Sequence record: DRR723986_8527 | Length of the DNA stretch: 54,825 nt | Reading direction: 5' to 3' (one strand) | Part shown: piece after piece, positions 1-54,825 of the stretch | Layout: each line of letters starts with the position of its first letter | How positions within the stretch are numbered: the first letter of the stretch is position 1 | Made by a program: the position numbers and the translations under genes | Notes under the pieces: model-generated | Database searches by the model: none | The model's input: the letters and a program-made list of their open reading frames with translations, nothing else | Told to the model about the DNA's origin: nothing

Positions 1-30
1 AAAAAGCTCCTAAATTTAGGAGCTTTTTTT
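1..30. terminator. Palindromic intrinsic terminator-like hairpin
   Basis: AAAAAGCTCCTAAA/TTTAGGAGCTTTTT perfect inverted repeat with flanking A/T tracts. Confidence 0.75.
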
Positions 31-35
31 ATACT

Positions 36-1148
36 ATGAATTTATCATACTGGGAAATAAAGACTTGGCTTACTAATGTAGACTTTACTGTTGTTGGAAG
101 TGGTATTGTGGGCTTAAGTTGTGCTTTAGAGCTAAGACGCAAATATTCTCAAGCTAAGATTATTGTTTTAGAAAAAGGCATGCTACCACAAGGTGCAAGT
201 ACTAAAAATGCAGGTTTTGCTTGTTTTGGTAGTCTTAGCGAAATTATAGATGATTTACAAAACCACTCAGAAGAAGAGGTTATAGATCTTGTCGCAAAGC
301 GCGTAAATGGATTGCAATTACTTCGAAAAACCATTGGTGATAGACAATTAGACTATAAGCCATTTGGTGGTTATGAGTTGTTTTTAAAAAATGATGAACC
401 CCTTTTTTTAAAATGTAAATCACAAAAGGATAACATAAATAACCTGCTGAGACCTTTATTTAATGCGGATGTCTTTTCATTCAAGTCTAATGAATTTGGC
501 TTTAACCATATAGTTGAACAATTAAGCTTCAATCAATTTGAAGGTCAAATAGATACTGGCAAAATGATGGATGCACTTCTTAAAAAAGCGCAGGCATCAG
601 GTATTAAAATTCTAAACAACTGTTTGGTAAATGAAATTAGTGAGAACAATGCTTCAGTGCTTATAAAAACCAATAATTTTGAAATTAAATCGAATAAAGT
701 TTTAATAGCAACCAATGGTTTTGCTTCGCAACTCATTAATCAAAACGTAGCGCCAGCCAGAGCTCAGGTTTTAATTACAAAACCTATTAAAAACCTTCAT
801 ATTAAGGGAACATTTCATTTAGATAAAGGCTATTATTATTTTAGGAATATAGACGATAGAATTCTTTTTGGAGGTGGAAGAAATTTAGATTTTAAAGGTG
901 AAGAAACCACTGAATTTGGACAGACTGAGTTAATTCAAGAAAAACTAGAAGACCTTTTAAAAACTACAATTATTCCAAACATTGATTTTGAGATAGACCA
1001 TCGTTGGTCTGGTATTATGGGAGTTGGTAATCAGAAAAAGTCAATTGTAAAACAAATCAGTAATAACGTATTTTGTGGTGTAAGACTTGGTGGCATGGGT
1101 GTTGCCATAGGAAGTTTACTGGGTAAGGAATTGGCAGATTTGTTATGA
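36..1148 (+). CDS. FAD-dependent oxidoreductase (DAO/PuuB-like family)
   Basis: VVGSGIVG dinucleotide motif, GASTKNAG, C-terminal GGMGVAIG. Confidence 0.85.
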   Translation: MNLSYWEIKTWLTNVDFTVVGSGIVGLSCALELRRKYSQAKIIVLEKGMLPQGASTKNAGFACFGSLSEIIDDLQNHSEEEVIDLVAKRVNGLQLLRKTIGDRQLDYKPFGGYELFLKNDEPLFLKCKSQKDNINNLLRPLFNADVFSFKSNEFGFNHIVEQLSFNQFEGQIDTGKMMDALLKKAQASGIKILNNCLVNEISENNASVLIKTNNFEIKSNKVLIATNGFASQLINQNVAPARAQVLITKPIKNLHIKGTFHLDKGYYYFRNIDDRILFGGGRNLDFKGEETTEFGQTELIQEKLEDLLKTTIIPNIDFEIDHRWSGIMGVGNQKKSIVKQISNNVFCGVRLGGMGVAIGSLLGKELADLL

Positions 1149-1597
1149 TTAGTATTAAGGAGAGTCTGTATAATGAATGTAAGAACGCTTTAAACCTTCG
1201 ATTAAAGGTTATACAACAAACCATTTCAGATATTGAAACTAATCTTCAATCAGAAACTAAAAGTTCTGCTGGAGATAAGCATGAAACTGGACGTGCAATG
1301 CTTCAGTTAGAGCGAGAAAAAGCTGGTCAACAACTGGCTGAAATTCAAAAACAGTTTGAGCTACTCATCAAAATAAATACAGATTCTAAGCAGGAGCAAA
1401 TAGCATTGGGCTCAGTAGTCTTTACTACTCAAGCAAATTATTTTTTAGCAATAAGTACTGGAGAAATTGAAGTGGGTCGTCAGTCATTTTTTGCGATTTC
1501 ACCAGCCACACCAATCGGTAGATTATTGCTATCTAAGACGAAAGGCGATACTATTCAATTCAATAATCGAAAATTTCAGATTTTAAAAGTACTATAG
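1145..1597 (+). CDS. GreA/GreB-like protein
   Basis: N-terminal coiled coil with SSAGDKHETGRAM tip; C-terminal ISPATPIGRLLL resembles the Gre C-domain. Confidence 0.6.
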   Translation: MISIKESLYNECKNALNLRLKVIQQTISDIETNLQSETKSSAGDKHETGRAMLQLEREKAGQQLAEIQKQFELLIKINTDSKQEQIALGSVVFTTQANYFLAISTGEIEVGRQSFFAISPATPIGRLLLSKTKGDTIQFNNRKFQILKVL

Positions 1598-1656
1598 AAA
1601 AACGTTAAAGCACTTTACCCTTTTCTACTTGTGCAGTAACTTGAAAAACAAAAAAG

Positions 1657-2169
1657 ATGTCACGTTTATTAATACTCTGTTTGTGCTTATTCAGTTTTGG
1701 CTTTGCAAACACACAAGAATCAAGTATTGATTTTGTAGTTAAAAACCTTGGAGTTAATGTAGATGGTCACTTCAACACCTTTAATATTGTTGCGGAGATT
1801 AGCAATGAAGGACAGCTAAAAAGCATTACAAGTTCTATTGCGGTCTCTTCAATTGAAACAGGTATTGATAGCAGAGATGAACATATTCTAGAGGAAGATT
1901 ATTTTGATGCTAAAAATCATTCAAGTATAGTAATGAAAAGCATAAAAATAAAGGTACTTAAATCAAATAATTATGAAGTTACCGCAAGCCTAAGCATAAA
2001 GGGAAAAACAAAAACAATTAAGATACCTGTCACTATTAAAAAGGAAGAGAATACATATCTAATAACTTCATATTTTGAAATTAATCGCAAAGATTTTGAT
2101 GTAGGAGGAGGTAGTTTTATATTAGGTAAAACAGTAAAAATTAATGTGAAGCATTATCAAGATTACTAA
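1657..2169 (+). CDS. YceI-family lipid/polyisoprenoid-binding protein, secreted
   Basis: Signal peptide; SIETGIDSRDEH, LSIKGKTK and INRKDFDVG motifs. Confidence 0.85.
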   Translation: MSRLLILCLCLFSFGFANTQESSIDFVVKNLGVNVDGHFNTFNIVAEISNEGQLKSITSSIAVSSIETGIDSRDEHILEEDYFDAKNHSSIVMKSIKIKVLKSNNYEVTASLSIKGKTKTIKIPVTIKKEENTYLITSYFEINRKDFDVGGGSFILGKTVKINVKHYQDY

Positions 2170-3299
2170 TGCATAAACAAAATTTCGATGTTATAATTAT
2201 TGGTGGCGGTTTGGCTGGACTATGCAGTGCAATCCACTTATCAAAACAAAGCACTGATGTTTTACTTATTGAGAAAAACAGTTATCCAAAACACAAGGTA
2301 TGCGGAGAATACGTTTCTAATGAAGTCTTTCCCTATTTAAATTATTTAGGATTTAATCCATTTGAATTTGGCGCAAAGACCATTTCAAAATTCGAATTAA
2401 CAACACATAATAATAAAAACATTGAAGCCTATTTGCCTTTAGGTGGATTCGGCATGAGTCGATATGAAATGGATTTTCAACTCTTTCAAATAGCAATGAG
2501 TCACGGTATTTCAGTGATTAAGGATACTGTTGTTGATGTTGTTTTTGACGACGATCAATTTCATATTCAAACAAAATCAAATCACATCTTTACTTCAAAA
2601 ATTGCTATAGGAGCCTATGGTAAGCGATCAAATATAGATGTAAAATTTAATCGTGATTTTATTAAAAAAAAGTCACCTTATTTGGGTGTGAAAATTCATG
2701 TCTCTGGTCATTTTCCAGAAGATACAGTCGCGCTTCATAATTTCAAAGGAGGGTATTGCGGTGCATCAAAAGTTGAAAACAACCATATTAATCTGTGCTA
2801 TATCACTAACTATCAAACTTTCAAAACATATAAGGATATACAAACATTTCAAGAGCAAGTTGTATATAAGAATAAGGCTTTAAAAAACGTATTTGAAAGT
2901 TCTAAACCTCAATTTGAAAAGCCCTTAACAATCAGTCAGATTTCTTTTGAAACAAAAAACCCTATTGAGAACCACATGTTAATGTGTGGTGATTCAGCAG
3001 GAATGATTCATCCACTATGTGGAAACGGTATGGGTATGGCCATTAGAAGCGCACAATTAGCATCTGAGCTTATTATTGACTATCTTCAAAATAAAATAAA
3101 AAACAGAGTTGAATTAGAGCGGAAGTATTCAAGAAATTGGAATAGAACTTTTGGCTTGAGATTAAAAGCTGGTCACAGTATTGCTTATTTATTTAGACAA
3201 GAATGGTTGGCGCCAAAATTACTATTTGTTTTAAGACGATTGCCTTTTTTGGTACCATTAATAATTAAAATGACTCACGGAAAACCCATGAAAGTATAA
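2169..3299 (+). CDS. NAD(P)/FAD-dependent oxidoreductase (flavoprotein monooxygenase/geranylgeranyl reductase-like)
   Basis: IIGGGLAG, KVCGEY, GDSAGMIHPLCGNGMGMA. Confidence 0.8.
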   Translation: MHKQNFDVIIIGGGLAGLCSAIHLSKQSTDVLLIEKNSYPKHKVCGEYVSNEVFPYLNYLGFNPFEFGAKTISKFELTTHNNKNIEAYLPLGGFGMSRYEMDFQLFQIAMSHGISVIKDTVVDVVFDDDQFHIQTKSNHIFTSKIAIGAYGKRSNIDVKFNRDFIKKKSPYLGVKIHVSGHFPEDTVALHNFKGGYCGASKVENNHINLCYITNYQTFKTYKDIQTFQEQVVYKNKALKNVFESSKPQFEKPLTISQISFETKNPIENHMLMCGDSAGMIHPLCGNGMGMAIRSAQLASELIIDYLQNKIKNRVELERKYSRNWNRTFGLRLKAGHSIAYLFRQEWLAPKLLFVLRRLPFLVPLIIKMTHGKPMKV

Positions 3300-4009
3300 T
3301 GAGATTATTTGTTGATACAACATATAGAAGTAATGAGCCTGAACTTATGGATGATTTTTCCATGAAGGGCGATTTGCTCCGTGATACTCTGGACAAACTC
3401 GGTAAGATAAACAAATGGCTTGGAGGGAATCATGTGACTTTGGATGGTATAAAAAAATTACTAAAAAATCAATCAAAAGATAAATTGATTACAATAATTG
3501 ATTTGGGTTGTGGTCATGGAGAAATCTTAAGGCTAATAGGAGATTATGGAAGACAAGAAGGCTATAAGTTCAAATTAATCGGAATTGATGCTAATCAGGA
3601 CGCTATTGATTACGCAACTGAATTATCTCAAGATTACGAAGAACTAACCTTTGAAAATATCGATATTTTCTCAGAAGAATTCCATGACTTAGATTATGAT
3701 GTTGTGCTTTCAACTTTGTTTTTACATCATTTTAATCAGGATGAAATCCACAACCTTCTAAAAATAATTACATCAAGGGCAAAATTAGGTATTGTCGTAA
3801 ATGATTTGCACCGCAACAAAGTCGCTTATGGTTTATTTAAATTATTAAGTTTGGTGATTTCGAACCATATGATAGTACAAGATGGATTAACCTCTATATT
3901 AAGAGCATTTAAACGTGATGAGTTAGAAAGTATCTCTAAGCAATTGAACCTTAAATCACAAATTCGTTGGAAATGGGCATTCCGCTACCAATGGCTAATT
4001 AAAACCTAA
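3299..4009 (+). CDS. SAM-dependent methyltransferase
   Basis: DLGCGHG motif I, LFLHHF, VNDLHR; typical neighbour of type III PKS genes. Confidence 0.85.
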   Translation: MRLFVDTTYRSNEPELMDDFSMKGDLLRDTLDKLGKINKWLGGNHVTLDGIKKLLKNQSKDKLITIIDLGCGHGEILRLIGDYGRQEGYKFKLIGIDANQDAIDYATELSQDYEELTFENIDIFSEEFHDLDYDVVLSTLFLHHFNQDEIHNLLKIITSRAKLGIVVNDLHRNKVAYGLFKLLSLVISNHMIVQDGLTSILRAFKRDELESISKQLNLKSQIRWKWAFRYQWLIKT

Positions 4010-5062
4010 ATGGCAGTAAGAATTACATCAGTTGCTAAGCAACTACCAAAACATACTAGAGAAACCAAAGATATTCTGCCTTATGTAGAACTTTGGCTTG
4101 AGGGTCAAGAAGAACGCTTTAAACGAAAAGTCCTCAAGATTTTTGAAAATGCAGCTGTTGACAAGCGGTACTCAATAATGGATGCTGAAGAGGTATTTTT
4201 AAAAACATCTTTCGAAGAAAAAAACGACATATACACGCGAGAATCCATAAAACTGGCAGAAAAAAGTTTGGTAAAAGCTTTAGATAAAGCCAAATTACAG
4301 CCAACTGATCTAGATTACATCATTACAGTGAGCTGCACTGGAATAATGATTCCGTCTTTAGACGCATATCTTATTAATAGTTTAAAGTTGAAACAAGATA
4401 TTGTGCGTTTGCCAGTAACAGAAATGGGATGTGCGGCAGGGGTTTCGGGTATTTTATATGCAAAGAACTTTTTAAAAGCAAACCCTAATAAACGCGCAGT
4501 TGTTATTGCGGTAGAGTCGCCAACAGCGACATTTCAATTAGATGATTATTCGATGGTTAACATTGTAAGTGCCGCAATTTTTGGAGATGGCTGTGCAAGT
4601 GTTATTCTGTCTTCTTATGAAGATGAAAAAGGACCTGAAATCAAGGATGAGGCTATGTATCATTTCTTTGATGAAGAGCATATGATGGGTTTTAAATTAA
4701 GAAATACGGGTTTACAAATGGTTTTAGACCAATCCGTGCCACAGACAATCGCAGATCACTTCCCAGAAATTATTCATCCATTTTTAGAACGTAACAACCT
4801 AACAATTGAGGATATTGATCATTTGATTTTTCATCCAGGAGGAAAGAAAATTGTCCAAACCGTTGAGGAATTATTTGGTGATTTGGGTAAGAATATAAAC
4901 GATACAAAAGAAGTTTTAAGGTTGTATGGTAATATGAGTAGCGCCACTGTACTTTATGTTTTAGAACGATTTATGGACAGAAATTTGCCCAAAGGGGATA
5001 AAGGTATTATGCTGAGTTTTGGACCTGGTTTTTCCGCTCAGAGGATTTTATTAGAATGGTGA
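4010..5062 (+). CDS. Type III polyketide synthase
   Basis: Catalytic Cys-His-Asn in MGCAAG, FHPGG and GNMSS; FGDG and FGPG motifs. Confidence 0.95.
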   Translation: MAVRITSVAKQLPKHTRETKDILPYVELWLEGQEERFKRKVLKIFENAAVDKRYSIMDAEEVFLKTSFEEKNDIYTRESIKLAEKSLVKALDKAKLQPTDLDYIITVSCTGIMIPSLDAYLINSLKLKQDIVRLPVTEMGCAAGVSGILYAKNFLKANPNKRAVVIAVESPTATFQLDDYSMVNIVSAAIFGDGCASVILSSYEDEKGPEIKDEAMYHFFDEEHMMGFKLRNTGLQMVLDQSVPQTIADHFPEIIHPFLERNNLTIEDIDHLIFHPGGKKIVQTVEELFGDLGKNINDTKEVLRLYGNMSSATVLYVLERFMDRNLPKGDKGIMLSFGPGFSAQRILLEW

Positions 5063-5104
5063 CAAAAGTTAAACTTTTGTCATGCTGAATTTATTTCAGC
5101 ATCT
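5060..5104. repeat. Two adjacent inverted repeats; the second is REP-like
   Basis: TGACAAAAGTT-A-AACTTTTGTCA (5060-5082) and ATGCTGAA-TTTAT-TTCAGCAT (5082-5102). Confidence 0.6.
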
Positions 5105-5119
5105 CATAATTAAAAAAGA

Positions 5120-5917
5120 ATGATAAAAGAATTTAAAGATAAAAGCGATTGGGCTTTAATACTTGGAGGCAGCAGTGGCCTTGGTTTGGCTTCTGCAAAG
5201 AAACTCGCCAGACACGGCATGAATATTTGTATTGTTCATCGCAATCCAAGAATGCAAGAAGATGTTATTTTAAAAGAGTTTGAAACCATAAAGCAAGAAG
5301 GCGTTCAATTTAAGTCATTTAATAGCGATGCCTTTAATACGGACAAACGCAATATGATTATTCAAGAACTGAAGTCTTTATTTGGTGATAATCAAAAAAT
5401 AAAAACCATGGTTCATAGTGTAGCAAAAGGAAATTTGAAGCCGATGGTATCAGATGATAATATTGAATTAAAACATGATGATTTTGCGCTTACCATTCAA
5501 GCCATGGGAATAAGTTTGTATGATTGGACTAAAGCAATTTTTGAAGCAAATTTGTTTGCTGAAGATACGCGAATAATTAGTTTTACTAGTGAAGGCAATT
5601 CAAAAGCTTGGCAGAATTATGCGGCTGTTTCAGCAGCTAAAGTAACCCTAGAAGCGATTACTAGAAGCATAGCATTAGAATTTGCAAAATATGGGATTAA
5701 GGCCAATTGTATACAGGCAGGAGTAACAGATACAGCGTCATTAAGAATGATTCCTGGCAGTGAGCAGATAATGAAATATACCTTAAAACGAAATCCAAAT
5801 AAGCGCTTAACATTACCAGAGGATGTGGCTAACGCTGTTTATTTATTGAGTAAAGACGAAGCCTCTTGGGTTACAGGAACCATTATTCCTGTAGATGGAG
5901 GAGAACATTTGAGTTAA
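5120..5917 (+). CDS. SDR, enoyl-ACP reductase (FabL/FabI-like)
   Basis: GGSSGLG; YAAVSAAK (Yx6K); VDGG C-terminus. Confidence 0.8.
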   Translation: MIKEFKDKSDWALILGGSSGLGLASAKKLARHGMNICIVHRNPRMQEDVILKEFETIKQEGVQFKSFNSDAFNTDKRNMIIQELKSLFGDNQKIKTMVHSVAKGNLKPMVSDDNIELKHDDFALTIQAMGISLYDWTKAIFEANLFAEDTRIISFTSEGNSKAWQNYAAVSAAKVTLEAITRSIALEFAKYGIKANCIQAGVTDTASLRMIPGSEQIMKYTLKRNPNKRLTLPEDVANAVYLLSKDEASWVTGTIIPVDGGEHLS

Positions 5918-5918
5918 T

Positions 5919-6356
5919 ATGAAAGCATCAGAAATCATAGCATTATTACCATACTCAAAACCGTTTTTATTTGTAGATGGTGTCAATTCAGTTTCTGAAA
6001 ATGAAATATGTGGATATTATACATTTAGAAAAGACGAATATTTCTACCAAGGACATTTTAAAGATAACCCAATAACACCAGGAGTGATATTAACAGAATG
6101 TATGGCACAAATTGGATTGGTTTGTTTTGGTATTTTCTTATTGAAAGATGAATTACAGACCACCAAGAAACCTCAGGTAGCATTGACCTCTAATCAAATG
6201 GATTTTTATTTACCGGTTTTACCGGGAGAAAAGGTCATTGTTCATTCAGAAAAAGAAGTATTCCGTTTCAATAAATTAAAGTGTAAGGTTAAAATGTTAA
6301 ATAAAAACGGGGAATTGGTGGCAAGAGGTGTAATATCAGGAATGTTTAAAGCATGA
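5919..6356 (+). CDS. 3-hydroxyacyl-ACP dehydratase, FabZ-like
   Basis: PFLFVD, GHFKDNPITPGVILTECMAQ. Confidence 0.85.
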   Translation: MKASEIIALLPYSKPFLFVDGVNSVSENEICGYYTFRKDEYFYQGHFKDNPITPGVILTECMAQIGLVCFGIFLLKDELQTTKKPQVALTSNQMDFYLPVLPGEKVIVHSEKEVFRFNKLKCKVKMLNKNGELVARGVISGMFKA

Positions 6357-7627
6357 AGCAACGTGTAGTCATAACAGGATTAGGTGTTGTCGCACCAAAT
6401 GGCGTAGGTTTAACGGATTTTACCAAAGCACTAAAAAACGGAACATCTGGCATCAGATTTCACCAAGACTTAAAGGACCTTAATTTTTCTTGTCAAATAG
6501 GAGGCATACCTCAAATTACGGATGATTTAAAATCCAAATATTTTACGGACCTACAGTTGCGTGGATTTAACAGTTCTGGTATTTTATATGGTTGTATCGC
6601 GGGTATGGATGCATGGAAAGACGCAGGATTCGATTTAAATCCTAATAGCGAGATAGATTATGATACTGGGCTCATTTTTGGCACAGGAACCTCTGGTGTA
6701 GAAAAATTTAGGGAAGCCATTCACAAGCTCGACGAAGGCAATGTTAGGCGCTTAGGAAGTACAGTTGTTTTACAAACCATGGCAAGTGGTATAAGTGCTT
6801 ATTTAGGTGGTATGCTTGGTTTTGGCAATCAGGTCACTACGAATTCTTCAGCATGTACAACGGGTACCGAAGCTCTTTTAATGGGTTACGAGAGGATTAA
6901 ATACGGAAAAGCTAAACGCATGCTGGTTGGCAGTTGTAGTGATCATGGACCATATATTTGGGGAGGGTTTGATGCCATGCGAGTTATGACATACAAACAC
7001 AATGACAGCCCAACAGAAGGATCACGGCCTATGAGCGCGTCAGCTTCTGGTTTTGTACCAGGAAGTGGCGCAGGTGCTTTAGTTTTAGAATCGTTTGAAA
7101 GCGCATTGGAGCGCGGTGCAATTATTTATGCTGAGGTTTTGGGTGGTGAGATAAACTCTGGTGGTCAACGCCAAGGAGGTACATTAACGGCACCAAACCC
7201 AGAAGCAGTTCAACGCTGTATTAAAAATGCCTTACAAAATTCTGGAATAGATTCTAGTGAAATAGAGGTCATTAATGGACATCTTACCGCCACCTCTAAA
7301 GATACTCTAGAAATTGAAAACTGGACAAAAGCCTTACAAAGGCAAGGCAAGAATTTCCCCTTTATTAATTCGACCAAATCATTAGTTGGCCATTGTTTGG
7401 CAGCGGCTGGTGCAATAGAGTGTGTAGCTAGTATCATTCAGCTTAAGGAACAATTTGTAGCGCCTAATATCAATTGTGAGGATTTACATCCTGGTATTGA
7501 AGTATTAGTTTCACCCGAAAAAATACCACACAAAAAAATTGATCTGGAATTTGATACCATTACCAAAGCAAGTTTTGGTTTTGGTGATGTTAATGCCTGT
7601 GTTTTATTTAAACGATTTATAGCGTAA
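6353..7627 (+). CDS. Beta-ketoacyl-ACP synthase (FabF-like, cluster-specific)
   Basis: RVVITGLG, SSACTTG (Cys), INGHLTAT and GHCLAAAG (His-His), SFGFG. Confidence 0.9.
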   Translation: MKQRVVITGLGVVAPNGVGLTDFTKALKNGTSGIRFHQDLKDLNFSCQIGGIPQITDDLKSKYFTDLQLRGFNSSGILYGCIAGMDAWKDAGFDLNPNSEIDYDTGLIFGTGTSGVEKFREAIHKLDEGNVRRLGSTVVLQTMASGISAYLGGMLGFGNQVTTNSSACTTGTEALLMGYERIKYGKAKRMLVGSCSDHGPYIWGGFDAMRVMTYKHNDSPTEGSRPMSASASGFVPGSGAGALVLESFESALERGAIIYAEVLGGEINSGGQRQGGTLTAPNPEAVQRCIKNALQNSGIDSSEIEVINGHLTATSKDTLEIENWTKALQRQGKNFPFINSTKSLVGHCLAAAGAIECVASIIQLKEQFVAPNINCEDLHPGIEVLVSPEKIPHKKIDLEFDTITKASFGFGDVNACVLFKRFIA

Positions 7628-7649
7628 CTTTACAAATCAAAGTTATGTT

Positions 7650-7901
7650 ATGAACAAAGAAGAATTAATTGCCAAATTAAAGACTATTATAGCGCCTTAT
7701 ATTCAAGATGAAAAGGCGTTTAAAAACCTGTCAGAAGACACAGATTTTGTAAAGGATCTAAAGATAAACTCAGCTAATCTAGTGGATATCATTTTAGATA
7801 TTGAGGACGAGTTTGATATTCGTTTAGAAAATGAGGATATGGAAAAAATGCTAGATGTAAAGTCTGCTATGAGTATTGTGACTTCAAAACTTACAGATTA
7901 A
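7650..7901 (+). CDS. Acyl carrier protein (cluster-specific)
   Basis: Small acidic protein; DLKINSANLVDIILDIEDEFDI aligns with ACP helix II; lies between KAS and PPTase. Confidence 0.85.
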   Translation: MNKEELIAKLKTIIAPYIQDEKAFKNLSEDTDFVKDLKINSANLVDIILDIEDEFDIRLENEDMEKMLDVKSAMSIVTSKLTD

Positions 7902-8443
7902 TGGTTGGTAATGATATTGTTGATCTTAACGAAGCGCAGAAAGCTTCAAATTGGCAACGTCAACAATTCTTAACCAAGTTATTCTCAGAAACTGAACAAG
8001 TTTATATACAAACATCTAAAAACCCATTTTTAATGGTTTGGCATTTATGGAGCATGAAGGAAGCGTCTTATAAACTTTTCACACAATTAAAACCATGTCG
8101 CTTTTTCAATCCTAAAGGTTTTGAATGCAGTATTGAAAATAATAAAGGTATTGTAAGGTTTAAAGACTTTAGGTGTTATGTCGAAACTAAATCTACATCA
8201 AATTATATTATTTCTGAAGCCAGATTGAACGCATACAAATTGGCATCTACAATTGTGAAATTGCCAGCGAATAATTATAAGACACAGAGTGCAATACTTA
8301 AATCGCAATTGTTAAATGCTTTTGAAACGGAATGGGATATAAAAAAAGATGAATATAACATTCCTGTTTTAACTAATGGTAAGGACACCTTGAGGGTAAG
8401 CCTCACACATCACGGCTTTTATGGTGCTTATACGATAGCATAG
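7901..8443 (+). CDS. 4'-phosphopantetheinyl transferase
   Basis: GNDIVD, WSMKEASYK, SLTH motifs. Confidence 0.85.
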   Translation: MVGNDIVDLNEAQKASNWQRQQFLTKLFSETEQVYIQTSKNPFLMVWHLWSMKEASYKLFTQLKPCRFFNPKGFECSIENNKGIVRFKDFRCYVETKSTSNYIISEARLNAYKLASTIVKLPANNYKTQSAILKSQLLNAFETEWDIKKDEYNIPVLTNGKDTLRVSLTHHGFYGAYTIA

Positions 8444-8447
8444 TTTT

Positions 8448-10700
8448 ATGAAAAGATTGAAACGTATTATACCTGTTATTATAAAGTTTAGAATCGAAAT
8501 TATTGGGATTTTGGCTGTTTTGATGGCGCTTTCTGGTTACCAAACACTGAATAAACTAAGTGTAGATAATTCACTTTCAATATGGTTTTTAGAGGATGAT
8601 CCAAGTTATAAGGCATACATAGATTTCCAGGAGAATTTTGGTTCAGATGAGATATTTATTATCATGCTACCAGTTGAAAATGCAATTGGCGAATCAGAAG
8701 TAAATAAGTTAAAGGAATTACACCAATCTATTGAAGCATTGCCTTACGTAAAAACAACCTTTAGCATGGCCAAAGCTAAATACCCAATCTATGCAAATAA
8801 TAACATCAGATTTGACGATTTATATAACTCAAGACGAAGTGAAAAAGGATTGAAAAATCTGTTTTCTAAACTATCCAACATTACTTCACAATTGGTCACT
8901 AAGGATTATAAAAACCAGCTGTTTTATATCCAAATGAAACCTACACCAACCATTGAGGAAGACCGACAAGAAATAGCTGTTGAAATTGAAAGTATAGTTG
9001 GACAGATGTATTCAGATTATTATCTAACAGGACCACCTGTATTAAATGAGGCTTATAGCAAAGGCATTTATAAGGAAAGTCTAATATTTGGTATTCTGAC
9101 GGTTTTGGTCATAACGGTATTGCTTTTATTTCTGCTACCAAGTAAACGCTATCTACTAATAGCATTACTGTCGGTTGCGATTCCGGTTAGTTTACTTTTT
9201 GGATTGATTACTTCTCTTGGGTTTGCATTAAATATGATTTCCATGCTTATCCCAACGATTCTAATGGTATATAGCGTTAGTGATGCGGTTCATATTATAA
9301 ACATTTACCACAAAGAAGGACTTGCTAATACCAATTTTTCGAAGGTTGATTTGTTAGCAATTTCCATACGAAAGAGTTTAACACCTTGTTTCTATACTAC
9401 GCTAACAACCCTTGTTGGCTATTTTGCACTTTATTTATCACCTTTACCTGCATTTAAAAACATGGGTGTTTTTACATGTATTGGATTAATTCTAAGTTTT
9501 TTATTGGTATATGTAATTACCATTATCGGCTTTAGTTTTATGAATTTAAATTTTGAAAAAGCTAAACCCATATTAAGCTTTAAAAGCTATTCTCAATCGC
9601 GCTTTATTGAATGGCTCAATGGTTTTACAAGTCAATATAAAAATTCATTGATTGTAGGTTTTACAGCGGTGCTTTTATTTGGAATCTATTCTATTTTTCA
9701 GGTTAAGATTGACACCAATTCTCGTGATTTATTGGCAGAAGGCAAAGCAAAACAAGACTTAAGAGCTGTTGAAGTAGAGCTGGGCGGAAGTAACCGACTT
9801 CAAATAAATATAGCAACAAAAGATGGCGACTTAATATTGAATAAAGATGCTATTAAAAGATTAGAGGATTTTCAGAATAAACTTGAAGCAAACCCATTAA
9901 TATCAAACCCTGTTTCGGTGGTTACTATAAAGTCCTTCCTAGAACAACGCACACCTGTTTTATTTCAATCTAATATATCAGAGGTGGAACTAAAGAATAC
10001 ACTTAAAGATGTTGATGCTAGAGAAAACAGCTTTTTTAAATTATTCTCAGATGACCTATCAACAGCAGGTTTTACGCTAACCCTTATGGAAATGCGAACA
10101 TCAGAATTAGAACAAGTGCTTGATGATATTAAACAAGCCTTTAAATCGTCATTTGATACTGATAAGTATGAATTGAAAATAAACGGTTTTGCAGTGGTCT
10201 TTGCGCAATTGAACAACTTTATTTTAGAGACTCAGTTTAAGTCCTTCTTTGCGGCATTTTTTGTGGCATTTCTATGTCTTTGGGTGTTTATAAAAAATCT
10301 GAGAACTACCATATTAGTACTCATACCAAATATTTTACCATTAGCGATACTTGCAATATTTATGAGTTTGCTAGACATTCCCTTAGATGTTACAACAGCA
10401 ATGATAACACCTATTATGTTGGGAATTGCTATGGATGACACTATTCACTTAGTACATAAATACAGGCGAAGCAAGTATATAACAGGTTCGCCAAAAGAAC
10501 GCATGGACAATGCTATGCGCTATACAGGTAGTGCCTTAATATCAACAACGATTGCTTTGGTTGGAGGGTTTTTAATAATAGCGTCTAGTGCCACACCTTC
10601 AGTTCAGGATTTTGGCTTGCTTTGTTCCGTAACTGTTGCGATGGCCTTAATTACAGACATCTTTTATTTGCCCGCTCTATTGAAGAAGTTGGATAAATAG
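8448..10700 (+). CDS. MMPL/RND-family membrane transporter
   Basis: Two repeated TM bundles with SDAVHI and DDTIHL, and large periplasmic loops. Confidence 0.85.
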   Translation: MKRLKRIIPVIIKFRIEIIGILAVLMALSGYQTLNKLSVDNSLSIWFLEDDPSYKAYIDFQENFGSDEIFIIMLPVENAIGESEVNKLKELHQSIEALPYVKTTFSMAKAKYPIYANNNIRFDDLYNSRRSEKGLKNLFSKLSNITSQLVTKDYKNQLFYIQMKPTPTIEEDRQEIAVEIESIVGQMYSDYYLTGPPVLNEAYSKGIYKESLIFGILTVLVITVLLLFLLPSKRYLLIALLSVAIPVSLLFGLITSLGFALNMISMLIPTILMVYSVSDAVHIINIYHKEGLANTNFSKVDLLAISIRKSLTPCFYTTLTTLVGYFALYLSPLPAFKNMGVFTCIGLILSFLLVYVITIIGFSFMNLNFEKAKPILSFKSYSQSRFIEWLNGFTSQYKNSLIVGFTAVLLFGIYSIFQVKIDTNSRDLLAEGKAKQDLRAVEVELGGSNRLQINIATKDGDLILNKDAIKRLEDFQNKLEANPLISNPVSVVTIKSFLEQRTPVLFQSNISEVELKNTLKDVDARENSFFKLFSDDLSTAGFTLTLMEMRTSELEQVLDDIKQAFKSSFDTDKYELKINGFAVVFAQLNNFILETQFKSFFAAFFVAFLCLWVFIKNLRTTILVLIPNILPLAILAIFMSLLDIPLDVTTAMITPIMLGIAMDDTIHLVHKYRRSKYITGSPKERMDNAMRYTGSALISTTIALVGGFLIIASSATPSVQDFGLLCSVTVAMALITDIFYLPALLKKLDK

Positions 10701-10701
10701 C

Positions 10702-11613
10702 CTACTGTATTATTCTAAAATAAATAGTGCTATTCGGGTTTAAATTACATTGGTGTTCAATAAAAATAGAATTGGATTTGTACGTAGCCTCAATCAACCA
10801 ATTCTTCCCATTAAAATAGGATCTTTTAACCACAGCTTTATGTTTAGAATGTTCTACGATTTGTAGTTTATGAGCATAATATATTGCTCCATCAATGATT
10901 GAAAATTCCTCAAAAAATGAAGCCACTAGTGGCAGTTTAGGATTACAGTATATGTTCTGCGGAGTGTCTTTTATAACAATTTTCTTATCATGTAAAACTA
11001 TCATATCATCAGCAAACGCTAAAACATCATTTTTATCGTGTGTAGCAACTACACAACTTATATTCTTTTCCCTTAAATAGCTAAAAATACTTCTACGTAA
11101 AGACTGTTTTTTAAAATTGTCTATATGACTAAAGGGCTCATCTAATAACAAAATTTCTGGTTCTTTTGCTAAAGCCCTAGCTAATGCCACACGTTGCTTT
11201 TGACCTCCGCTAAGATTTTTTACTTTGGTATCAGCAAAAGCTTCAAGCTCTACAACCCTGAGTAATTCTTCAGTTCGTTTTTCTTTTTGTTCTGGATAAA
11301 AGCGCGAAAGGTGCTTCCCAACATTTTCTTCAACTGTGGTGTAAGGCATTAAGTCGAATTCCTGGGTAACATATTTCATAAAATCATAACCCACAATAAG
11401 ATTGAATGCTGGACCTAAGACCTGTTTATTATCCCACCACACTTCACCTTCTTTTAAATCAAATTCACCATAAATTAGCTTTAATAAAGTACTCTTTCCA
11501 GAACCACTTTCACCAATAATTGCAAGTGTTTTACCTTTAGCGACATCAAAGCTTATATCTCTTAAAACATGAGTTTTGGTATAGGCAAATGATACATTTT
11601 TTACTTGAAGCAT
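10702..11613 (-). CDS. ABC transporter ATP-binding protein (FbpC/PotA-like, orphan)
   Basis: GESGSGKS, LSGGQ, LLLDEPF; start reassigned to ATG at 11613 (MLQVKNV). Confidence 0.85.
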   Translation of the reverse strand: MLQVKNVSFAYTKTHVLRDISFDVAKGKTLAIIGESGSGKSTLLKLIYGEFDLKEGEVWWDNKQVLGPAFNLIVGYDFMKYVTQEFDLMPYTTVEENVGKHLSRFYPEQKEKRTEELLRVVELEAFADTKVKNLSGGQKQRVALARALAKEPEILLLDEPFSHIDNFKKQSLRRSIFSYLREKNISCVVATHDKNDVLAFADDMIVLHDKKIVIKDTPQNIYCNPKLPLVASFFEEFSIIDGAIYYAHKLQIVEHSKHKAVVKRSYFNGKNWLIEATYKSNSIFIEHQCNLNPNSTIYFRIIQ

Positions 11614-11617
11614 ATTG

Positions 11618-11625
11618 CAAAAATA
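11618..11625 (-). promoter_or_regulatory. Bacteroidota -7 promoter element, 4 nt before the ABC gene ATG
   Basis: TATTTTTG matches TAnnTTTG. Confidence 0.55.
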
Positions 11626-11630
11626 CCATA

Positions 11631-11661
11631 AAAAAACCGCTTGATTTCTCAAACGGTTTTA
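11631..11661 (-). terminator. Intrinsic terminator after FG-GAP gene 1
   Basis: AAAACCGTTTGA-GAAA-TCAAGCGGTTTTTT on the minus strand. Confidence 0.75.
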
Positions 11662-11681
11662 TAATTGGATAGTAGTTTTTA

Positions 11682-14132
11682 TTATTTTTTAATAAATTTT
11701 CGTTTTATACTTTTTCCTTCAGACTCTAGCCTTAAGAAGTAAACACCACTCTGTAAATTGGAAACGTCTAAGCTATTTGTGTTTAGCTTTACATTAATAA
11801 TACGTTTTCCGTTTATATCAAAAACAGTCGCAATTTTGTTTGTAACATCGGCTGAAGTTATAATTTGCAATTGATCCTCAACAGGATTAGGATAGATAGA
11901 TACATCAGCTAGATTTTCATCTGTTATTGATAAAGTATCACCTTCAATTACAGTATGGGTTGTATTAATTGCAGGATTGTTAATTACATCAATTGTACCA
12001 GATGGCCAGTAAATTGTTATTGTTTGGATTGTAGTTTCTGACCCAATACCAAAATGCGTATTAAGCGAACTCATAAATTCAAAACCTTCACCACTTCTTA
12101 CATCTCTTATTTGAGTACCTGAGGCAGTTGTAATTTCGACGCGAGCACCAATACCATTTCTATTACTCATACCAGATGTCTGGTAACCCATCCCAATGGT
12201 GTTTATTTTAACCCAATTATTTGAGTTTCCTTGGTTATAATAGATTTTACCATTGTAGTACAAATCTATGAAACCATCATTGTTAAGATCTCCAAAAGAT
12301 CCATTTTTATAATTAATTTGACTTGTGTCAGGATCTTCAAAAGTTAAATCGCTTTTTCCATACATTATAGAACCGTTGCTTATTATGTCTAGATATCCAT
12401 CATTATCAATATCATAAGCAGAACTTTCCCATCCTGTAGGTGCTGAAATTCCTGAGCCAGCAGTTACATTGGTGAAATCAAAATTAGGCGCTCCATTATT
12501 TCTCATTAATTTATGACTACCTGAACTTGCTCCCACAAAAACATCCATATCTCCATCATTGTCAAAATCGCCCCAAGCAGAAGACCATGTTTGCATTGGA
12601 TCGGCTAAGTTTTTGCTTGCAGCATTTTCTGTAAACGTGCCATCACCATTATTTGTGATCATCATATTTGTTCTTCGTGCTTCAGACCCACCACATTTAG
12701 CGATAAATAAATCAATATTTCTATCATTATTATAATCTATCCAGATAGACCCATAATCACCACCAGACGGATAATTTCCGAGTGAATAAGGTGCGTCAGG
12801 TGTAACATCTGATTGATAGAAAGTTAAACTACCATTACCCTCGGAATCATTCATGAAATAGACATTTGGCTCAACATCATGACAAACAAAGGCGTCTAGA
12901 TTTCCATCGTTATTTATATCTACAAAATTAGAACGCTGTGAAAAGGTGTATTGCTCTGTAGTTGTTGATTGCTCAGTGAAAGCAGAGCCGTCACTATTTG
13001 ACATCATAAATGTTACTCCACTTCCAGCTCCGTATAGCAAATCAGTATATCCATCTGCATTGTAGTCGCCAGCAGCTAAACTCCAGGATGGTAAAAAGTT
13101 GGCTGCAGGTGTTGATATATTGCGATCTGTGAAACTTCCATTTGCGTTTTGCTGTTGAATATTTATGTTAGATGTAGACACTCCAACTATATCGTCTAAA
13201 AAATCTCCATTCATATCTACTACAGCCATATCGTACCCACTTACATCGATGTCAACTTGGCTAAACACTACACGAGAAGGAGGTGCCGTTGAAAAATTTA
13301 CTGGTCCTGCCCAAGTACTATAATCGCTGGCAGTACAACGAGCTCTTACAAATATTTCATAAGCAGTATCTACATTTAGTCCTGTAGCTGAATATGGAGC
13401 TGTATTAATGGTAAGTGTGCCGTTTGTTGGAACTCCCGTTCCTGCTGGTTGAATAGCTATTTCCCAAAGCGTTTCTGTTCCATTCGGAGTCCAAAACACA
13501 TTAGCAGTTGTAGTAGTTATATTATTTACAAATAAGTTTGATACTGTTGGACAAGTTGCCGCAGCACCAGATAATAATGTTGGTGAGTTAAAGCAAAAAC
13601 CCCAACCCCAAGAACCATTGTCTTGGTAGTATATTCTATATCTAAAATTAGATAATTGATTAGGAGAAAAGCCGGCAATATTTAATGTTCCACTGTTAAA
13701 TGAAGCACTGGGTCCTTCGCAAAAATTAACATTAGGCGCTCCAGGAGTATTATCGTTAATGGAGTTACTCCAGTTTACCCAACTATTTGAATCCGCATCC
13801 CAATATTGAATGGTAATAGTTTCATCCTCGTATGTATTAAGAACGTACTCTGAATTTAATTCTAAGCCGAATTCACCTGCGTTAAATGCAGCCGTTAAAT
13901 CTATAACAGGAGATTCTGCCGCAACGTCATTGTCAGAGGAAGAACCAGGCTCATCATCATCATAAGAAAAGTTACTCGATACCGTAGGGTTGTCTGTAAA
14001 TACATTAGGATTGGCGTCATACGTTCCGGTTATAGTCCAAGATGCATTTGGCCAGTTAGCAGGTTGGTTTAATACTTGTGCATAGCTAATAAAGCCAAAC
14101 ATTACCAGTATTAGAAAAGTAATTTTTTTCAT
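11682..14132 (-). CDS. T9SS-secreted FG-GAP/ASPIC-UnbV (CRTAC1-like) protein with an Fn3 domain
   Basis: Signal peptide; Fn3 (GLNVDTAYEIFVRA); many DxxxDG repeats; NRNGIGARV...HFGIG...WPSG; type A CTD (IYPNP...KFIKK). Confidence 0.85.
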   Translation of the reverse strand: MKKITFLILVMFGFISYAQVLNQPANWPNASWTITGTYDANPNVFTDNPTVSSNFSYDDDEPGSSSDNDVAAESPVIDLTAAFNAGEFGLELNSEYVLNTYEDETITIQYWDADSNSWVNWSNSINDNTPGAPNVNFCEGPSASFNSGTLNIAGFSPNQLSNFRYRIYYQDNGSWGWGFCFNSPTLLSGAAATCPTVSNLFVNNITTTTANVFWTPNGTETLWEIAIQPAGTGVPTNGTLTINTAPYSATGLNVDTAYEIFVRARCTASDYSTWAGPVNFSTAPPSRVVFSQVDIDVSGYDMAVVDMNGDFLDDIVGVSTSNINIQQQNANGSFTDRNISTPAANFLPSWSLAAGDYNADGYTDLLYGAGSGVTFMMSNSDGSAFTEQSTTTEQYTFSQRSNFVDINNDGNLDAFVCHDVEPNVYFMNDSEGNGSLTFYQSDVTPDAPYSLGNYPSGGDYGSIWIDYNNDRNIDLFIAKCGGSEARRTNMMITNNGDGTFTENAASKNLADPMQTWSSAWGDFDNDGDMDVFVGASSGSHKLMRNNGAPNFDFTNVTAGSGISAPTGWESSAYDIDNDGYLDIISNGSIMYGKSDLTFEDPDTSQINYKNGSFGDLNNDGFIDLYYNGKIYYNQGNSNNWVKINTIGMGYQTSGMSNRNGIGARVEITTASGTQIRDVRSGEGFEFMSSLNTHFGIGSETTIQTITIYWPSGTIDVINNPAINTTHTVIEGDTLSITDENLADVSIYPNPVEDQLQIITSADVTNKIATVFDINGKRIINVKLNTNSLDVSNLQSGVYFLRLESEGKSIKRKFIKK

Positions 14133-14143
14133 ATTAATTTATT

Positions 14144-15502
14144 TTAATCACAATTATTTAATGACTCAATCCATTCTTCAACTAGCCTAACTCCTTCTTG
14201 GTGCTTTAATGTTCTGCCAAACAGAGGCATTCTAAAAGATTCATCAGTTGTATTTATTCTGTAATAAAGAACAGATTGGTCTATATTATTAGGTTGTACT
14301 ATATCAGAATTTGGTATAAATTGTGTTTCTGGTTCTACACAAACCCCTAAATTTTCAGAATCAGCGCTGTCCTGGAATCCAAAACGCATTGATCTATATT
14401 CGCAATAACTATTTTCTGAGTGGCAGTGCGCACAGTTTATATCTAAGTAAGACCTCACACGCATTTCTAGAGACTCGCTGTTATCATCCCACTTAACCGT
14501 TGTTTGTATAGAAGCAGGTAAACTATTTTCTAAATAGCCTAATTCAACCAATTTGCTCAACTGATTTGAAATGCCTGTTGAATAATTATAATCTCTATTA
14601 AGGTTTTGTGGTTTTGGTCCAATTGGCACTGGTGTGTCAAATTTGTTATGACATGTGAAGCATTCTGCACGAGAAGGTATACGATAGTTAACCGTTTTGG
14701 TATCACCATCTTCAAGCCAACTTAAATTTACATTACTTCCGTCATTATCAAAATAGGCTTCGGTTTGTTCTTCATTCCAAACATACTTTGCAAAATCCCA
14801 TCCATCTTCTTTCTTGTACATTATGCGTGTTTCTAAGATTTTTGTTTCATTATTTGGTAAAACATTATCATAGAAAAAACTTTTAATGAGAACACTGCCA
14901 CTTGGAAAGTCTAAAGGGGAATAGTCATTTACATATGATGCTTTAACGCCATTTGGCATCCAAATAAATCGTTTTTTATGTGCGTAGTCTGTAAATAGTG
15001 GTGATATTAAGTCGTAAGGGATAACGCCAAAAGTCGGGTTTAAATCTTTTAAATTACCCTCAAAAAAATTATATGAAGACAGGGTTTCAAAAGGTGTATC
15101 TCCATTAAAAAAGTTCACTATAGATAGAGATGTAATTTCTACATTTACTGTTTCTGTTTTGCAATCAGCATTATTATCGCAAATAGTATATTGAAAAGAA
15201 TCTATACCAGTTTCATTGTTGTTTGCTGTAAAGACCAGAAAGTCATCTGAAATATCATCTGGTGTATTAGAATTGTTTATTGTTACAATACCTTTGTTTG
15301 GGTTGGTAACTGTAAACTGACCTTGAGAAGGAATATTTTCATCATTTAAAAACACAAATATATCTATCTCAGAATTTTGCGCAACGACAACATTATCTGG
15401 GTTTGTTCTAATACTTATAGGAGTAATAGTATCGTCACTTGAGCACGATATAATAATTAGTCCTAAAACCAGAAAAATAGATCTAAATATCTTTGTTTTC
15501 AT
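14144..15502 (-). CDS. Diheme c-type cytochrome lipoprotein (SO2930-like) with an N-terminal Ig-like domain
   Basis: Lipobox IISC-SSDD; DSFQYTICD Ig-like motif; PLFTDYAHKKRF; CFTCH, CAHCH and RMPL. Confidence 0.8.
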   Translation of the reverse strand: MKTKIFRSIFLVLGLIIISCSSDDTITPISIRTNPDNVVVAQNSEIDIFVFLNDENIPSQGQFTVTNPNKGIVTINNSNTPDDISDDFLVFTANNNETGIDSFQYTICDNNADCKTETVNVEITSLSIVNFFNGDTPFETLSSYNFFEGNLKDLNPTFGVIPYDLISPLFTDYAHKKRFIWMPNGVKASYVNDYSPLDFPSGSVLIKSFFYDNVLPNNETKILETRIMYKKEDGWDFAKYVWNEEQTEAYFDNDGSNVNLSWLEDGDTKTVNYRIPSRAECFTCHNKFDTPVPIGPKPQNLNRDYNYSTGISNQLSKLVELGYLENSLPASIQTTVKWDDNSESLEMRVRSYLDINCAHCHSENSYCEYRSMRFGFQDSADSENLGVCVEPETQFIPNSDIVQPNNIDQSVLYYRINTTDESFRMPLFGRTLKHQEGVRLVEEWIESLNNCD

Positions 15503-15551
15503 GAGAAAAAAAACACTTAGACTTTGCTTAGATTTGGAGAATTCGCAACGA

Positions 15552-15559
15552 CTAAGTTA
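15552..15559 (-). promoter_or_regulatory. Candidate -7 promoter for cytochrome/FG-GAP operon 1
   Basis: TAACTTAG, one mismatch to TAnnTTTG. Confidence 0.4.
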
Positions 15560-15647
15560 AAATAATTTAGTAAATCTAATAAAATGAATTGAAATAACAG
15601 CTTTTTTACTGATTATTAGCTGTATATAGCGATAAAATCAAAAAACT

Positions 15648-17717
15648 CTATTTCATGAAATTGTATTTCAATAGAATAAGTTTGTCTAAAACCTTATGTC
15701 TGGCATATTTGTTTAATTTGTAATACCAGTAAATAAGTCGCATTGGTAAAATAAAGTTGATGAATTTACTTTTTGTATAAATATAAGGTCTCAATTTGGC
15801 CATATATCTAAAATAGCGTTCAGGTTTTAGTAAAAACCCTATTGATTCTCTAACCAAACCTTTATTTTCTGGTAAGTCATACGATATACCAACTTTGTTG
15901 TCTCCTATATTTTGATAAAATCCTTTGTTTAAATTTTCTAAATAGTTGAGTTTTTTAGTTGATTGTAGCAAACCCACCTTTAGAGATAAATCAGTGATTT
16001 GTTTGTCAATCATTTCTTCGTTATAGCAGATGGTTTCAAGTTCAGTGAGTAGTTTTTGATGTTGGGCGAAGGAAAACTCTTGATGAGCTTTTATATAATT
16101 ATCATACAGCCACTTTTCATTTGGTTCATGATATTGTTTGGTGTAATTATCAGCATCCTTACTATAACCTAAAGCACTACCATGGTCTGCAGCCGCAAAT
16201 TGCTCATACAATTGTGTATTGGCCATAACTATTGAATCGGTATAACTTTCGAATGGTAGTAAGGAAAACAATATACCTTCACGAGGAGTGTTTTCAGTGA
16301 TATTATATATTTCTCGTAGCCCTAAATAAAAACCAGTAACCTTAACCTTGTCTTCATAGAACTTGTAAATAGACTCTTGCATTGTCCCTCCCCAGCCTAT
16401 ATCCACTAAAAAGATTCCATCTTTTATTACATCTACATTAAATGAATTTACATATTCATTAAATACATCTTTTTGTGATAATCGATGTGATTCATAATGC
16501 TTCAGAAACTCCTTATTGATTTTTAGCTCTTTAAAAATTTCAGAATTAAAAAAATCTTCTATTCTGTCCTCTTTCTTGGTGCTTATGGAATCTATAATCG
16601 TATTCATTTGAGCATCTGAAAACGAGAAAAATTTCAAGAATTCACTGACAGATAATGCGCTATGATAATGTTTTAAATAATCAAATGTTTCATCTGCAAT
16701 GGGCTTTAATGAAAACTGTATAGATGCCTGACGAGATATTCTTAAGTAATGCGTTTGTATTTTGTTTTGGTCATCTAATAATACATGATCTTGATAGGAG
16801 TCAAATAGCTTTTTTAAAAATTGGCCCTCTCTTGAAAGAAAGAATAGATCTTTAATATTCTTTTGCCTACTTATTTTATATAGTCTTTCGGTGAAAAAAT
16901 GATAAAAAATAATGTATTCACTAAATGGTTGTGCGTTTTTGCTGTTACATGTTTTATAGGTGTTATTTAATACAGACCTAAATTTTTTATAGTCATTACC
17001 AAAGTTATTTCTTTTGTTGCGCCTTAAATGACTTTTATGTGGCATTAAATAAGCATTTAAGCCACTTTCCTTGGCGCGACTTAAGTCACTTACTTCATTA
17101 TCTCCGATCATTAAGACATCCGAAGGATTTAAGTTTAAATCAGATAATATCTCTGGAAATATAGTGCCAGTATATTTACTTTTTTCCACAGAAGACGAAC
17201 TGTAGATTCCATCGAAGAGATCGCTAATATTATGATGCTTTAGAAGTGCTTTAAACATGGTTTTTGGCCCATAAAAATCTGAAACCAGATAAACTTTACC
17301 ACCTTTGGATTTGAATTTCTTTAAAACCGAGACTGTGTCTTCATTTATATATTGAACAGCAGATTCTGACTTAATATCTGCCAATTCAAAGCAGTTTAAA
17401 AAGTCATCTTTATTTTGACTTGAAATAACCTCTGCATTTAATAAACGCTTGCTTATTTCCTTTTTCAATAATTCGTAAGGCAGTTCTACATCTTCACAGT
17501 CGTGTTTATCCTTTAAGTATGCGACTGATTCTTGTCTTATAAAGTAGAGTGTATCAATATCAGTTTTGAGCCCAAGTTCAGTGATAAGTATTTTGGCCCA
17601 AAGTCTTAAAGTATAATTTGGGTGCACACTTCTATGTACTAAAGTATCATAATAATCTGTAAAAATTACCTTGATATTGTTAGCCTTAATAATGTTATTG
17701 AGTTGGTTAAGTTTCAA
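15648..17717 (-). CDS. Large HAD-family hydrolase-like protein
   Basis: DYYDTLV, VSD, MIGDN..SD, FLSREG, DIGWGGTMQ; TTG start is uncertain. Confidence 0.75.
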   Translation of the reverse strand: MKLNQLNNIIKANNIKVIFTDYYDTLVHRSVHPNYTLRLWAKILITELGLKTDIDTLYFIRQESVAYLKDKHDCEDVELPYELLKKEISKRLLNAEVISSQNKDDFLNCFELADIKSESAVQYINEDTVSVLKKFKSKGGKVYLVSDFYGPKTMFKALLKHHNISDLFDGIYSSSSVEKSKYTGTIFPEILSDLNLNPSDVLMIGDNEVSDLSRAKESGLNAYLMPHKSHLRRNKRNNFGNDYKKFRSVLNNTYKTCNSKNAQPFSEYIIFYHFFTERLYKISRQKNIKDLFFLSREGQFLKKLFDSYQDHVLLDDQNKIQTHYLRISRQASIQFSLKPIADETFDYLKHYHSALSVSEFLKFFSFSDAQMNTIIDSISTKKEDRIEDFFNSEIFKELKINKEFLKHYESHRLSQKDVFNEYVNSFNVDVIKDGIFLVDIGWGGTMQESIYKFYEDKVKVTGFYLGLREIYNITENTPREGILFSLLPFESYTDSIVMANTQLYEQFAAADHGSALGYSKDADNYTKQYHEPNEKWLYDNYIKAHQEFSFAQHQKLLTELETICYNEEMIDKQITDLSLKVGLLQSTKKLNYLENLNKGFYQNIGDNKVGISYDLPENKGLVRESIGFLLKPERYFRYMAKLRPYIYTKSKFINFILPMRLIYWYYKLNKYARHKVLDKLILLKYNFMK

Positions 17718-17730
17718 ATTATTAGTAGGC

Positions 17731-19896
17731 TTAGCCTTTTACTTTTTTATTAGTTTTGCTTGGCAAAACATCGAAACCCATATTATACAGGGTAAATCCA
17801 AAAATATCAGAATACTGTTCTAATATTTTTGACACAGGTGTTCCTGCTCCATGACCAGCATCAGTCTCTATACGAATTAATGTTGGGTTGCTACCCATCT
17901 GTTTATCCTGTAACTCAGCAGCAAATTTAAAACTATGTGCAGGTACTACTCTGTCATCGTGATCACCAGTAGTCACTAAAGTTGCAGGATACTCGACACC
18001 TTCTTTTATATTATGAACAGGTGAATAACCTTTTAAGTAGTTAAACATTTCTTTGCTATCTTCGGCTGTGCCATAGTCATAAGCCCAACCTGCACCTGCC
18101 GTAAAAGTATGATAACGCAACATATCTAGTACTCCAACAGCTGGTAAGGCAACCTTCATTAAATCTGGTCGTTGTGTCATTGTTGCGCCAACTAATAACC
18201 CACCATTAGAACCACCTCTGATTGCTAAATAGTTTGAAGATGTATAATTGTTGTCAATAAGATATTCTGCAGCTGCAATGAAATCATCAAAGACATTTTG
18301 CTTTTGCATTTTTGTACCAGCATCATGCCACTTTTTACCATATTCACCACCACCACGTAAATTTGGCACAGCATAAATACCTCCTTGCTCCATCCATACC
18401 GCATTAGCAATACTAAAGCTAGGTGTTAATGAAATATTAAAACCTCCGTAACCATATAATATTGTTGGGTTTTTACCATTCAATTCAAGACCTTTCTTAT
18501 GTGTAATAATCATTGGAACCCTGGTTCCATCTTTTGATGTATAAAAAACCTGATTACTCTCGTATTCTTCTGGGTTAAAATCGATGCTTGGCTTTCTATA
18601 TAATTCTGATATTCCATTTTTAATATCATATTTGTAGATACTACCAGGAGTTACATAATTGGTAAACGAAAAATAAAGTTCTTTATCTTCTTTTTTAGCT
18701 CCAAATCCATTCGCACTACCAACACCAGGTAATTCTACTTCTCTCACTAAATTACCGTTATAATCATATTGCATTACTTTAGAAACAGCATCAACCATAT
18801 AACTTGCAAAGAAATAGCCACCACCTCTTGAAGGTCTTAATACATTTTCTGTTTCTGGAATAAAATCCATCCAATTCTCTGGTGTTGGATTAGAAGCATC
18901 TACTGTTACAATTTTTTGATTAGGTGCTCCCAGATTTGTCATTATAAACAACTTACTACCTACATTTTCTATGATATTAGAATCCGAATTGGTATGCCCT
19001 AAAATCTCAACTAGAGGAGCATTAGGCATTGTAAGGTCTTTTATATATAACTTGTTTCCAGAGGTAGAAACTCTAGGAGTAATTATAAGATAACGATCAT
19101 CTTCCGTAACGTTACCATAAATATATCTGTGTTTTTCATCTGGTATACCGCCATAGATAAGTTCATCTTCAGACTGTTTGGTGCCTAGTTTGTGATAATA
19201 GACTTTGTGTTGATCTGTTTTTGCAGACAATTCGCTTCCCTTTGGCTTATCGTAACTGGAGTAATAAAAACCTTCATTTTTATACCACGACATACCGCTA
19301 AATTTAATATCAACCAAAGTGTCTTCTACGATCTCTTTAGTCATTGCATCCATGACTAGTATTTTTCTCCAATCACTACCACCTTCTGAAATGGAATACG
19401 CTGCTATTTTACCATTTTTAGAAAAACTCAGCCCTCCGAGAGAAATTGTACCGTCTTCTTTGAATGTATTTGGATCTAAAAATACCTCAGCTGTATCTGG
19501 ACTTTCTCCTGTTTTGTAACGGTAAATAACATATTGATTTTGTAATCCATCATTTTTAGAAAAATAAGTATAATCACCTTCTACATAGGGCGCTCCTATT
19601 TTTTCATAATTCCATAATTTAGATAATCGGTCTTTTAATTCTTCCCTATATGGAATATTATCTAGGTACCCGAAAGTTACCTCATTTTGAGACTTAACCC
19701 AAGCCTCGGTTTCTTCGCTTTTATCGTCTTCTAACCAACGATAAGGATCTTTCACTTCTTCATCAAAATAGGTGTCTACAGAATCGACCATTTTTGTTTC
19801 TGGGTAAGTTACTAGAATTGGTTCCACCTTAGTTTTTTCATTTTTACAAGCCATGAAAATACTCATTAACAATACAATAAGGATTGTTTTTTTCAT
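17731..19896 (-). CDS. Prolyl oligopeptidase (S9A), lipoprotein
   Basis: [14 protein letters not shown] (Ser), DDRV (Asp), AGHG (His); lipobox FMAC. Confidence 0.95.
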
Positions 19897-19933
19897 AATT
19901 AGTTTATTTTAATACGTAATTATAAAATTAAAG

Positions 19934-19963
19934 AAAAAAGCCCTTACCATTAGCAAGAGCTTT
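19934..19963 (-). terminator. Intrinsic terminator after FG-GAP gene 2
   Basis: AAAGCTCTTGC-TAATG-GTAAGGGCTTTTTT on the minus strand. Confidence 0.7.
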
Positions 19964-19982
19964 ATTTAAAATACTGGAAGTA

Positions 19983-22079
19983 TTATTTCTTAATGAATTT
20001 CTGTGTTTTTATTTGGCCTTCATTCATTATTCTGAGAATGTAGTTTCCATTTGCAATATTAGTAACATCAATTGTATTTTCAGAAAATTTACCATTTAGA
20101 ATACGCTTACCAGAAATATCAAAAACTGTATAAATAGCAGTCTCAAAACCATAACTAGCGTTAATGTTAATTATGCCTGTTGTTGGGTTTGGATAAATGA
20201 TTAGGTCGTCTACAAGTGTGTCGTTTAAACTTAAACTTTGACCTTCTTGCACAACAATTGTTGAGTTTATTGTTGGGTTATTAATATTATCTACAACACC
20301 AGATGGCCAATAAATTCTTATATAGTTTATAGTTGTATCTGTACCAATACCAAAATGTGTATTCATTGTGTGCATATATCTAAATCCTTCACCGCTTCGG
20401 ACGTCTCTAATCTGAACACCAGATGGAGTACTGATCTCAACTCTTGCACCAATACCATTTCTGTTACTTCTATTTGATGCAGTATGAGCCATTCCTTCAG
20501 TTACAATTTTTATCCAATTGTTGGCATTTCCACTATTTATATAAATATTATTACTGCCAAACATGTCTAAATAACCATCGTTATTTAAATCTCCAATTGA
20601 CCCACCATAAGCAGAGTTAGGTAATGATAAATTAGGATTGTAAGTAAAAGTTAAGTCTCCATTACCAAATAACATATTACCATTTGTGAAGATGTCTAAA
20701 TTACCGTCGTTATCAAAATCAGCTGCAACATTTTCATATCCTTTAGCGGCAGAATCTACACCAGCCCCTGCTGTTACATTAGTAAATGTACCATCACCAT
20801 TATTTCTCATCAAGGTATTAGGATCATCAAAGTCACTAGATCCCACATAGGCATCCATATCACCATCATTATCAAAATCTCCCCATGCAGCAGACCAAGT
20901 TTGAATAGGATCTGCCATATTTGCCGCCGCAGCAACCTCCGTATAGGTGCCGTCACCATTATTTCTATAAAGCTCATTGGTTCTTCTTTCGATGGACCCA
21001 CCACATTTAGCCATAAACATATCAATATCTCTGTCATTATCATAGTCTATCCAAATAGAAGCGTAGTTTCCACCGTTTGGATATCCTCCCAATCCATTGG
21101 TATTACTAGACACTAAAGCATAATTATTAGAAGGACCTTGATTTAAATACGTTAAACTTTCATCTACATCGTGACAAACAAAGGCATCTAAATTTCCATC
21201 ATTGTCTACATCAACAAAATTTGAGCGCTGAGAAAACACATATTCGTTGATCGAAAATTCATTATAAGCAGTACCATTAGAATTAGCAATCATAAAGCTA
21301 ACACCATTTCCGTCGCCATATAGTAAGTCGTTATAACCATCAGCGTTAATGTCTCCTGCAGCAATACTCCAAAAAGGAGAATAAGTTGGTTCACTAGTTG
21401 CAATTGTGACATCATTAAAACCACCGCCTGGTAATTGATAATGTATATTAATAAAAGAGTTAGTACCATCATTAACACTTACAACATCGTCTAAATGGTC
21501 GCCATTCATATCTACAATGGCTTGATCATAAGAACCTGCGGCATTTATAGTTTGCTGAGTGAAAGTAACTGGTGTTGGTGGTGGTGGTGGAGTTGGGTCG
21601 TCTTCAGTTAAGATAAAATCAAAATTACTACTGTTAGTCCATTTGTCATCCCAAACAATATAATAGGTTTCACCTACTTCAACCTCAAATACAGCAACAG
21701 ACAAGTAAGAATTACCATTACTACCGCCAAATACACCACCATCATCATTACCACCTACACATGTAAATATGCCTGTACCACAATCTCCTTTAAATACTTG
21801 TACTCTTGTGTCTTTATCACCGTTTTGACTTAAATCAGAGCTGACTGTAACTTCGTAATCTTCGTCTGGGATATATTTTACCCATTCGCCTCCATCTACA
21901 TTACTACCTGTACCTTCACAAAATATTGGCGGCATGTCACCGTCAATAGTGCCAATAGTATAAACAGTATCTGGTGATATACTAGAACTTGCATTGGTCG
22001 CGGCACAAGTATCGTAAGTTTGTGCCTCTAAACATAGGAGCGACATAAAACTAAATGTGAATAGTAATATTTTTTTCAT
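19983..22079 (-). CDS. T9SS-secreted FG-GAP/ASPIC-UnbV (CRTAC1-like) protein, paralog of 11682-14132
   Basis: Signal peptide; Cys-containing N-domain; Pro-rich linker; DxxxDG repeats; ASPIC/UnbV motif; type A CTD. Confidence 0.85.
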   Translation of the reverse strand: MKKILLFTFSFMSLLCLEAQTYDTCAATNASSSISPDTVYTIGTIDGDMPPIFCEGTGSNVDGGEWVKYIPDEDYEVTVSSDLSQNGDKDTRVQVFKGDCGTGIFTCVGGNDDGGVFGGSNGNSYLSVAVFEVEVGETYYIVWDDKWTNSSNFDFILTEDDPTPPPPPTPVTFTQQTINAAGSYDQAIVDMNGDHLDDVVSVNDGTNSFINIHYQLPGGGFNDVTIATSEPTYSPFWSIAAGDINADGYNDLLYGDGNGVSFMIANSNGTAYNEFSINEYVFSQRSNFVDVDNDGNLDAFVCHDVDESLTYLNQGPSNNYALVSSNTNGLGGYPNGGNYASIWIDYDNDRDIDMFMAKCGGSIERRTNELYRNNGDGTYTEVAAAANMADPIQTWSAAWGDFDNDGDMDAYVGSSDFDDPNTLMRNNGDGTFTNVTAGAGVDSAAKGYENVAADFDNDGNLDIFTNGNMLFGNGDLTFTYNPNLSLPNSAYGGSIGDLNNDGYLDMFGSNNIYINSGNANNWIKIVTEGMAHTASNRSNRNGIGARVEISTPSGVQIRDVRSGEGFRYMHTMNTHFGIGTDTTINYIRIYWPSGVVDNINNPTINSTIVVQEGQSLSLNDTLVDDLIIYPNPTTGIININASYGFETAIYTVFDISGKRILNGKFSENTIDVTNIANGNYILRIMNEGQIKTQKFIKK

Positions 22080-22092
22080 AATAGCTTATTTT

Positions 22093-23178
22093 TTAATCAC
22101 AATTGGTTAAGGAATTTATCCATGCATCGATGAGTTCAATTCCTTCTTGATGTTGTATTGTTCTTGCCAAAAGTGGCATTCTTGTTGATTGTTCTACGGA
22201 TTTAAGTCTAAAGGATAATATAGATCTTTCAGAGTTTCCTGGGTCAATAATTTTTGTTAGTGCAGGATCAAAAACATCATCAGCATCCACACAAACACCT
22301 GTATTTACTATATCTACTGTTTCATTAAATGCGAATCTTACCGGTCTATAATCACAATGTCTGTTATCTGCATGACAATGAGCACAGTTAATATCTAGGT
22401 AAGATCGGGCTCTTAATTCTAAGGATTCGCTTTCGTCTTTATAATCTACTACAGTTTCTATATCATCTGGGATATTATCAGACAGATACCCAAACTCAAT
22501 CCATTTTTGTAATTGATTTTTAGTTTCATTGGCGTACTCAATAGCTTTGTTGAGACTATTTGGTTTAACACCAATTGGCATCGGATCTGCATCATCAGTT
22601 TTATGACAAGTTAAACATTGTGAAGCAGCAGGGATTTGATAATTTACACTTTTAGCTTCTCCATTAGCAATAAAATTAATGGATTGATAACTACCACTTA
22701 GATCAAAAGTTGCCTCAGTCTGTTCCTCATTCCACACATAATTAGCAAAAACCCAACCGCTTTCTTTTTTTATCTGAAGTCTGGTTTCTATAATTTTTGT
22801 TGAATTATCAGGAAGTATATTATCGTAATAAAAATTTTTGATTAAGACAGTTCCTAGAGGAAAATCAAGAATGTCATGGTCAGAAACATAATTGGCAATT
22901 ACACCATCTGGCATCCAAACAAAACGTTTTTTCTTTGCGTATTCCGAGAATAGAGGAGTAATCATGTCATAAGGCAATACTCCGTATACAGGATTTAAGC
23001 CTTTCATGTCTCCATTGAAAAAGTTATATTCAGAAAGTGTCTGGTAAGGTACAGCCTCTAGATCAAATATAACAGGCGATACTTGAGGCGTATCATCAAC
23101 ATCAGTATACCCATCATCACTAGAACATGATAAGACTAGGGCAAATAAAAATACTATATAGAAACAATTTTTTAACAC
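22093..23178 (-). CDS. Diheme c-type cytochrome lipoprotein (SO2930-like), paralog of 14144-15502
   Basis: GTG start; lipobox VLSC-SSDD; PLFSEYAKKKRF; CLTCH, CAHCH and RMPL. Confidence 0.8.
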   Translation of the reverse strand: MLKNCFYIVFLFALVLSCSSDDGYTDVDDTPQVSPVIFDLEAVPYQTLSEYNFFNGDMKGLNPVYGVLPYDMITPLFSEYAKKKRFVWMPDGVIANYVSDHDILDFPLGTVLIKNFYYDNILPDNSTKIIETRLQIKKESGWVFANYVWNEEQTEATFDLSGSYQSINFIANGEAKSVNYQIPAASQCLTCHKTDDADPMPIGVKPNSLNKAIEYANETKNQLQKWIEFGYLSDNIPDDIETVVDYKDESESLELRARSYLDINCAHCHADNRHCDYRPVRFAFNETVDIVNTGVCVDADDVFDPALTKIIDPGNSERSILSFRLKSVEQSTRMPLLARTIQHQEGIELIDAWINSLTNCD

Positions 23179-23196
23179 TTATAGTAAGTTGGGACT

Positions 23197-23204
23197 ACAA
23201 TATA
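23197..23204 (-). promoter_or_regulatory. Candidate -7 promoter for cytochrome/FG-GAP operon 2
   Basis: TATATTGT, a variant of TAnnTTTG. Confidence 0.35.
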
Positions 23205-23294
23205 GCTACAAGTGTTTGAAAGAGTTTAATTAATTAGTTGAACTACATAATTTTACTGTTATGGTGACAAGATTTCGATAAAGTGTATCTAGCA

Positions 23295-24287
23295 CTATTT
23301 AATCAAATTATTTTTTGCTAAAAATTCTGCTATTTGAACCGTATTTGTAGCAGCTCCTTTTCTAAGATTATCACTAACTATCCATAGGTTAAGTGTATTA
23401 GGTTGAGAACCATCTCTCCTTATTCTACCAACAAAGACGTCATCTTTACCATTTGCAAATATTGGCATAGGATATACATTAACATCTAAATTATCTTGTA
23501 CTGTAACACCTTCGGTGTTATTGAGTAATTGCCTAACTTCGCTTATATTAAAATCGTCTTTAAACTCAACATTAACAGCTTCGCTATGACCACCTGCCGT
23601 AGGAATTCTTACAGCTGTTGCTGTAACTGCTATTGATTTATCGTTTAATATTTTTTGTGTTTCACGTACCAGTTTCATTTCCTCTTTTGTGTAACCATTC
23701 TCTTCGAATACATCACAGTGTGGTATAGCATTTCTATGTATAGGATAATGATAAGCCATTTCACCTTTAACACCAGCCATCTCATTTTCCATTTGTTCAA
23801 CGGCTTTTATACCCGTTCCAGAAACAGATTGATAGGTTGATACTACAATTCTCTTAATAGTATACTTTTTATGAAGTGGTGCCAATACCATTACCATTTG
23901 AATAGTTGAGCAATTAGGATTGGCTATAATTTTATCCTCTTTTGACAGTTGATTTGAATTAATTTCTGGGACTATTAATTTTTTAGACAGATCCATTCGC
24001 CATGCCGAAGAATTGTCTATAACTGTTGTGCCAACTTCTGCAAATTTAGGAGCCCATTCTAACGATGTGCCACCGCCTGCAGAGAAAAGAGCAATGTCTG
24101 GTCGTTTTTCTATAGCAGAAGGAATGCTAATAACTTCGTGCTGCCTTCCTTTAAATTCAATTTTCTTACCTACAGATCTTTCTGAAGCAACTAGTAATAA
24201 TTCATCTATAGGAAAATTACGCTCTTCTAAAACCTTTAGCATTACGTTTCCTACCAAACCTGTAGCACCTACTACTGCAATTTTCAT
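23295..24287 (-). CDS. asd: Aspartate-semialdehyde dehydrogenase
   Basis: VVGATGLVG, DNSSAWRM, NPNCSTIQ, DNLRKGAATN; start at MKIAVV. Confidence 0.95.
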   Translation of the reverse strand: MKIAVVGATGLVGNVMLKVLEERNFPIDELLLVASERSVGKKIEFKGRQHEVISIPSAIEKRPDIALFSAGGGTSLEWAPKFAEVGTTVIDNSSAWRMDLSKKLIVPEINSNQLSKEDKIIANPNCSTIQMVMVLAPLHKKYTIKRIVVSTYQSVSGTGIKAVEQMENEMAGVKGEMAYHYPIHRNAIPHCDVFEENGYTKEEMKLVRETQKILNDKSIAVTATAVRIPTAGGHSEAVNVEFKDDFNISEVRQLLNNTEGVTVQDNLDVNVYPMPIFANGKDDVFVGRIRRDGSQPNTLNLWIVSDNLRKGAATNTVQIAEFLAKNNLIK

Positions 24288-24399
24288 ATTAATCCATTTA
24301 ATTGGCAAAATTATAGTATTTCTTCAAGTATATGTATCATATAAGCGATAAAAATGTCATAAAAATAATGGTACTTAATTAAGAATTTTGCATAATTCT

Positions 24400-24432
24400 A
24401 AAAAAAGAACCCAGACTTAATAGCCTGGGTTT
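24400..24432 (-). terminator. Intrinsic terminator after mscL
   Basis: AACCCAGGCT-ATTA-AGTCTGGGTTCTTTTTT on the minus strand. Confidence 0.7.
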
Positions 24433-24471
24433 AATTATTAAAAGTAGTGTAGCGGTGTCGCTATACTTAAA

Positions 24472-24876
24472 TTACTTCTTTAAAGCATCTCTAATTTCAG
24501 TCAATAAATCAACTTCAGATGGTCCTGCTGGAGCTGGAGCTTCAGCTGGTTTCTTAGTTTTGTTGTAGGCTTTAACAATCATAAACATTACTAATCCAAC
24601 GATTAATAAATTAATAATTGTGTTAATCCATGCACCATAAGCAATAACCGCTGCTCCGGCTTCTTTTGCCGCAGCTAGTGATTCATACTCCTTACCATCC
24701 ATTGCATAATGAAGGTCTTCAAAGTTCATTCCACCTGCAAAATAACCTACAAAAGGCATTGCAATATTAGAAACAAATCCATTAATAACTGCGCCTAAAG
24801 CACCAGCCATAATTACTGCAACCGCGAAATCAATCACGTTCCCAGTCATAATAAAATCCTTAAATTCTTTTAACAT
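24472..24876 (-). CDS. mscL: Large-conductance mechanosensitive channel
   Basis: EFKDFIMTGNVIDFAVAVI; LLTEIRDAL. Confidence 0.95.
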   Translation of the reverse strand: MLKEFKDFIMTGNVIDFAVAVIMAGALGAVINGFVSNIAMPFVGYFAGGMNFEDLHYAMDGKEYESLAAAKEAGAAVIAYGAWINTIINLLIVGLVMFMIVKAYNKTKKPAEAPAPAGPSEVDLLTEIRDALKK

Positions 24877-24960
24877 AATTTAGTGTATTTAATAGTATAG
24901 TCAATATGTTAGTTAGACACTAAAATAGTTAAAAAAGTCACAAAATGTTAATTAACACTT

Positions 24961-26067
24961 CTATTTTAGAAACAAACGCTTGACACGCTGGGAGATTGCA
25001 GTAAGTATTTCATAAGAAATTGTATTGGCAGATTCAGCAAAATCTGAAGCTTTATTATTGCCATCGAAGATTATTACTTCATCTCCTTCCTTACATTTAA
25101 TATTTGTAACATTTACCATAATCATGTCCATACAAACATTACCAATAATGGCTGCTGTATTTCCATTAATAATTACTCTAGCCTTTTCATTACCGTAAAT
25201 ACGACTTATGCCATCTGCATGACCAACTGGTATGGTTGCAGTCATTTCATAACCTTTAGATTTGTAAGCTCTGTTGTAGCCTACGGTTTCATCTTTTTCG
25301 ATTTTATGAATTTGAGAAATAACCGATTTGAAACTTGCTATTGGTTTTAAATTTAAGTCTTCAATAGCAGAATTACCGTAACCATATAGACCAATACCAC
25401 AACGTACCATATTAAAATGAGCTTCAGGGAAATTTATAACACCAGAAGTATTGCATAAATGAAACCATGGTTTGTAGCCTAATTTGTTTTCGAATTCTTT
25501 AGCAATTTTTAAAAACGTTTCAATTTGTTTCCTTGTAAAATCTACTTCATTTAAATCTTCGCTGGCCGCTAAATGTGAAAATATAGATTTAGCTACTATA
25601 CTATCGGTACGTTTTAATTGTTCTGAAATGAAGTCTATATTATTTTCCCAGAAGCCTAATCTATTTAAGCCTGTATTGAACTTTATATGTATTGGATATT
25701 TTTTTTGAGAATGAGTTTCAGCAGTTTCAATGAATTCTCTCAAAACTCTTGGACTATAAATACTAGGCTCTAAACACCTATCAATTATAGTTTTAAAATT
25801 CACAGGTTGTGGATGTAAAACAAGTATAGGTTTTGTGATACCAGCATCGCGCAGTATAACACCTTCCTTAGCATAGGCTACGGCAAAATAATCCACTTCT
25901 AAACTTTGAAGATGTTTGGCAATTTCTATAGAATCACTTCCATAAGCAAAGGCCTTTACAACAGCTAAAAATTTAGTTTTGGGTTTTAGTTTTGATTTTA
26001 GATAATTGTAGTTGTGAGTTAGAGCACCTAAATCAATTTCGAGAATGGTTTCTTTAGCTTTTGGCAT
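24961..26067 (-). CDS. alr: Alanine racemase
   Basis: [24 protein letters not shown]; start at MPKAKET overlaps the tdk stop. Confidence 0.95.
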
Positions 26068-26707
26068 CAGACTTCTTTTCTTTAGTATTGATTTCTTCGG
26101 CATCGTTTACCTTCATTTGCCTGACCTTATCTCTTAGCATACTTTTGTAATAAGCCGCTCTACTTAACGGCTCATATTCGTCAACTTCACCTAATAAGAC
26201 TAGGTCATCATTTTTTGCCTTTCTGTAACTGTATTGGGCTAAATTCCCTGTTTTTGTGCAAATAGCATGTACTTTGGTAACATACTCAGCGGTAGCCATA
26301 AGATAAGGCATTGGACCAAAAGGATTGCCTTTAAAATCCATATCTAATCCTGCCACTATTACGCGTATACCTTTGTTGGCTAAATCATTACAGACTCTTA
26401 CAATCTCATCATCAAAAAACTGAGCCTCGTCAATACCAACCACATCGCAATCGTCTGCTAAAATAGGAATGTTTGCGGCTGCAGGTACAGGTGTAGAACG
26501 TATTTCGTTATCATCATGAGAAACTACCATCTCGTCATCATAGCGTATATCGACAGCAGGTTTAAAAATTTCAACCTTTTGTCTGGCAAATTTGGCGCGT
26601 TTCAATCTACGTATCAATTCCTCAGTCTTTCCAGAGAACATCGATCCACATATCACTTCAATCCACCCAAATTGTTCTTTATGATTTACTGTATTTTCGA
26701 GAAACAT
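26054..26707 (-). CDS. tdk: Thymidine kinase
   Basis: [24 protein letters not shown]. Confidence 0.95.
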
Positions 26708-26787
26708 TTCGTAATTTTAGCATTAAAACGTAGTTATTTTCCGTTTGTATAAAGGTCACGCAAATTTATTAAAAATCAAAAGTAAAA

Positions 26788-27528
26788 ATGAAAAAGAAAT
26801 TAGAATCAGAATTAGTTAGCATTGCGCATAGGATTCTAAAACTGAAAGGTAGAGAGGATGTAGATAGAATGCATGCAGAAGTATCTAAACTTTACGAAAA
26901 ACTTACGGTTTTAAAATTTGCTCAAGAGAATTTTGAGGATGATATGCCTACGATAGGTAATGATTCTTCTTTTTTTGACATGTTAGATACGGCATTTAAT
27001 AATAAGGTTAGTGATAACATTGAAGTTGAGGATAAGACTTATATAAATTTAGATGAGGTTGAGGATGATGGAATCATGGAACCGGTAATGGAGAAGATAA
27101 AAGATATGGTAGCGCAAATGCCGGAAGAAACGCAACAAGTTGATGCCATTTTAGAAAAAACCCTACCTAATGAAGCCCCTAAAACTGTAGAATTTGAAAC
27201 GATTAGTTCTGATTTTGCAGAAATACCAGAATTTGAACCTATAGAAGATGCGCAAAAGCGTGAAGCTGAAAAGAAATCTCTCAATGATAAATTAAAAGGT
27301 AAAAGTCTTCAAATTGGCTTAAACGATAAGCTTGCATTTATTAAACACTTGTTTGAAGGTAAAACAGAAGATTACGACCGTGTTGTGTCTCAAATTAATA
27401 CTACAAATTCTTTATCTGATGCACGAAACTTAATTATGAATATGGTGAAGTCAGATTATAATAATTGGGAAGGTAAGGAAGAATATGAAGAGCGGTTTAT
27501 TGAAATTGTAGAGAGTAAGTTTAATTAA
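26788..27528 (+). CDS. Conserved hypothetical protein (acidic)
   Basis: 246-aa ORF; C-terminal GLNDKLAFIKHLF helical domain. Confidence 0.75.
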   Translation: MKKKLESELVSIAHRILKLKGREDVDRMHAEVSKLYEKLTVLKFAQENFEDDMPTIGNDSSFFDMLDTAFNNKVSDNIEVEDKTYINLDEVEDDGIMEPVMEKIKDMVAQMPEETQQVDAILEKTLPNEAPKTVEFETISSDFAEIPEFEPIEDAQKREAEKKSLNDKLKGKSLQIGLNDKLAFIKHLFEGKTEDYDRVVSQINTTNSLSDARNLIMNMVKSDYNNWEGKEEYEERFIEIVESKFN

Positions 27529-27613
27529 GCTGTTCTGAATTAACAATTAATTGTTTTAAAAATCTCAAGATATTCAAACTTAGAGTTTAATTTGCATTTT
27601 TATTTATTCGCCA

Positions 27614-28285
27614 ATGAGTAAACTTTACCTTGTCCCAACACCTATAGGAAATTTAAAGGATATTACCTTTAGGGCAGTTGATGTGCTTAAGGAGGTAGAT
27701 CTTATTCTTGCAGAGGACACAAGGACTTCGGGTAAGCTGTTAAAGCATTTTGAAATTAACACTCAGATGCAAAGCCATCATATGCACAATGAACATAAAA
27801 CAGTAAATGGTGTTGTAGAAAAACTAAAATCAGGAATGTCTATTGCTGTAATAAGTGATGCTGGTACACCTGCAATCTCTGACCCAGGATTTTTATTGGT
27901 AAGAGCCTGTGTTGAAAACAATATAGATGTTGAGTGTTTGCCTGGAGCAACTGCGTTTGTACCTGCTCTTGTAAATAGTGGATTACCAAATGATAAGTTT
28001 GTATTTGAAGGCTTTTTACCTGTAAAGAAGGGTCGCCAAACACGTTTAAACCTATTAGCAGAAGAAACCAGAACCATGATATTATATGAAAGTCCACATA
28101 AATTAGTAAAAACTTTAGGGCACTTTTGTGAGTATTTTGGAGAAGACAGATTGGTTTCTGTTTCAAGAGAATTAACTAAGCTTTATGAGGAAACTATTCG
28201 TGGTACAGCTAAAGAGGTTTTAGACCATTACACTAACAAACCACCAAAGGGTGAAATTGTTATTGTGGTTGCTGGGAAAAAATAA
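27614..28285 (+). CDS. rsmI: 16S rRNA C1402 2'-O-methyltransferase
   Basis: LYLVPTPIGNL, AEDTR, SDAGTPAISDPG, YESPH, RELTK. Confidence 0.95.
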   Translation: MSKLYLVPTPIGNLKDITFRAVDVLKEVDLILAEDTRTSGKLLKHFEINTQMQSHHMHNEHKTVNGVVEKLKSGMSIAVISDAGTPAISDPGFLLVRACVENNIDVECLPGATAFVPALVNSGLPNDKFVFEGFLPVKKGRQTRLNLLAEETRTMILYESPHKLVKTLGHFCEYFGEDRLVSVSRELTKLYEETIRGTAKEVLDHYTNKPPKGEIVIVVAGKK

Positions 28286-28854
28286 TGAAAGAATTACTTC
28301 ATAATATTAGTCAATGTACTATTTGTAAAGCTCACTTACCTTTAGGACCAAGACCAGTTGCTACTGCACATATTCGTTCTAAGATTGTAATTATTGGTCA
28401 GGCGCCAGGAACAAAAGTTCACCAATCTGGAATTCCTTGGGACGATCAAAGTGGTAAGAAACTGAGACAATGGCTTAATGTAACAAATGAGCAATTTTAC
28501 AATACTGAAAACTTTGCTATTATACCTATGGGTTTCTGTTATCCTGGTAAAGGAAAAACAGGAGATATACCACCACGGCCAGTATGCGCTCCACAATGGC
28601 ATGACTTCCTAATGAAACAAATGCCTAAAGTTGAGTTAATAATTCTCGTTGGCGCTTATGCACAGAAGTATTATTTAAAAGATAAAGCGAAACGAACTTT
28701 GACTGAAACGGTTGGTGAGTATAAATCTTATTTACCAAAGTATTTTCCTATTCCGCATCCTTCACCAACTAATCGGTTTTGGCGTGCTTGGTTTGAGGAA
28801 TTGGTGGTGCCTGAGTTAAGAAAAAGAATTAAGTGTTTGGTTAATGAAAACTAA
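28285..28854 (+). CDS. Uracil-DNA glycosylase family protein
   Basis: GQAPG, MGFCYPG, HPSP motifs. Confidence 0.85.
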   Translation: MKELLHNISQCTICKAHLPLGPRPVATAHIRSKIVIIGQAPGTKVHQSGIPWDDQSGKKLRQWLNVTNEQFYNTENFAIIPMGFCYPGKGKTGDIPPRPVCAPQWHDFLMKQMPKVELIILVGAYAQKYYLKDKAKRTLTETVGEYKSYLPKYFPIPHPSPTNRFWRAWFEELVVPELRKRIKCLVNEN

Positions 28855-29453
28855 TATTGTGAACCATCATGTTTACTAACCTCGTAACCATGCTTCCCTA
28901 AGTATTTGTTACCACTTTCAACAGCACCTTCTTCAATATCTGTTGCCATAGAATCATTCCAACGGTTGAGGTATCCAAAAAGTGAAATAACTCCTAGCAT
29001 TTCCACAATTTCGCCGTCATCCCAATGCTCGTACAAACGTTTTTTAATGTCTGCATTTACAGCGTTTGGGACTTGGCTTGCAGCTAAACTAAAATCTAAC
29101 GCAGCACGTTCCGCTTCAGAAAATGCAGAATGTGTTCTGTATTCCCAAATATTATCTAACTGTTCTTGCTCTGCACCATAACGTTCAGCGGCTCTAATAG
29201 CATGTGCCTGGCAATATCTGCAACCAGTAGAATTACTACTTACCCAGGCTATCATTCGTTTTAAAGCTGAGGTTACACGACCCTCGTTCGCCATTACTGC
29301 TTTGTTTAAGTTTATAAACGCCTTAGATATGGCAGGTCGTCGTTGCATTGTTAATACTGAGTTTGGGCAAAACCCAAGAGTTTCGTTAAAGAATTCTGCC
29401 AATTCTTTCGTTTCTAAATCACGCTCTGGAGATAACGGTGTAACTAATGCCAT
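28851..29453 (-). CDS. Carboxymuconolactone decarboxylase/AhpD-like peroxidase-related protein
   Basis: GFCPNS, CRYCQAH (CxxC), FGYLNRWND; start at MALVTPL. Confidence 0.85.
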   Translation of the reverse strand: MALVTPLSPERDLETKELAEFFNETLGFCPNSVLTMQRRPAISKAFINLNKAVMANEGRVTSALKRMIAWVSSNSTGCRYCQAHAIRAAERYGAEQEQLDNIWEYRTHSAFSEAERAALDFSLAASQVPNAVNADIKKRLYEHWDDGEIVEMLGVISLFGYLNRWNDSMATDIEEGAVESGNKYLGKHGYEVSKHDGSQY

Positions 29454-29521
29454 ATTTGTTTTTTTTAAGTCGTATTTTTGAAAGTACAAGATATGAGTTC
29501 TCTAAATTAAAGTAAAAGAAA

Positions 29522-29959
29522 ATGGCAGATAAAATCGTAACACATTGGCAAGGTGGACTAACTTTTGAATCAGATAACCCTAGTGGTAAATCTGTTATAA
29601 TGGATACAGATATTGAAGGTCAGGAAGAACGTTATGGTTTATCACCTAAGGCCATGATGTTATCGTCCTTAGCTGGTTGTACAGCTTTAGATGTAATTTC
29701 TACGCTAGATAAAATGAAAGAAGACATTGATGATTTTAAAGTTGAGGTTTCTGGAGAACTTACAGATGAGCATCCAAGATATTATCATTCTGTGTTTGTA
29801 GAGTATCATTTTTATGGATCTGACTTAAATATGAAGAAATGTCAACGTGCTGTTGATCTTTCTGTTGAAAAGTATTGCGGAGTTATGGAAATGTTCAGAC
29901 GTTTTGCTGATGTTAAAACCGATATTGTTTATTATATAGGTACAAAGCGAAATATTTAG
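29522..29959 (+). CDS. OsmC-family protein
   Basis: LAGCTALD and SVEKYCGV, the two conserved Cys. Confidence 0.9.
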   Translation: MADKIVTHWQGGLTFESDNPSGKSVIMDTDIEGQEERYGLSPKAMMLSSLAGCTALDVISTLDKMKEDIDDFKVEVSGELTDEHPRYYHSVFVEYHFYGSDLNMKKCQRAVDLSVEKYCGVMEMFRRFADVKTDIVYYIGTKRNI

Positions 29960-29965
29960 TTTTTT

Positions 29966-31657
29966 ATGCGTTGGACTCTTAAGCCAAAACCAGAAACTTC
30001 TCAAGTAGAAGCATTAAAAAAAGCACTTCAAGTCGATGAAATTGTAGCTACACTATTATTACAGCGTGGTATAGATACTTATGATGCTGCTAAGACCTTT
30101 TTTAGACCAAGTTTTGATGATTTGCACGATCCATTATTAATGAAAGATATGGATAAGGCTGTTGCCCGAATAGAATTGGCCATTGCTGAAGGAGAAAACA
30201 TTTTGGTATATGGTGATTACGATGTCGATGGTACAACCTCTGTTGCATTAATGTCGTCGTATTTAAAAACCAGGATAGATACTGTTGCCACCTATATTCC
30301 AGATCGCTATGATGAGGGTTATGGAATTTCTTATAAAGGAATTGATTTTGCCCACGACAATGATTTTGATTTAATCATTGCGTTAGATTGTGGTATTAAG
30401 GCGATTGACAAGGTTAATTACGCAAAAGAAAAAGGGATTGACTTTATTATTTGCGATCATCATAGACCTGGTAATCAAATTCCAGATGCGGTAGCTGTTT
30501 TAGACCCAAAACGAGAAGATTGCGATTATCCTTTTAAAGAACTATGTGGTTGTGGTGTTGGATTTAAACTAATAACAGCTTTAGCATTAAGACAAGGGCA
30601 AACGGCCGAAGATTTAGCCGAATACTTAGATCTAGTCGCAACGGCAATAGGCGCAGACATTGTTCCAATAATAGGAGAAAACAGAGCCTTGGCTTATTTC
30701 GGATTACAGGTTATCAATACCAATCCTAGACCAGGAATGAAGGCTATTATTGCAGAGGTTAAAAAAGACGAACTTACTATAACAGACGTAGTATTTATAA
30801 TTGCTCCTAGAATTAATGCTGCAGGACGAATGAAACACGGCAATCATGCGGTTACCCTTTTGACTGAAACTGATTTTAATATGGCGGCTGAATATGCTGT
30901 AGATATTGATCAATTTAACACAGACCGTAGAGAAGCAGATAGGCAAATAACCGAAGAAGCTTTAGTTAAGATTAAAGATAATAATGAAGAAGAAGGCTTC
31001 ACTACTGTTGTTTATGATGAAAACTGGCACAAAGGTGTTATTGGTATCGTAGCTTCAAGATTAATAGAAACCTATTATAGACCAACTTTAGTTTTTACTA
31101 AAAGTGGTGAGAAATTAGCAGCTTCTGCTCGTTCTGTAAAAGGATTTGACGTGTACAATGCACTAGAGGCTTGCAGTGAATATATAGAACAATTTGGTGG
31201 TCATAAGTACGCTGCTGGTTTAACTTTATTACCACAGAATTATGAAGCATTTAAAACTAAGTTTGAATCCGTTGTGAAAGAAACTATTGATCCAAAACTG
31301 TTAATACCCGAAATAAAAATAGATTTGCAGATTGAGTTAAGCCAAGTCGATCAAAAACTATTACGAATTATAAACCAATTTGCTCCTTTTGGACCAGGCA
31401 ACATGTCACCAACTTTTATGACGCAAGGGGTAAGAGATACTGGCTGGGGAAAATGTGTTGGTGAAGATGATAAACATATTAGATTTACGGCAACACAATC
31501 TTATAATGATAAAATTGTATGTATAGGTTTTGGACTTGGAGATAAAATAGATCTTATTAAGAATAAAAGACCTTTTAGTATTGCTTATGGTATAGACGAA
31601 AACCACTGGAATGGTAATGTGAGCTTACAACTAAAACTAAAGGACATTAAACCCTAG
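29966..31657 (+). CDS. recJ: ssDNA-specific exonuclease RecJ
   Basis: GDYDVDG, DCG, DHH, APRINAAGR, GGHKYAAG. Confidence 0.95.
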   Translation: MRWTLKPKPETSQVEALKKALQVDEIVATLLLQRGIDTYDAAKTFFRPSFDDLHDPLLMKDMDKAVARIELAIAEGENILVYGDYDVDGTTSVALMSSYLKTRIDTVATYIPDRYDEGYGISYKGIDFAHDNDFDLIIALDCGIKAIDKVNYAKEKGIDFIICDHHRPGNQIPDAVAVLDPKREDCDYPFKELCGCGVGFKLITALALRQGQTAEDLAEYLDLVATAIGADIVPIIGENRALAYFGLQVINTNPRPGMKAIIAEVKKDELTITDVVFIIAPRINAAGRMKHGNHAVTLLTETDFNMAAEYAVDIDQFNTDRREADRQITEEALVKIKDNNEEEGFTTVVYDENWHKGVIGIVASRLIETYYRPTLVFTKSGEKLAASARSVKGFDVYNALEACSEYIEQFGGHKYAAGLTLLPQNYEAFKTKFESVVKETIDPKLLIPEIKIDLQIELSQVDQKLLRIINQFAPFGPGNMSPTFMTQGVRDTGWGKCVGEDDKHIRFTATQSYNDKIVCIGFGLGDKIDLIKNKRPFSIAYGIDENHWNGNVSLQLKLKDIKP

Positions 31658-31660
31658 CAA

Positions 31661-32935
31661 TTGCAAAAAAACGATCCATACGCAGCCTTACGTATTAAAG
31701 AATTCAATATTTTTTTATTGGTGCGGTTTGCATTGGTATTTGGTTGGTCTATGCAATTTGTTGTTATTGAATGGCAAGTCTATGTACTAACCAAAGATCC
31801 ATTATCTTTAGGTATTATTGGTTTAATGGAAATTATCCCAGCTTTTAGTATGGCGTTATTTGCCGGCCATATTGTAGACCAACGAGAAAAACGAAATTTA
31901 CTGGCACTGTGTATTGCTGCTTTTTCACTAATTAGTTTCGGCTTGTTCTGGTTAACTTCGCAAAGTGTAGAATTGTCATGGTCTAAAAACCACATCTTAT
32001 ATTCTATATATGCCTTGGTTTTCTTTGGTGGTTTTTTGCGTTCCTTTTTTGGACCCACAATTTTTTCTTTGGTAGCTCTAATTGTTCCTAAAAGGATATA
32101 TCCCAATGCGGCAACCTGGAACAGCTCTACCTGGCAAATGGCTAGAGTATTAGGTGTGGCTTTTGCGGGATTTTCTATTAGTTGGATTGGAGTGCACTGG
32201 TCGTTATGTATAGTTTTTGCACTTGTTATGTTTTCACTTTTGGTGTTATTTCAAATTGAAAAGAAACCTATCCTTAACCCAAAAATTGGTGAACCCGTAG
32301 TGCAAAGCCTTAAAGAAGGTGTCTCATTTGTATTTAAAACCAAAGCAATATTAGGTGCTCTAACCTTAGATATGGTATCTGTTTTATTTGGTGGTGCTGT
32401 AGCATTACTTGCTGTTTTTGCTGAAGATATTTTAAAAGTTGGTCCTCAGGGATTTGGAATTTTAGTGGCAGCACCTTCAATTGGTGCATTCTTAACCATG
32501 CTCGTAACAGCTTATTTACCAATTAGTAAAAGCGCAGGTAAAAAATTATTAATTGCCATTTTTTCTTTTGGTATCTGTATTATTGTTTTTGGTATTTCTA
32601 AGTCTTTTTGGTTATCAGTAGCTGCTTTGTTCTTTAGCGGAGTTGCTGACGGTGTATCTATGGTTATAAGACAGACTATTTTGCAGTTGAAAACGCCTGA
32701 TGAAATGCGAGGCAGAGTGTCCTCGGTAAACTCTATGTTTGTAGGTTCATCTAATGAGTTAGGAGCTTTTGAAAGTGGCGTAACAGCTAAGTTTATGGGA
32801 ACAGTAAATGCGGTTGTTTTTGGTGGAATTATGACGGTTTATACTGTATTAATGACACCGGTTGTATTACCATCTTTTGTGAAATTAGATCTAAGAAAAG
32901 ATATTGAGGAACATGAACAGGGTAATGCGTCTTAG
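31661..32935 (+). CDS. MFS transporter
   Basis: About 12 hydrophobic segments; TPDEMRGRV; TTG start. Confidence 0.85.
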   Translation: MQKNDPYAALRIKEFNIFLLVRFALVFGWSMQFVVIEWQVYVLTKDPLSLGIIGLMEIIPAFSMALFAGHIVDQREKRNLLALCIAAFSLISFGLFWLTSQSVELSWSKNHILYSIYALVFFGGFLRSFFGPTIFSLVALIVPKRIYPNAATWNSSTWQMARVLGVAFAGFSISWIGVHWSLCIVFALVMFSLLVLFQIEKKPILNPKIGEPVVQSLKEGVSFVFKTKAILGALTLDMVSVLFGGAVALLAVFAEDILKVGPQGFGILVAAPSIGAFLTMLVTAYLPISKSAGKKLLIAIFSFGICIIVFGISKSFWLSVAALFFSGVADGVSMVIRQTILQLKTPDEMRGRVSSVNSMFVGSSNELGAFESGVTAKFMGTVNAVVFGGIMTVYTVLMTPVVLPSFVKLDLRKDIEEHEQGNAS

Positions 32936-33702
32936 TACTCTTTTAGTTCAAAAGTCTTACCATCAAAAACACCATAAGTAAAATATTGAATCCAATCACC
33001 TAGATTAATATATTTTGATGAATCGTTAAGTTGAATTTCTAACGGTAAATGTCTGTGGCCAAATACAAAATAATCACTATGTTTTTCTTCAAGTTTACGC
33101 TTGCTATAAATAGCTAACCATTCATTGTCTTCACCTAAAAATGTAGCGTCATCGTCGCCCGATATTAGTTTGTTTTTCACTGAAAAGTACTGTGCAATAC
33201 GCATGCCTATATCTGGATGTCCCCATTTAAATAGCCACTTAAAAAAGGGGCTCACAAAAATCTTTTTCATGCGCTTATAACCCTTGTCTCCAGGTCCTAA
33301 ACCATCACCATGACCGATAAAAAAATCTTTATTACCTAACTTAAATTCTTGTGGTTTATGATATACAGGAATTCCGAGTTCTTCTTCAAAATAGCCATTC
33401 ATCCATAAATCGTGGTTTCCTACAAAATAATAGATTGGAATGCCAGCATCACTAATTTCAGCCAACTTACCTAAAGTTCGTGTAAACCCTTTTGGAATAA
33501 CGGTTTTATATTCAAACCAAAAATCGAATAAATCACCAAGTAGAAAAATAGCTGCGGCATCTTGTTTTGCCTCATCTAACCAAGCAACAAATTTCTTTTC
33601 TCTTGGGCGTGAAGCTTCTGTAGTTGGTGCTCCAAGGTGATTATCTGAAGCAAAATAGATTTTCTTGCCTTGTGGTAACTCTATGTGGTGTTTGTTATTC
33701 AT
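32932..33702 (-). CDS. lpxH: UDP-2,3-diacylglucosamine diphosphatase (LpxH-like)
   Basis: SDNHLG, GDLFDFW, GNHD, HGDG, GHRH, GDW; start at MNNKHH overlaps the queD stop. Confidence 0.8.
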   Translation of the reverse strand: MNNKHHIELPQGKKIYFASDNHLGAPTTEASRPREKKFVAWLDEAKQDAAAIFLLGDLFDFWFEYKTVIPKGFTRTLGKLAEISDAGIPIYYFVGNHDLWMNGYFEEELGIPVYHKPQEFKLGNKDFFIGHGDGLGPGDKGYKRMKKIFVSPFFKWLFKWGHPDIGMRIAQYFSVKNKLISGDDDATFLGEDNEWLAIYSKRKLEEKHSDYFVFGHRHLPLEIQLNDSSKYINLGDWIQYFTYGVFDGKTFELKEY

Positions 33703-34147
33703 TATCGCTGGCAAACCACTCTGCAAAGCTCGTTGCAGTTTCTTGCAGTTTTAAAGAATGAAGTTTAATATTTTGAGGTAGACGTTTATTAATTTTTTTA
33801 GCAAAATCAATAACCATCATTTCACTAGTGGGTTGATAATCAACCAAAAGGACATTATGCCCTCTGTTTTCAAGTTCTTGGGCCAACTCAACATGTGGTG
33901 TGTTTTTATTGAATACTGTAGCATGATCAAAGACATCTACAATTTCTTGTTTTACGATTTTCTTTAAATCACCAAAGTCTATAACCATTCCGAACTTTAC
34001 ATTAGTATTATCTGAAATCGGTGTACCGATAACCGTTACATCCAATCTATAACTATGACCATGAACATTTTTACATTTACCATCATAACCATATAGAGCA
34101 TGACCTGTTTCAAAAGAAAACTGTTTTGTGATACGTATATTACTCAT
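33695..34147 (-). CDS. queD: 6-carboxytetrahydropterin synthase
   Basis: FETGH, CKNVHGHSY, DFGDLK, PTSE. Confidence 0.85.
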   Translation of the reverse strand: MSNIRITKQFSFETGHALYGYDGKCKNVHGHSYRLDVTVIGTPISDNTNVKFGMVIDFGDLKKIVKQEIVDVFDHATVFNKNTPHVELAQELENRGHNVLLVDYQPTSEMMVIDFAKKINKRLPQNIKLHSLKLQETATSFAEWFASDNE

Positions 34148-34245
34148 TAACGTCTTTTATTTCTATTAACAAAATAAACGATTACAAGCACTAACCCAAG
34201 GATTAGAAATAATCCATTACCTCCTAAAAAATTGAGAATATCCAT
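34147..34245 (-). CDS. 32-aa single-TM small protein (not in ORF track)
   Basis: MDILNFLGGNGLFLILGLVLVIVYFVNRNKRR; starts 1 nt after the upstream stop; its TAA overlaps the queD ATG. Confidence 0.65.
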   Translation of the reverse strand: MDILNFLGGNGLFLILGLVLVIVYFVNRNKRR

Positions 34246-34246
34246 T

Positions 34247-34423
34247 TTATTCGTCTTTATATCTGTTTTTGTTGTATCGATAGATAGCGTAAGCAATTAT
34301 TACTAATATTACAAAAGGCAGTAATGTGCCAATAAAAACGCCAATACCATAATTACTATCTGGTGCTTCTTTTAGCTTTTCATCAATATTTACCTCTTGT
34401 AATAGTGTTATAAGTAAACTCAT
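34247..34423 (-). CDS. 58-aa single-TM small protein (not in ORF track)
   Basis: MSLLITLLQEVNIDEKLKEAPDSNYGIGVFIGTLLPFVILVIIAYAIYRYNKNRYKDE; fills the gap within the operon. Confidence 0.75.
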   Translation of the reverse strand: MSLLITLLQEVNIDEKLKEAPDSNYGIGVFIGTLLPFVILVIIAYAIYRYNKNRYKDE

Positions 34424-34448
34424 ACTTTGTATTAAAGTTGCTTCAAAT

Positions 34449-35783
34449 TTAAGTGTTTTGAGCTAGAGGTTTAAATGTTTTTCTGAATTTTATAATTAAG
34501 GGAAGACCACGAGCTACAATCCATAGTGTAAAAGCCGTAAAAATACCATAAAGCTTATAGTTTAATGTATCTGTCCATAAGATGACTGGTATAAATACAA
34601 GAAGCGTAGAGAATAACAAAACATTTCTAAGGTACTTCATTCTGCCAAGACCTTTAAAAACACCATCGAATATAAAGGCTAATGCACATAACGGTTGCAT
34701 TGCCAGAACAATCCAAAAAACAGAGTAAAACTCATTTAATACAGCTTCGTCATTACTAAAGAGGTTGCCTATTGGGAAGTATAACAAACCTCCAATAATT
34801 CCAATTATTAAACCAACAATAATCCCATATTTTATCAATTTGTTACTTAAATCTATAAGATTTTTATAATCTTTAGCACCAAGTAATTTACCTGATAGGA
34901 TGTTACCTGCGCTTGCATAACCATCAATTAAAAATGCTCCTAAAAACCATAGATTTATGGCAATTGTATAAGCGGCGATATAATTTGTGCCATATTTAGT
35001 TGCAAAGCTCGTCCCAAAATACAGAGCTACATTTAATGCAATTGTTCTAATAAAAAGGTTTAGAATCATCATAGCAAATCTTTTTATTTCTGGGTTAAAA
35101 GGGAACTTAACTAATAATGGGATATCGGTCTTTTTAAGAATAAAATAAACAGATAATAAAGCCATAATAATTTGTGCAATAACACTAGAATATGCCGCAC
35201 CTTTTATGTGCATTTCAGGAATTAGTCCTTCGATACCATAAACCAAAATAATATCTAGAAATATATTCGCAATTGCACCTGTAATGGCTATAAGCATGGG
35301 ATGATATGTGTTCTGAAGCCCTCTAAATGTTCCAAAAACAGCAATTGTAAAAAGTGTGAAAGGGAAGCCAAACACACGTATTTGATAGTATTCAATACTA
35401 TAATTTAATATGACATCTGATGCATTATATAGTTTGAAAATTTGAGCCGCAAAAGGATATGTTAAAACAATGATAAGTATACTTAGTGAGGTTATTAAAA
35501 ACATAGCCTGTGCAGGCAAATTCTTTACTTCACTGAGTCTGTCAGCTCCTAGATATTGGGAAACTATAGACGAAATAGCGCTACGTGTTTGTCCTAGAAC
35601 CCAAATGAGCATCGATAAGAATGTTGTCACAATACCTACCGCAGCTAATGATTCTGTTGCGTTATAATTCATATTACCTATAATAGCAGCATCCGTTAAT
35701 GATAAAATAGGTTCTGACACACCAGATATTAATGCTGGTATAGCGAGTTTATTAATTTGCTTTAATGTTATTGTTGTACTCAA
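34449..35783 (-). CDS. MATE-family efflux transporter (DinF-like)
   Basis: LAIPALISGVSEPIL, FRGLQNT, GAAYSS; about 12 TM segments. Confidence 0.9.
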   Translation of the reverse strand: MSTTITLKQINKLAIPALISGVSEPILSLTDAAIIGNMNYNATESLAAVGIVTTFLSMLIWVLGQTRSAISSIVSQYLGADRLSEVKNLPAQAMFLITSLSILIIVLTYPFAAQIFKLYNASDVILNYSIEYYQIRVFGFPFTLFTIAVFGTFRGLQNTYHPMLIAITGAIANIFLDIILVYGIEGLIPEMHIKGAAYSSVIAQIIMALLSVYFILKKTDIPLLVKFPFNPEIKRFAMMILNLFIRTIALNVALYFGTSFATKYGTNYIAAYTIAINLWFLGAFLIDGYASAGNILSGKLLGAKDYKNLIDLSNKLIKYGIIVGLIIGIIGGLLYFPIGNLFSNDEAVLNEFYSVFWIVLAMQPLCALAFIFDGVFKGLGRMKYLRNVLLFSTLLVFIPVILWTDTLNYKLYGIFTAFTLWIVARGLPLIIKFRKTFKPLAQNT

Positions 35784-36280
35784 AGGACTAATTCATAACA
35801 ATGAAAAGGATGTTTACTCTGCTTAGGAAAGTAAATATCATCTAATCTTTTATAGCCGCGAAGTTCGTAAAACTTTTGGTTTCTTTTGTTCTGAGAAAAG
35901 GTGTCTAATCTTATTGAACTATAGTTGTTATCAATGGCAAATTTTTCTGCAAAATCCATAAGAAGTTGTGCATAACCTTTTCCTTGTCTTTCAGGATGAA
36001 TAGCTAAACGATGTATATAGATGTTATTTTCATTTTTTGTTAACCATTCTATTGGGAAATATTCCTCATCCATTAATGTAGAAATTACGATTGTACCAGC
36101 TACTTTATTGTTAATTTCAAGTACAAATAATTCCTTTCGTTCTACATCATTTATAAAAGCCTCAGGATTTGGATAATGTTCATTCCATTGAAAAATTCCG
36201 TTGGATATCATGACTTTAGCACATGCTTTCGTCATTTTCATTATTGCATCTATATCCTTTAAATTACCTAAGCGAATCAT
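35780..36280 (-). CDS. GNAT-family N-acetyltransferase
   Basis: IHRLAIHPERQGKGYA, NQKFYELRGY. Confidence 0.9.
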   Translation of the reverse strand: MIRLGNLKDIDAIMKMTKACAKVMISNGIFQWNEHYPNPEAFINDVERKELFVLEINNKVAGTIVISTLMDEEYFPIEWLTKNENNIYIHRLAIHPERQGKGYAQLLMDFAEKFAIDNNYSSIRLDTFSQNKRNQKFYELRGYKRLDDIYFPKQSKHPFHCYELVL

Positions 36281-36315
36281 TTATAATGTTTACTTTTGCA
36301 TCAAATACACATCGT

Positions 36316-37113
36316 ATGAAAACCATATTAGTTCCCGTTGGATCGTCAAAAAATGCAAAATCTCACTTACAGTATGCTGTAGATTTTGCAAAGGCATTTG
36401 GTGCAAAGTTATATGTTATTCAAATATATAACGTTTACACTAAAGCTGGAACAATGATTAAAGTAGACCATATTATTGAACGAGAATCTAAAGCTTTTTT
36501 AGAATCTCATGTTGCTTCAATTGACACCAAAGGTGTTGAGGTAATTACTAAAACTTTAAAAGGTAAATTGGTTGATACCGTTGAGAAAGTCTGTGAAGCG
36601 CTAGATGTTGATTTAATCATTTTAGAGCCACGAACTAACTCTATTAAAGATGAAGTTTATTTAGGTAAAACATCTGGAAAAATTGTGAAACGTACTCAAA
36701 TACCAGCTTTGGTTGTGCCAGAGGGCTTTACTTATAAGCCTATTGTAAAAATACTTATAGCAGTGAAGTCTGCAATTATTAAGAAAAAGGGTGTCTTAAG
36801 TCCTTTGAAAGCAATTAAGAATCAATTTAAAGCAGTAGTCAATATTCTTCTGGTTAAAACACCATACCACAATGAAGGTGATTTTGAACTCACCGAAGAA
36901 TTAAGAGAGATGATTACAAACACAACTAAATCCGAGAGTCCAACAACATTTCAGGCGGTTTTAGAACATTATAAAAACCATAGCCCTGATTTATTATGTG
37001 TTGTTAGACGCAAACGAGGGTTTTTTAAGAATCTATGGGAAAAGGATGTGATCTTAAAGAAAGATTTTCATAGTTCAAAAATTCCGGTACTTGTTCTTAG
37101 TGGGTTGAAGTAA
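36316..37113 (+). CDS. Universal stress protein (tandem USP)
   Basis: MKTILVPV, YLGKTSGKIV, IPVLVL; start reassigned to 36316. Confidence 0.9.
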   Translation: MKTILVPVGSSKNAKSHLQYAVDFAKAFGAKLYVIQIYNVYTKAGTMIKVDHIIERESKAFLESHVASIDTKGVEVITKTLKGKLVDTVEKVCEALDVDLIILEPRTNSIKDEVYLGKTSGKIVKRTQIPALVVPEGFTYKPIVKILIAVKSAIIKKKGVLSPLKAIKNQFKAVVNILLVKTPYHNEGDFELTEELREMITNTTKSESPTTFQAVLEHYKNHSPDLLCVVRRKRGFFKNLWEKDVILKKDFHSSKIPVLVLSGLK

Positions 37114-37129
37114 TCAGCTTATTATTCTT

Positions 37130-37203
37130 GGGGCATTAGCTCAGCTGGCTAGAGCGCTACGCTGGCAGCGTAGAGGTCATCGGTTCGACTCCGATATGCT
37201 CCA
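37130..37203 (+). tRNA. tRNA-Ala(GGC)
   Basis: GGGGCAT/ATGCTCC acceptor stem with G3-U70; anticodon arm CTACG-CTGGCAG-CGTAG; GGTTCGACTCC T arm; CCA not encoded. Confidence 0.97.
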
Positions 37204-37212
37204 CATTAAGAA

Positions 37213-37245
37213 GAACACCTAAACATTTATTTAGGTGTTTTTTTA
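37213..37245. terminator. Terminator between the tRNA and the convergent hydrolase gene
   Basis: AACACCTAAA-CATTTA-TTTAGGTGTTTTTT. Confidence 0.7.
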
Positions 37246-38082
37246 TTTTATAAAGTTAATCACAGAATCGATTATTAATTGAAATTCTGAAGAAGGTTTG
37301 TTCTCTATCCAAGGATGTTTAACATTAAATACATGATTAGCTCCTTTTATAATTTCTAGATGACCCTTAGGGTTCCATTTTTTTAAATCTAATGCTTCAT
37401 CCATAGATACCGAAGTATCATTATCGCCATGAATTATTAAATGTGGAATATTAAGCCGTTTTTCTGCAGATTCGATATGAAGTCGTTCTTCATTTGCTTT
37501 GTAGTCTTCGTAGAATTGATAATAATGCGGCATTTGCTGCTTTGTTCTACCATTAAGTACATATTTTACTCCATTCTTTTTCCATTCTTCTAAATCTCCC
37601 GTGGTAGAAGTTCTTTTTCCAAATGCGCTAACGCTTGCCAATGTGATAAGTTTGCTTATTCTATTGTCTTCTGATGCTGTTATTATAGCTATACCACCTC
37701 CTCGGCTATGACCTAATAAATAAATTTTATCTGTATTTACATTATGACTGTTTTTAAAACGACTTTGAGTCCAATCTATAACATCTTCTAAATCCTTTAG
37801 TTCTTTCGTGTAGTTATTATTCCCAAAAGCTTCTAAATCCGGAAAATCAATAGGGTTTTCTATTGTACCACCATTATGCGAAAAGTTGAATTTAACGAAA
37901 CAAATCCCTGTATTAGCGATGGTCTCTGCCATAAGATTCCAAGCTCCCCAATCTTTAAATCCTTTATAACCATGGCAAAAAATTATAATGGGTTGATTAG
38001 TTTTCTCCTTAGAATAAAAGGTATCAATAAGAATAGGTCTGTTGCTTTCTCTATTAAGGATTATGTTTTTATCGATATGCAT
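37243..38082 (-). CDS. Alpha/beta hydrolase
   Basis: HGYKG, GHSRGG nucleophile elbow, HGDND, GANH. Confidence 0.9.
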   Translation of the reverse strand: MHIDKNIILNRESNRPILIDTFYSKEKTNQPIIIFCHGYKGFKDWGAWNLMAETIANTGICFVKFNFSHNGGTIENPIDFPDLEAFGNNNYTKELKDLEDVIDWTQSRFKNSHNVNTDKIYLLGHSRGGGIAIITASEDNRISKLITLASVSAFGKRTSTTGDLEEWKKNGVKYVLNGRTKQQMPHYYQFYEDYKANEERLHIESAEKRLNIPHLIIHGDNDTSVSMDEALDLKKWNPKGHLEIIKGANHVFNVKHPWIENKPSSEFQLIIDSVINFIK

Positions 38083-40840
38083 TTTCGACTTCTTTTTCTA
38101 AGAAATTGATATCTGAATTACAAATTTCTATAGTTAGTTTATTTAGCTCTATTTCAAAATTGTTTAGTGTTTCTTGGGTTATTAACTGATTTTTTGATTT
38201 AGCGTATTTAGATGCTTTTATTCCAAACTTTAAAAATCCTTCATTTAAATTTTTAAAAGATATTATACCTGCTTCTACAGGCAATTCAATAGTTCGGTTT
38301 TTATATGCCATGTAGGCGTAGCACAACACTTGAAATGACTTACTGTACTTTGTGTAGTCTGTTGTTAAATCTTCCCAGTTAATTATTTCCACTTTGCTTT
38401 GTTCAACTTTACCAGTTTTGTAATCAATTATTCTTGTTACTCCATTTAGCTTATCAATTCTATCAACTTTTCCCGTAAGATTCACAGGGTAATTGAAGTG
38501 TGCAATGTTGAGCCCAACTTTTTCTTCAGTTTCAATTGCTATAATTTCAATAACATTTCCTTCCTCTAAAAGTTCAATTTCTGTATTCAGGAAATTATGA
38601 ATATAACGTTGTGCAATTTCATAAATGATTAAGTTCTTCCCTTTGGAAAAATCTCCTTTATTATACAGATTTTTAAAATGCTTTGTTACTGTATCTTCAA
38701 CTTGCCCTTTAAAAGCTTTTAAATGCTGAAGTGTTAATTGCTCTCCCTCTAGAGGTTTATAAAAATCTTCTAGTGTATTATGTATTACAGAACCCAGTGT
38801 ATTTGCTGCAATATTTTCTTCGACATCTTCAAAATCTTTGACGCCTAATATTTTCTCATAATAAAAATCTAATGGATTTCTAATATAATTACTAAGTGAT
38901 GATGGTGAAAACCCTTTAAATGCTATAGCTTTTAATTTAGTTAAAACCTCTGGTGTTTTAATAATTTGATTTAACTCTGTTTTAATCACAGGCACATAGG
39001 GTGAAATAACGCGATGATTTATGTGATGAACACCTTCAATTTCTAGTTGGGTTATAAATCTACTTTTTTCACCACCCTTTAAAGTATCTACTTCAGTATT
39101 ATATAGAATATAAACTGTTTTTGCTCTTTGTAGTAGTCTATAGAAGTGATAAGTGTAGACTGCATCTTTTTCTTTAAAGGTGGGTAGATTATTTTCGATT
39201 TTTACATCAAATGGGATGAACGAATTGTTGCTTTTTCCAGAGGGAAGTATACCTTCATTTACAGAACTAATTATAACAGTATCAAAATCTAACACACGAG
39301 ACTCTAACATTCCCATAACCTGCAAGCCTTCTAAAGGTTCACCTTTAAAGTCTAGAGTCTCTGAACTCAATAGTTCTTTATAAATGCCGTGAAGTGCCGC
39401 TATTGAATTTAAATAACAATGAGTTGAGTTTAAATCTTTAAGTTTATTAAATAGTACATTAAATCTATACAAATATTCCAGTTCTAGTTGATTAACCTGT
39501 TTGTTAATATTTAGCTTGTCTCTTATGTTAAGTATTAATTCAGAGCAATGATTCAGGGCTATTTCTGGAGAATCTACCCACGGTTTAAATAATATGTCAA
39601 TGCTATTCTTAGAAAATGTAATATTATCCGCGAGTTGGTCATTAGACAGGTATACTATGTTATTTTTTTGGATGAATTCTACTAACTTATCACTTTCATT
39701 ATGATTATCAGTTTGAAATAACAACTGTATTAATGGATGAGAAATGATACTTATAACATCTTTAAAATAATACTTGTTAGTGTTTTTTTTATGGATATAG
39801 AATAGTTGATTAAATAGTGAAGCAAGTGGGACATACTTTAATGGCAGTCCCATTGTGACATTAAGTTTTTCTACAGAATTGGGAAGTGAATTTAAAACAG
39901 GAACTAGTAGATTTTCTTCACCTAGAACTACAGCAACATTAGCGAGAGTTGGATTTGATTTGCTAATAGAATCTAAAATGTTTCCAATTTGTTTTGCCTG
40001 ACCTATAAGTTTTGGTATTCCAATAACTTCGATTTTCTTATTTTCTGTGTAATGATTAGTTAACCAATTAAACGAATGGTTTTTATAATAGTTCCATTTC
40101 TTTTTGTGATCTCTTATAAAATGCCCTGCGTCGTGTATTTTGTCATTTACAAATGACTCGTCTGCATCCCAATAAATTTGAGCAATGTCACTATGTAGTA
40201 ATCCTTGAATAATTCTTGATTCTGCTTCATTCAGTGCGTTAAAACCTAAGAATATATGAGTTTTATGAGGTTTACTTTCAATATAAGATTCGAGATTATC
40301 AGCGGCTTCTCTATAGATTAAGCCTTGATAACCCAAACCATTTTGAAGAAGGCTATCAGTAAATGATATGTAATAAGTTTTTAATTGTTTCCAAAACTTT
40401 AGATGGCTTTTAACTAAATCTGTTGGGTCTTGATCTAACGACCAATGATTAAGCTCTTTTATGGCATTTAGGTAGTCGAAAATATATTCGTGAGGCACTA
40501 AAAACCTATCAATCTCATTGAAGTCTTGTAATAATATTTGAGCCCATTTTGAAAATGAATCGAAAGGCTCTTGTTCTGACTCTTTAGTTATTGATTTATA
40601 TGAGGCATAAAGTCTAAATAGAAGATCTGTATTAGGTATTTTTTTAAGACCTGATAATTCTTCTACAAATTCCTCAATACTTAGTATTTGAGGCGAAAAT
40701 ATGGGTTGATCTAAAAGAGAAGAAAGTTGATTTTTAAGAAATAGACCTGCTCTTTTACTAGGGAGAATAAACTGTATATCTTCAAAGTTTATTTTTTTTT
40801 CTTTAAGATCTACTAATACAGTTTTGATAAAACTTCTCAT
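38069..40840 (-). CDS. addB: AddB-like inactive helicase/PD-(D/E)XK nuclease
   Basis: LPSKRAG, GMLESR, FSPSSL, GKVDRID, IDYKTG. Confidence 0.75.
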   Translation of the reverse strand: MRSFIKTVLVDLKEKKINFEDIQFILPSKRAGLFLKNQLSSLLDQPIFSPQILSIEEFVEELSGLKKIPNTDLLFRLYASYKSITKESEQEPFDSFSKWAQILLQDFNEIDRFLVPHEYIFDYLNAIKELNHWSLDQDPTDLVKSHLKFWKQLKTYYISFTDSLLQNGLGYQGLIYREAADNLESYIESKPHKTHIFLGFNALNEAESRIIQGLLHSDIAQIYWDADESFVNDKIHDAGHFIRDHKKKWNYYKNHSFNWLTNHYTENKKIEVIGIPKLIGQAKQIGNILDSISKSNPTLANVAVVLGEENLLVPVLNSLPNSVEKLNVTMGLPLKYVPLASLFNQLFYIHKKNTNKYYFKDVISIISHPLIQLLFQTDNHNESDKLVEFIQKNNIVYLSNDQLADNITFSKNSIDILFKPWVDSPEIALNHCSELILNIRDKLNINKQVNQLELEYLYRFNVLFNKLKDLNSTHCYLNSIAALHGIYKELLSSETLDFKGEPLEGLQVMGMLESRVLDFDTVIISSVNEGILPSGKSNNSFIPFDVKIENNLPTFKEKDAVYTYHFYRLLQRAKTVYILYNTEVDTLKGGEKSRFITQLEIEGVHHINHRVISPYVPVIKTELNQIIKTPEVLTKLKAIAFKGFSPSSLSNYIRNPLDFYYEKILGVKDFEDVEENIAANTLGSVIHNTLEDFYKPLEGEQLTLQHLKAFKGQVEDTVTKHFKNLYNKGDFSKGKNLIIYEIAQRYIHNFLNTEIELLEEGNVIEIIAIETEEKVGLNIAHFNYPVNLTGKVDRIDKLNGVTRIIDYKTGKVEQSKVEIINWEDLTTDYTKYSKSFQVLCYAYMAYKNRTIELPVEAGIISFKNLNEGFLKFGIKASKYAKSKNQLITQETLNNFEIELNKLTIEICNSDINFLEKEVENAYR

Positions 40841-40851
40841 TATATAAAAAT

Positions 40852-40882
40852 AAAAAACGCTCCGAATTTCGGAGCGTTTTTT
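40852..40882 (-). terminator. Intrinsic terminator after the OmpA gene
   Basis: AAAAAACGCTCCGAA-T-TTCGGAGCGTTTTTT. Confidence 0.85.
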
Positions 40883-40905
40883 ATTATTTTATTGTGGTAT
40901 TTATA

Positions 40906-42309
40906 TTAGTTTGATTTAACTAAATTAACCTCAACACGTCTGTTTTCTTTTCTACCAGATCTAGTTTTATTAGATGCGATAGGATTATCCTCACCATAAC
41001 CTTGTGAAGTTAATCTATCTGCAGCAATTCCGTTAGCAATTAAGTAATCTCTAACCGCATTAGCTCTTCTTTCAGATAAAGCTTGGTTACTAGCTTTAGG
41101 ACCTACACTATCAGTATGACCGTCTATAGTAAACTGAGCGTTTGGATATTCTTTAAAGATAACAACCATTGCTTGTAAGACCTGATCAGTTTCTTTCTTA
41201 AATGAAGCTCTACCTGTATCAAATAAGATATCTCTTGCATAAGTGTTTAAAGATTTTACAACCTCTGTTGGAGGATCAATTACTGGGCAACCATTATTTG
41301 CAACTTCACCAGCTTCGTTAGGACATTTATCATCTTTGTCTAATACACCATCACCATCAGTATCTGGCCAAGGGCAACCATTGTTAGCTGCAGGACCTGA
41401 TTCGTTAGGACAGTTATCATCACCATCAGCAACACCGTCACCGTCAGCATCTGGACATCCCATTAATGCTTTTAAACCAGCAACACTTGGACATTTATCA
41501 TCTTTATCCATAACACCATCACCGTCACCATCTGGGCATCCGTTGAATTCAGCTAAACCAGCTACGTTAGGACAATCATCTTTAGAATCTTGAATTCCGT
41601 CATTATCAGAATCTGGACAACCATTAAAGATTTCTAAACCAGCTTCTTCAGGACAAGCATCATCTTGGTCATAAATACCATCATTATCAGTATCAGTACC
41701 ACCAAACTTAAGAACAATACCTACTGAATGTTGGAAATGCTTTGGCAAGTAATCTTCGAAAGCGTGCTTGTATGTAGACTGTGCTTCAACACCAAATTTT
41801 TCAGAAATCCAGTATTTGATACCTAATGTTCCGTTTAATGTTCCTGCACCTATATCATCTAACCAAGTGTAACCACCACCAACACCTAAAAAAGGATCGA
41901 ATTTGTTAGACTTAATTAAGTTCATAAAACTGTAAGAAACCATACCGTCTAACGCGTAGTAAGTTAAATCGTTAACTTCGTTAGTAGACTCTTCCCCAGT
42001 TTGTGGGTCTCTGTTAGAACCAAACTTTGTAATTTTATTTAATGATCCACCAGCAGTGAAACTAAATCCATCGCTTAAATATCTAGAAACAGTTATTCTA
42101 GAAATTGTAGGCATAATATTCCAATGGTCCTTTACATTAAAGTATTCATCAAAATAGTCTCCTTGAGGAGCATCCTCTCCAACTGGATATGGATCGACCG
42201 CATTAACTCCAAGACCGATAGCCCATGGATTGTTTTTATCTTGCGCATTTGAAGTGCTAAATGATACTAGGAGCACTGTAACAAAAAGTAATCTGCTAAG
42301 ATTTTTCAT
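40906..42309 (-). CDS. OmpA-family outer membrane protein with thrombospondin type 3 repeats
   Basis: Signal peptide; beta-barrel region; repeated DxDxDG..D..D.CP; GHTD, LSERRA, NRRVE. Confidence 0.92.
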
Positions 42310-42346
42310 ATTCTAATTAATTTTAATTTTAAGTGTTAATTGTTGG

Positions 42347-42354
42347 CAAAAGTA
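42347..42354 (-). promoter_or_regulatory. -7 promoter element of the OmpA gene
   Basis: TACTTTTG. Confidence 0.6.
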
Positions 42355-42433
42355 AGTTGTTAAATTTTATTAACAAAGACAAATATATAAAAATATTGTT
42401 ATATCGCCCTAAAATAGTGAGTTTGTAATGAAT

Positions 42434-43627
42434 TTAAATAACTTTTAGCTCTTTGCCAACTTTTATAAATGCGCTAACTGCTTTATCGAGCTGATCTTTG
42501 GTGTGAGCCGCTGATAGCTGAACCCTTATTCTTGACTTGTCTTTAGGCACTACTGGATAGAAAAACCCAATAACATATACACCTTCTTTGAGCAGCATAT
42601 TTGCCATGGTTTGTGATAACTTTGCATCATATAACATTACTGGTACTATTGCAGAGTCTCCATCGATGATATCAAACCCTGCTTCTTTCATCCCCTTTTT
42701 GAAGTATTTTGTGTTCCAATCCACCTTATCCCTTAGGCTTGTGTCGTTTTTTAGCATGTCAAAAACCTTAATTGAAGCACCAACAATTGCTGGAGCTAAG
42801 GAATTTGAAAACAAATAGGGCCTAGATCGTTGTCTCAAAATTTCGATAATTTCTTTTTTAGCAGTTGTATAACCACCCATTGCACCACCCATTGCTTTAC
42901 CTAGAGTACCAGTTATAATATCTATTCTACCCAACACTCCCTTTTCTTCTAATGTTCCAATACCAGTTTCACCAATAAATCCTGTAGCATGGCATTCATC
43001 TATCATCACCATTGCATCATATTTATCTGCCAAATCACAGATTTTATCTAATGGTGCAACTAAGCCATCCATAGAAAACACGCTATCAGTAACAATAATT
43101 TTAAATCGAGCACCATTTTCGTTAGCAGCAATAAGTTGTTTTTCCAGGTCTGCCATATCGTTGTTGTGGTAACGATATCTGGCTGCTTTACATAATCTTA
43201 CACCATCTATAATTGAAGCGTGATTAAGAGAATCTGATATTATAGCATCTTCTTTAGATAAGAGTGGTTCAAAAACACCACCATTTGCATCAAAAGCAGC
43301 AGCATATAGTATGGTGTCTTCCGTACCATAGAAATCAGCAATTTTTTGCTCTAGTTCTTTGTGAATATCTTGTGTACCGCAAATAAATCTCACAGAAGAC
43401 ATACCAAAGCCATGTGAATCTAAAGTGTCTTTTGCAGCTTGAATTACCTCTGGATGAGATGATAAACCCAGATAATTATTTGCACAGAAATTTAAAACCT
43501 TTTGACCCGTGTTTAGCGTTATTTCAGCACCTTGCGGTGAAGTAATTATACGCTCTTCTTTAAATAAACCAGCATCCTTTATTGATTCTATTTCTTTTTG
43601 TAAGTGTGATTGTATTTCTCCGTACAT
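42434..43627 (-). CDS. kbl: Glycine C-acetyltransferase (2-amino-3-ketobutyrate CoA ligase)
   Basis: [39 protein letters not shown]. Confidence 0.95.
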
Positions 43628-43649
43628 TTTTTTGATGTTTTATAAAGTG

Positions 43650-43657
43650 CAAAGATA
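43650..43657 (-). promoter_or_regulatory. -7 promoter element of kbl
   Basis: TATCTTTG. Confidence 0.6.
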
Positions 43658-43668
43658 CTATGTATTAA

Positions 43669-46600
43669 CTATACTTCAATGACTTCAACGGTGTCATTTA
43701 CGTAAACTAACAATTTGTGGATGACTTTTAAACTCATCTGTTGTAAAATCGTTTCATAGTCATTTAATTGTAGTTTATGAGATGCTTTTATTGCACCCGT
43801 TTTATAATCGATAAGTATTACTTCATTGTTAGAGTTTATGTTTAAACGATCTGGTCGTATAAGTTGTCCATAACTTGTGATAATATCTCTTTCATTATAT
43901 ACCCTATATGAATTTTGAAAATACTTATTTAGTTTTGGGTGTTCAATCACCTGAATGACAAGCATTCTTAATGTATGAACGTTATTATTTGAAATCTCTC
44001 CAGAGCTTAATAAATCATTTAGGGCGAATTCAATATCTGATTCAAATTTTATTTTGGAAAGTACAAAATGAATTAGATTACCTCGTTCAATAGCACCTTC
44101 TTGTTTAGTGTCCCAAAGTAATCCTGCCTTGGTAATGATATTTAAGTTGTGATTTTCTTTTGGTGTTGATATTAGCTGTAAAGGCAAAGGTGTATTTTTT
44201 GGTTCAGTTGAGACTGTTGATGTAAGTTCTCCAAAACTATAATTTAATTGATTATTAGACCATAAAACTTTATTTTGAAGGTAATCTATAAACATACCAG
44301 CATAGGATTTACGGTTTACGTTACCTTTTGAATCAATATCTTTTTTAGAAATTATATGTAATTGCGAAATAGCTCTAGTTAGTACTACGTATAACAGGTT
44401 TATATTATCTAGTTCCAATTGTGATTGATGCTGGTGAAAAATGCGCTTTCCAATACCTCCAAAATGTTCGACATCCTTATTATAATTGACCAGCAAATTG
44501 TTAAAGCCACAGTAATTAGCTTCATCAACCGAAAACCAAACTTTAGGTTCAAGTTCTTTATAGATATCTAAGTCTGCAAAAGGAAAAATCACTATTGGAA
44601 ATTCGAGTCCTTTAGATTTATGGATTGTCATAATCTGAACAGCATCTAAATCTCCAGGAGATATTATACTTAGATTGTCTTTTTTCTTTTCAAAATAACT
44701 GATAAATGACGTTAAATCAGAGTTATGTTTTTGAGTGAATTCTAGTACAACGTCTAAATAAAACTGAAGATATGCATCACTTTCAGTATTGAGTTTAAAA
44801 ACTCTAATTAGCTCCTCCATTAGCTCGTAAAGCGGCTGTTGGAGTAAGTAATTTTTATCAATATTTATATCTATTTCCTTAAGATTTTCCAGCATTTTAT
44901 CTACACTTTTATTTAAGTGTTTTGCATAAAATGTGTGCTTGTCAACGACTCCATTTTGTTTAGCGATAAAAGAAAGTAATTCTACCTTAGCGCTATCATT
45001 ATTTGGCTGAGTAAGCATTCTTAAAAAAGTGTCTAAGAACACAACTTTTTCTGAATTAATAAGTAGTAGGGTTTCTGAAGAGGTAATATTTATGTTGTTT
45101 TCACTTAGGTAATTTGCTACAGCGACGCCTTCTTTTTTCTTTCTCACTAAAACGCAAATGTCACTTAGCGAATATCCTTTTTCTAAACATTTATTTATAG
45201 TATCTAAAACCTCAAAACAATAGATTTCAGAATTATCATCTTCTTTTTGAAAATCTAAAAACTTAAGACTAACAAATCCTTCAGTATTATTGCTGATGTT
45301 TTGCGTTGCAGTTTTATAAAGGTTTGAGTAATTTGTATCAGTAAAATAGTTTTCTCCTAAAAAATTAAAAAATTCATTATTAAAATTTATTATGTCCTTC
45401 GTACTTCTGTAATTGGTGTTTAAGGCCAATACTTCGGTCTCAATCTGAAATGGATTTAAATTCTTATTGTAGAGTTCAATAAATTGTTCTGCTTCACCAC
45501 CACGCCATCTGTAGATAGCTTGTTTAGCGTCGCCTACCAGCATTGCAGAACCATTAGAAGTAGATAAAGCATTGTCTAATAATGGAACGAGATTGTGCCA
45601 TTGCATTTTTGAGGTGTCTTGAAACTCATCAATAAAATAATGCTTGTATTTTTCTCCTAATCTTTCATAAATAAAGGGAGTTGGCTGATCTTTAATCTCT
45701 TTGCTAATTATTTGATTAAATTCTGAAATTAGCATTTTGTTTTGCTCGTCCTTTAGGCTATCTAATTCATTCTGAATAGCGTTAAGAACTGATAGAGGTG
45801 TTAAGTTTTTATAAACACCTGTAAGGAATTTACAATGGAAAACATTTGTTTTCTGAAGTTTATAGCTCTGTTCAATTTCCGGAAGAATACTTTCTATAGT
45901 TTCGGCTAAGTAGGCGTCAAGAGATTTGTTATATATGCTTTTTCGCTCTTCTAAATTTTCTTCTAATTTGTTATTGTATAGACCTGTTAAATTCAATTTA
46001 GACGCTTTAATAAAATGATTTGGTAAGGTGCTTCTGGTAAAATCACTAAACTCCAAGCCAGATTCATTTATTAAATCTAACGTTTTGGTGGCGATAGATT
46101 TTATAGCTTTTTCAGTTTTCTTAATCTCAATATTTATGTTTTGCTTTAAGCACTTAAAATCTTCTTGAGTTCTATCTTTTAATGCCTTTATGTGAATAAA
46201 GTCATTTTCGTTTATTAAAAGTTTAGCTATTTTATTGAAGTCATAACTAATGTCCCAACTCTTGTCATCATCAGTTTTTTCTATAGCAAAATCAACAAGA
46301 ATTTTAGTGAGTTCCTTGTTTGTCCCTGCTTTGGATATTAGACTGTCCACAGCTTCATTTAACAATCTTTCTTGGTCTAGTTCAACTTCAAAATTTACAG
46401 GGAGTTTTAAATCGTGGGCAAAGGTTCTAATTACTCTATGCGTAAACCCATCTATAGTTGAGATATCAAAGGCGCCATAATTATGAATGATATGTTTAAG
46501 TATGAGTTTTGATTTGGTAAAAAGCTCAGTTGTAGATAATGACAACTCTGAAGAGATATCAGTAAACATAGGATGTGGCTTCTCCAAATTTTCTTCAGAG

Positions 46601-46797
46601 GAAAATGTTATCAGCATATTAATTATGCGTTCTTTCATTTCCCCAACGGCCTTATTAGTAAAAGTTAGTGCGAGTATAGACTTAAACTGATCATAGCCTT
46701 TGGCATCGATAAGAATTTTAATATAAGTTTTCGCTAAGGTGTAGGTTTTACCACTTCCGGCTGAGGCATTGTATATTTTGAATGTAGAATTTTGCAA
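43669..46797 (-). CDS. addA: AddA-like UvrD helicase-nuclease
   Basis: ASAGSGKT, TFTNKA, DEFQD, GDAKQAIYRWRG, HKSKGLEF; C-terminal RPDR..IDYKTG. Confidence 0.8.
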   Translation of the reverse strand: MQNSTFKIYNASAGSGKTYTLAKTYIKILIDAKGYDQFKSILALTFTNKAVGEMKERIINMLITFSSEENLEKPHPMFTDISSELSLSTTELFTKSKLILKHIIHNYGAFDISTIDGFTHRVIRTFAHDLKLPVNFEVELDQERLLNEAVDSLISKAGTNKELTKILVDFAIEKTDDDKSWDISYDFNKIAKLLINENDFIHIKALKDRTQEDFKCLKQNINIEIKKTEKAIKSIATKTLDLINESGLEFSDFTRSTLPNHFIKASKLNLTGLYNNKLEENLEERKSIYNKSLDAYLAETIESILPEIEQSYKLQKTNVFHCKFLTGVYKNLTPLSVLNAIQNELDSLKDEQNKMLISEFNQIISKEIKDQPTPFIYERLGEKYKHYFIDEFQDTSKMQWHNLVPLLDNALSTSNGSAMLVGDAKQAIYRWRGGEAEQFIELYNKNLNPFQIETEVLALNTNYRSTKDIINFNNEFFNFLGENYFTDTNYSNLYKTATQNISNNTEGFVSLKFLDFQKEDDNSEIYCFEVLDTINKCLEKGYSLSDICVLVRKKKEGVAVANYLSENNINITSSETLLLINSEKVVFLDTFLRMLTQPNNDSAKVELLSFIAKQNGVVDKHTFYAKHLNKSVDKMLENLKEIDINIDKNYLLQQPLYELMEELIRVFKLNTESDAYLQFYLDVVLEFTQKHNSDLTSFISYFEKKKDNLSIISPGDLDAVQIMTIHKSKGLEFPIVIFPFADLDIYKELEPKVWFSVDEANYCGFNNLLVNYNKDVEHFGGIGKRIFHQHQSQLELDNINLLYVVLTRAISQLHIISKKDIDSKGNVNRKSYAGMFIDYLQNKVLWSNNQLNYSFGELTSTVSTEPKNTPLPLQLISTPKENHNLNIITKAGLLWDTKQEGAIERGNLIHFVLSKIKFESDIEFALNDLLSSGEISNNNVHTLRMLVIQVIEHPKLNKYFQNSYRVYNERDIITSYGQLIRPDRLNINSNNEVILIDYKTGAIKASHKLQLNDYETILQQMSLKVIHKLLVYVNDTVEVIEV

Positions 46798-46864
46798 GTG
46801 ATAAATTTTATACCAAAATAGGGAATCTTAATAATTTATTTAGATTTTCTTGTTTTCAATATTG

Positions 46865-46872
46865 TAAATTTG
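46865..46872 (+). promoter_or_regulatory. -7 promoter element of sod
   Basis: TAAATTTG. Confidence 0.55.
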
Positions 46873-46907
46873 TTAAAATTAAAACGATAACTTAAAACCA
46901 AATAATT

Positions 46908-47516
46908 ATGGCATTTGAATTACCAAAACTAAAATACGCTTATGACGCATTAGAGCCACATATAGATGCTCTTACAATGGAGATTCACCATTCTAAACAT
47001 CATAATGGATATACTACAAAACTTAATGCCGCTATAGAGGGCACAGCATTAGAAGGAAAATCTATTGAAGATATTTTATCAAATTTAGATATGACTAATA
47101 GTGGTGTAAGAAATAATGGTGGTGGATTTTACAATCATTCATTATTCTGGGATGTGATGAATCCTGAAGACAGAGGATATCTTTCAGGTGAATTAAAAGA
47201 TGCTATTGAATCAGAATTTGTATCTAAGGATGCATTTGTTGAAGCTTTTAGTAAAGCAGCAGCAACTCAGTTTGGTTCAGGATGGGCTTGGCTGTGTGTA
47301 CATAAAGGAGGAAAGGTAGAAGTTTGTTCTACACCAAATCAAGACAATCCATTAATGCCAGGCGTAAGTTGTGAAGGCACACCTATTTTAGGATTAGATG
47401 TATGGGAACATGCCTATTATTTAAACTACCAAAATAGAAGACCAGATTATATTGATGCTTTCTTTAAAGTAATTAACTGGAATGAAGTAGAGCGTCGATA
47501 CGCAGAGGCAAAATAA
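46908..47516 (+). CDS. sodA: Superoxide dismutase, Mn-type signature
   Basis: [30 protein letters not shown]. Confidence 0.9.
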
Positions 47517-47539
47517 GAGAAAACACTTTTAAAATTGAG

Positions 47540-47569
47540 AAATCCAAGTTGAGAGACTTGGATTTTTTT
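47540..47569 (+). terminator. Intrinsic terminator after sod
   Basis: AAATCCAAGT-TGAGAG-ACTTGGATTTTTTT. Confidence 0.85.
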
Positions 47570-47598
47570 ATGGATTAAAACAAACAATTTATAAAATG

Positions 47599-47671
47599 AA
47601 AAAGGATGAACAGACGTTCATCCTTTTTGCCCCAAATCTACCATAAACTTAACCTACTTATGTTATGGTGA
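47599..47671 (-). ncRNA. Candidate small RNA, copy 1
   Basis: Upstream TATATTTG (47674-47681); 43-nt core shared with copy 2; terminator GGATGAAC-GTCT-GTTCATCC-TTTTT. Confidence 0.65.
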
Positions 47672-47711
47672 CTCAAATATAAGTGCACAGATATTTAATA
47701 TTTTAATTTTT

Positions 47712-47742
47712 TGGACAAACGACCTATATATTAGTCTAAGCG
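47712..47742. promoter_or_regulatory. Direct-repeat boxes upstream of sRNA copy 1
   Basis: TGGACAAACG and TAGTCTAAGCG, 20 bp apart, at the same offset as in copy 2. Confidence 0.4.
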
Positions 47743-47831
47743 TGGAACCAACAGTGTTTATTAACCTATGTTAATAGAGATAACAAAAACAAACACAACT
47801 TTTTGAGAAGATAACAGAAAGTATAGGGTAT

Positions 47832-47905
47832 AAAAAAAGGTGAACTAAGTTCACCTTTTTTTGCCCCAAATCTACCATGAACTTAACCTACTTATGTTAT
47901 GGTGA
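47832..47905 (-). ncRNA. Candidate small RNA, copy 2
   Basis: Upstream TACATTGG (47908-47915); core 42/43 identical to copy 1; terminator GGTGAAC-TTA-GTTCACC-TTTTTTT. Confidence 0.65.
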
Positions 47906-47945
47906 TACCAATGTATATTTAATTTGTTAAAGCGAGGGTAAATAA

Positions 47946-47997
47946 TAGACGAAATGCATTTTTATTAGACAAAACGCTTATTTTTTCGGATAAAATG
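47946..47997. promoter_or_regulatory. Three direct-repeat boxes upstream of sRNA copy 2
   Basis: TAGACGAAATG (47946), TAGACAAAACG (47966), CGGATAAAATG (47987). Confidence 0.5.
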
Positions 47998-48011
47998 TGA
48001 GTTTGTTCGAT

Positions 48012-49910
48012 TTAGTAGGCGCGCTCTTTATTGCCTTCAAAGAAATTAATAAAGGCTCTATTAACCACTCTATTACCACCATCTGTTGGGTAATTACCTG
48101 TAAAATACCAATCTCCTAAATTTTTGGGACATGCTTTATGAAGATTAGAAACTGGTTGAAAGATTATTTTTACTTCAGCATTAACATCTTCATCACTAAG
48201 TAATTCAGAAATCTTATCAGAGATTTGTTCATCAGTAAAATTATTGTAAATGTCCTTTACATAGTTTACAACATTTTTATCTTTAAGATTGACTTGTTTT
48301 AAGCATTTATTATAAACTTCCTCAACAATGTGATATTGATTATTATCTTTTAATAATGCCAAGGCTGCTCTAAATGCAATTAAACTCTCAAGATTTGCCA
48401 TGTCAATTCCATAACAGTCTGGATATCTAATTTGAGGAGCAGAAGATACAACGATGATTTTTTTCGGATTTAGTCGATCCATCATTTTAATGATACTCTT
48501 TTTCAATGTAGTTCCTCTTACAATACTATCATCTATAATCACCAAATTGTCCGTTGGCTTTATAACACCATAAGTAACGTCATAAACGTGAGCCACTAAA
48601 TCATCTCTACTGCTATCTTCGGTAATAAAGGTTCTTAACTTTACATCCTTAATGGCGATTTTTTCTATTCGTGGTCGCTCAGCTAATATTTCTTCTACTT
48701 TTTCAGCAGATAGACTTCTTTGTCCTTTTAAAATAGTTTGTGTTTTTTTATGATTGAGGTGTTCTTCTACGGTATCAATCATTCCAAAAAATGAAGTTTC
48801 AGCTGTATTTGGGATATATGAAAAAACGGTATTTTGGGTATCCTCTTCTATTGCTTCTAAAACTTTGGGCATTAATAATCGCCCCAATTCTTTTCGTTCT
48901 TCATAAATTTCTGCATCACTACCTCGAGAAAAATAAATGCGCTCAAAAGAACATGCCTTGCGCTCTAGTGGCTCTAATATTTTTTTAATCTCAGTTACTC
49001 CAGATTTTTTTGTGATAATAGCATGACCTGGATCTAACTCAATAACATCTTCAAAAGCTACATTAAATACAGTTTGAATCACTGGTCTTTCAGATGCTAC
49101 AACAACAACTTCATCATCCTTATAATAATAGGTTGGTCTTATTCCGGCAGGATCCCTTAATACAAATGAGTCGCCATGGCCTAATAAACCTGCCATAGCG
49201 TAGCCACCATCCCAATTTTTTGCAGCACGCTTTAAAATTTTGTGAACTTTTAAGCGCTCAGCAATTAATGGTGAGCACTCAATTTTAGTATAGCCTTCCT
49301 TTTTAAGATCTTTATAAATTTTTGAAACGGCATCATCTAAAAAGTGACCTATCTTTTCCATCACCGTAATAGTATCTGCTTTCTCTTTAGGATGCTGACC
49401 TATTTCAACAAGATTGCTAAAAAGCTCATTAACATTGGTCATATTAAAATTACCTGCAACGATGAGGTTTCTATGCATCCAATTATTTTGTCTTAAAAAT
49501 GGATGAACACTTTCTACACTATTCTTACCAAATGTGCCATAGCGCACATGACCTAATAACAATTCACCAATGTAAGGGATATGTTTTTTTTGTAGCTCTA
49601 CATTATTTTGATATTGAGGGTTGTTGGTAATTTCTAAATTAATGCGCTCATTAATCTGAGAAAAAATATCTTGAATAGGTTGTTGAGCTATAGATCTTAC
49701 TCGACTAATATATCTTTCACCAGGATGAGTATCTAATTTAATGCTTGCAAAACCAGCGCCATCTTGTCCACGGTTGTGCTGTTTTTCCATCATTAAATAC
49801 ATTTTATTTACGCCATAAAAAGCACTACCATATTTTTCTTTATAGTATTTTAATGGTTTTAAAAGTCTTAAGAGTGCTATACCGCACTCATGTTTTAAAG
49901 CATCACTCAT
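48012..49910 (-). CDS. purF: Amidophosphoribosyltransferase
   Basis: HE-CG N-terminal nucleophile, RGQDGAG, GHVRY, DDSIVRGTT, CYGID. Confidence 0.92.
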   Translation of the reverse strand: MSDALKHECGIALLRLLKPLKYYKEKYGSAFYGVNKMYLMMEKQHNRGQDGAGFASIKLDTHPGERYISRVRSIAQQPIQDIFSQINERINLEITNNPQYQNNVELQKKHIPYIGELLLGHVRYGTFGKNSVESVHPFLRQNNWMHRNLIVAGNFNMTNVNELFSNLVEIGQHPKEKADTITVMEKIGHFLDDAVSKIYKDLKKEGYTKIECSPLIAERLKVHKILKRAAKNWDGGYAMAGLLGHGDSFVLRDPAGIRPTYYYKDDEVVVVASERPVIQTVFNVAFEDVIELDPGHAIITKKSGVTEIKKILEPLERKACSFERIYFSRGSDAEIYEERKELGRLLMPKVLEAIEEDTQNTVFSYIPNTAETSFFGMIDTVEEHLNHKKTQTILKGQRSLSAEKVEEILAERPRIEKIAIKDVKLRTFITEDSSRDDLVAHVYDVTYGVIKPTDNLVIIDDSIVRGTTLKKSIIKMMDRLNPKKIIVVSSAPQIRYPDCYGIDMANLESLIAFRAALALLKDNNQYHIVEEVYNKCLKQVNLKDKNVVNYVKDIYNNFTDEQISDKISELLSDEDVNAEVKIIFQPVSNLHKACPKNLGDWYFTGNYPTDGGNRVVNRAFINFFEGNKERAY

Positions 49911-49933
49911 TTTATATTACTACTGGTGTTATC

Positions 49934-49962
49934 AAAAAACGCGCTCAATTATGAGCGCGCTT
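49934..49962 (-). terminator. Intrinsic terminator between the PfkB gene and purF
   Basis: GCGCGCTCA-TAAT-TGAGCGCGTTTTTT on the minus strand. Confidence 0.75.
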
Positions 49963-49964
49963 GT

Positions 49965-50891
49965 TTATGCTAATTCTATATCAAATTGTGTTAGACTTTT
50001 AAATTGGTCTAATCGTTTATAAATCTCACTGTCTGTTAAATTCTGCATGCGCTCTGTTCCAAATTTCTCAACGCAAAAAGAAGCTAAAGTAGAACCGTAT
50101 ATAACAGCATTTTTCATATTCTCAAAAGAGAAATCACCTGTTTTGGCTAAATATCCTGTAAATCCTCCTGCGAACGTGTCACCTGCTCCAGTTGGGTCAA
50201 ACACTTCTTCTAATGGTAGTGCTGGCGCATAGAAAACATTATCATTATGAAATAATAATGCTCCATGTTCTCCTTTTTTAATCACAACATATTTAGGACC
50301 CATTTGGTGAATCTTTCTAGCTGCCACTACCAGTGAATATTCATTAGTCAACTGTCTGGCTTCTTCATCATTAATTGTTATAACGTCTATATGTTTAATA
50401 GTGTTATGTAAATCCTCTAATGCACAATCCATCCAGAAATTCATAGTATCTAAAACTACTAATTTAGGTTTATTCGCCATTTGATTTAAAACACTCATCT
50501 GAGTTAAAGGATGTAAATTACCCAACATTACTACTTCAGCGTCTTTGTAATTTTCTGGCACTTTAGGTTCAAAATCTGCAAGAACATTCAATTCTGTTAC
50601 CAAAGTATCTCTAGAGTTCATGTCGTTATGATACTTGCCACTCCAAAAGAAAGTTTTACCATCTTTTACAATCTCAATTCCAGATACGTCAATATTTTCA
50701 TTAGACATTAAGTCTAAGTATTTTTGCGGAAAGTCACCACCAACTACTGAAACAACAGCAGAGTTAACATTAAATTTTGAGGCAGCAAGCCCAATAAAAG
50801 TTCCGGCTCCACCAAGGATTTTGTCAGTCTTACCAAAAGGTGTTTCAATAGCATCAAAAGCTACTGTACCAACAATCACTAATTTACTCAT
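49965..50891 (-). CDS. PfkB-family carbohydrate/nucleoside kinase
   Basis: GGAG, NDEEA, KKGEHG, DPTGAGDTF. Confidence 0.9.
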   Translation of the reverse strand: MSKLVIVGTVAFDAIETPFGKTDKILGGAGTFIGLAASKFNVNSAVVSVVGGDFPQKYLDLMSNENIDVSGIEIVKDGKTFFWSGKYHNDMNSRDTLVTELNVLADFEPKVPENYKDAEVVMLGNLHPLTQMSVLNQMANKPKLVVLDTMNFWMDCALEDLHNTIKHIDVITINDEEARQLTNEYSLVVAARKIHQMGPKYVVIKKGEHGALLFHNDNVFYAPALPLEEVFDPTGAGDTFAGGFTGYLAKTGDFSFENMKNAVIYGSTLASFCVEKFGTERMQNLTDSEIYKRLDQFKSLTQFDIELA

Positions 50892-50960
50892 TAAAGTAAG
50901 TTTGAATTAAGGTGCAAATTTAAGTAAAATATATTCCTTTGAAAATTATTACTTGCTTCA

Positions 50961-52409
50961 TTAATTGAATGTTGCAAATGAGTCATTTATTCTGTCAATT
51001 CTTAACATTTTGTAATCAAGTAAATAATTTTGATAAACTCTCCATGGGGCTTTATCTCCTTGATTTGGTAGAATATCTTTTGCCCTATAAATATAACTTG
51101 AATTTAAATTAAGTAATGGTGTTGATATTAAGTTGATATTTTTTGTTTTCGGACAAATAGATTGAAAATTATTTTTGTCGAGATATTTCAATACACGAGA
51201 AATGTATTCACTAGTTAAATCACTTTTTAAAGTCCATGATGCGTTTGTGTAACCCACAAAAAGGAATAAATTAGGAATATTACTCAGCATACAGCCCTTG
51301 TAGACAAATAGTTTTGAAATATCAACGGGTTGATCATCAATAGAAATAGATACTCCACCCAATGGCAGTATTCTTAAACCTGTTGCACTAACAATAATAT
51401 CTGCTTTGAGTTCTTTACCAGATTCTAAAATAATACCATCTTGGTTAAAGTGATCTATTTTTGCTGTTTCTACAGAGGCTTTACCTTCTCTAATAGATTT
51501 GAATAAATCACCATCTGGTGCTAGACAAAATCGTTGTTCCCAAGGATTATAATTTGGTGTAAAATTTGGATAAACAGGTATTTCACCTAATTCTTTTTGT
51601 GCCTTTTTAATGATGTACTTTTTCATGGTATTTGGCCATTTTCTACAAGCATTAAAAAAAGCCATATCTAGTAGAACATTCTTAGTTCTAATGGCCTTGT
51701 GAGCAAATCTCCTAGGTAAAATAAATTTTAAGAATTTAGCTATACTGTCTTTATTTGGTAAGGCACCCACATAAGTTGGTGACCTTTGAAGCAAAGTAAC
51801 ATGGCTGACAGTATCTGCAATTTTTGGCACTATAGTTACTGCAGTTGCACCACTACCTATAACAATTACCTTTTTATTTTTTAACTCTAGGTGTTTTGGC
51901 CAATTTTGTGGATGAACAAAATCTCCGTTAAAATCTTCTAACCCTTTATATTTTGGCGTGTAACCTTTGTCATATTTATAGTAACCGCTACAATTAAAAA
52001 TAAAATTTGAGGTATATTTTGTTTCATTATTAGACTTGGTATCTAACGAGGTAATATGCCATAGATTCTCTTTAGAATCAAAGTTGTAAGAGATTGCACG
52101 TTGATTATAAAGGATGTTATCATTAACATTGTATTCTGTTGTTGCTTCATTCAGATATTTTAGTATTGAGGGTGCATCTGCAAAGGACTTAGCATCATCC
52201 CAAGTTTTAAAAGAATATCCAAAAGTGTACATATCAGAATCAGATCTAACACCAGGATATTTAAATAAGTCCCAAGTCCCGCCGAGGGATTCTCGTGATT
52301 CTAATATTAAATATGATTTTTCCGGATTTTTTCTGGTTAAGTGACAGGCAGCACCAATACCAGAAAGCCCAGCACCAATTATTATGATATCGAAATGATT
52401 AGAATCCAT
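50961..52409 (-). CDS. Baeyer-Villiger/flavin monooxygenase (EthA-like)
   Basis: GAGLSG, GGTWDLFKYPGVRSDSD, FNGDFVHPQNWP fingerprint, GSGATA; start at MDSNHF. Confidence 0.88.
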   Translation of the reverse strand: MDSNHFDIIIIGAGLSGIGAACHLTRKNPEKSYLILESRESLGGTWDLFKYPGVRSDSDMYTFGYSFKTWDDAKSFADAPSILKYLNEATTEYNVNDNILYNQRAISYNFDSKENLWHITSLDTKSNNETKYTSNFIFNCSGYYKYDKGYTPKYKGLEDFNGDFVHPQNWPKHLELKNKKVIVIGSGATAVTIVPKIADTVSHVTLLQRSPTYVGALPNKDSIAKFLKFILPRRFAHKAIRTKNVLLDMAFFNACRKWPNTMKKYIIKKAQKELGEIPVYPNFTPNYNPWEQRFCLAPDGDLFKSIREGKASVETAKIDHFNQDGIILESGKELKADIIVSATGLRILPLGGVSISIDDQPVDISKLFVYKGCMLSNIPNLFLFVGYTNASWTLKSDLTSEYISRVLKYLDKNNFQSICPKTKNINLISTPLLNLNSSYIYRAKDILPNQGDKAPWRVYQNYLLDYKMLRIDRINDSFATFN

Positions 52410-52413
52410 TATT

Positions 52414-53055
52414 TTATTTTCTACCAAAATCAGCAGGGATTTCTCCCCAGGCTTTTGTCTCCCATTTAACAATAGTGGTAGTGTAGGAGTTGTTATTAAG
52501 CCAATTTACAGCTCTGTCTACAAGTTTAAATAGCTCTTCGTTTTTTTTATTTCGCTTAAGTTTAGAGTTACAAATTTTTTTGCACACCCAACTCATTGCT
52601 GTCTTAGAGTCCGTATAAATAATTCGATTGCTATTATGTTGTTTTAGAAAAGCGAGACCATGAACTATAGCAAGAAATTCACCTATATTATTGGTGCCTT
52701 CTTCAAAAGGTCCTTGTAAAAAAAGTTGCTTTTTAGTTTTTGTGTCAACTCCTCTGTATTCCATTTTACCAGGATTACCGCTCGATGCTGCATCTACAGC
52801 TATAGAGTTGTAATTAGGCTGACCAATTTTTTTTAATTGTGCCTCAGTAAGTTCGCTTTTAAATGTTTTAGATTTTCCTATGTAGTCTTTAGGGCTATCT
52901 TTATAGGCTTTTTTAGCAGCATCAAAAGTCGAAAATGATTTATACTGAGCTCCTTTAAAATCTTTTATTTGAGCTTTACAGTCATCCCAAGATTCAAACA
53001 CTCCGGTGTTATGACCTTTCCAAACGGTGTAATATTTTTTTTTCTTTTTACTCAC
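52414..53055 (-). CDS. rnhA: Ribonuclease HI with an N-terminal hybrid-binding domain
   Basis: YYTVWKG..GVF.SW; VDAASSGNPG, TNNIGEF, YTDS, IPADFG. Confidence 0.9.
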   Translation of the reverse strand: MSKKKKKYYTVWKGHNTGVFESWDDCKAQIKDFKGAQYKSFSTFDAAKKAYKDSPKDYIGKSKTFKSELTEAQLKKIGQPNYNSIAVDAASSGNPGKMEYRGVDTKTKKQLFLQGPFEEGTNNIGEFLAIVHGLAFLKQHNSNRIIYTDSKTAMSWVCKKICNSKLKRNKKNEELFKLVDRAVNWLNNNSYTTTIVKWETKAWGEIPADFGRK

Positions 53056-53614
53056 CTAATAATTTATCTACCACCTTCGGAAAATGTTCCATTTCTAATT
53101 CATGGATTTTAGAGGCAACATCTTCTGCAGAATCTAAAGGTGAAACTTCGCATTTAGTTTGAAAAATGATGGCTCCTTCGTCATAATTCTCGTTAACATA
53201 GTGAATTGTAATACCAGTTTTAGTTTCTTTATTGGTAACAACGGCTTCATGCACATGCATACCATACATACCTTTACCACCATATTTTGGCAATAGGGCA
53301 GGATGAATATTAATTACTTTATTTTTAAATTCATTTAGGATATTCTCTGGGAATTTCCAGAGGAAACCAGCCAAAACAATTAAATCAGGTTGTGAAGCCT
53401 TTAAGATGTTAAGGACATCATTAGTTTTTGTAAAGGCTATTCTATTAAAAGACAAAGCGCTAACTTTCAGTTTTTTACACCTTTCCAAAACTTTGGCATG
53501 AGGATTGTTAGTCAATACCTGAATAACAGACGCATTATCGCTGTTGTGAAAAAACTTAATTAAATTTTCAGCATTACTTCCGCTTCCGGACGCAAAAATT
53601 ACAATACGTTTCAT
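53048..53614 (-). CDS. purN: Phosphoribosylglycinamide formyltransferase
   Basis: ASGSGSN, LAGF, NIHPALLP, YDEGAII. Confidence 0.95.
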   Translation of the reverse strand: MKRIVIFASGSGSNAENLIKFFHNSDNASVIQVLTNNPHAKVLERCKKLKVSALSFNRIAFTKTNDVLNILKASQPDLIVLAGFLWKFPENILNEFKNKVINIHPALLPKYGGKGMYGMHVHEAVVTNKETKTGITIHYVNENYDEGAIIFQTKCEVSPLDSAEDVASKIHELEMEHFPKVVDKLLGE

Positions 53615-53756
53615 TTACAGGTATATTGGTTTATTATTCAAAACAAAAAAAAGAATAATAATTAACAATTAGACGCAAAATAAAATTACTTCTACCATTT
53701 TTTTGCATTAAACCGCACATTTTATCGGTAAAGGTGATTTTTAAAATAAAGTTTTT

Positions 53757-53764
53757 TATTTTTG
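53757..53764 (+). promoter_or_regulatory. -7 promoter element of acpP-fabF
   Basis: TATTTTTG. Confidence 0.55.
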
Positions 53765-53795
53765 CGGTCTAATTAAAACTTAAAATTAAAAGATT

Positions 53796-54029
53796 ATGTC
53801 AGACATTGCATCAAGAGTAAAAGCGATTATCGTAGATAAATTAGGTGTTGATGAAAACGAAGTTGTAACTGAAGCTAGCTTCACTAACGACTTAGGTGCA
53901 GATTCATTAGATACTGTAGAATTAATAATGGAATTTGAAAAAGAATTTGATATTCAAATCCCAGACGATCAAGCTGAAAACATTGCAACAGTTGGTCAAG
54001 CTATTTCTTACATAGAAGAAGCAAAATAA
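53796..54029 (+). CDS. acpP: Acyl carrier protein
   Basis: [17 protein letters not shown]. Confidence 0.97.
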
Positions 54030-54042
54030 GAACTTTATTTTT

Positions 54043-54825
54043 ATGGAATTAAAGCGAGTCGTAGTTACTGGTTTAGGTGCACTAACGCCAATTGGCAATA
54101 CCAAAGATGAATATTGGAATGGTCTTGTTAATGGTAAAAGTGGTGCTGCCCCAATCACATATTTTGATGCTGAAAAGTTCAAAACACAGTTCGCTTGTGA
54201 AGTAAAAAACTTTGAAGTTACTGACTTTATTGATAGAAAGTTGGCGCGTCAAATGGATAAGTTTTCGCAGTATGCAATGGTAGCTTCTGATGAAGCAATT
54301 GTAGACTCAAAACTAGATCTAGATGCCATAAACAAGTTAAGAGTCGGTGTAATATGGGGAGCTGGTATTGGTGGTTTAGAAACATTTCAGGAAGAGGTGC
54401 TAAATTTTGCCAAAGGTGACGGAACTCCAAGATTTAATCCACGTTTCATTCCAAAAATGATAGCAGACATAGCTCCTGGTAACATTTCCATCAAATATGG
54501 ATTTATGGGACCAAACTATACCACGGTTTCTGCGTGTGCGTCTTCTGCTAATTCAATGATCGATGCTTTAAACACTATACGTTTAGGACATTGTGATGTT
54601 GTAATTACTGGTGGAAGTGAAGCTGCAGTAACTATTGCAGGTATGGGAGGGTTTAATGCTATGCATGCTATGAGTACTAGAAATGATAGTCCACAGACAG
54701 CGTCCAGACCATTTGATGCTAACCGAGATGGTTTTGTGTTAGGTGAAGGAGCAGGTGCTATTGTTTTAGAAGAGTACGAGCACGCTAAGGCAAGAGGAGC
54801 CAAAATCTATGCAGAACTTGTAGGT
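54043..54825 (+). CDS. fabF: Beta-ketoacyl-ACP synthase II, truncated by the window end (not in ORF track)
   Basis: MELKRVVVTGLG..., VSACASS, SRPFDANRDGFVLGEGAG; follows acpP. Confidence 0.95.
   Translation, partial: MELKRVVVTGLGALTPIGNTKDEYWNGLVNGKSGAAPITYFDAEKFKTQFACEVKNFEVTDFIDRKLARQMDKFSQYAMVASDEAIVDSKLDLDAINKLRVGVIWGAGIGGLETFQEEVLNFAKGDGTPRFNPRFIPKMIADIAPGNISIKYGFMGPNYTTVSACASSANSMIDALNTIRLGHCDVVITGGSEAAVTIAGMGGFNAMHAMSTRNDSPQTASRPFDANRDGFVLGEGAGAIVLEEYEHAKARGAKIYAELVG

Follow-up and report, generated by a model that had tools for sequence, protein, structure and literature searches.

The data presented here show that a tandem gene pair encodes a predicted trans-acting, base-pairing sRNA of ~72 nt, which we refer to as family A. 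The genes lie in a stretch of 54,825 nt (the window) that also contains two dihaem cytochrome operons. In the best overall explanation we can offer, which we advance tentatively, A pairs with the leader of operon 2 and blocks initiation, a second RNA, B, antagonises A, and operon 1 is either a second target or a chance match. In the original prediction, trans-acting sRNAs with a GGGG seed regulated both cytochrome modules; the sRNA itself proved genuine and conserved and has an exposed G-rich pairing module, while regulation of both modules is unlikely.

The 20-nt sRNA core GUUUAUGGUAGAUUUGGGGC was located at 47648-47629(-), with a second copy carrying one mismatch at 47882-47863(-). Copy 1 (47595..47669, minus strand; 77.6 bits with model R1; fold z = -4.6) is predicted to begin at the A of ACCAUAAC (47669) and continues through hairpin 1 and the exposed AGAUUUGGGGC (47639-47629) to an intrinsic terminator. 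Copy 2 (47832..47903, minus strand; 78.4 bits with R1) has its own terminator and differs from copy 1 by GUUCAUGG in place of GUUUAUGG. The family folds into two stem-loops, with AGUAGGUUAAG as the loop of hairpin 1 on the 5' side, the opening energy of the RNA is lowest at AGAUUUGGGGC, and the stretch AGAUUUGGGGCAAA is the only part of A, copy 1 included, that is cheap to open. Upstream of copy 1, the TAnnTTTG rule identifies the -7 box TATATTTG (47674..47681, minus strand), and the -7 box-like TACATTGG precedes copy 2 (47908..47915, minus strand); according to PMC9723704, this type of box spans -12 to -5 relative to the start. Across the family, a -7-like box is present in 170 of 179 copies and lies 4 nt before ACCA in 121 of them. 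Farther upstream, TGCATTTCGTCTA (47946..47958, minus strand) comes closer than any other site of the window to the conserved promoter motif of the family, TGCATTTCATCTAAAA, with 1 mismatch, and the k-mer GCATTTC is enriched 36-fold upstream of the sRNA promoters (n=175). Each A gene thus has the layout of an independent transcription unit with a sigma-A type -7 box and an intrinsic terminator, the promoter being predicted from its motif. In metatranscriptome data, short contigs lie over both sRNA cores at depths of 49.9, 13.6 and 12 compared to ~3 for the flanks; several of those covering the cores continue into unlike sequence and, therefore, derive from relatives. Such contigs cannot demonstrate transcription, and we regard them as a weak hint only.

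Using model R1, family A was identified in 123 of 151 sampled Flavobacteriaceae genomes with one to six matches each, and at least 120 genome stretches, almost all from Flavobacteriaceae, contain the exact 16-mer of A. The 40-nt body of A is near-invariant across 58 distinct full-length copies and AGAUUUGGGGC is unchanged in 57 of them, and the terminators, hairpins followed by a U-run, vary through compensatory changes. A sod gene adjoins the A genes at 88 of 120 loci. At a syntenic locus 3' of an ABC ATPase gene, three to four degenerate A-like motifs are present without terminators. An Rfam 15 scan of the window returned a tRNA only and no family for sRNA A, the best sub-threshold matches to A reaching 22-26 bits with gathering thresholds of 56-57; nor did Rfam contain a match for sRNA B or the multi-motif A-like locus.

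The partner RNA, B, supports a pairing function for A. In B, a covarying hairpin presents CCCCAAAU in its loop, which complements the seed of A, and the 5' end carries CUUAACCUACU, which complements the loop of A. Because B is complementary to both seed and loop, the seed of A is a pairing module. In helix 1 of B, both sides vary at all nine pairs, and 96.7% of cells in the structure are paired, a value equalled by none of 500 shuffles. B was found in 38 of the 151 genomes, all 38 of which contain A, and its gene stands alone, divergent from an operon for an ECF sigma factor and anti-sigma factor. With a C-rich site in its hairpin loop, like that of the operon 2 leader, B would probably titrate A. 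sRNA sponges, or anti-sRNAs, include RosA for RoxS/FsrA and SroC for GcvB. Similarly to these, B is complementary to the pairing elements of a regulator; by contrast, B uses two sites, with its 5' tail facing the A loop and its own loop facing the A single strand, and is encoded by a stand-alone gene next to a sigma factor operon.

In each cytochrome module, a dihaem cytochrome lipoprotein is encoded together with an FG-GAP/ASPIC-UnbV protein carrying a T9SS C-terminal sorting domain, all on the minus strand. Module 1 comprises P0001 (14144..15502), with an N-terminal Big_9 domain, and its partner (11682..14132); module 2 comprises P0002 (22093..23178), with a GTG start, and its partner (19983..22079). 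An in-frame TAA stop lies directly upstream of the GTG at 23178. Both cytochromes have two CxxCH motifs (CFTCH and CAHCH in P0001, CLTCH and CAHCH in P0002) and align with the whole of profile TIGR03806 (SO2930-family dihaem cytochrome) at 294.8 and 293.3 bits, respectively, slightly short of the 313.3 cutoff.

The operon 2 leader site GUCCCAACUUACUAUAAGU at 23195-23177(-) overlaps the GU of the GTG start, as had been proposed, and pairs with the 20-nt core at 18 positions, extending into the GUG start. The pair count, the one mismatch and the one bulge agree with the original description, but the pairs divide into 13 Watson-Crick and 5 G-U rather than 14 and 4. The site is preceded by the -7 box TATATTGT of the TAnnTTGY type (23197..23204, minus strand), at which orthologues have TATATTAG, and, at about -35, by the near-palindrome CAACTAATTAATT (23228..23240, minus strand), which is conserved in orthologous promoters and is probably a regulator site there. 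The earlier caveat that the transcription start may clip the CCC was justified: the predicted start, 23192, falls within it, and with this start G23195, U23194 and C23193 would perhaps not be transcribed. Without GUC, the operon 2 duplex of the window drops to -11.0, which is matched by 80 of 1070 background leaders.

Promoter and leader of the operon 2 type are conserved among 20 orthologues, with Gaetbulibacter, Psychroserpens, Mangrovimonas and Hanstruepera among the genera that have the leader. Pairing with A at -14.8 kcal/mol or better is seen for 20 of the 22 leaders of this kind, in six sequence variants, and A is carried by all 20 genomes with leaders of this type. By comparison, this leader is absent at all five homologue loci of genomes lacking A, and in 22 orthologue groups tested, equally complementary leaders were found in none other. 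When the core was compared to positions -21..+3, the operon 2 leader of the window was equalled by 1 of 1070 background leaders, the G091 leader by none and the consensus leader by 3 or 18, depending on the variant; of 5000 mono-shuffles of the consensus leader, 0.04% reached its energy. Shared phylogeny ties the 22 leaders together, so that in evolutionary terms they amount to roughly a single observation. Substitutions in the leader are uninformative, as wobble pairing survives most transitions. Based on these comparisons, we suggest that the operon 2 leader can pair with A in a manner retained by related genera. That A actually regulates operon 2 is plausible, but we hold this view with less than even confidence.

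Mechanistically, we infer that the exposed G-rich stretch of A would nucleate pairing at C-rich sites and that the duplex with the operon 2 cytochrome mRNA would then propagate into hairpin 1 along its 3' arm. It would thereby cover the entire ~14-17-nt 5' UTR together with the start codon; in a host without Shine-Dalgarno recognition, covering the leader in this way should block translation initiation. This pairing comes at a cost. As cautioned originally, half of the proposed duplex lies in hairpin 1 of the sRNA, which has to be opened at ~5.8 kcal/mol. The resulting net energies, -6.1 to -10.2, do not improve on the -10.4 and -10.0 reached by unrelated genes in the window. Sixty orthologues without the conserved leader are at background level (median -9.9 vs -9.8).

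For operon 1, the site CUCCAAAUCUA at 15539-15529(-) was recovered 27-37 nt 5' of the ATG at 15502, and it forms, exactly as described originally, 11 contiguous pairs (10 Watson-Crick, 1 G-U) with UAGAUUUGGGG. It is the top non-self match over both strands of the window, has a low opening cost (1.2 kcal/mol) and is one wobble apart from the core of the B loop. With the 12-nt seed, 3 of the 1070 background leaders from related genomes do as well. A candidate -7 box, TAGATTTA (15571..15578, minus strand), is retained as TTAGATTTA by 13 of the 16 orthologous upstream regions in the alignment, and the box-to-start rule would put the start at ~15566 and the site within a 5' UTR of ~64 nt. TAGATTT and GTAGG upstream of Winogradskyella orthologues were considered as sRNA-like elements, but TAGATTTA is more simply a -7 box. 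The site is retained in the sister species, where the entire leader is ~90% identical, and is missing from the other aligned Winogradskyella orthologues. Also, the 12-nt seed pairs at -10 or better in 4 of 80 orthologues compared to 18 of 276 controls, and the site (-37..-27) falls outside the usual ribosome footprint. A dual-site model in which leader 1 engages both loop and seed was rejected, since 6 of 1200 background leaders do equally well and the loop site alone, at the 8th percentile, adds little. The seed-only match of operon 1 may mark a second target specific to this lineage, or may have arisen by chance. Thus, of the claim that A regulates both modules, what holds is a conserved operon 2-type leader complementary to an invariant core; the operon 1 pairing is not conserved, and we consider regulation of both operons by A unlikely.

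The foremost rival, to which we give the same weight as to regulation of operon 2, is that the sRNA is real and neither leader is its target. Here, the complementarity reflects chance and the shared ancestry of paralogous leaders, both of which inherited a UCC(C)AAAU box. Conservation of the operon 2 leader would then have DNA-level or translational causes: it overlaps the -7 box and the start, may serve as an operator for the regulator binding CAACTAATTAATT, and has to supply an unstructured, A/U-rich region for initiation. In line with this, the conserved box straddles the predicted start, the two leaders, aligned by eye, agree at 8 of 14 positions and are, therefore, not independent, and conservation is lacking at the site in leader 1. 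Among 46 leaders of the window, leaders 2 and 1 rank first and second with the 20-nt core, which argues against this rival; with the 12-nt seed, leader 1 is first and leader 2 third. By the accessibility-aware score, leader 1 is first and leader 2 sixth, and neither is an outlier, in favour of the rival. Also in its favour, shuffled seeds yield tails similar to those of the real seed among the 1070 related-genome leaders, so that leaders as a class are not enriched, and ~0.3% of leaders, or ~8-10 genes per genome, would match equally well by chance. A perfect 5-1-5 palindrome, TTTACTGTAAA, would hint at a DNA operator in some operon 2-type leaders; however, just 4 of the 22 have it unbroken, and pairing is retained in 20 of them. 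Moreover, the conserved stretch, from the start to the AUG, is matched over its whole length by the invariant sRNA core, and the lineage of the window altered four to five positions with pairing kept or improved, while random drift keeps pairing in 8-11% of simulations. In a separate search, a transcription-factor motif common to the sRNA and cytochrome promoters was discarded, as there were 49 matches in the window with 46.6 expected and none convincing near the leaders.

We give little credence to a second rival, in which the chief role of the invariant 40-nt body of A is that of a protein-binding or sequestering RNA, or of a decoy for such an RNA, complementarity to mRNAs is incidental, and the multi-copy genes and the several-motif locus serve titration. 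It would account for near-invariance of the whole body across genera, beyond the seed, for one to six copies in tandem, and for the terminator-less, ABC ATPase-linked locus with its degenerate motifs; also, Bacteroidota are not known to have Hfq or ProQ, so that other RNA-binding proteins are expected. Nevertheless, B complements precisely the two exposed elements of A and has covarying stems, which points to RNA-RNA pairing, and no candidate protein was identified in the present analysis.

The broadest version of the original prediction, in which A controls both cytochrome modules within a wide regulon of CCCAA leaders, is improbable: both leaders are top-ranked in the window, P0001 has a Big_9 domain, and perfect anti-seed sites in relatives are found close to genes whose products are secreted or have Big_9 domains or T9SS tails, but such a regulon was not found, as leaders show no more strong hits than with shuffled seeds and leader 1 has no conserved site. 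The four- to fivefold excess of CCCCAAATC over its reversed control does not signal a regulon and is mostly explained by coding-strand GATTTGGGG, to which it is antisense (matches antisense to ORFs: 12 of 22 in G001 and 27 of 40 in G002, G004 and G005 combined). Likewise, the sister genome shows no excess of CCCAAATCT (24 matches vs 24 for the control), and in five genomes TCCAAATTTTNC is not enriched as a regulon-wide leader box, the promoter being present only at cytochrome genes.

Multi-copy trans-acting sRNAs with an invariant seed are known from Vibrio (Qrr1-5) and Pseudomonas (PrrF1/PrrF2), and the targets of PrrF and RyhB-type RNAs include haem and iron proteins, with genes linked to superoxide dismutase biology. 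As in Qrr and PrrF, A has multiple near-identical genes with their own promoters and terminators and an invariant single-stranded pairing stretch, and its position beside sod at 88/120 loci parallels the superoxide dismutase link of PrrF and RyhB. However, A has no sequence or Rfam relationship to Qrr and PrrF, and in the motif analysis of the A promoters no Fur-like box was recognised, the conserved motif there being TGCATTTCATCTAAAA. The host phylum, unlike the hosts of Qrr and PrrF, is not known to have Hfq or Shine-Dalgarno-based initiation (cf. PMC7797042). Closer to home, A resembles GibS, MasB and the FopS family (RF04319) of Bacteroides thetaiotaomicron in being a Bacteroidota sRNA with a Rho-independent terminator and proposed pairing at a translation initiation region, and, like FopS, it is a family of paralogous copies. 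A is not a FopS member, as it scores 22.2 bits with a gathering threshold of 56 (E = 0.5) and mainly the terminator is covered. According to PMC9723704, Rfp18 of Flavobacterium psychrophilum has predicted pairing with secreted protease and adhesin mRNAs, and protease control is described. Similarly to Rfp sRNAs as presented there, A is flavobacterial and conserved beyond the species; by the same account it is set apart from Rfp18, which pairs via a third stem-loop while A has two, and the Rfp11 promoter is ECF-type while A has sigma-A type boxes (PMC9723704). A may be identical with Rfp13, Rfp15 or another Rfp sRNA. A guide RNA of the dCas12f/sigma-E system, as outlined in PMC13472631, is not a suitable description of A, since its "guide" would not vary and genes of that kind were not observed.

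sRNA A is an unannotated RNA carried by about four fifths of the sampled Flavobacteriaceae genomes, in a phylum in which post-transcriptional control is almost unexplored outside Bacteroides. If its pairing with the cytochrome leader is real, a core sRNA would be linked to extracytoplasmic haem proteins of unknown function, and it would illustrate how translation can be blocked on very short leaders without Shine-Dalgarno sequences. More speculatively, and with considerably less confidence than for operon 2 itself, we envisage a two-RNA circuit in Flavobacteriaceae in which the sod-linked, multi-copy A and the ECF-linked, C-rich antagonist B set the translation of dihaem cytochrome/T9SS FG-GAP modules. 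If true, an ultra-short leader, wholly occluded, would be held near-invariant across genera by an invariant sRNA, and a sponge-controlled, Hfq-independent mechanism would operate in a phylum without Shine-Dalgarno initiation. The work yields a directly testable trio in cultivable marine flavobacteria: sRNA A, its partner B and a candidate target leader conserved across genera.

The complementarity between the sRNA core and the leaders of the two cytochrome operons was confirmed, and a script verified the sequences and positions of the core and both leader sites. The 20-nt core of A, the sRNA family encoded by two tandem genes, is at 47648-47629(-), and a copy with one mismatch is at 47882-47863(-). 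In the operon 1 leader, CUCCAAAUCUA (15539-15529(-)), 27-37 nt 5' of the ATG at 15502, can pair with UAGAUUUGGGG over 11 contiguous positions (10 Watson-Crick and one G-U). The operon 2 site (23195-23177(-)) extends to the GU of the GTG at 23178 and forms 18 pairs with the core, with one mismatch and one bulge as predicted, and with 13 Watson-Crick and five G-U pairs rather than 14 and four. Both operons encode cytochromes, as proposed: each protein has two CxxCH motifs and a full-length match to the SO2930-family dihaem cytochrome model (294.8 and 293.3 bits, slightly below the cutoff of 313.3). The 3' neighbour of each cytochrome gene is an FG-GAP/ASPIC-UnbV gene with a T9SS sorting domain. 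In the window, about 24-40 kb separate the sRNA genes from the operon 2-type cytochrome gene (47.6 kb vs 23.2 kb); they share one numbered contig in the genomes G251 and G253 and, as inferred from matching coordinates, one contig in G249, G250 and G252.

A is a genuine, widely conserved sRNA family. At least 120 genome stretches, nearly all from Flavobacteriaceae, contain the 16-mer ATGGTAGATTTGGGGC, with 1-5 tandem copies per stretch, and of 151 genomes sampled from a relative's family, 123 matched a profile made from 62 copies (1-6 matches per genome). A TAnnTTTG-like box is present 5' of 170 of 179 copies, and 121 of these boxes end 4 nt before ACCA. In Flavobacterium psychrophilum, the TAnnTTTG box is described at -12 to -5 (PMC9723704, section 15) and, therefore, the predicted start of A is the A of ACCAUAAC. 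The predicted fold consists of a 5' hairpin with the loop AGUAGGUUAAG, a free AGAUUUGGGGCAAA stretch and a terminator (z = -4.6 and -4.95), and the opening energy is low only at the free stretch. The 40-nt body hardly varies among 58 distinct full-length copies, and the terminators differ by compensatory changes. The A genes are flanked by a purF-like and a sod gene: of 120 loci, 88 have sod, 94 the purF-like gene and 78 both. No Rfam family matches A, and we found no description of it in the literature; the Rfp sRNAs were compared by their descriptions in PMC9723704, and Rfp18 as described there differs from A because it pairs through its third stem-loop. Separately, the purF-like leader in five Flavobacterium loci (L010, L075, L096, L097, L118) has a conserved UGCCUCGAAUUUU with 11 seed pairs (-12.8 to -13.1 kcal/mol), while the window purF-like leader (5' of 49910) lacks UGCCUCGAAUUUU and reaches only -6.3 kcal/mol with the seed.

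While examining anti-seed sites in relatives, we encountered a second small gene, B, with its own -7 box and terminator (L359:1473-1552 in the sister species G091; also L364, L308, L366-L373, L379 and L384-L413). B has a single-stranded 5' CUUAACCUACU, complementary to the loop of A, and a hairpin with the loop (U)CCCCAAAU, in which CCCCAAAU is complementary to the free stretch of A, i.e. the seed. Across 37 matches, all 9 pairs of helix 1 vary on both sides and, over the whole structure, 96.7% of cells are paired, a value equalled by none of 500 shuffles; both A-complementary elements remain conserved. B is present in 38 of the 151 genomes, all 38 of which carry A, and has no Rfam family. At the nine loci inspected, an ECF-type sigma gene is divergent from B in all nine and an ABC exporter gene convergent in eight. 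Because the conserved elements of B complement the loop and free stretch of A, and its stems covary, these data support that the predicted GGGG seed would function in RNA-RNA pairing.

Other elements in relatives resemble or complement A. Some B members have an additional CCCAAAU in the terminator loop. In three Winogradskyella genomes, GCCCCAAAUCUUAAAUCUUAACC, with both anti-A motifs, lies in a 3' UTR between the stop codon and terminator of a gene whose 456-aa product has a T9SS sorting domain (L217:~1495-1560 oriented, L311, L352). A syntenic, intergenic multi-motif locus 3' of an ABC ATPase gene (L211:~1440-1560 in G001; L354 and L363 in G091; L305, L327, L032, L040, L090) has 3-4 A-like motifs that are degenerate (GUAGGUU..GGUAGAUUUG) and lack terminators, with a conserved ATCGATAAAATGCA element after them. 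At or just past the start codons of genes for signal-peptide proteins or lipoproteins (L222/L309, L302, L347, L348, L351, L353), there are several perfect anti-seed matches of 9-10 nt, which often encode Pro-Asn-Leu or Thr-Pro-Asn and are candidate targets. The conserved motif TGCATTTCATCTAAAA occurs, often twice, 5' of the sRNA promoters (about -75..-37 in L001-L120; window 47946-47958(-)) and is probably a regulator site; its reverse complement, ATCGATRAAATGCA, is also near the multi-motif locus, B and two anti-seed leaders.

The data do not support a wider CCCAA-leader regulon. In five genomes, CCCCAAATC outnumbers its reversed control 4-5-fold, but 12 of 22 matches in one genome, and 27 of 40 in three others, lie antisense to ORFs, and CCCAAATCT shows no enrichment in the sister genome (24 matches vs 24 for the control). 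The conserved non-coding matches are B, the 3' UTR site, the multi-motif locus and a small number of leaders of secreted Big_9 or cadherin-like proteins. Among the 46 leaders within the window, leaders 1 and 2 ranked first (-14.4 kcal/mol) and third (-9.9) with the 12-nt seed, second (-15.5) and first (-17.2) with the 20-nt core, and first (-11.0) and sixth (-7.9) when accessibility was included, with unrelated window genes at -10.4 and -10.0. In a set of 1070 leaders of related genomes, the real seed gave 3 that reach -14.4 and 86 that reach -10, inside the ranges of twelve shuffled seeds (0-7 and 35-165). Thus, leaders as a class are not enriched.

For operon 1, the site is missing from the other aligned Winogradskyella orthologues, and seed matches at -10 kcal/mol or better are not in excess (4 of 80 orthologues vs 18 of 276 controls); the identity of the sister species' leader 1 is uninformative. 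We regard the site as an unconserved seed match and a doubtful target. Upstream regions of the same cytochrome type in Winogradskyella (L151, L156, L174, L178, L181, L184 and others) have TTAGATTTA, about 21 nt, and GTAGGnGTTTTT, with a hairpin and U-run immediately 3' of a putative -7 box, which could be an attenuator or the upstream gene's terminator. A long A/U hairpin, CUAAGUGUUUUUUUU..AAAACAAAGAUAUUUAG (window 15483-15520(-)), is predicted to hold the operon 1 start codon in its loop, and in read-through transcripts the sRNA site is predicted to be able to pair instead with upstream UUAGAUUU.

For operon 2, among 80 homologous loci, 20, the closest orthologues of the operon 2 protein, share a conserved promoter and leader with the layout CAACTAATTAATT, about 22 unconserved bases, TATATTAG, then GTCCAAATTTTACT(G/A)TAAATG; the window and G091, which share 82-88% nucleotide identity with each other, have a diverged form. 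A conserved near-palindrome, CAACTAATTAATTG, lies around -35 in promoters of this type across genera (window 23228-23240(-); L121-L198), followed by an unconserved 22-nt spacer. Pairing of the consensus leader with the invariant core spans the leader from its first bases through the AUG, at -15.5 to -16.5 kcal/mol, an energy equalled by 3 or 18 of 1070 background short leaders, depending on the variant, and reached in only 0.04% of 5000 mono-shuffles. Twenty of 22 leaders of this type, in six sequence variants, reach -14.8 or better; 61 leaders without the conserved box match background (median -9.9 vs -9.8). With the core over -21..+3, window leader 2 is equalled by one of 1070 leaders and that of the sister species by none. 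A is present in all 20 genomes with the box; among 20 A-negative genomes, four have homologues (five loci), none with the box. In a comparison of 22 orthologue groups from the same neighbourhoods, only the cytochromes had equally complementary leaders; the box is specific to the operon 2-type gene and not a regulon element.

Two caveats of the original prediction hold. By the -7 box rule, the operon 2 start is predicted at 23192, so that GUC is lost and the window duplex reaches only -11.0 kcal/mol, equalled by 80 of 1070 background leaders; in the orthologues and G091, the predicted start keeps CC(C)AA and the energies are maintained (-16.0; net -8.7 to -9.6). Moreover, the long duplex must open hairpin 1, the 5' hairpin of A, at about 5.8 kcal/mol. 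Because the 22 leaders share ancestry, they amount to little more than one evolutionary observation, and substitutions among them favour neither hypothesis. Leader 2 could possibly be conserved for a DNA-level reason, but only 4 of the 22 leaders have the perfect palindrome TTTACTGTAAA.

The metatranscriptome contigs give at most a weak, indirect hint of expression. That A regulates both operons, as proposed, is improbable. There is good support for A and its pairing seed, and the comparative data make it a reasonable, if tentative, hypothesis that A may repress the operon 2 cytochrome by occluding its short leader.

What the first reader, a model, noticed from the sequence alone, without database searches (positions are those of the whole stretch)
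47599..47915. Tandem pair of ~70-nt candidate sRNA genes between sodA and purF
Seen: two copies 234 bp apart share a 43-nt core with one mismatch while most flanking DNA diverges. On the minus strand each reads: -7 element (TATATTTG or TACATTGG, same offset), then a core able to form an ACCAU/AUGGU hairpin followed by AGAUUUGGGGC, then a terminator. The terminator stems differ by a compensated indel (GGATGAAC/GTTCATCC versus GGTGAAC/GTTCACC) and have different loops. No conserved ORF. Inference: sibling regulatory sRNAs under structural selection. I cannot assign an Rfam family.
Basis: partly seen in the sequence, partly recalled or inferred. Interest (0 to 1): 0.75.

Follow-up and report, generated by a model that had tools for sequence, protein, structure and literature searches.

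The report
Tandem Rfp13-family small RNA genes
These are two neighbouring genes for a ~71-base regulatory RNA already seen as the transcript Rfp13 in a fish pathogen; relatives' genomes show that it matches, letter for letter, the start region of a tiny unstudied protein gene, which gives its unknown function a testable target.

Summary
There are two minus-strand units, 47669-47599 and 47903-47832. Each has a Bacteroidota -7 box, a 5' hairpin, the invariant linker AGAUUUGGGGC and a compensated terminator.

They are not a new family. They are homologs of Rfp13 of Flavobacterium psychrophilum (Guerin 2021). There the RNA is 73 nt, starts at a mapped sigma-A start site beside sodA, and rises in stationary phase and on iron chelation. 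No Rfam family matches. A model of the family hit 123 of 151 sampled Flavobacteriaceae genomes, with 1-6 matches each, mostly clustered. Of 73 long loci, 58 lie between sodA and purF. This scan found the same family twice before on other DNA.

New here is a conserved 40-44-codon ORF, found with strong matches in 45 of 151 sampled genomes, all of which also hold the sRNA. It lies about 0.2-0.3 Mb from the sRNA locus. Its 5' UTR and codons 4-9 are antisense to the sRNA, with perfect runs up to 24 nt. Its promoter shares the sRNA promoters' phased GYATTTCATCGAT sites.

I read the pair as trans-acting repressors of this ORF's translation, with further unknown targets. The ORF could not be checked in this genome.

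The parts
47599..47669 (-). sRNA copy 1 (71 nt): 5' hairpin ACCAU...AUGGU, linker AGAUUUGGGGC, terminator, U-run
   Evidence: The model R1 scores it 96.8 bits, E 6e-22. The 5' end is set by homology to the mapped start site of Rfp13 (A of ACCAT).
47832..47903 (-). sRNA copy 2 (72 nt), same plan, with C instead of U at the bulge position and a different terminator stem and loop
   Evidence: The model R1 scores it 87.7 bits. Two short contigs of an RNA library lie on 47848-47903 and 47857-47903, which is a weak hint for the 5' end.
47629..47639 (-). Copy 1 linker AGAUUUGGGGC, single-stranded and invariant in the family; proposed seed
   Evidence: These columns are invariant in 150 aligned units, but the collecting 19-mer required them. 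The stretch is unpaired in the fold. It is complementary to the small-ORF 5' UTR of relatives.
47863..47873 (-). Copy 2 linker seed
   Evidence: As for copy 1.
47599..47628 (-). Copy 1 intrinsic terminator (13-bp stem including A/U pairs, loop GUCU, U-run)
   Evidence: Across the family, 10 of 11 terminator pairs show compensatory changes.
47832..47862 (-). Copy 2 intrinsic terminator (15-nt arms, 1-nt gap in the repeat finder's view)
47674..47681 (-). Copy 1 -7 box TATATTTG (-12 to -5)
   Evidence: Read. In 194 promoters of the family: T-12 86%, A-11 84%, T-8 92%, T-7 96%, G-5 62%.
47908..47915 (-). Copy 2 -7 box TACATTGG
47945..47957 (-). Copy 2 proximal upstream site GCATTTCGTCTAT (-54 to -42), a candidate transcription-factor half-site
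   Evidence: It has 2 mismatches to GCATTTCATCGAT and is one of only 2 such matches in the window. The position is typical of the family.
47965..47977 (-). Copy 2 distal site GCGTTTTGTCTAA (-74 to -62), 20 nt upstream of the proximal one
   Evidence: Read. The family-wide best matches peak at -73/-74 and -53/-54.
47710..47722 (-). Copy 1 proximal upstream site GTCGTTTGTCCAA (-53 to -41), weaker
   Evidence: Read.
47730..47742 (-). Copy 1 distal site CGCTTAGACTAAT (-73 to -61), a poor match
   Evidence: Read. Assigned by position only.
46908..47516 (+). sodA (Fe/Mn superoxide dismutase), convergent neighbour with its own terminator at 47540-47570
   Evidence: Pfam Sod_Fe_N and Sod_Fe_C. The terminator is seen on the other strand, and its T-run is read.
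48012..49910 (-). purF-type amidotransferase, upstream neighbour on the same strand
   Evidence: Pfam GATase_7. It is syntenic in 66 of 73 loci.

Best explanation
The two units are separately transcribed genes for a ~71-72-nt trans-acting small RNA of the Rfp13 family of Flavobacteriaceae. Each has a sigma-A promoter (-7 box TAnnTTTG), preceded by two phased sites at about -54 and -74 for an unidentified regulator, probably an activator. The RNA starts at the A of ACCAU. It forms a 5' hairpin with a conserved AUAAGUAGGUUAAG top, then a single-stranded AGAUUUGGGGC linker, and ends in an intrinsic terminator.

SHOWN: the anatomy; membership by sequence, model and synteny; conservation; and, in F. 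psychrophilum only, the transcript, its start site and its induction.

INFERRED: the RNA acts by base pairing. In the marine genera nearest this window its main partner is the mRNA of a conserved 40-44-aa protein encoded about 0.2-0.3 Mb away. That mRNA's 5' UTR (about -34 to -9) and codons 4-9 (S/T-N-L-P-E) are antisense to sRNA nt ~17-45 and to the loop. Pairing on both sides of the AUG would block translation initiation. The small ORF has the same regulator sites, so RNA and target would be switched on together, with the two or more sRNA genes setting a threshold.

The sRNA is more widespread than this ORF, so it must have other targets too. My odds: Rfp13-family sRNA genes 0.93; base-pairing regulator 0.8; the small ORF is a true target where present 0.6.
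For: Identity: the Rfp13 sequence in the supplements of PMC9723704 (73 nt, THC0290_N_0129) reads CCATTACATAAGTAGGTTAAGTTATGGTAGATTTGGGGCAAAAAAGG..., against the window's ...CCATAACATAAGTAGGTTAAGTTTATGGTAGATTTGGGGCAAAAAGG. The model R1, built from 150 units, scores the window copies 96.8 and 87.7 bits. The next window hit scores 22.5 bits and is terminator only.

Synteny: of 73 loci of at least 3.5 kb, 66 have PurF beside the motif and 58 have both SodA and PurF. Rfp13 also lies just after sodA.

Spread: the exact 19-mer hit at least 120 stretches, nearly all labelled Flavobacteriaceae or Bacteroidota. R1 hit 123 of 151 sampled genomes of the family, with matches per genome of 1 (18 genomes), 2 (56), 3 (27), 4 (14), 5 (6) and 6 (2). 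In 5 of 5 genomes searched, all strong hits lie in one cluster.

Structure: 97.9% of cells are paired against 84.9% in shuffles. Cells with a change on both sides number 242 against 53, and 0 of 500 shuffles reach the observed value. Compensatory changes occur in 10 of 11 terminator pairs and 4 of 8 hairpin pairs.

Expression in F. psychrophilum: start site at 208135, assigned to SigA with probability 0.998, 7237 reads. Microarray log2 rises from 9.4/9.6 in early growth to 16/17.1 in stationary phase. Dipyridyl gives 12.2/11.9 against a control of 9.5/9.7 (log2FC 2.38, adjusted p 0.008).

Target: an intact small ORF stands in 35 of 37 loci examined. In 34 unique CDS there are 0 in-frame stops, against 148 and 114 in the other forward frames. 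Codon position 2 varies least. The longest perfect complement of the window's own sRNAs to the ORF's 5' UTR is at least 12 nt in 29 of 35 loci and at least 14 nt in 27 of 35, up to 24 nt. In the first 15 codons it is at least 9 nt in 31 of 35. In 44 control start regions of the window the maximum is 9. Duplex energy averages -43.6 kcal/mol, against -17.5 +/- 3.1 for 700 shuffles and -16.9 +/- 3.4 for the 44 window start regions. Net cofold gain is -27 to -37, against -10 +/- 3. One genome has a 22-nt perfect antisense copy at the ORF.

Co-occurrence: all 45 genomes with a strong full-length ORF match are sRNA-positive.

Shared promoter module: GYATTTCATCGAT with at most 1 mismatch stands upstream of 29 of 33 ORFs. 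With at most 3 mismatches it stands in 100 of 194 sRNA promoters, at fixed positions. The background is 46 of 2000 windows.
Against: No transcript, start site or 3' end is shown for this organism. The RNA-library contigs cannot give strand or ends, they sum several organisms, and such libraries can hold DNA.

The small ORF is not in the 54.8-kb window, and no whole genome is held, so its presence here is only inferred from the closest relative (G001; SodA 94.6% identical).

No expression data exist for the ORF. Its strand is inferred from the ORF itself and from the promoter module.

The complementarity could be a relic of common descent, with the sRNA born from an inverted copy, rather than a working interaction.

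The sRNA is found in far more genomes (123 of 151) than the ORF (45 strong matches, 65 at E<=1e-3, of 151). Two Flavobacterium genomes hold no antisense copy. So the ORF cannot explain the family's conservation.

No covariation test was possible: the five genomes with altered seeds showed no such ORF.

The CopraRNA list of Guerin et al. shows no coherent regulon.

The A4 alignment is fitted to the model, and the motif used to collect loci forced the invariance of 19 positions.
Confidence: 0.8

Rival explanations
1. Iron-sparing riboregulator of the RyhB/PrrF kind. Fur releases the two genes under iron lack, and the RNA shuts down mRNAs of dispensable iron proteins. The position beside sodA would be a trace of that role.
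For: The authors' table annotates Rfp13 as 'induced under iron depletion', and dipyridyl gives log2FC 2.38. Tandem siblings recall PrrF1/PrrF2 (recalled, not from a call). The locus is kept beside a Fe/Mn SOD gene in 58 of 73 loci.
Against: Induction by growth phase is far larger (about 7 log2 units) than induction by the chelator. The upstream sites lie at -54 and -74 and do not form the Riemerella Fur box ATTTAGAATTATTCTAAAT; only TCTAAA is shared. No window gene, sodA and purF included, has notable complementarity; the best of 44 start regions is -25.2 kcal/mol, within the shuffle range. The published target prediction lists no iron-protein set.
Confidence: 0.12
2. RNA antitoxin of a split type I toxin-antitoxin pair. 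The 40-44-aa cationic amphipathic peptide is harmful, and the multicopy sRNA keeps its translation off.
For: The system has a small ORF under 60 aa, long antisense complementarity at its start region, and several sRNA gene copies. The definition of type I systems was read in search-listing abstracts only (PMC3919570 and PMC11264685).
Against: The peptide is not hydrophobic: GRAVY is -0.26 to 0.06, and the best 19-aa window is 0.5-1.05. The sRNA genes lie about 0.2-0.3 Mb from the ORF, not beside it (coordinates). There is one ORF per genome, in a fixed chromosomal place, and nothing mobile is nearby. Both partners seem to be co-induced. Toxicity is untested.
Confidence: 0.12
3. The second locus is not a protein gene. 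It would be a non-coding decoy (sponge) RNA that titrates the sRNA, or, read on the other strand, a longer RNA carrying several copies of the sRNA's own seed.
For: The locus holds 2-3 seed-complementary words, with duplicated start regions in some genomes. A further ~135-nt RNA under the same promoter module carries an 11-nt anti-seed word.
Against: The frame stays open in 34 of 34 unique sequences despite 32-88% identity. The other frames are full of stops, and codon position 2 varies least. The promoter module and -7 box point along the ORF strand. A coding mRNA can still act as a sponge, so the two readings overlap.
Confidence: 0.1
4. Protein-binding RNA. The invariant GUAGGUUAAG and GGUAGAUUUGGGGC words would be sites for an RNA-binding protein (for example an RRM protein like RbpB), which the abundant RNA sequesters or delivers.
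For: Primary-sequence conservation is extreme across genera whose SodA is only about 72% identical. In Bacteroides, RbpB binds the 5' part of multicopy FopS sRNAs (PMC11697453, passages).
Against: No protein partner is known, and there are no repeated motifs within one RNA. The conserved words are explained at least as well by the antisense target. This does not exclude a chaperone acting together with base pairing.
Confidence: 0.06
5. No RNA gene at all: the units would be repeated terminators, a REP- or MITE-like element, or a fossil duplication.
For: The terminators are bidirectional in shape, and the plus strand also folds well.
Against: An independent transcript with a mapped start exists in F. 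psychrophilum. Each unit has promoter boxes. There are only 1-6 matches per genome, clustered at a syntenic site. The core is conserved while the flanks diverge.
Confidence: 0.02

Closest known systems
Rfp13 (THC0290_N_0129), and its diverged paralog Rfp15, of Flavobacterium psychrophilum OSU THCO2-90 (Guerin et al. 2021, ISME Commun 1:33, PMC9723704)
   Same: It has the same core sequence, with 2 differences over about 46 nt by eye. Length is similar (73 versus 71-72 nt), and the hairpin-linker-terminator plan is the same. It also has a sigma-A -7 box, starts at ACCAU, and sits just after sodA on the opposite strand. The authors listed homologs in F. johnsoniae, F. columnare, Cellulophaga and Zobellia.
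   Different: Here there are two copies in tandem, whereas one Rfp13 entry stands at that site in F. psychrophilum. The other neighbour here is purF, not tyrS. The paper's main text names Rfp13 once. Its function, targets, regulator sites and family-wide synteny are not described in the parts I read: passages of the main text, section 15, and supplement files 1, 3, 4, 6 and 9. The SI Appendix docx could not be read.
FopS / GibS multicopy sRNAs of Bacteroides thetaiotaomicron (Rfam RF04319; PMC11697453)
   Same: Both are from the same phylum, are about 65-70 nt, and are multicopy with sigma-A-type promoters. FopS has a conserved single-stranded seed and represses translation by pairing next to the start codon of an mRNA that lacks a Shine-Dalgarno sequence (passages). 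That is the mechanism I propose here.
   Different: There is no sequence or model membership: 22.2 bits against a gathering score of 56. FopS copies are dispersed and its seed is at the 5' end. Here the copies are tandem at one syntenic site and the seed lies behind a 5' hairpin. FopS targets are SusC-like transporters; here the predicted target is a 41-aa ORF.
Tandem sibling sRNAs of Proteobacteria (PrrF1/PrrF2, OmrA/OmrB, Qrr1-5); recalled, apart from search-listing abstracts for OmrA/B
   Same: These are near-identical neighbouring genes, each with its own promoter and terminator, an invariant seed and variable terminators, and a dosage or threshold role. PrrF is iron-responsive.
   Different: They belong to an unrelated phylum and have unrelated sequences. 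They depend on Hfq, which Bacteroidota lack (established knowledge, as stated in PMC11697453). No Fur box was found here.
Type I toxin-antitoxin pairs with a separately encoded sRNA (ZorO-OrzO, TisB-IstR-1); abstracts in the search listing only
   Same: Translation of a small ORF is predicted to be blocked by an sRNA with about 20 nt of complementarity in the 5' UTR.
   Different: The peptide is not hydrophobic, the genes are about 0.2-0.3 Mb apart, there is no sign of mobility, and toxicity is unknown.

Membership tests
Rfp13 sRNA family (Flavobacteriaceae) | Sequence and structure match to the family core and plan | tested here: met
   R1 scores the two copies 96.8 and 87.7 bits. The core agrees with the published Rfp13 sequence.
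Rfp13 sRNA family (Flavobacteriaceae) | Position next to sodA, on the opposite strand | tested here: met
   In the window, sodA is 46908-47516 (+) and the sRNAs are on the minus strand. SodA is adjacent in 58 of 73 loci. In F. psychrophilum the sodA 3' region is at 207980-208039 and Rfp13 at 208062-208134.
Rfp13 sRNA family (Flavobacteriaceae) | Own sigma-A promoter (TAnnTTTG at -12 to -5) and start at the A of ACCAU | tested here: inconclusive
   The -7 boxes are present at the right offset. The start site itself is mapped only in F. psychrophilum. For this organism there is only the weak contig hint.
Rfp13 sRNA family (Flavobacteriaceae) | Independent, abundant transcript induced in stationary phase and under iron chelation | not testable with these tools
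   Only Logan contigs of metatranscriptomes were on hand. They show presence in RNA libraries, not level, strand or ends.
Any Rfam family (including FopS RF04319 and Flavo-1) | Score at or above the family's gathering threshold | tested here: not met
   The best scores are 26.1 bits (RmaA, GA 57) and 22.2 bits for FopS (GA 56). Flavo-1 is not listed at E<=10. Only a tRNA passes in the whole window.
RyhB/PrrF-type iron-sparing sRNA | Fur operator over the promoter | tested here: inconclusive
   No palindrome like the Riemerella Fur box is present. The conserved sites lie at -54 and -74 and are direct or half palindromes of GCATTTCATC. The Fur box of this family of bacteria is not defined.
RyhB/PrrF-type iron-sparing sRNA | Targets are mRNAs of iron-using proteins | tested here: not met
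   The published CopraRNA list and the 44 window start regions give no such set. The strongest predicted partner is a 41-aa ORF.
Type I toxin-antitoxin system | Small hydrophobic (membrane) toxin | tested here: not met
   The maximum Kyte-Doolittle 19-aa window is 0.5-1.05, and net charge is +2 to +5.
Type I toxin-antitoxin system | Antisense RNA complementary to the toxin mRNA and encoded at the same locus | tested here: not met
   Complementarity is met. The genes, however, are about 190-315 kb apart in the genomes where both lie on one contig (coordinates).
Type I toxin-antitoxin system | Toxicity of the peptide relieved by the RNA | not testable with these tools
   This needs expression experiments.
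REP / MITE-like dispersed repeat | Many dispersed copies per genome | tested here: not met
   There are 2 copies in the window and 1-6 matches per genome, clustered.

The most novel reading that the evidence does not exclude
In a large clade of marine Flavobacteriaceae, the Rfp13-family sRNAs and a never-studied 40-44-aa protein form a dedicated pair. One unidentified regulator, binding phased GCATTTCATC(GATGAAATGC) sites, switches on both. The sRNA then clamps the mRNA on both sides of its start codon: up to 24 nt in the 5' UTR, plus the codons for S/T-N-L-P-E. The peptide would therefore be made only when mRNA outruns the multicopy sRNA, which makes this a feed-forward threshold switch. It would be the first sRNA-target pair defined in Flavobacteriia, and the conserved N-terminal NLPE of the peptide would be shaped by RNA pairing as much as by protein function. 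A third ~135-nt RNA under the same sites, carrying an 11-nt anti-seed, may belong to the same circuit.
Probability: 0.5. Interest if true: 0.68.

Novelty: new member of a known kind. Interest (0 to 1): 0.5.

Why it matters
Flavobacteriaceae are major degraders of organic matter in sea and soil, and they include fish pathogens. They lack Hfq and ProQ, and almost nothing is known of their RNA regulation. In the papers I could search, the only sRNA of the family with an experimental phenotype is Rfp18.

Rfp13 is one of the most strongly induced and most widely conserved transcripts of the family, found in 123 of 151 sampled genomes. Its function has been left open since 2021. The window's pair is an ordinary member of this family, so the finding itself is not a discovery.

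The comparison made here turns 'function unknown' into a precise, cheap experiment. It names a partner mRNA with 20-nt-scale complementarity at its start codon, a shared promoter module that points to a common regulator, and compensatory-mutation tests that follow directly.

Tried and rejected
1. Own-genome search: no genome is held for this window. Copy number and the small ORF could therefore not be checked in this organism.

2. Sigma-70 promoter scan: 0 sites. This is not informative, because Bacteroidota use -33/-7 boxes.

3. RNAalifold on the MAFFT alignment A1 gave only 3 pairs, because the A-run shifts the register. I replaced it with a hand-given structure and a model-based alignment.

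4. Seed-complement scan: GCCCCAAATCT with up to 1 mismatch in 5 genomes gave 24-53 matches per genome, against 12-18 for the reversed control. This 2-3-fold excess is suggestive, but most sites lie inside unrelated genes. L133 and L139 look like chance matches.

5. Targets inside the window: none of the 44 start regions stands out, sodA and purF included.

6. Covariation between seed and target: five genomes with altered seeds (GGUAAGAUUUGGGG and others) had no matching antisense site or ORF, so no test was possible.

7. Fur-box reading of the upstream sites: not supported.

8. Literature on the site words (TTTCATCGAT and others): 226 papers hold one of them, and none of the 15 listed is relevant. 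A search for 'Rfp13' found 12 papers, and the 10 listed are unrelated uses. Searches for Flavobacterium sRNA, iron and type I systems found no functional study of Rfp13.

9. Pfam and NCBIfam on the small ORF: 0 families. Pfam on genes downstream of other copies of the promoter module found an M15 D-Ala-D-Ala dipeptidase, an Ig-like surface protein and two unknowns, with no common theme.

10. Metatranscriptome contigs. In run X1, contigs of depth 49.9 and 13.6 lie on 47617-47682, and contigs of depth 12.8, 5.65 and 2 lie on 47833-47903. The one contig on purF has depth 3.1. Several of these contigs continue into unlike sequence, so they come from relatives. Depth per contig cannot rank genes. 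Parts without cover mean nothing.

11. Rfam on the small-ORF locus and on the third RNA: nothing near threshold.
Full report
OBSERVATION

The region was read directly. A 58-nt direct repeat, 91% identical and spaced 234 bp, lies at 47624-47681 and 47858-47915. Two perfect inverted repeats lie at 47599-47628 and 47832-47862. The 41-nt core occurs exactly twice in the window, both times on the minus strand, and in none of 100 shuffles.

On the minus strand each unit reads as follows:
- a -7 box (TATATTTG at 47681-47674; TACATTGG at 47915-47908);
- 4 nt of spacer;
- ACCAUAACAUAAGUAGGUUAAGUU(U/C)AUGGU;
- AGAUUUGGGGC;
- an A-run, a GC-containing stem-loop and a U-run.

Each unit folds into hairpin, free linker and terminator, with z-scores of -4.4 and -4.5. 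The plus strand folds equally well, so the strand has to come from other evidence. No ORF is shared. The flanking genes are a Fe/Mn superoxide dismutase (+) and a PurF-type amidotransferase (-).

WHAT IT IS

No Rfam family reaches its threshold. In a permissive scan of the region the best scores are 26 bits (RmaA, threshold 57) and 22 bits (FopS of Bacteroides, threshold 56), and Flavo-1 is not listed. Over the whole window only a tRNA passes.

Nearly all are labelled Flavobacteriaceae or unclassified Bacteroidota (Flavobacterium, Winogradskyella, Aquimarina, Kordia, Gillisia, Salegentibacter and others). One is labelled as a Pseudanabaena MAG.

In these 120 loci plus the window the 16-mer core occurs 205 times. 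By source, 57 hold one copy, 51 two, 8 three, 4 four and 1 six, at spacings of about 180-330 bp. In 198 of 202 units with enough flank, a terminator hairpin follows the motif.

The family is in print. A search of the supplements of Guerin et al. 2021 (PMC9723704) for the linker word found Rfp13 (THC0290_N_0129). Its sequence differs from the window's copies at two places over the first ~46 nt. The same file lists homologs that the authors took from F. johnsoniae, F. columnare, Cellulophaga, Zobellia and others.

Other files of that paper add the following:
- A start site at 208135 with 7237 reads, assigned to sigma-A with probability 0.998. This places +1 on the A of ACCAU.
- Microarray log2 values of 9.4/9.6 in early growth, rising to 16/17.1 in stationary phase.
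- Values of 15-17 on agar and 17.1/14.6 in fresh water.
- Values of 12.2/11.9 with dipyridyl against 9.5/9.7 in its control (log2FC 2.38, adjusted p 0.008).
- The sodA 3' region ends 23 nt from Rfp13 on the other strand.

The main text names Rfp13 once, among RNAs with strong predicted structure that are conserved beyond the species. I found no later work on it. Two earlier reports of this scan, on other genomes, reached the same identification.

FAMILY-WIDE ANATOMY

Synteny. Of the 73 loci of at least 3.5 kb, 66 have a PurF homolog next to the motif, 58 have SodA and PurF, 46 also have the UvrD-like helicase that precedes sodA in the window, and 7 have none of these. The closest locus is from Winogradskyella poriferorum (SodA 94.6% and PurF 93.1% identical), so the window probably comes from that genus or a near one.

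Model. A covariance model (R1: 73 positions, 19 pairs) was built from 150 of the 167 distinct units. It scores the window's copies 96.8 and 87.7 bits, and nothing else in the window scores above 22.5 bits.

Distribution. In five whole genomes all strong hits lie in one cluster each, with 2, 2, 1, 6 and 2 copies. In an even sample of 151 genomes of the family, 123 have at least one hit at E<=1e-5. Matches per genome are 1 (18 genomes), 2 (56), 3 (27), 4 (14), 5 (6) and 6 (2). A few genomes have a second locus. Many of the 28 genomes without a hit are small. A pair is thus the commonest state, and the element is neither dispersed nor mobile.

Structure. On a model-based alignment of 122 hits (101 distinct), 97.9% of cells pair, against 84.9% in shuffles. 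Cells changed on both sides number 242 against 53, and 0 of 500 shuffles reach the observed values. Sliding the partners drops pairing to 33-59%. In the terminator, 10 of 11 pairs show compensatory changes. In the 5' hairpin 4 of 8 do, and its three CCA/UGG pairs never vary. Two caveats apply: the alignment is fitted to the model, and the 19-mer used for collection forces part of the invariance.

Conserved primary sequence. The inner three pairs that single-sequence folding draws in the hairpin top are not supported, because the frequent UAA-to-UUA change breaks them. The top is therefore best seen as a 14-nt conserved loop, AUWAGUAGGUUAAG. Two single-stranded stretches are conserved in primary sequence: this loop and the linker.

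PROMOTER

In 194 upstream regions aligned on the inferred start, the -7 box stands at -12 to -5: T 86%, A 84%, then T 92%, T 96%, T 54% and G 62%. This is where Guerin et al. place TAnnTTTG. A T-rich -33 region follows upstream. Two further conserved blocks stand 20 nt apart, T-49 T-48 .. C-44 and T-69 .. C-64.

These blocks are weak forms of a site that is much clearer elsewhere. It is GYATTTCATCGAT, sometimes the full palindrome GCATTTCATCGATGAAATGC, repeated every 20-21 bp. With at most 3 mismatches it occurs in 100 of 194 sRNA promoters, with the best match starting at -73/-74 in 87 of them and at -53/-54 in 42. The background is 46 of 2000 windows of the same length.

In the window the sites are:
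- copy 2: GCATTTCGTCTAT (47957-47945) and GCGTTTTGTCTAA (47977-47965);
- copy 1: GTCGTTTGTCCAA (47722-47710) and a poor distal site (47742-47730).

Positions upstream of the -33 element suggest an activator. This is an inference, and the protein is unknown. The sites do not resemble the Fur box proposed for Riemerella, ATTTAGAATTATTCTAAAT. In F. psychrophilum the word TTCATCGATTT occurs in the listed promoter windows only at Rfp13.

HOW IT MOST LIKELY WORKS

Four of the 19-mer hits lacked a terminator. They turned out to be one conserved locus, present in the window's closest relative, that carries the sRNA's words on the opposite strand. It lies between a fused oligopeptide-type ABC ATPase gene and, convergently, the genes for 3-oxoacid CoA-transferase.

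Read on the other strand, this locus holds:
- the same GYATTTCATCGAT array, with at most 1 mismatch in 29 of 33 loci;
- a -7-like box, CATATTAG;
- a 5' UTR of about 85-90 nt;
- an ORF of 40-44 codons, intact in 35 of 37 loci examined.

The consensus peptide is M-N-x-A-x-N-L-P-E-x-P-T ... L-T-K-K-x-F-M-L, with N6, L7, K37, K38, M41 and L42 invariant among 33 sequences that are 32-88% identical.

The frame is real. There are no in-frame stops in 34 distinct sequences, against 148 and 114 in the other forward frames and 44-186 in the reverse frames. Codon position 2 varies least: 0.18, against 0.31 and 0.35. Databases hold it only as 'hypothetical protein' or unnamed (78 clusters, no Pfam entry). 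Pfam and NCBIfam give nothing.

The mRNA is antisense to the sRNA on both sides of its AUG. The UTR reads GCCCCAAAUCUACCAUGAAUUUAACUU-AUG, and the reverse complement of the sRNA reads GCCCCAAAUCUACCAUGAACUUAAC. Codons 4-13 read CAAAUCUACCAGAACCUACUUAU, which pairs with the linker GGUAGAUUUG and, across a bulge, with the loop AUAAGUAGGUU.

With the window's own two sRNA sequences, the numbers are:
- Longest perfect run in the UTR: at least 12 nt in 29 of 35 loci and at least 14 nt in 27 of 35, up to 24 nt, starting mostly between -34 and -23.
- Longest perfect run in the first 15 codons: at least 9 nt in 31 of 35 loci, mostly from +13/+14.
- The 44 start regions of the window's own long ORFs: runs of only 5-9 nt.
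- Duplex energies: mean -43.6 kcal/mol (range -53 to -34), against -17.5 +/- 3.1 for 700 shuffles and -16.9 +/- 3.4 for the 44 window start regions.
- Net cofold gain after paying for unfolding: -27 to -37 kcal/mol for three relatives, against -10 +/- 3 for shuffles, whose minimum is -20.7.

In the Pontimicrobium genome a 22-nt word of the sRNA's reverse complement occurs, apart from the sRNA genes themselves, only at this ORF, without a mismatch.

A profile of the peptide found one match per genome in 65 of the 151 sampled genomes. Of these, 45 are strong and full-length, and all 45 are sRNA-positive. Relatedness of the genomes makes this less than 45 independent events. Where both lie on one contig they are about 190-315 kb apart, so the RNA acts in trans.

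I therefore propose that the RNA's free linker nucleates pairing with the UTR. The duplex then spreads into the 3' arm of the hairpin, and the start region is closed to the ribosome. This is the mode shown for FopS sRNAs and susC mRNAs in Bacteroides (PMC11697453, passages). Shared regulator sites would make a feed-forward loop in which several sRNA genes set the threshold.

The limits of this reading are:
- The ORF is not in the window, and the genome is not held.
- Neither RNA has been seen in this organism.
- The complementarity might be a relic of origin by inverted duplication.
- Two Flavobacterium genomes have no such antisense copy, and the five genomes with altered seeds have none either.
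- So the family's wider conservation needs other targets, and no seed-target covariation could be tested.
- The peptide is not hydrophobic (best 19-aa window 0.5-1.05, net charge +2 to +5). This, together with the distance between the genes, speaks against a classical type I toxin-antitoxin pair.

EXPRESSION HINTS FOR THIS DNA

Only contigs of public metatranscriptomes were available. In one seawater run, short contigs lie on both cores. On 47617-47682 the depths are 49.9 and 13.6. On 47833-47903 they are 12.8, 5.65 and 2, and two of these contigs reach exactly to 47903, the inferred start. A 414-nt contig of depth 3.1 runs from 47874 into purF with one differing letter. Several contigs continue into unlike sequence, so they come from relatives. 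Contigs give no strand, ends or level. I count this as a weak hint only.

COMPARISON AND VERDICT

The pair is a member of the Rfp13 family by sequence, model, synteny and promoter plan. It is not a member of FopS or of any other Rfam family. It works, I infer, like FopS-type start-codon blockers, and it is arranged like the tandem sibling sRNAs of Proteobacteria. An iron-sparing role of the RyhB kind rests only on a 5-fold chelator response in another species. It lacks a Fur box and lacks iron-protein targets.

As a finding, this is a new member of a known but uncharacterised kind, and the scan has met it twice before. The added value is a concrete partner and a shared promoter code, both of which can be tested directly.

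Noticed in passing
Not in the window. L141 1361-1660 (minus strand); homologs L163-L192, L032, L039, L111, L199, L200, L212: A conserved, unannotated 40-44-codon ORF (M-N-x-A-x-N-L-P-E ... L-T-K-K-x-F-M-L) lies between an ABC ATPase gene and scoB. Its 5' UTR and first codons are antisense to the sRNA. A strong profile match occurs in 45 of 151 sampled genomes, one per genome.
   Followed up: yes
L210 360-530 (+); homologs in L193-L198, L201-L204, L206, L209, L211: A third conserved transcript of about 135 nt lies under the same promoter module. It starts GUGUACUAAAUAACAUACUUUUUAGUUCAAUGGAUUAAUUAAUUAAUAUUUGC and ends in its own terminator. It carries an 11-nt word (CCCUAAAUCUA or CCCCAAAUCUA) complementary to the sRNA linker. 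Duplex energies are only 1-2.5 sd below shuffles. It has no Rfam match and is not in the F. psychrophilum lists.
   Followed up: partly
L193-L212, about 230-340 in the orientation: Arrays of 3-4 sites, GYATTTCATCGAT or the full palindrome GCATTTCATCGATGAAATGC, stand every 20-21 bp upstream of several unrelated genes (an M15 D-Ala-D-Ala dipeptidase, an Ig-like surface protein, two unknown lipoproteins). This looks like the regulon of one unidentified transcription factor.
   Followed up: partly
window 47874-48287: One 414-nt contig of a seawater RNA library, with one differing letter, bridges the 3' end of purF and the 5' part of sRNA copy 2. This is either read-through from purF or DNA in the library.
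   Followed up: no
L085 272-346: A typical family member sits in a contig of a MAG labelled Pseudanabaena (cyanobacterium). The contig is probably mis-binned or a contaminant.
   Followed up: no
L017 2665-2733; L235, L238 and L240 (genome G136, contig C13): These are degenerate or diverged copies: one unit has lost its terminator, and a second cluster of three low-scoring units (47-50 bits) has altered seeds. They are comparable to Rfp15 of F. psychrophilum.
   Followed up: partly
window 34375 (+): This is the only other window match (2 mismatches) to GCATTTCATCGAT. Its context was not examined.
   Followed up: no
window 37130-37203 (+): A tRNA gene, the only Rfam match at gathering score in the window.
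   Followed up: no
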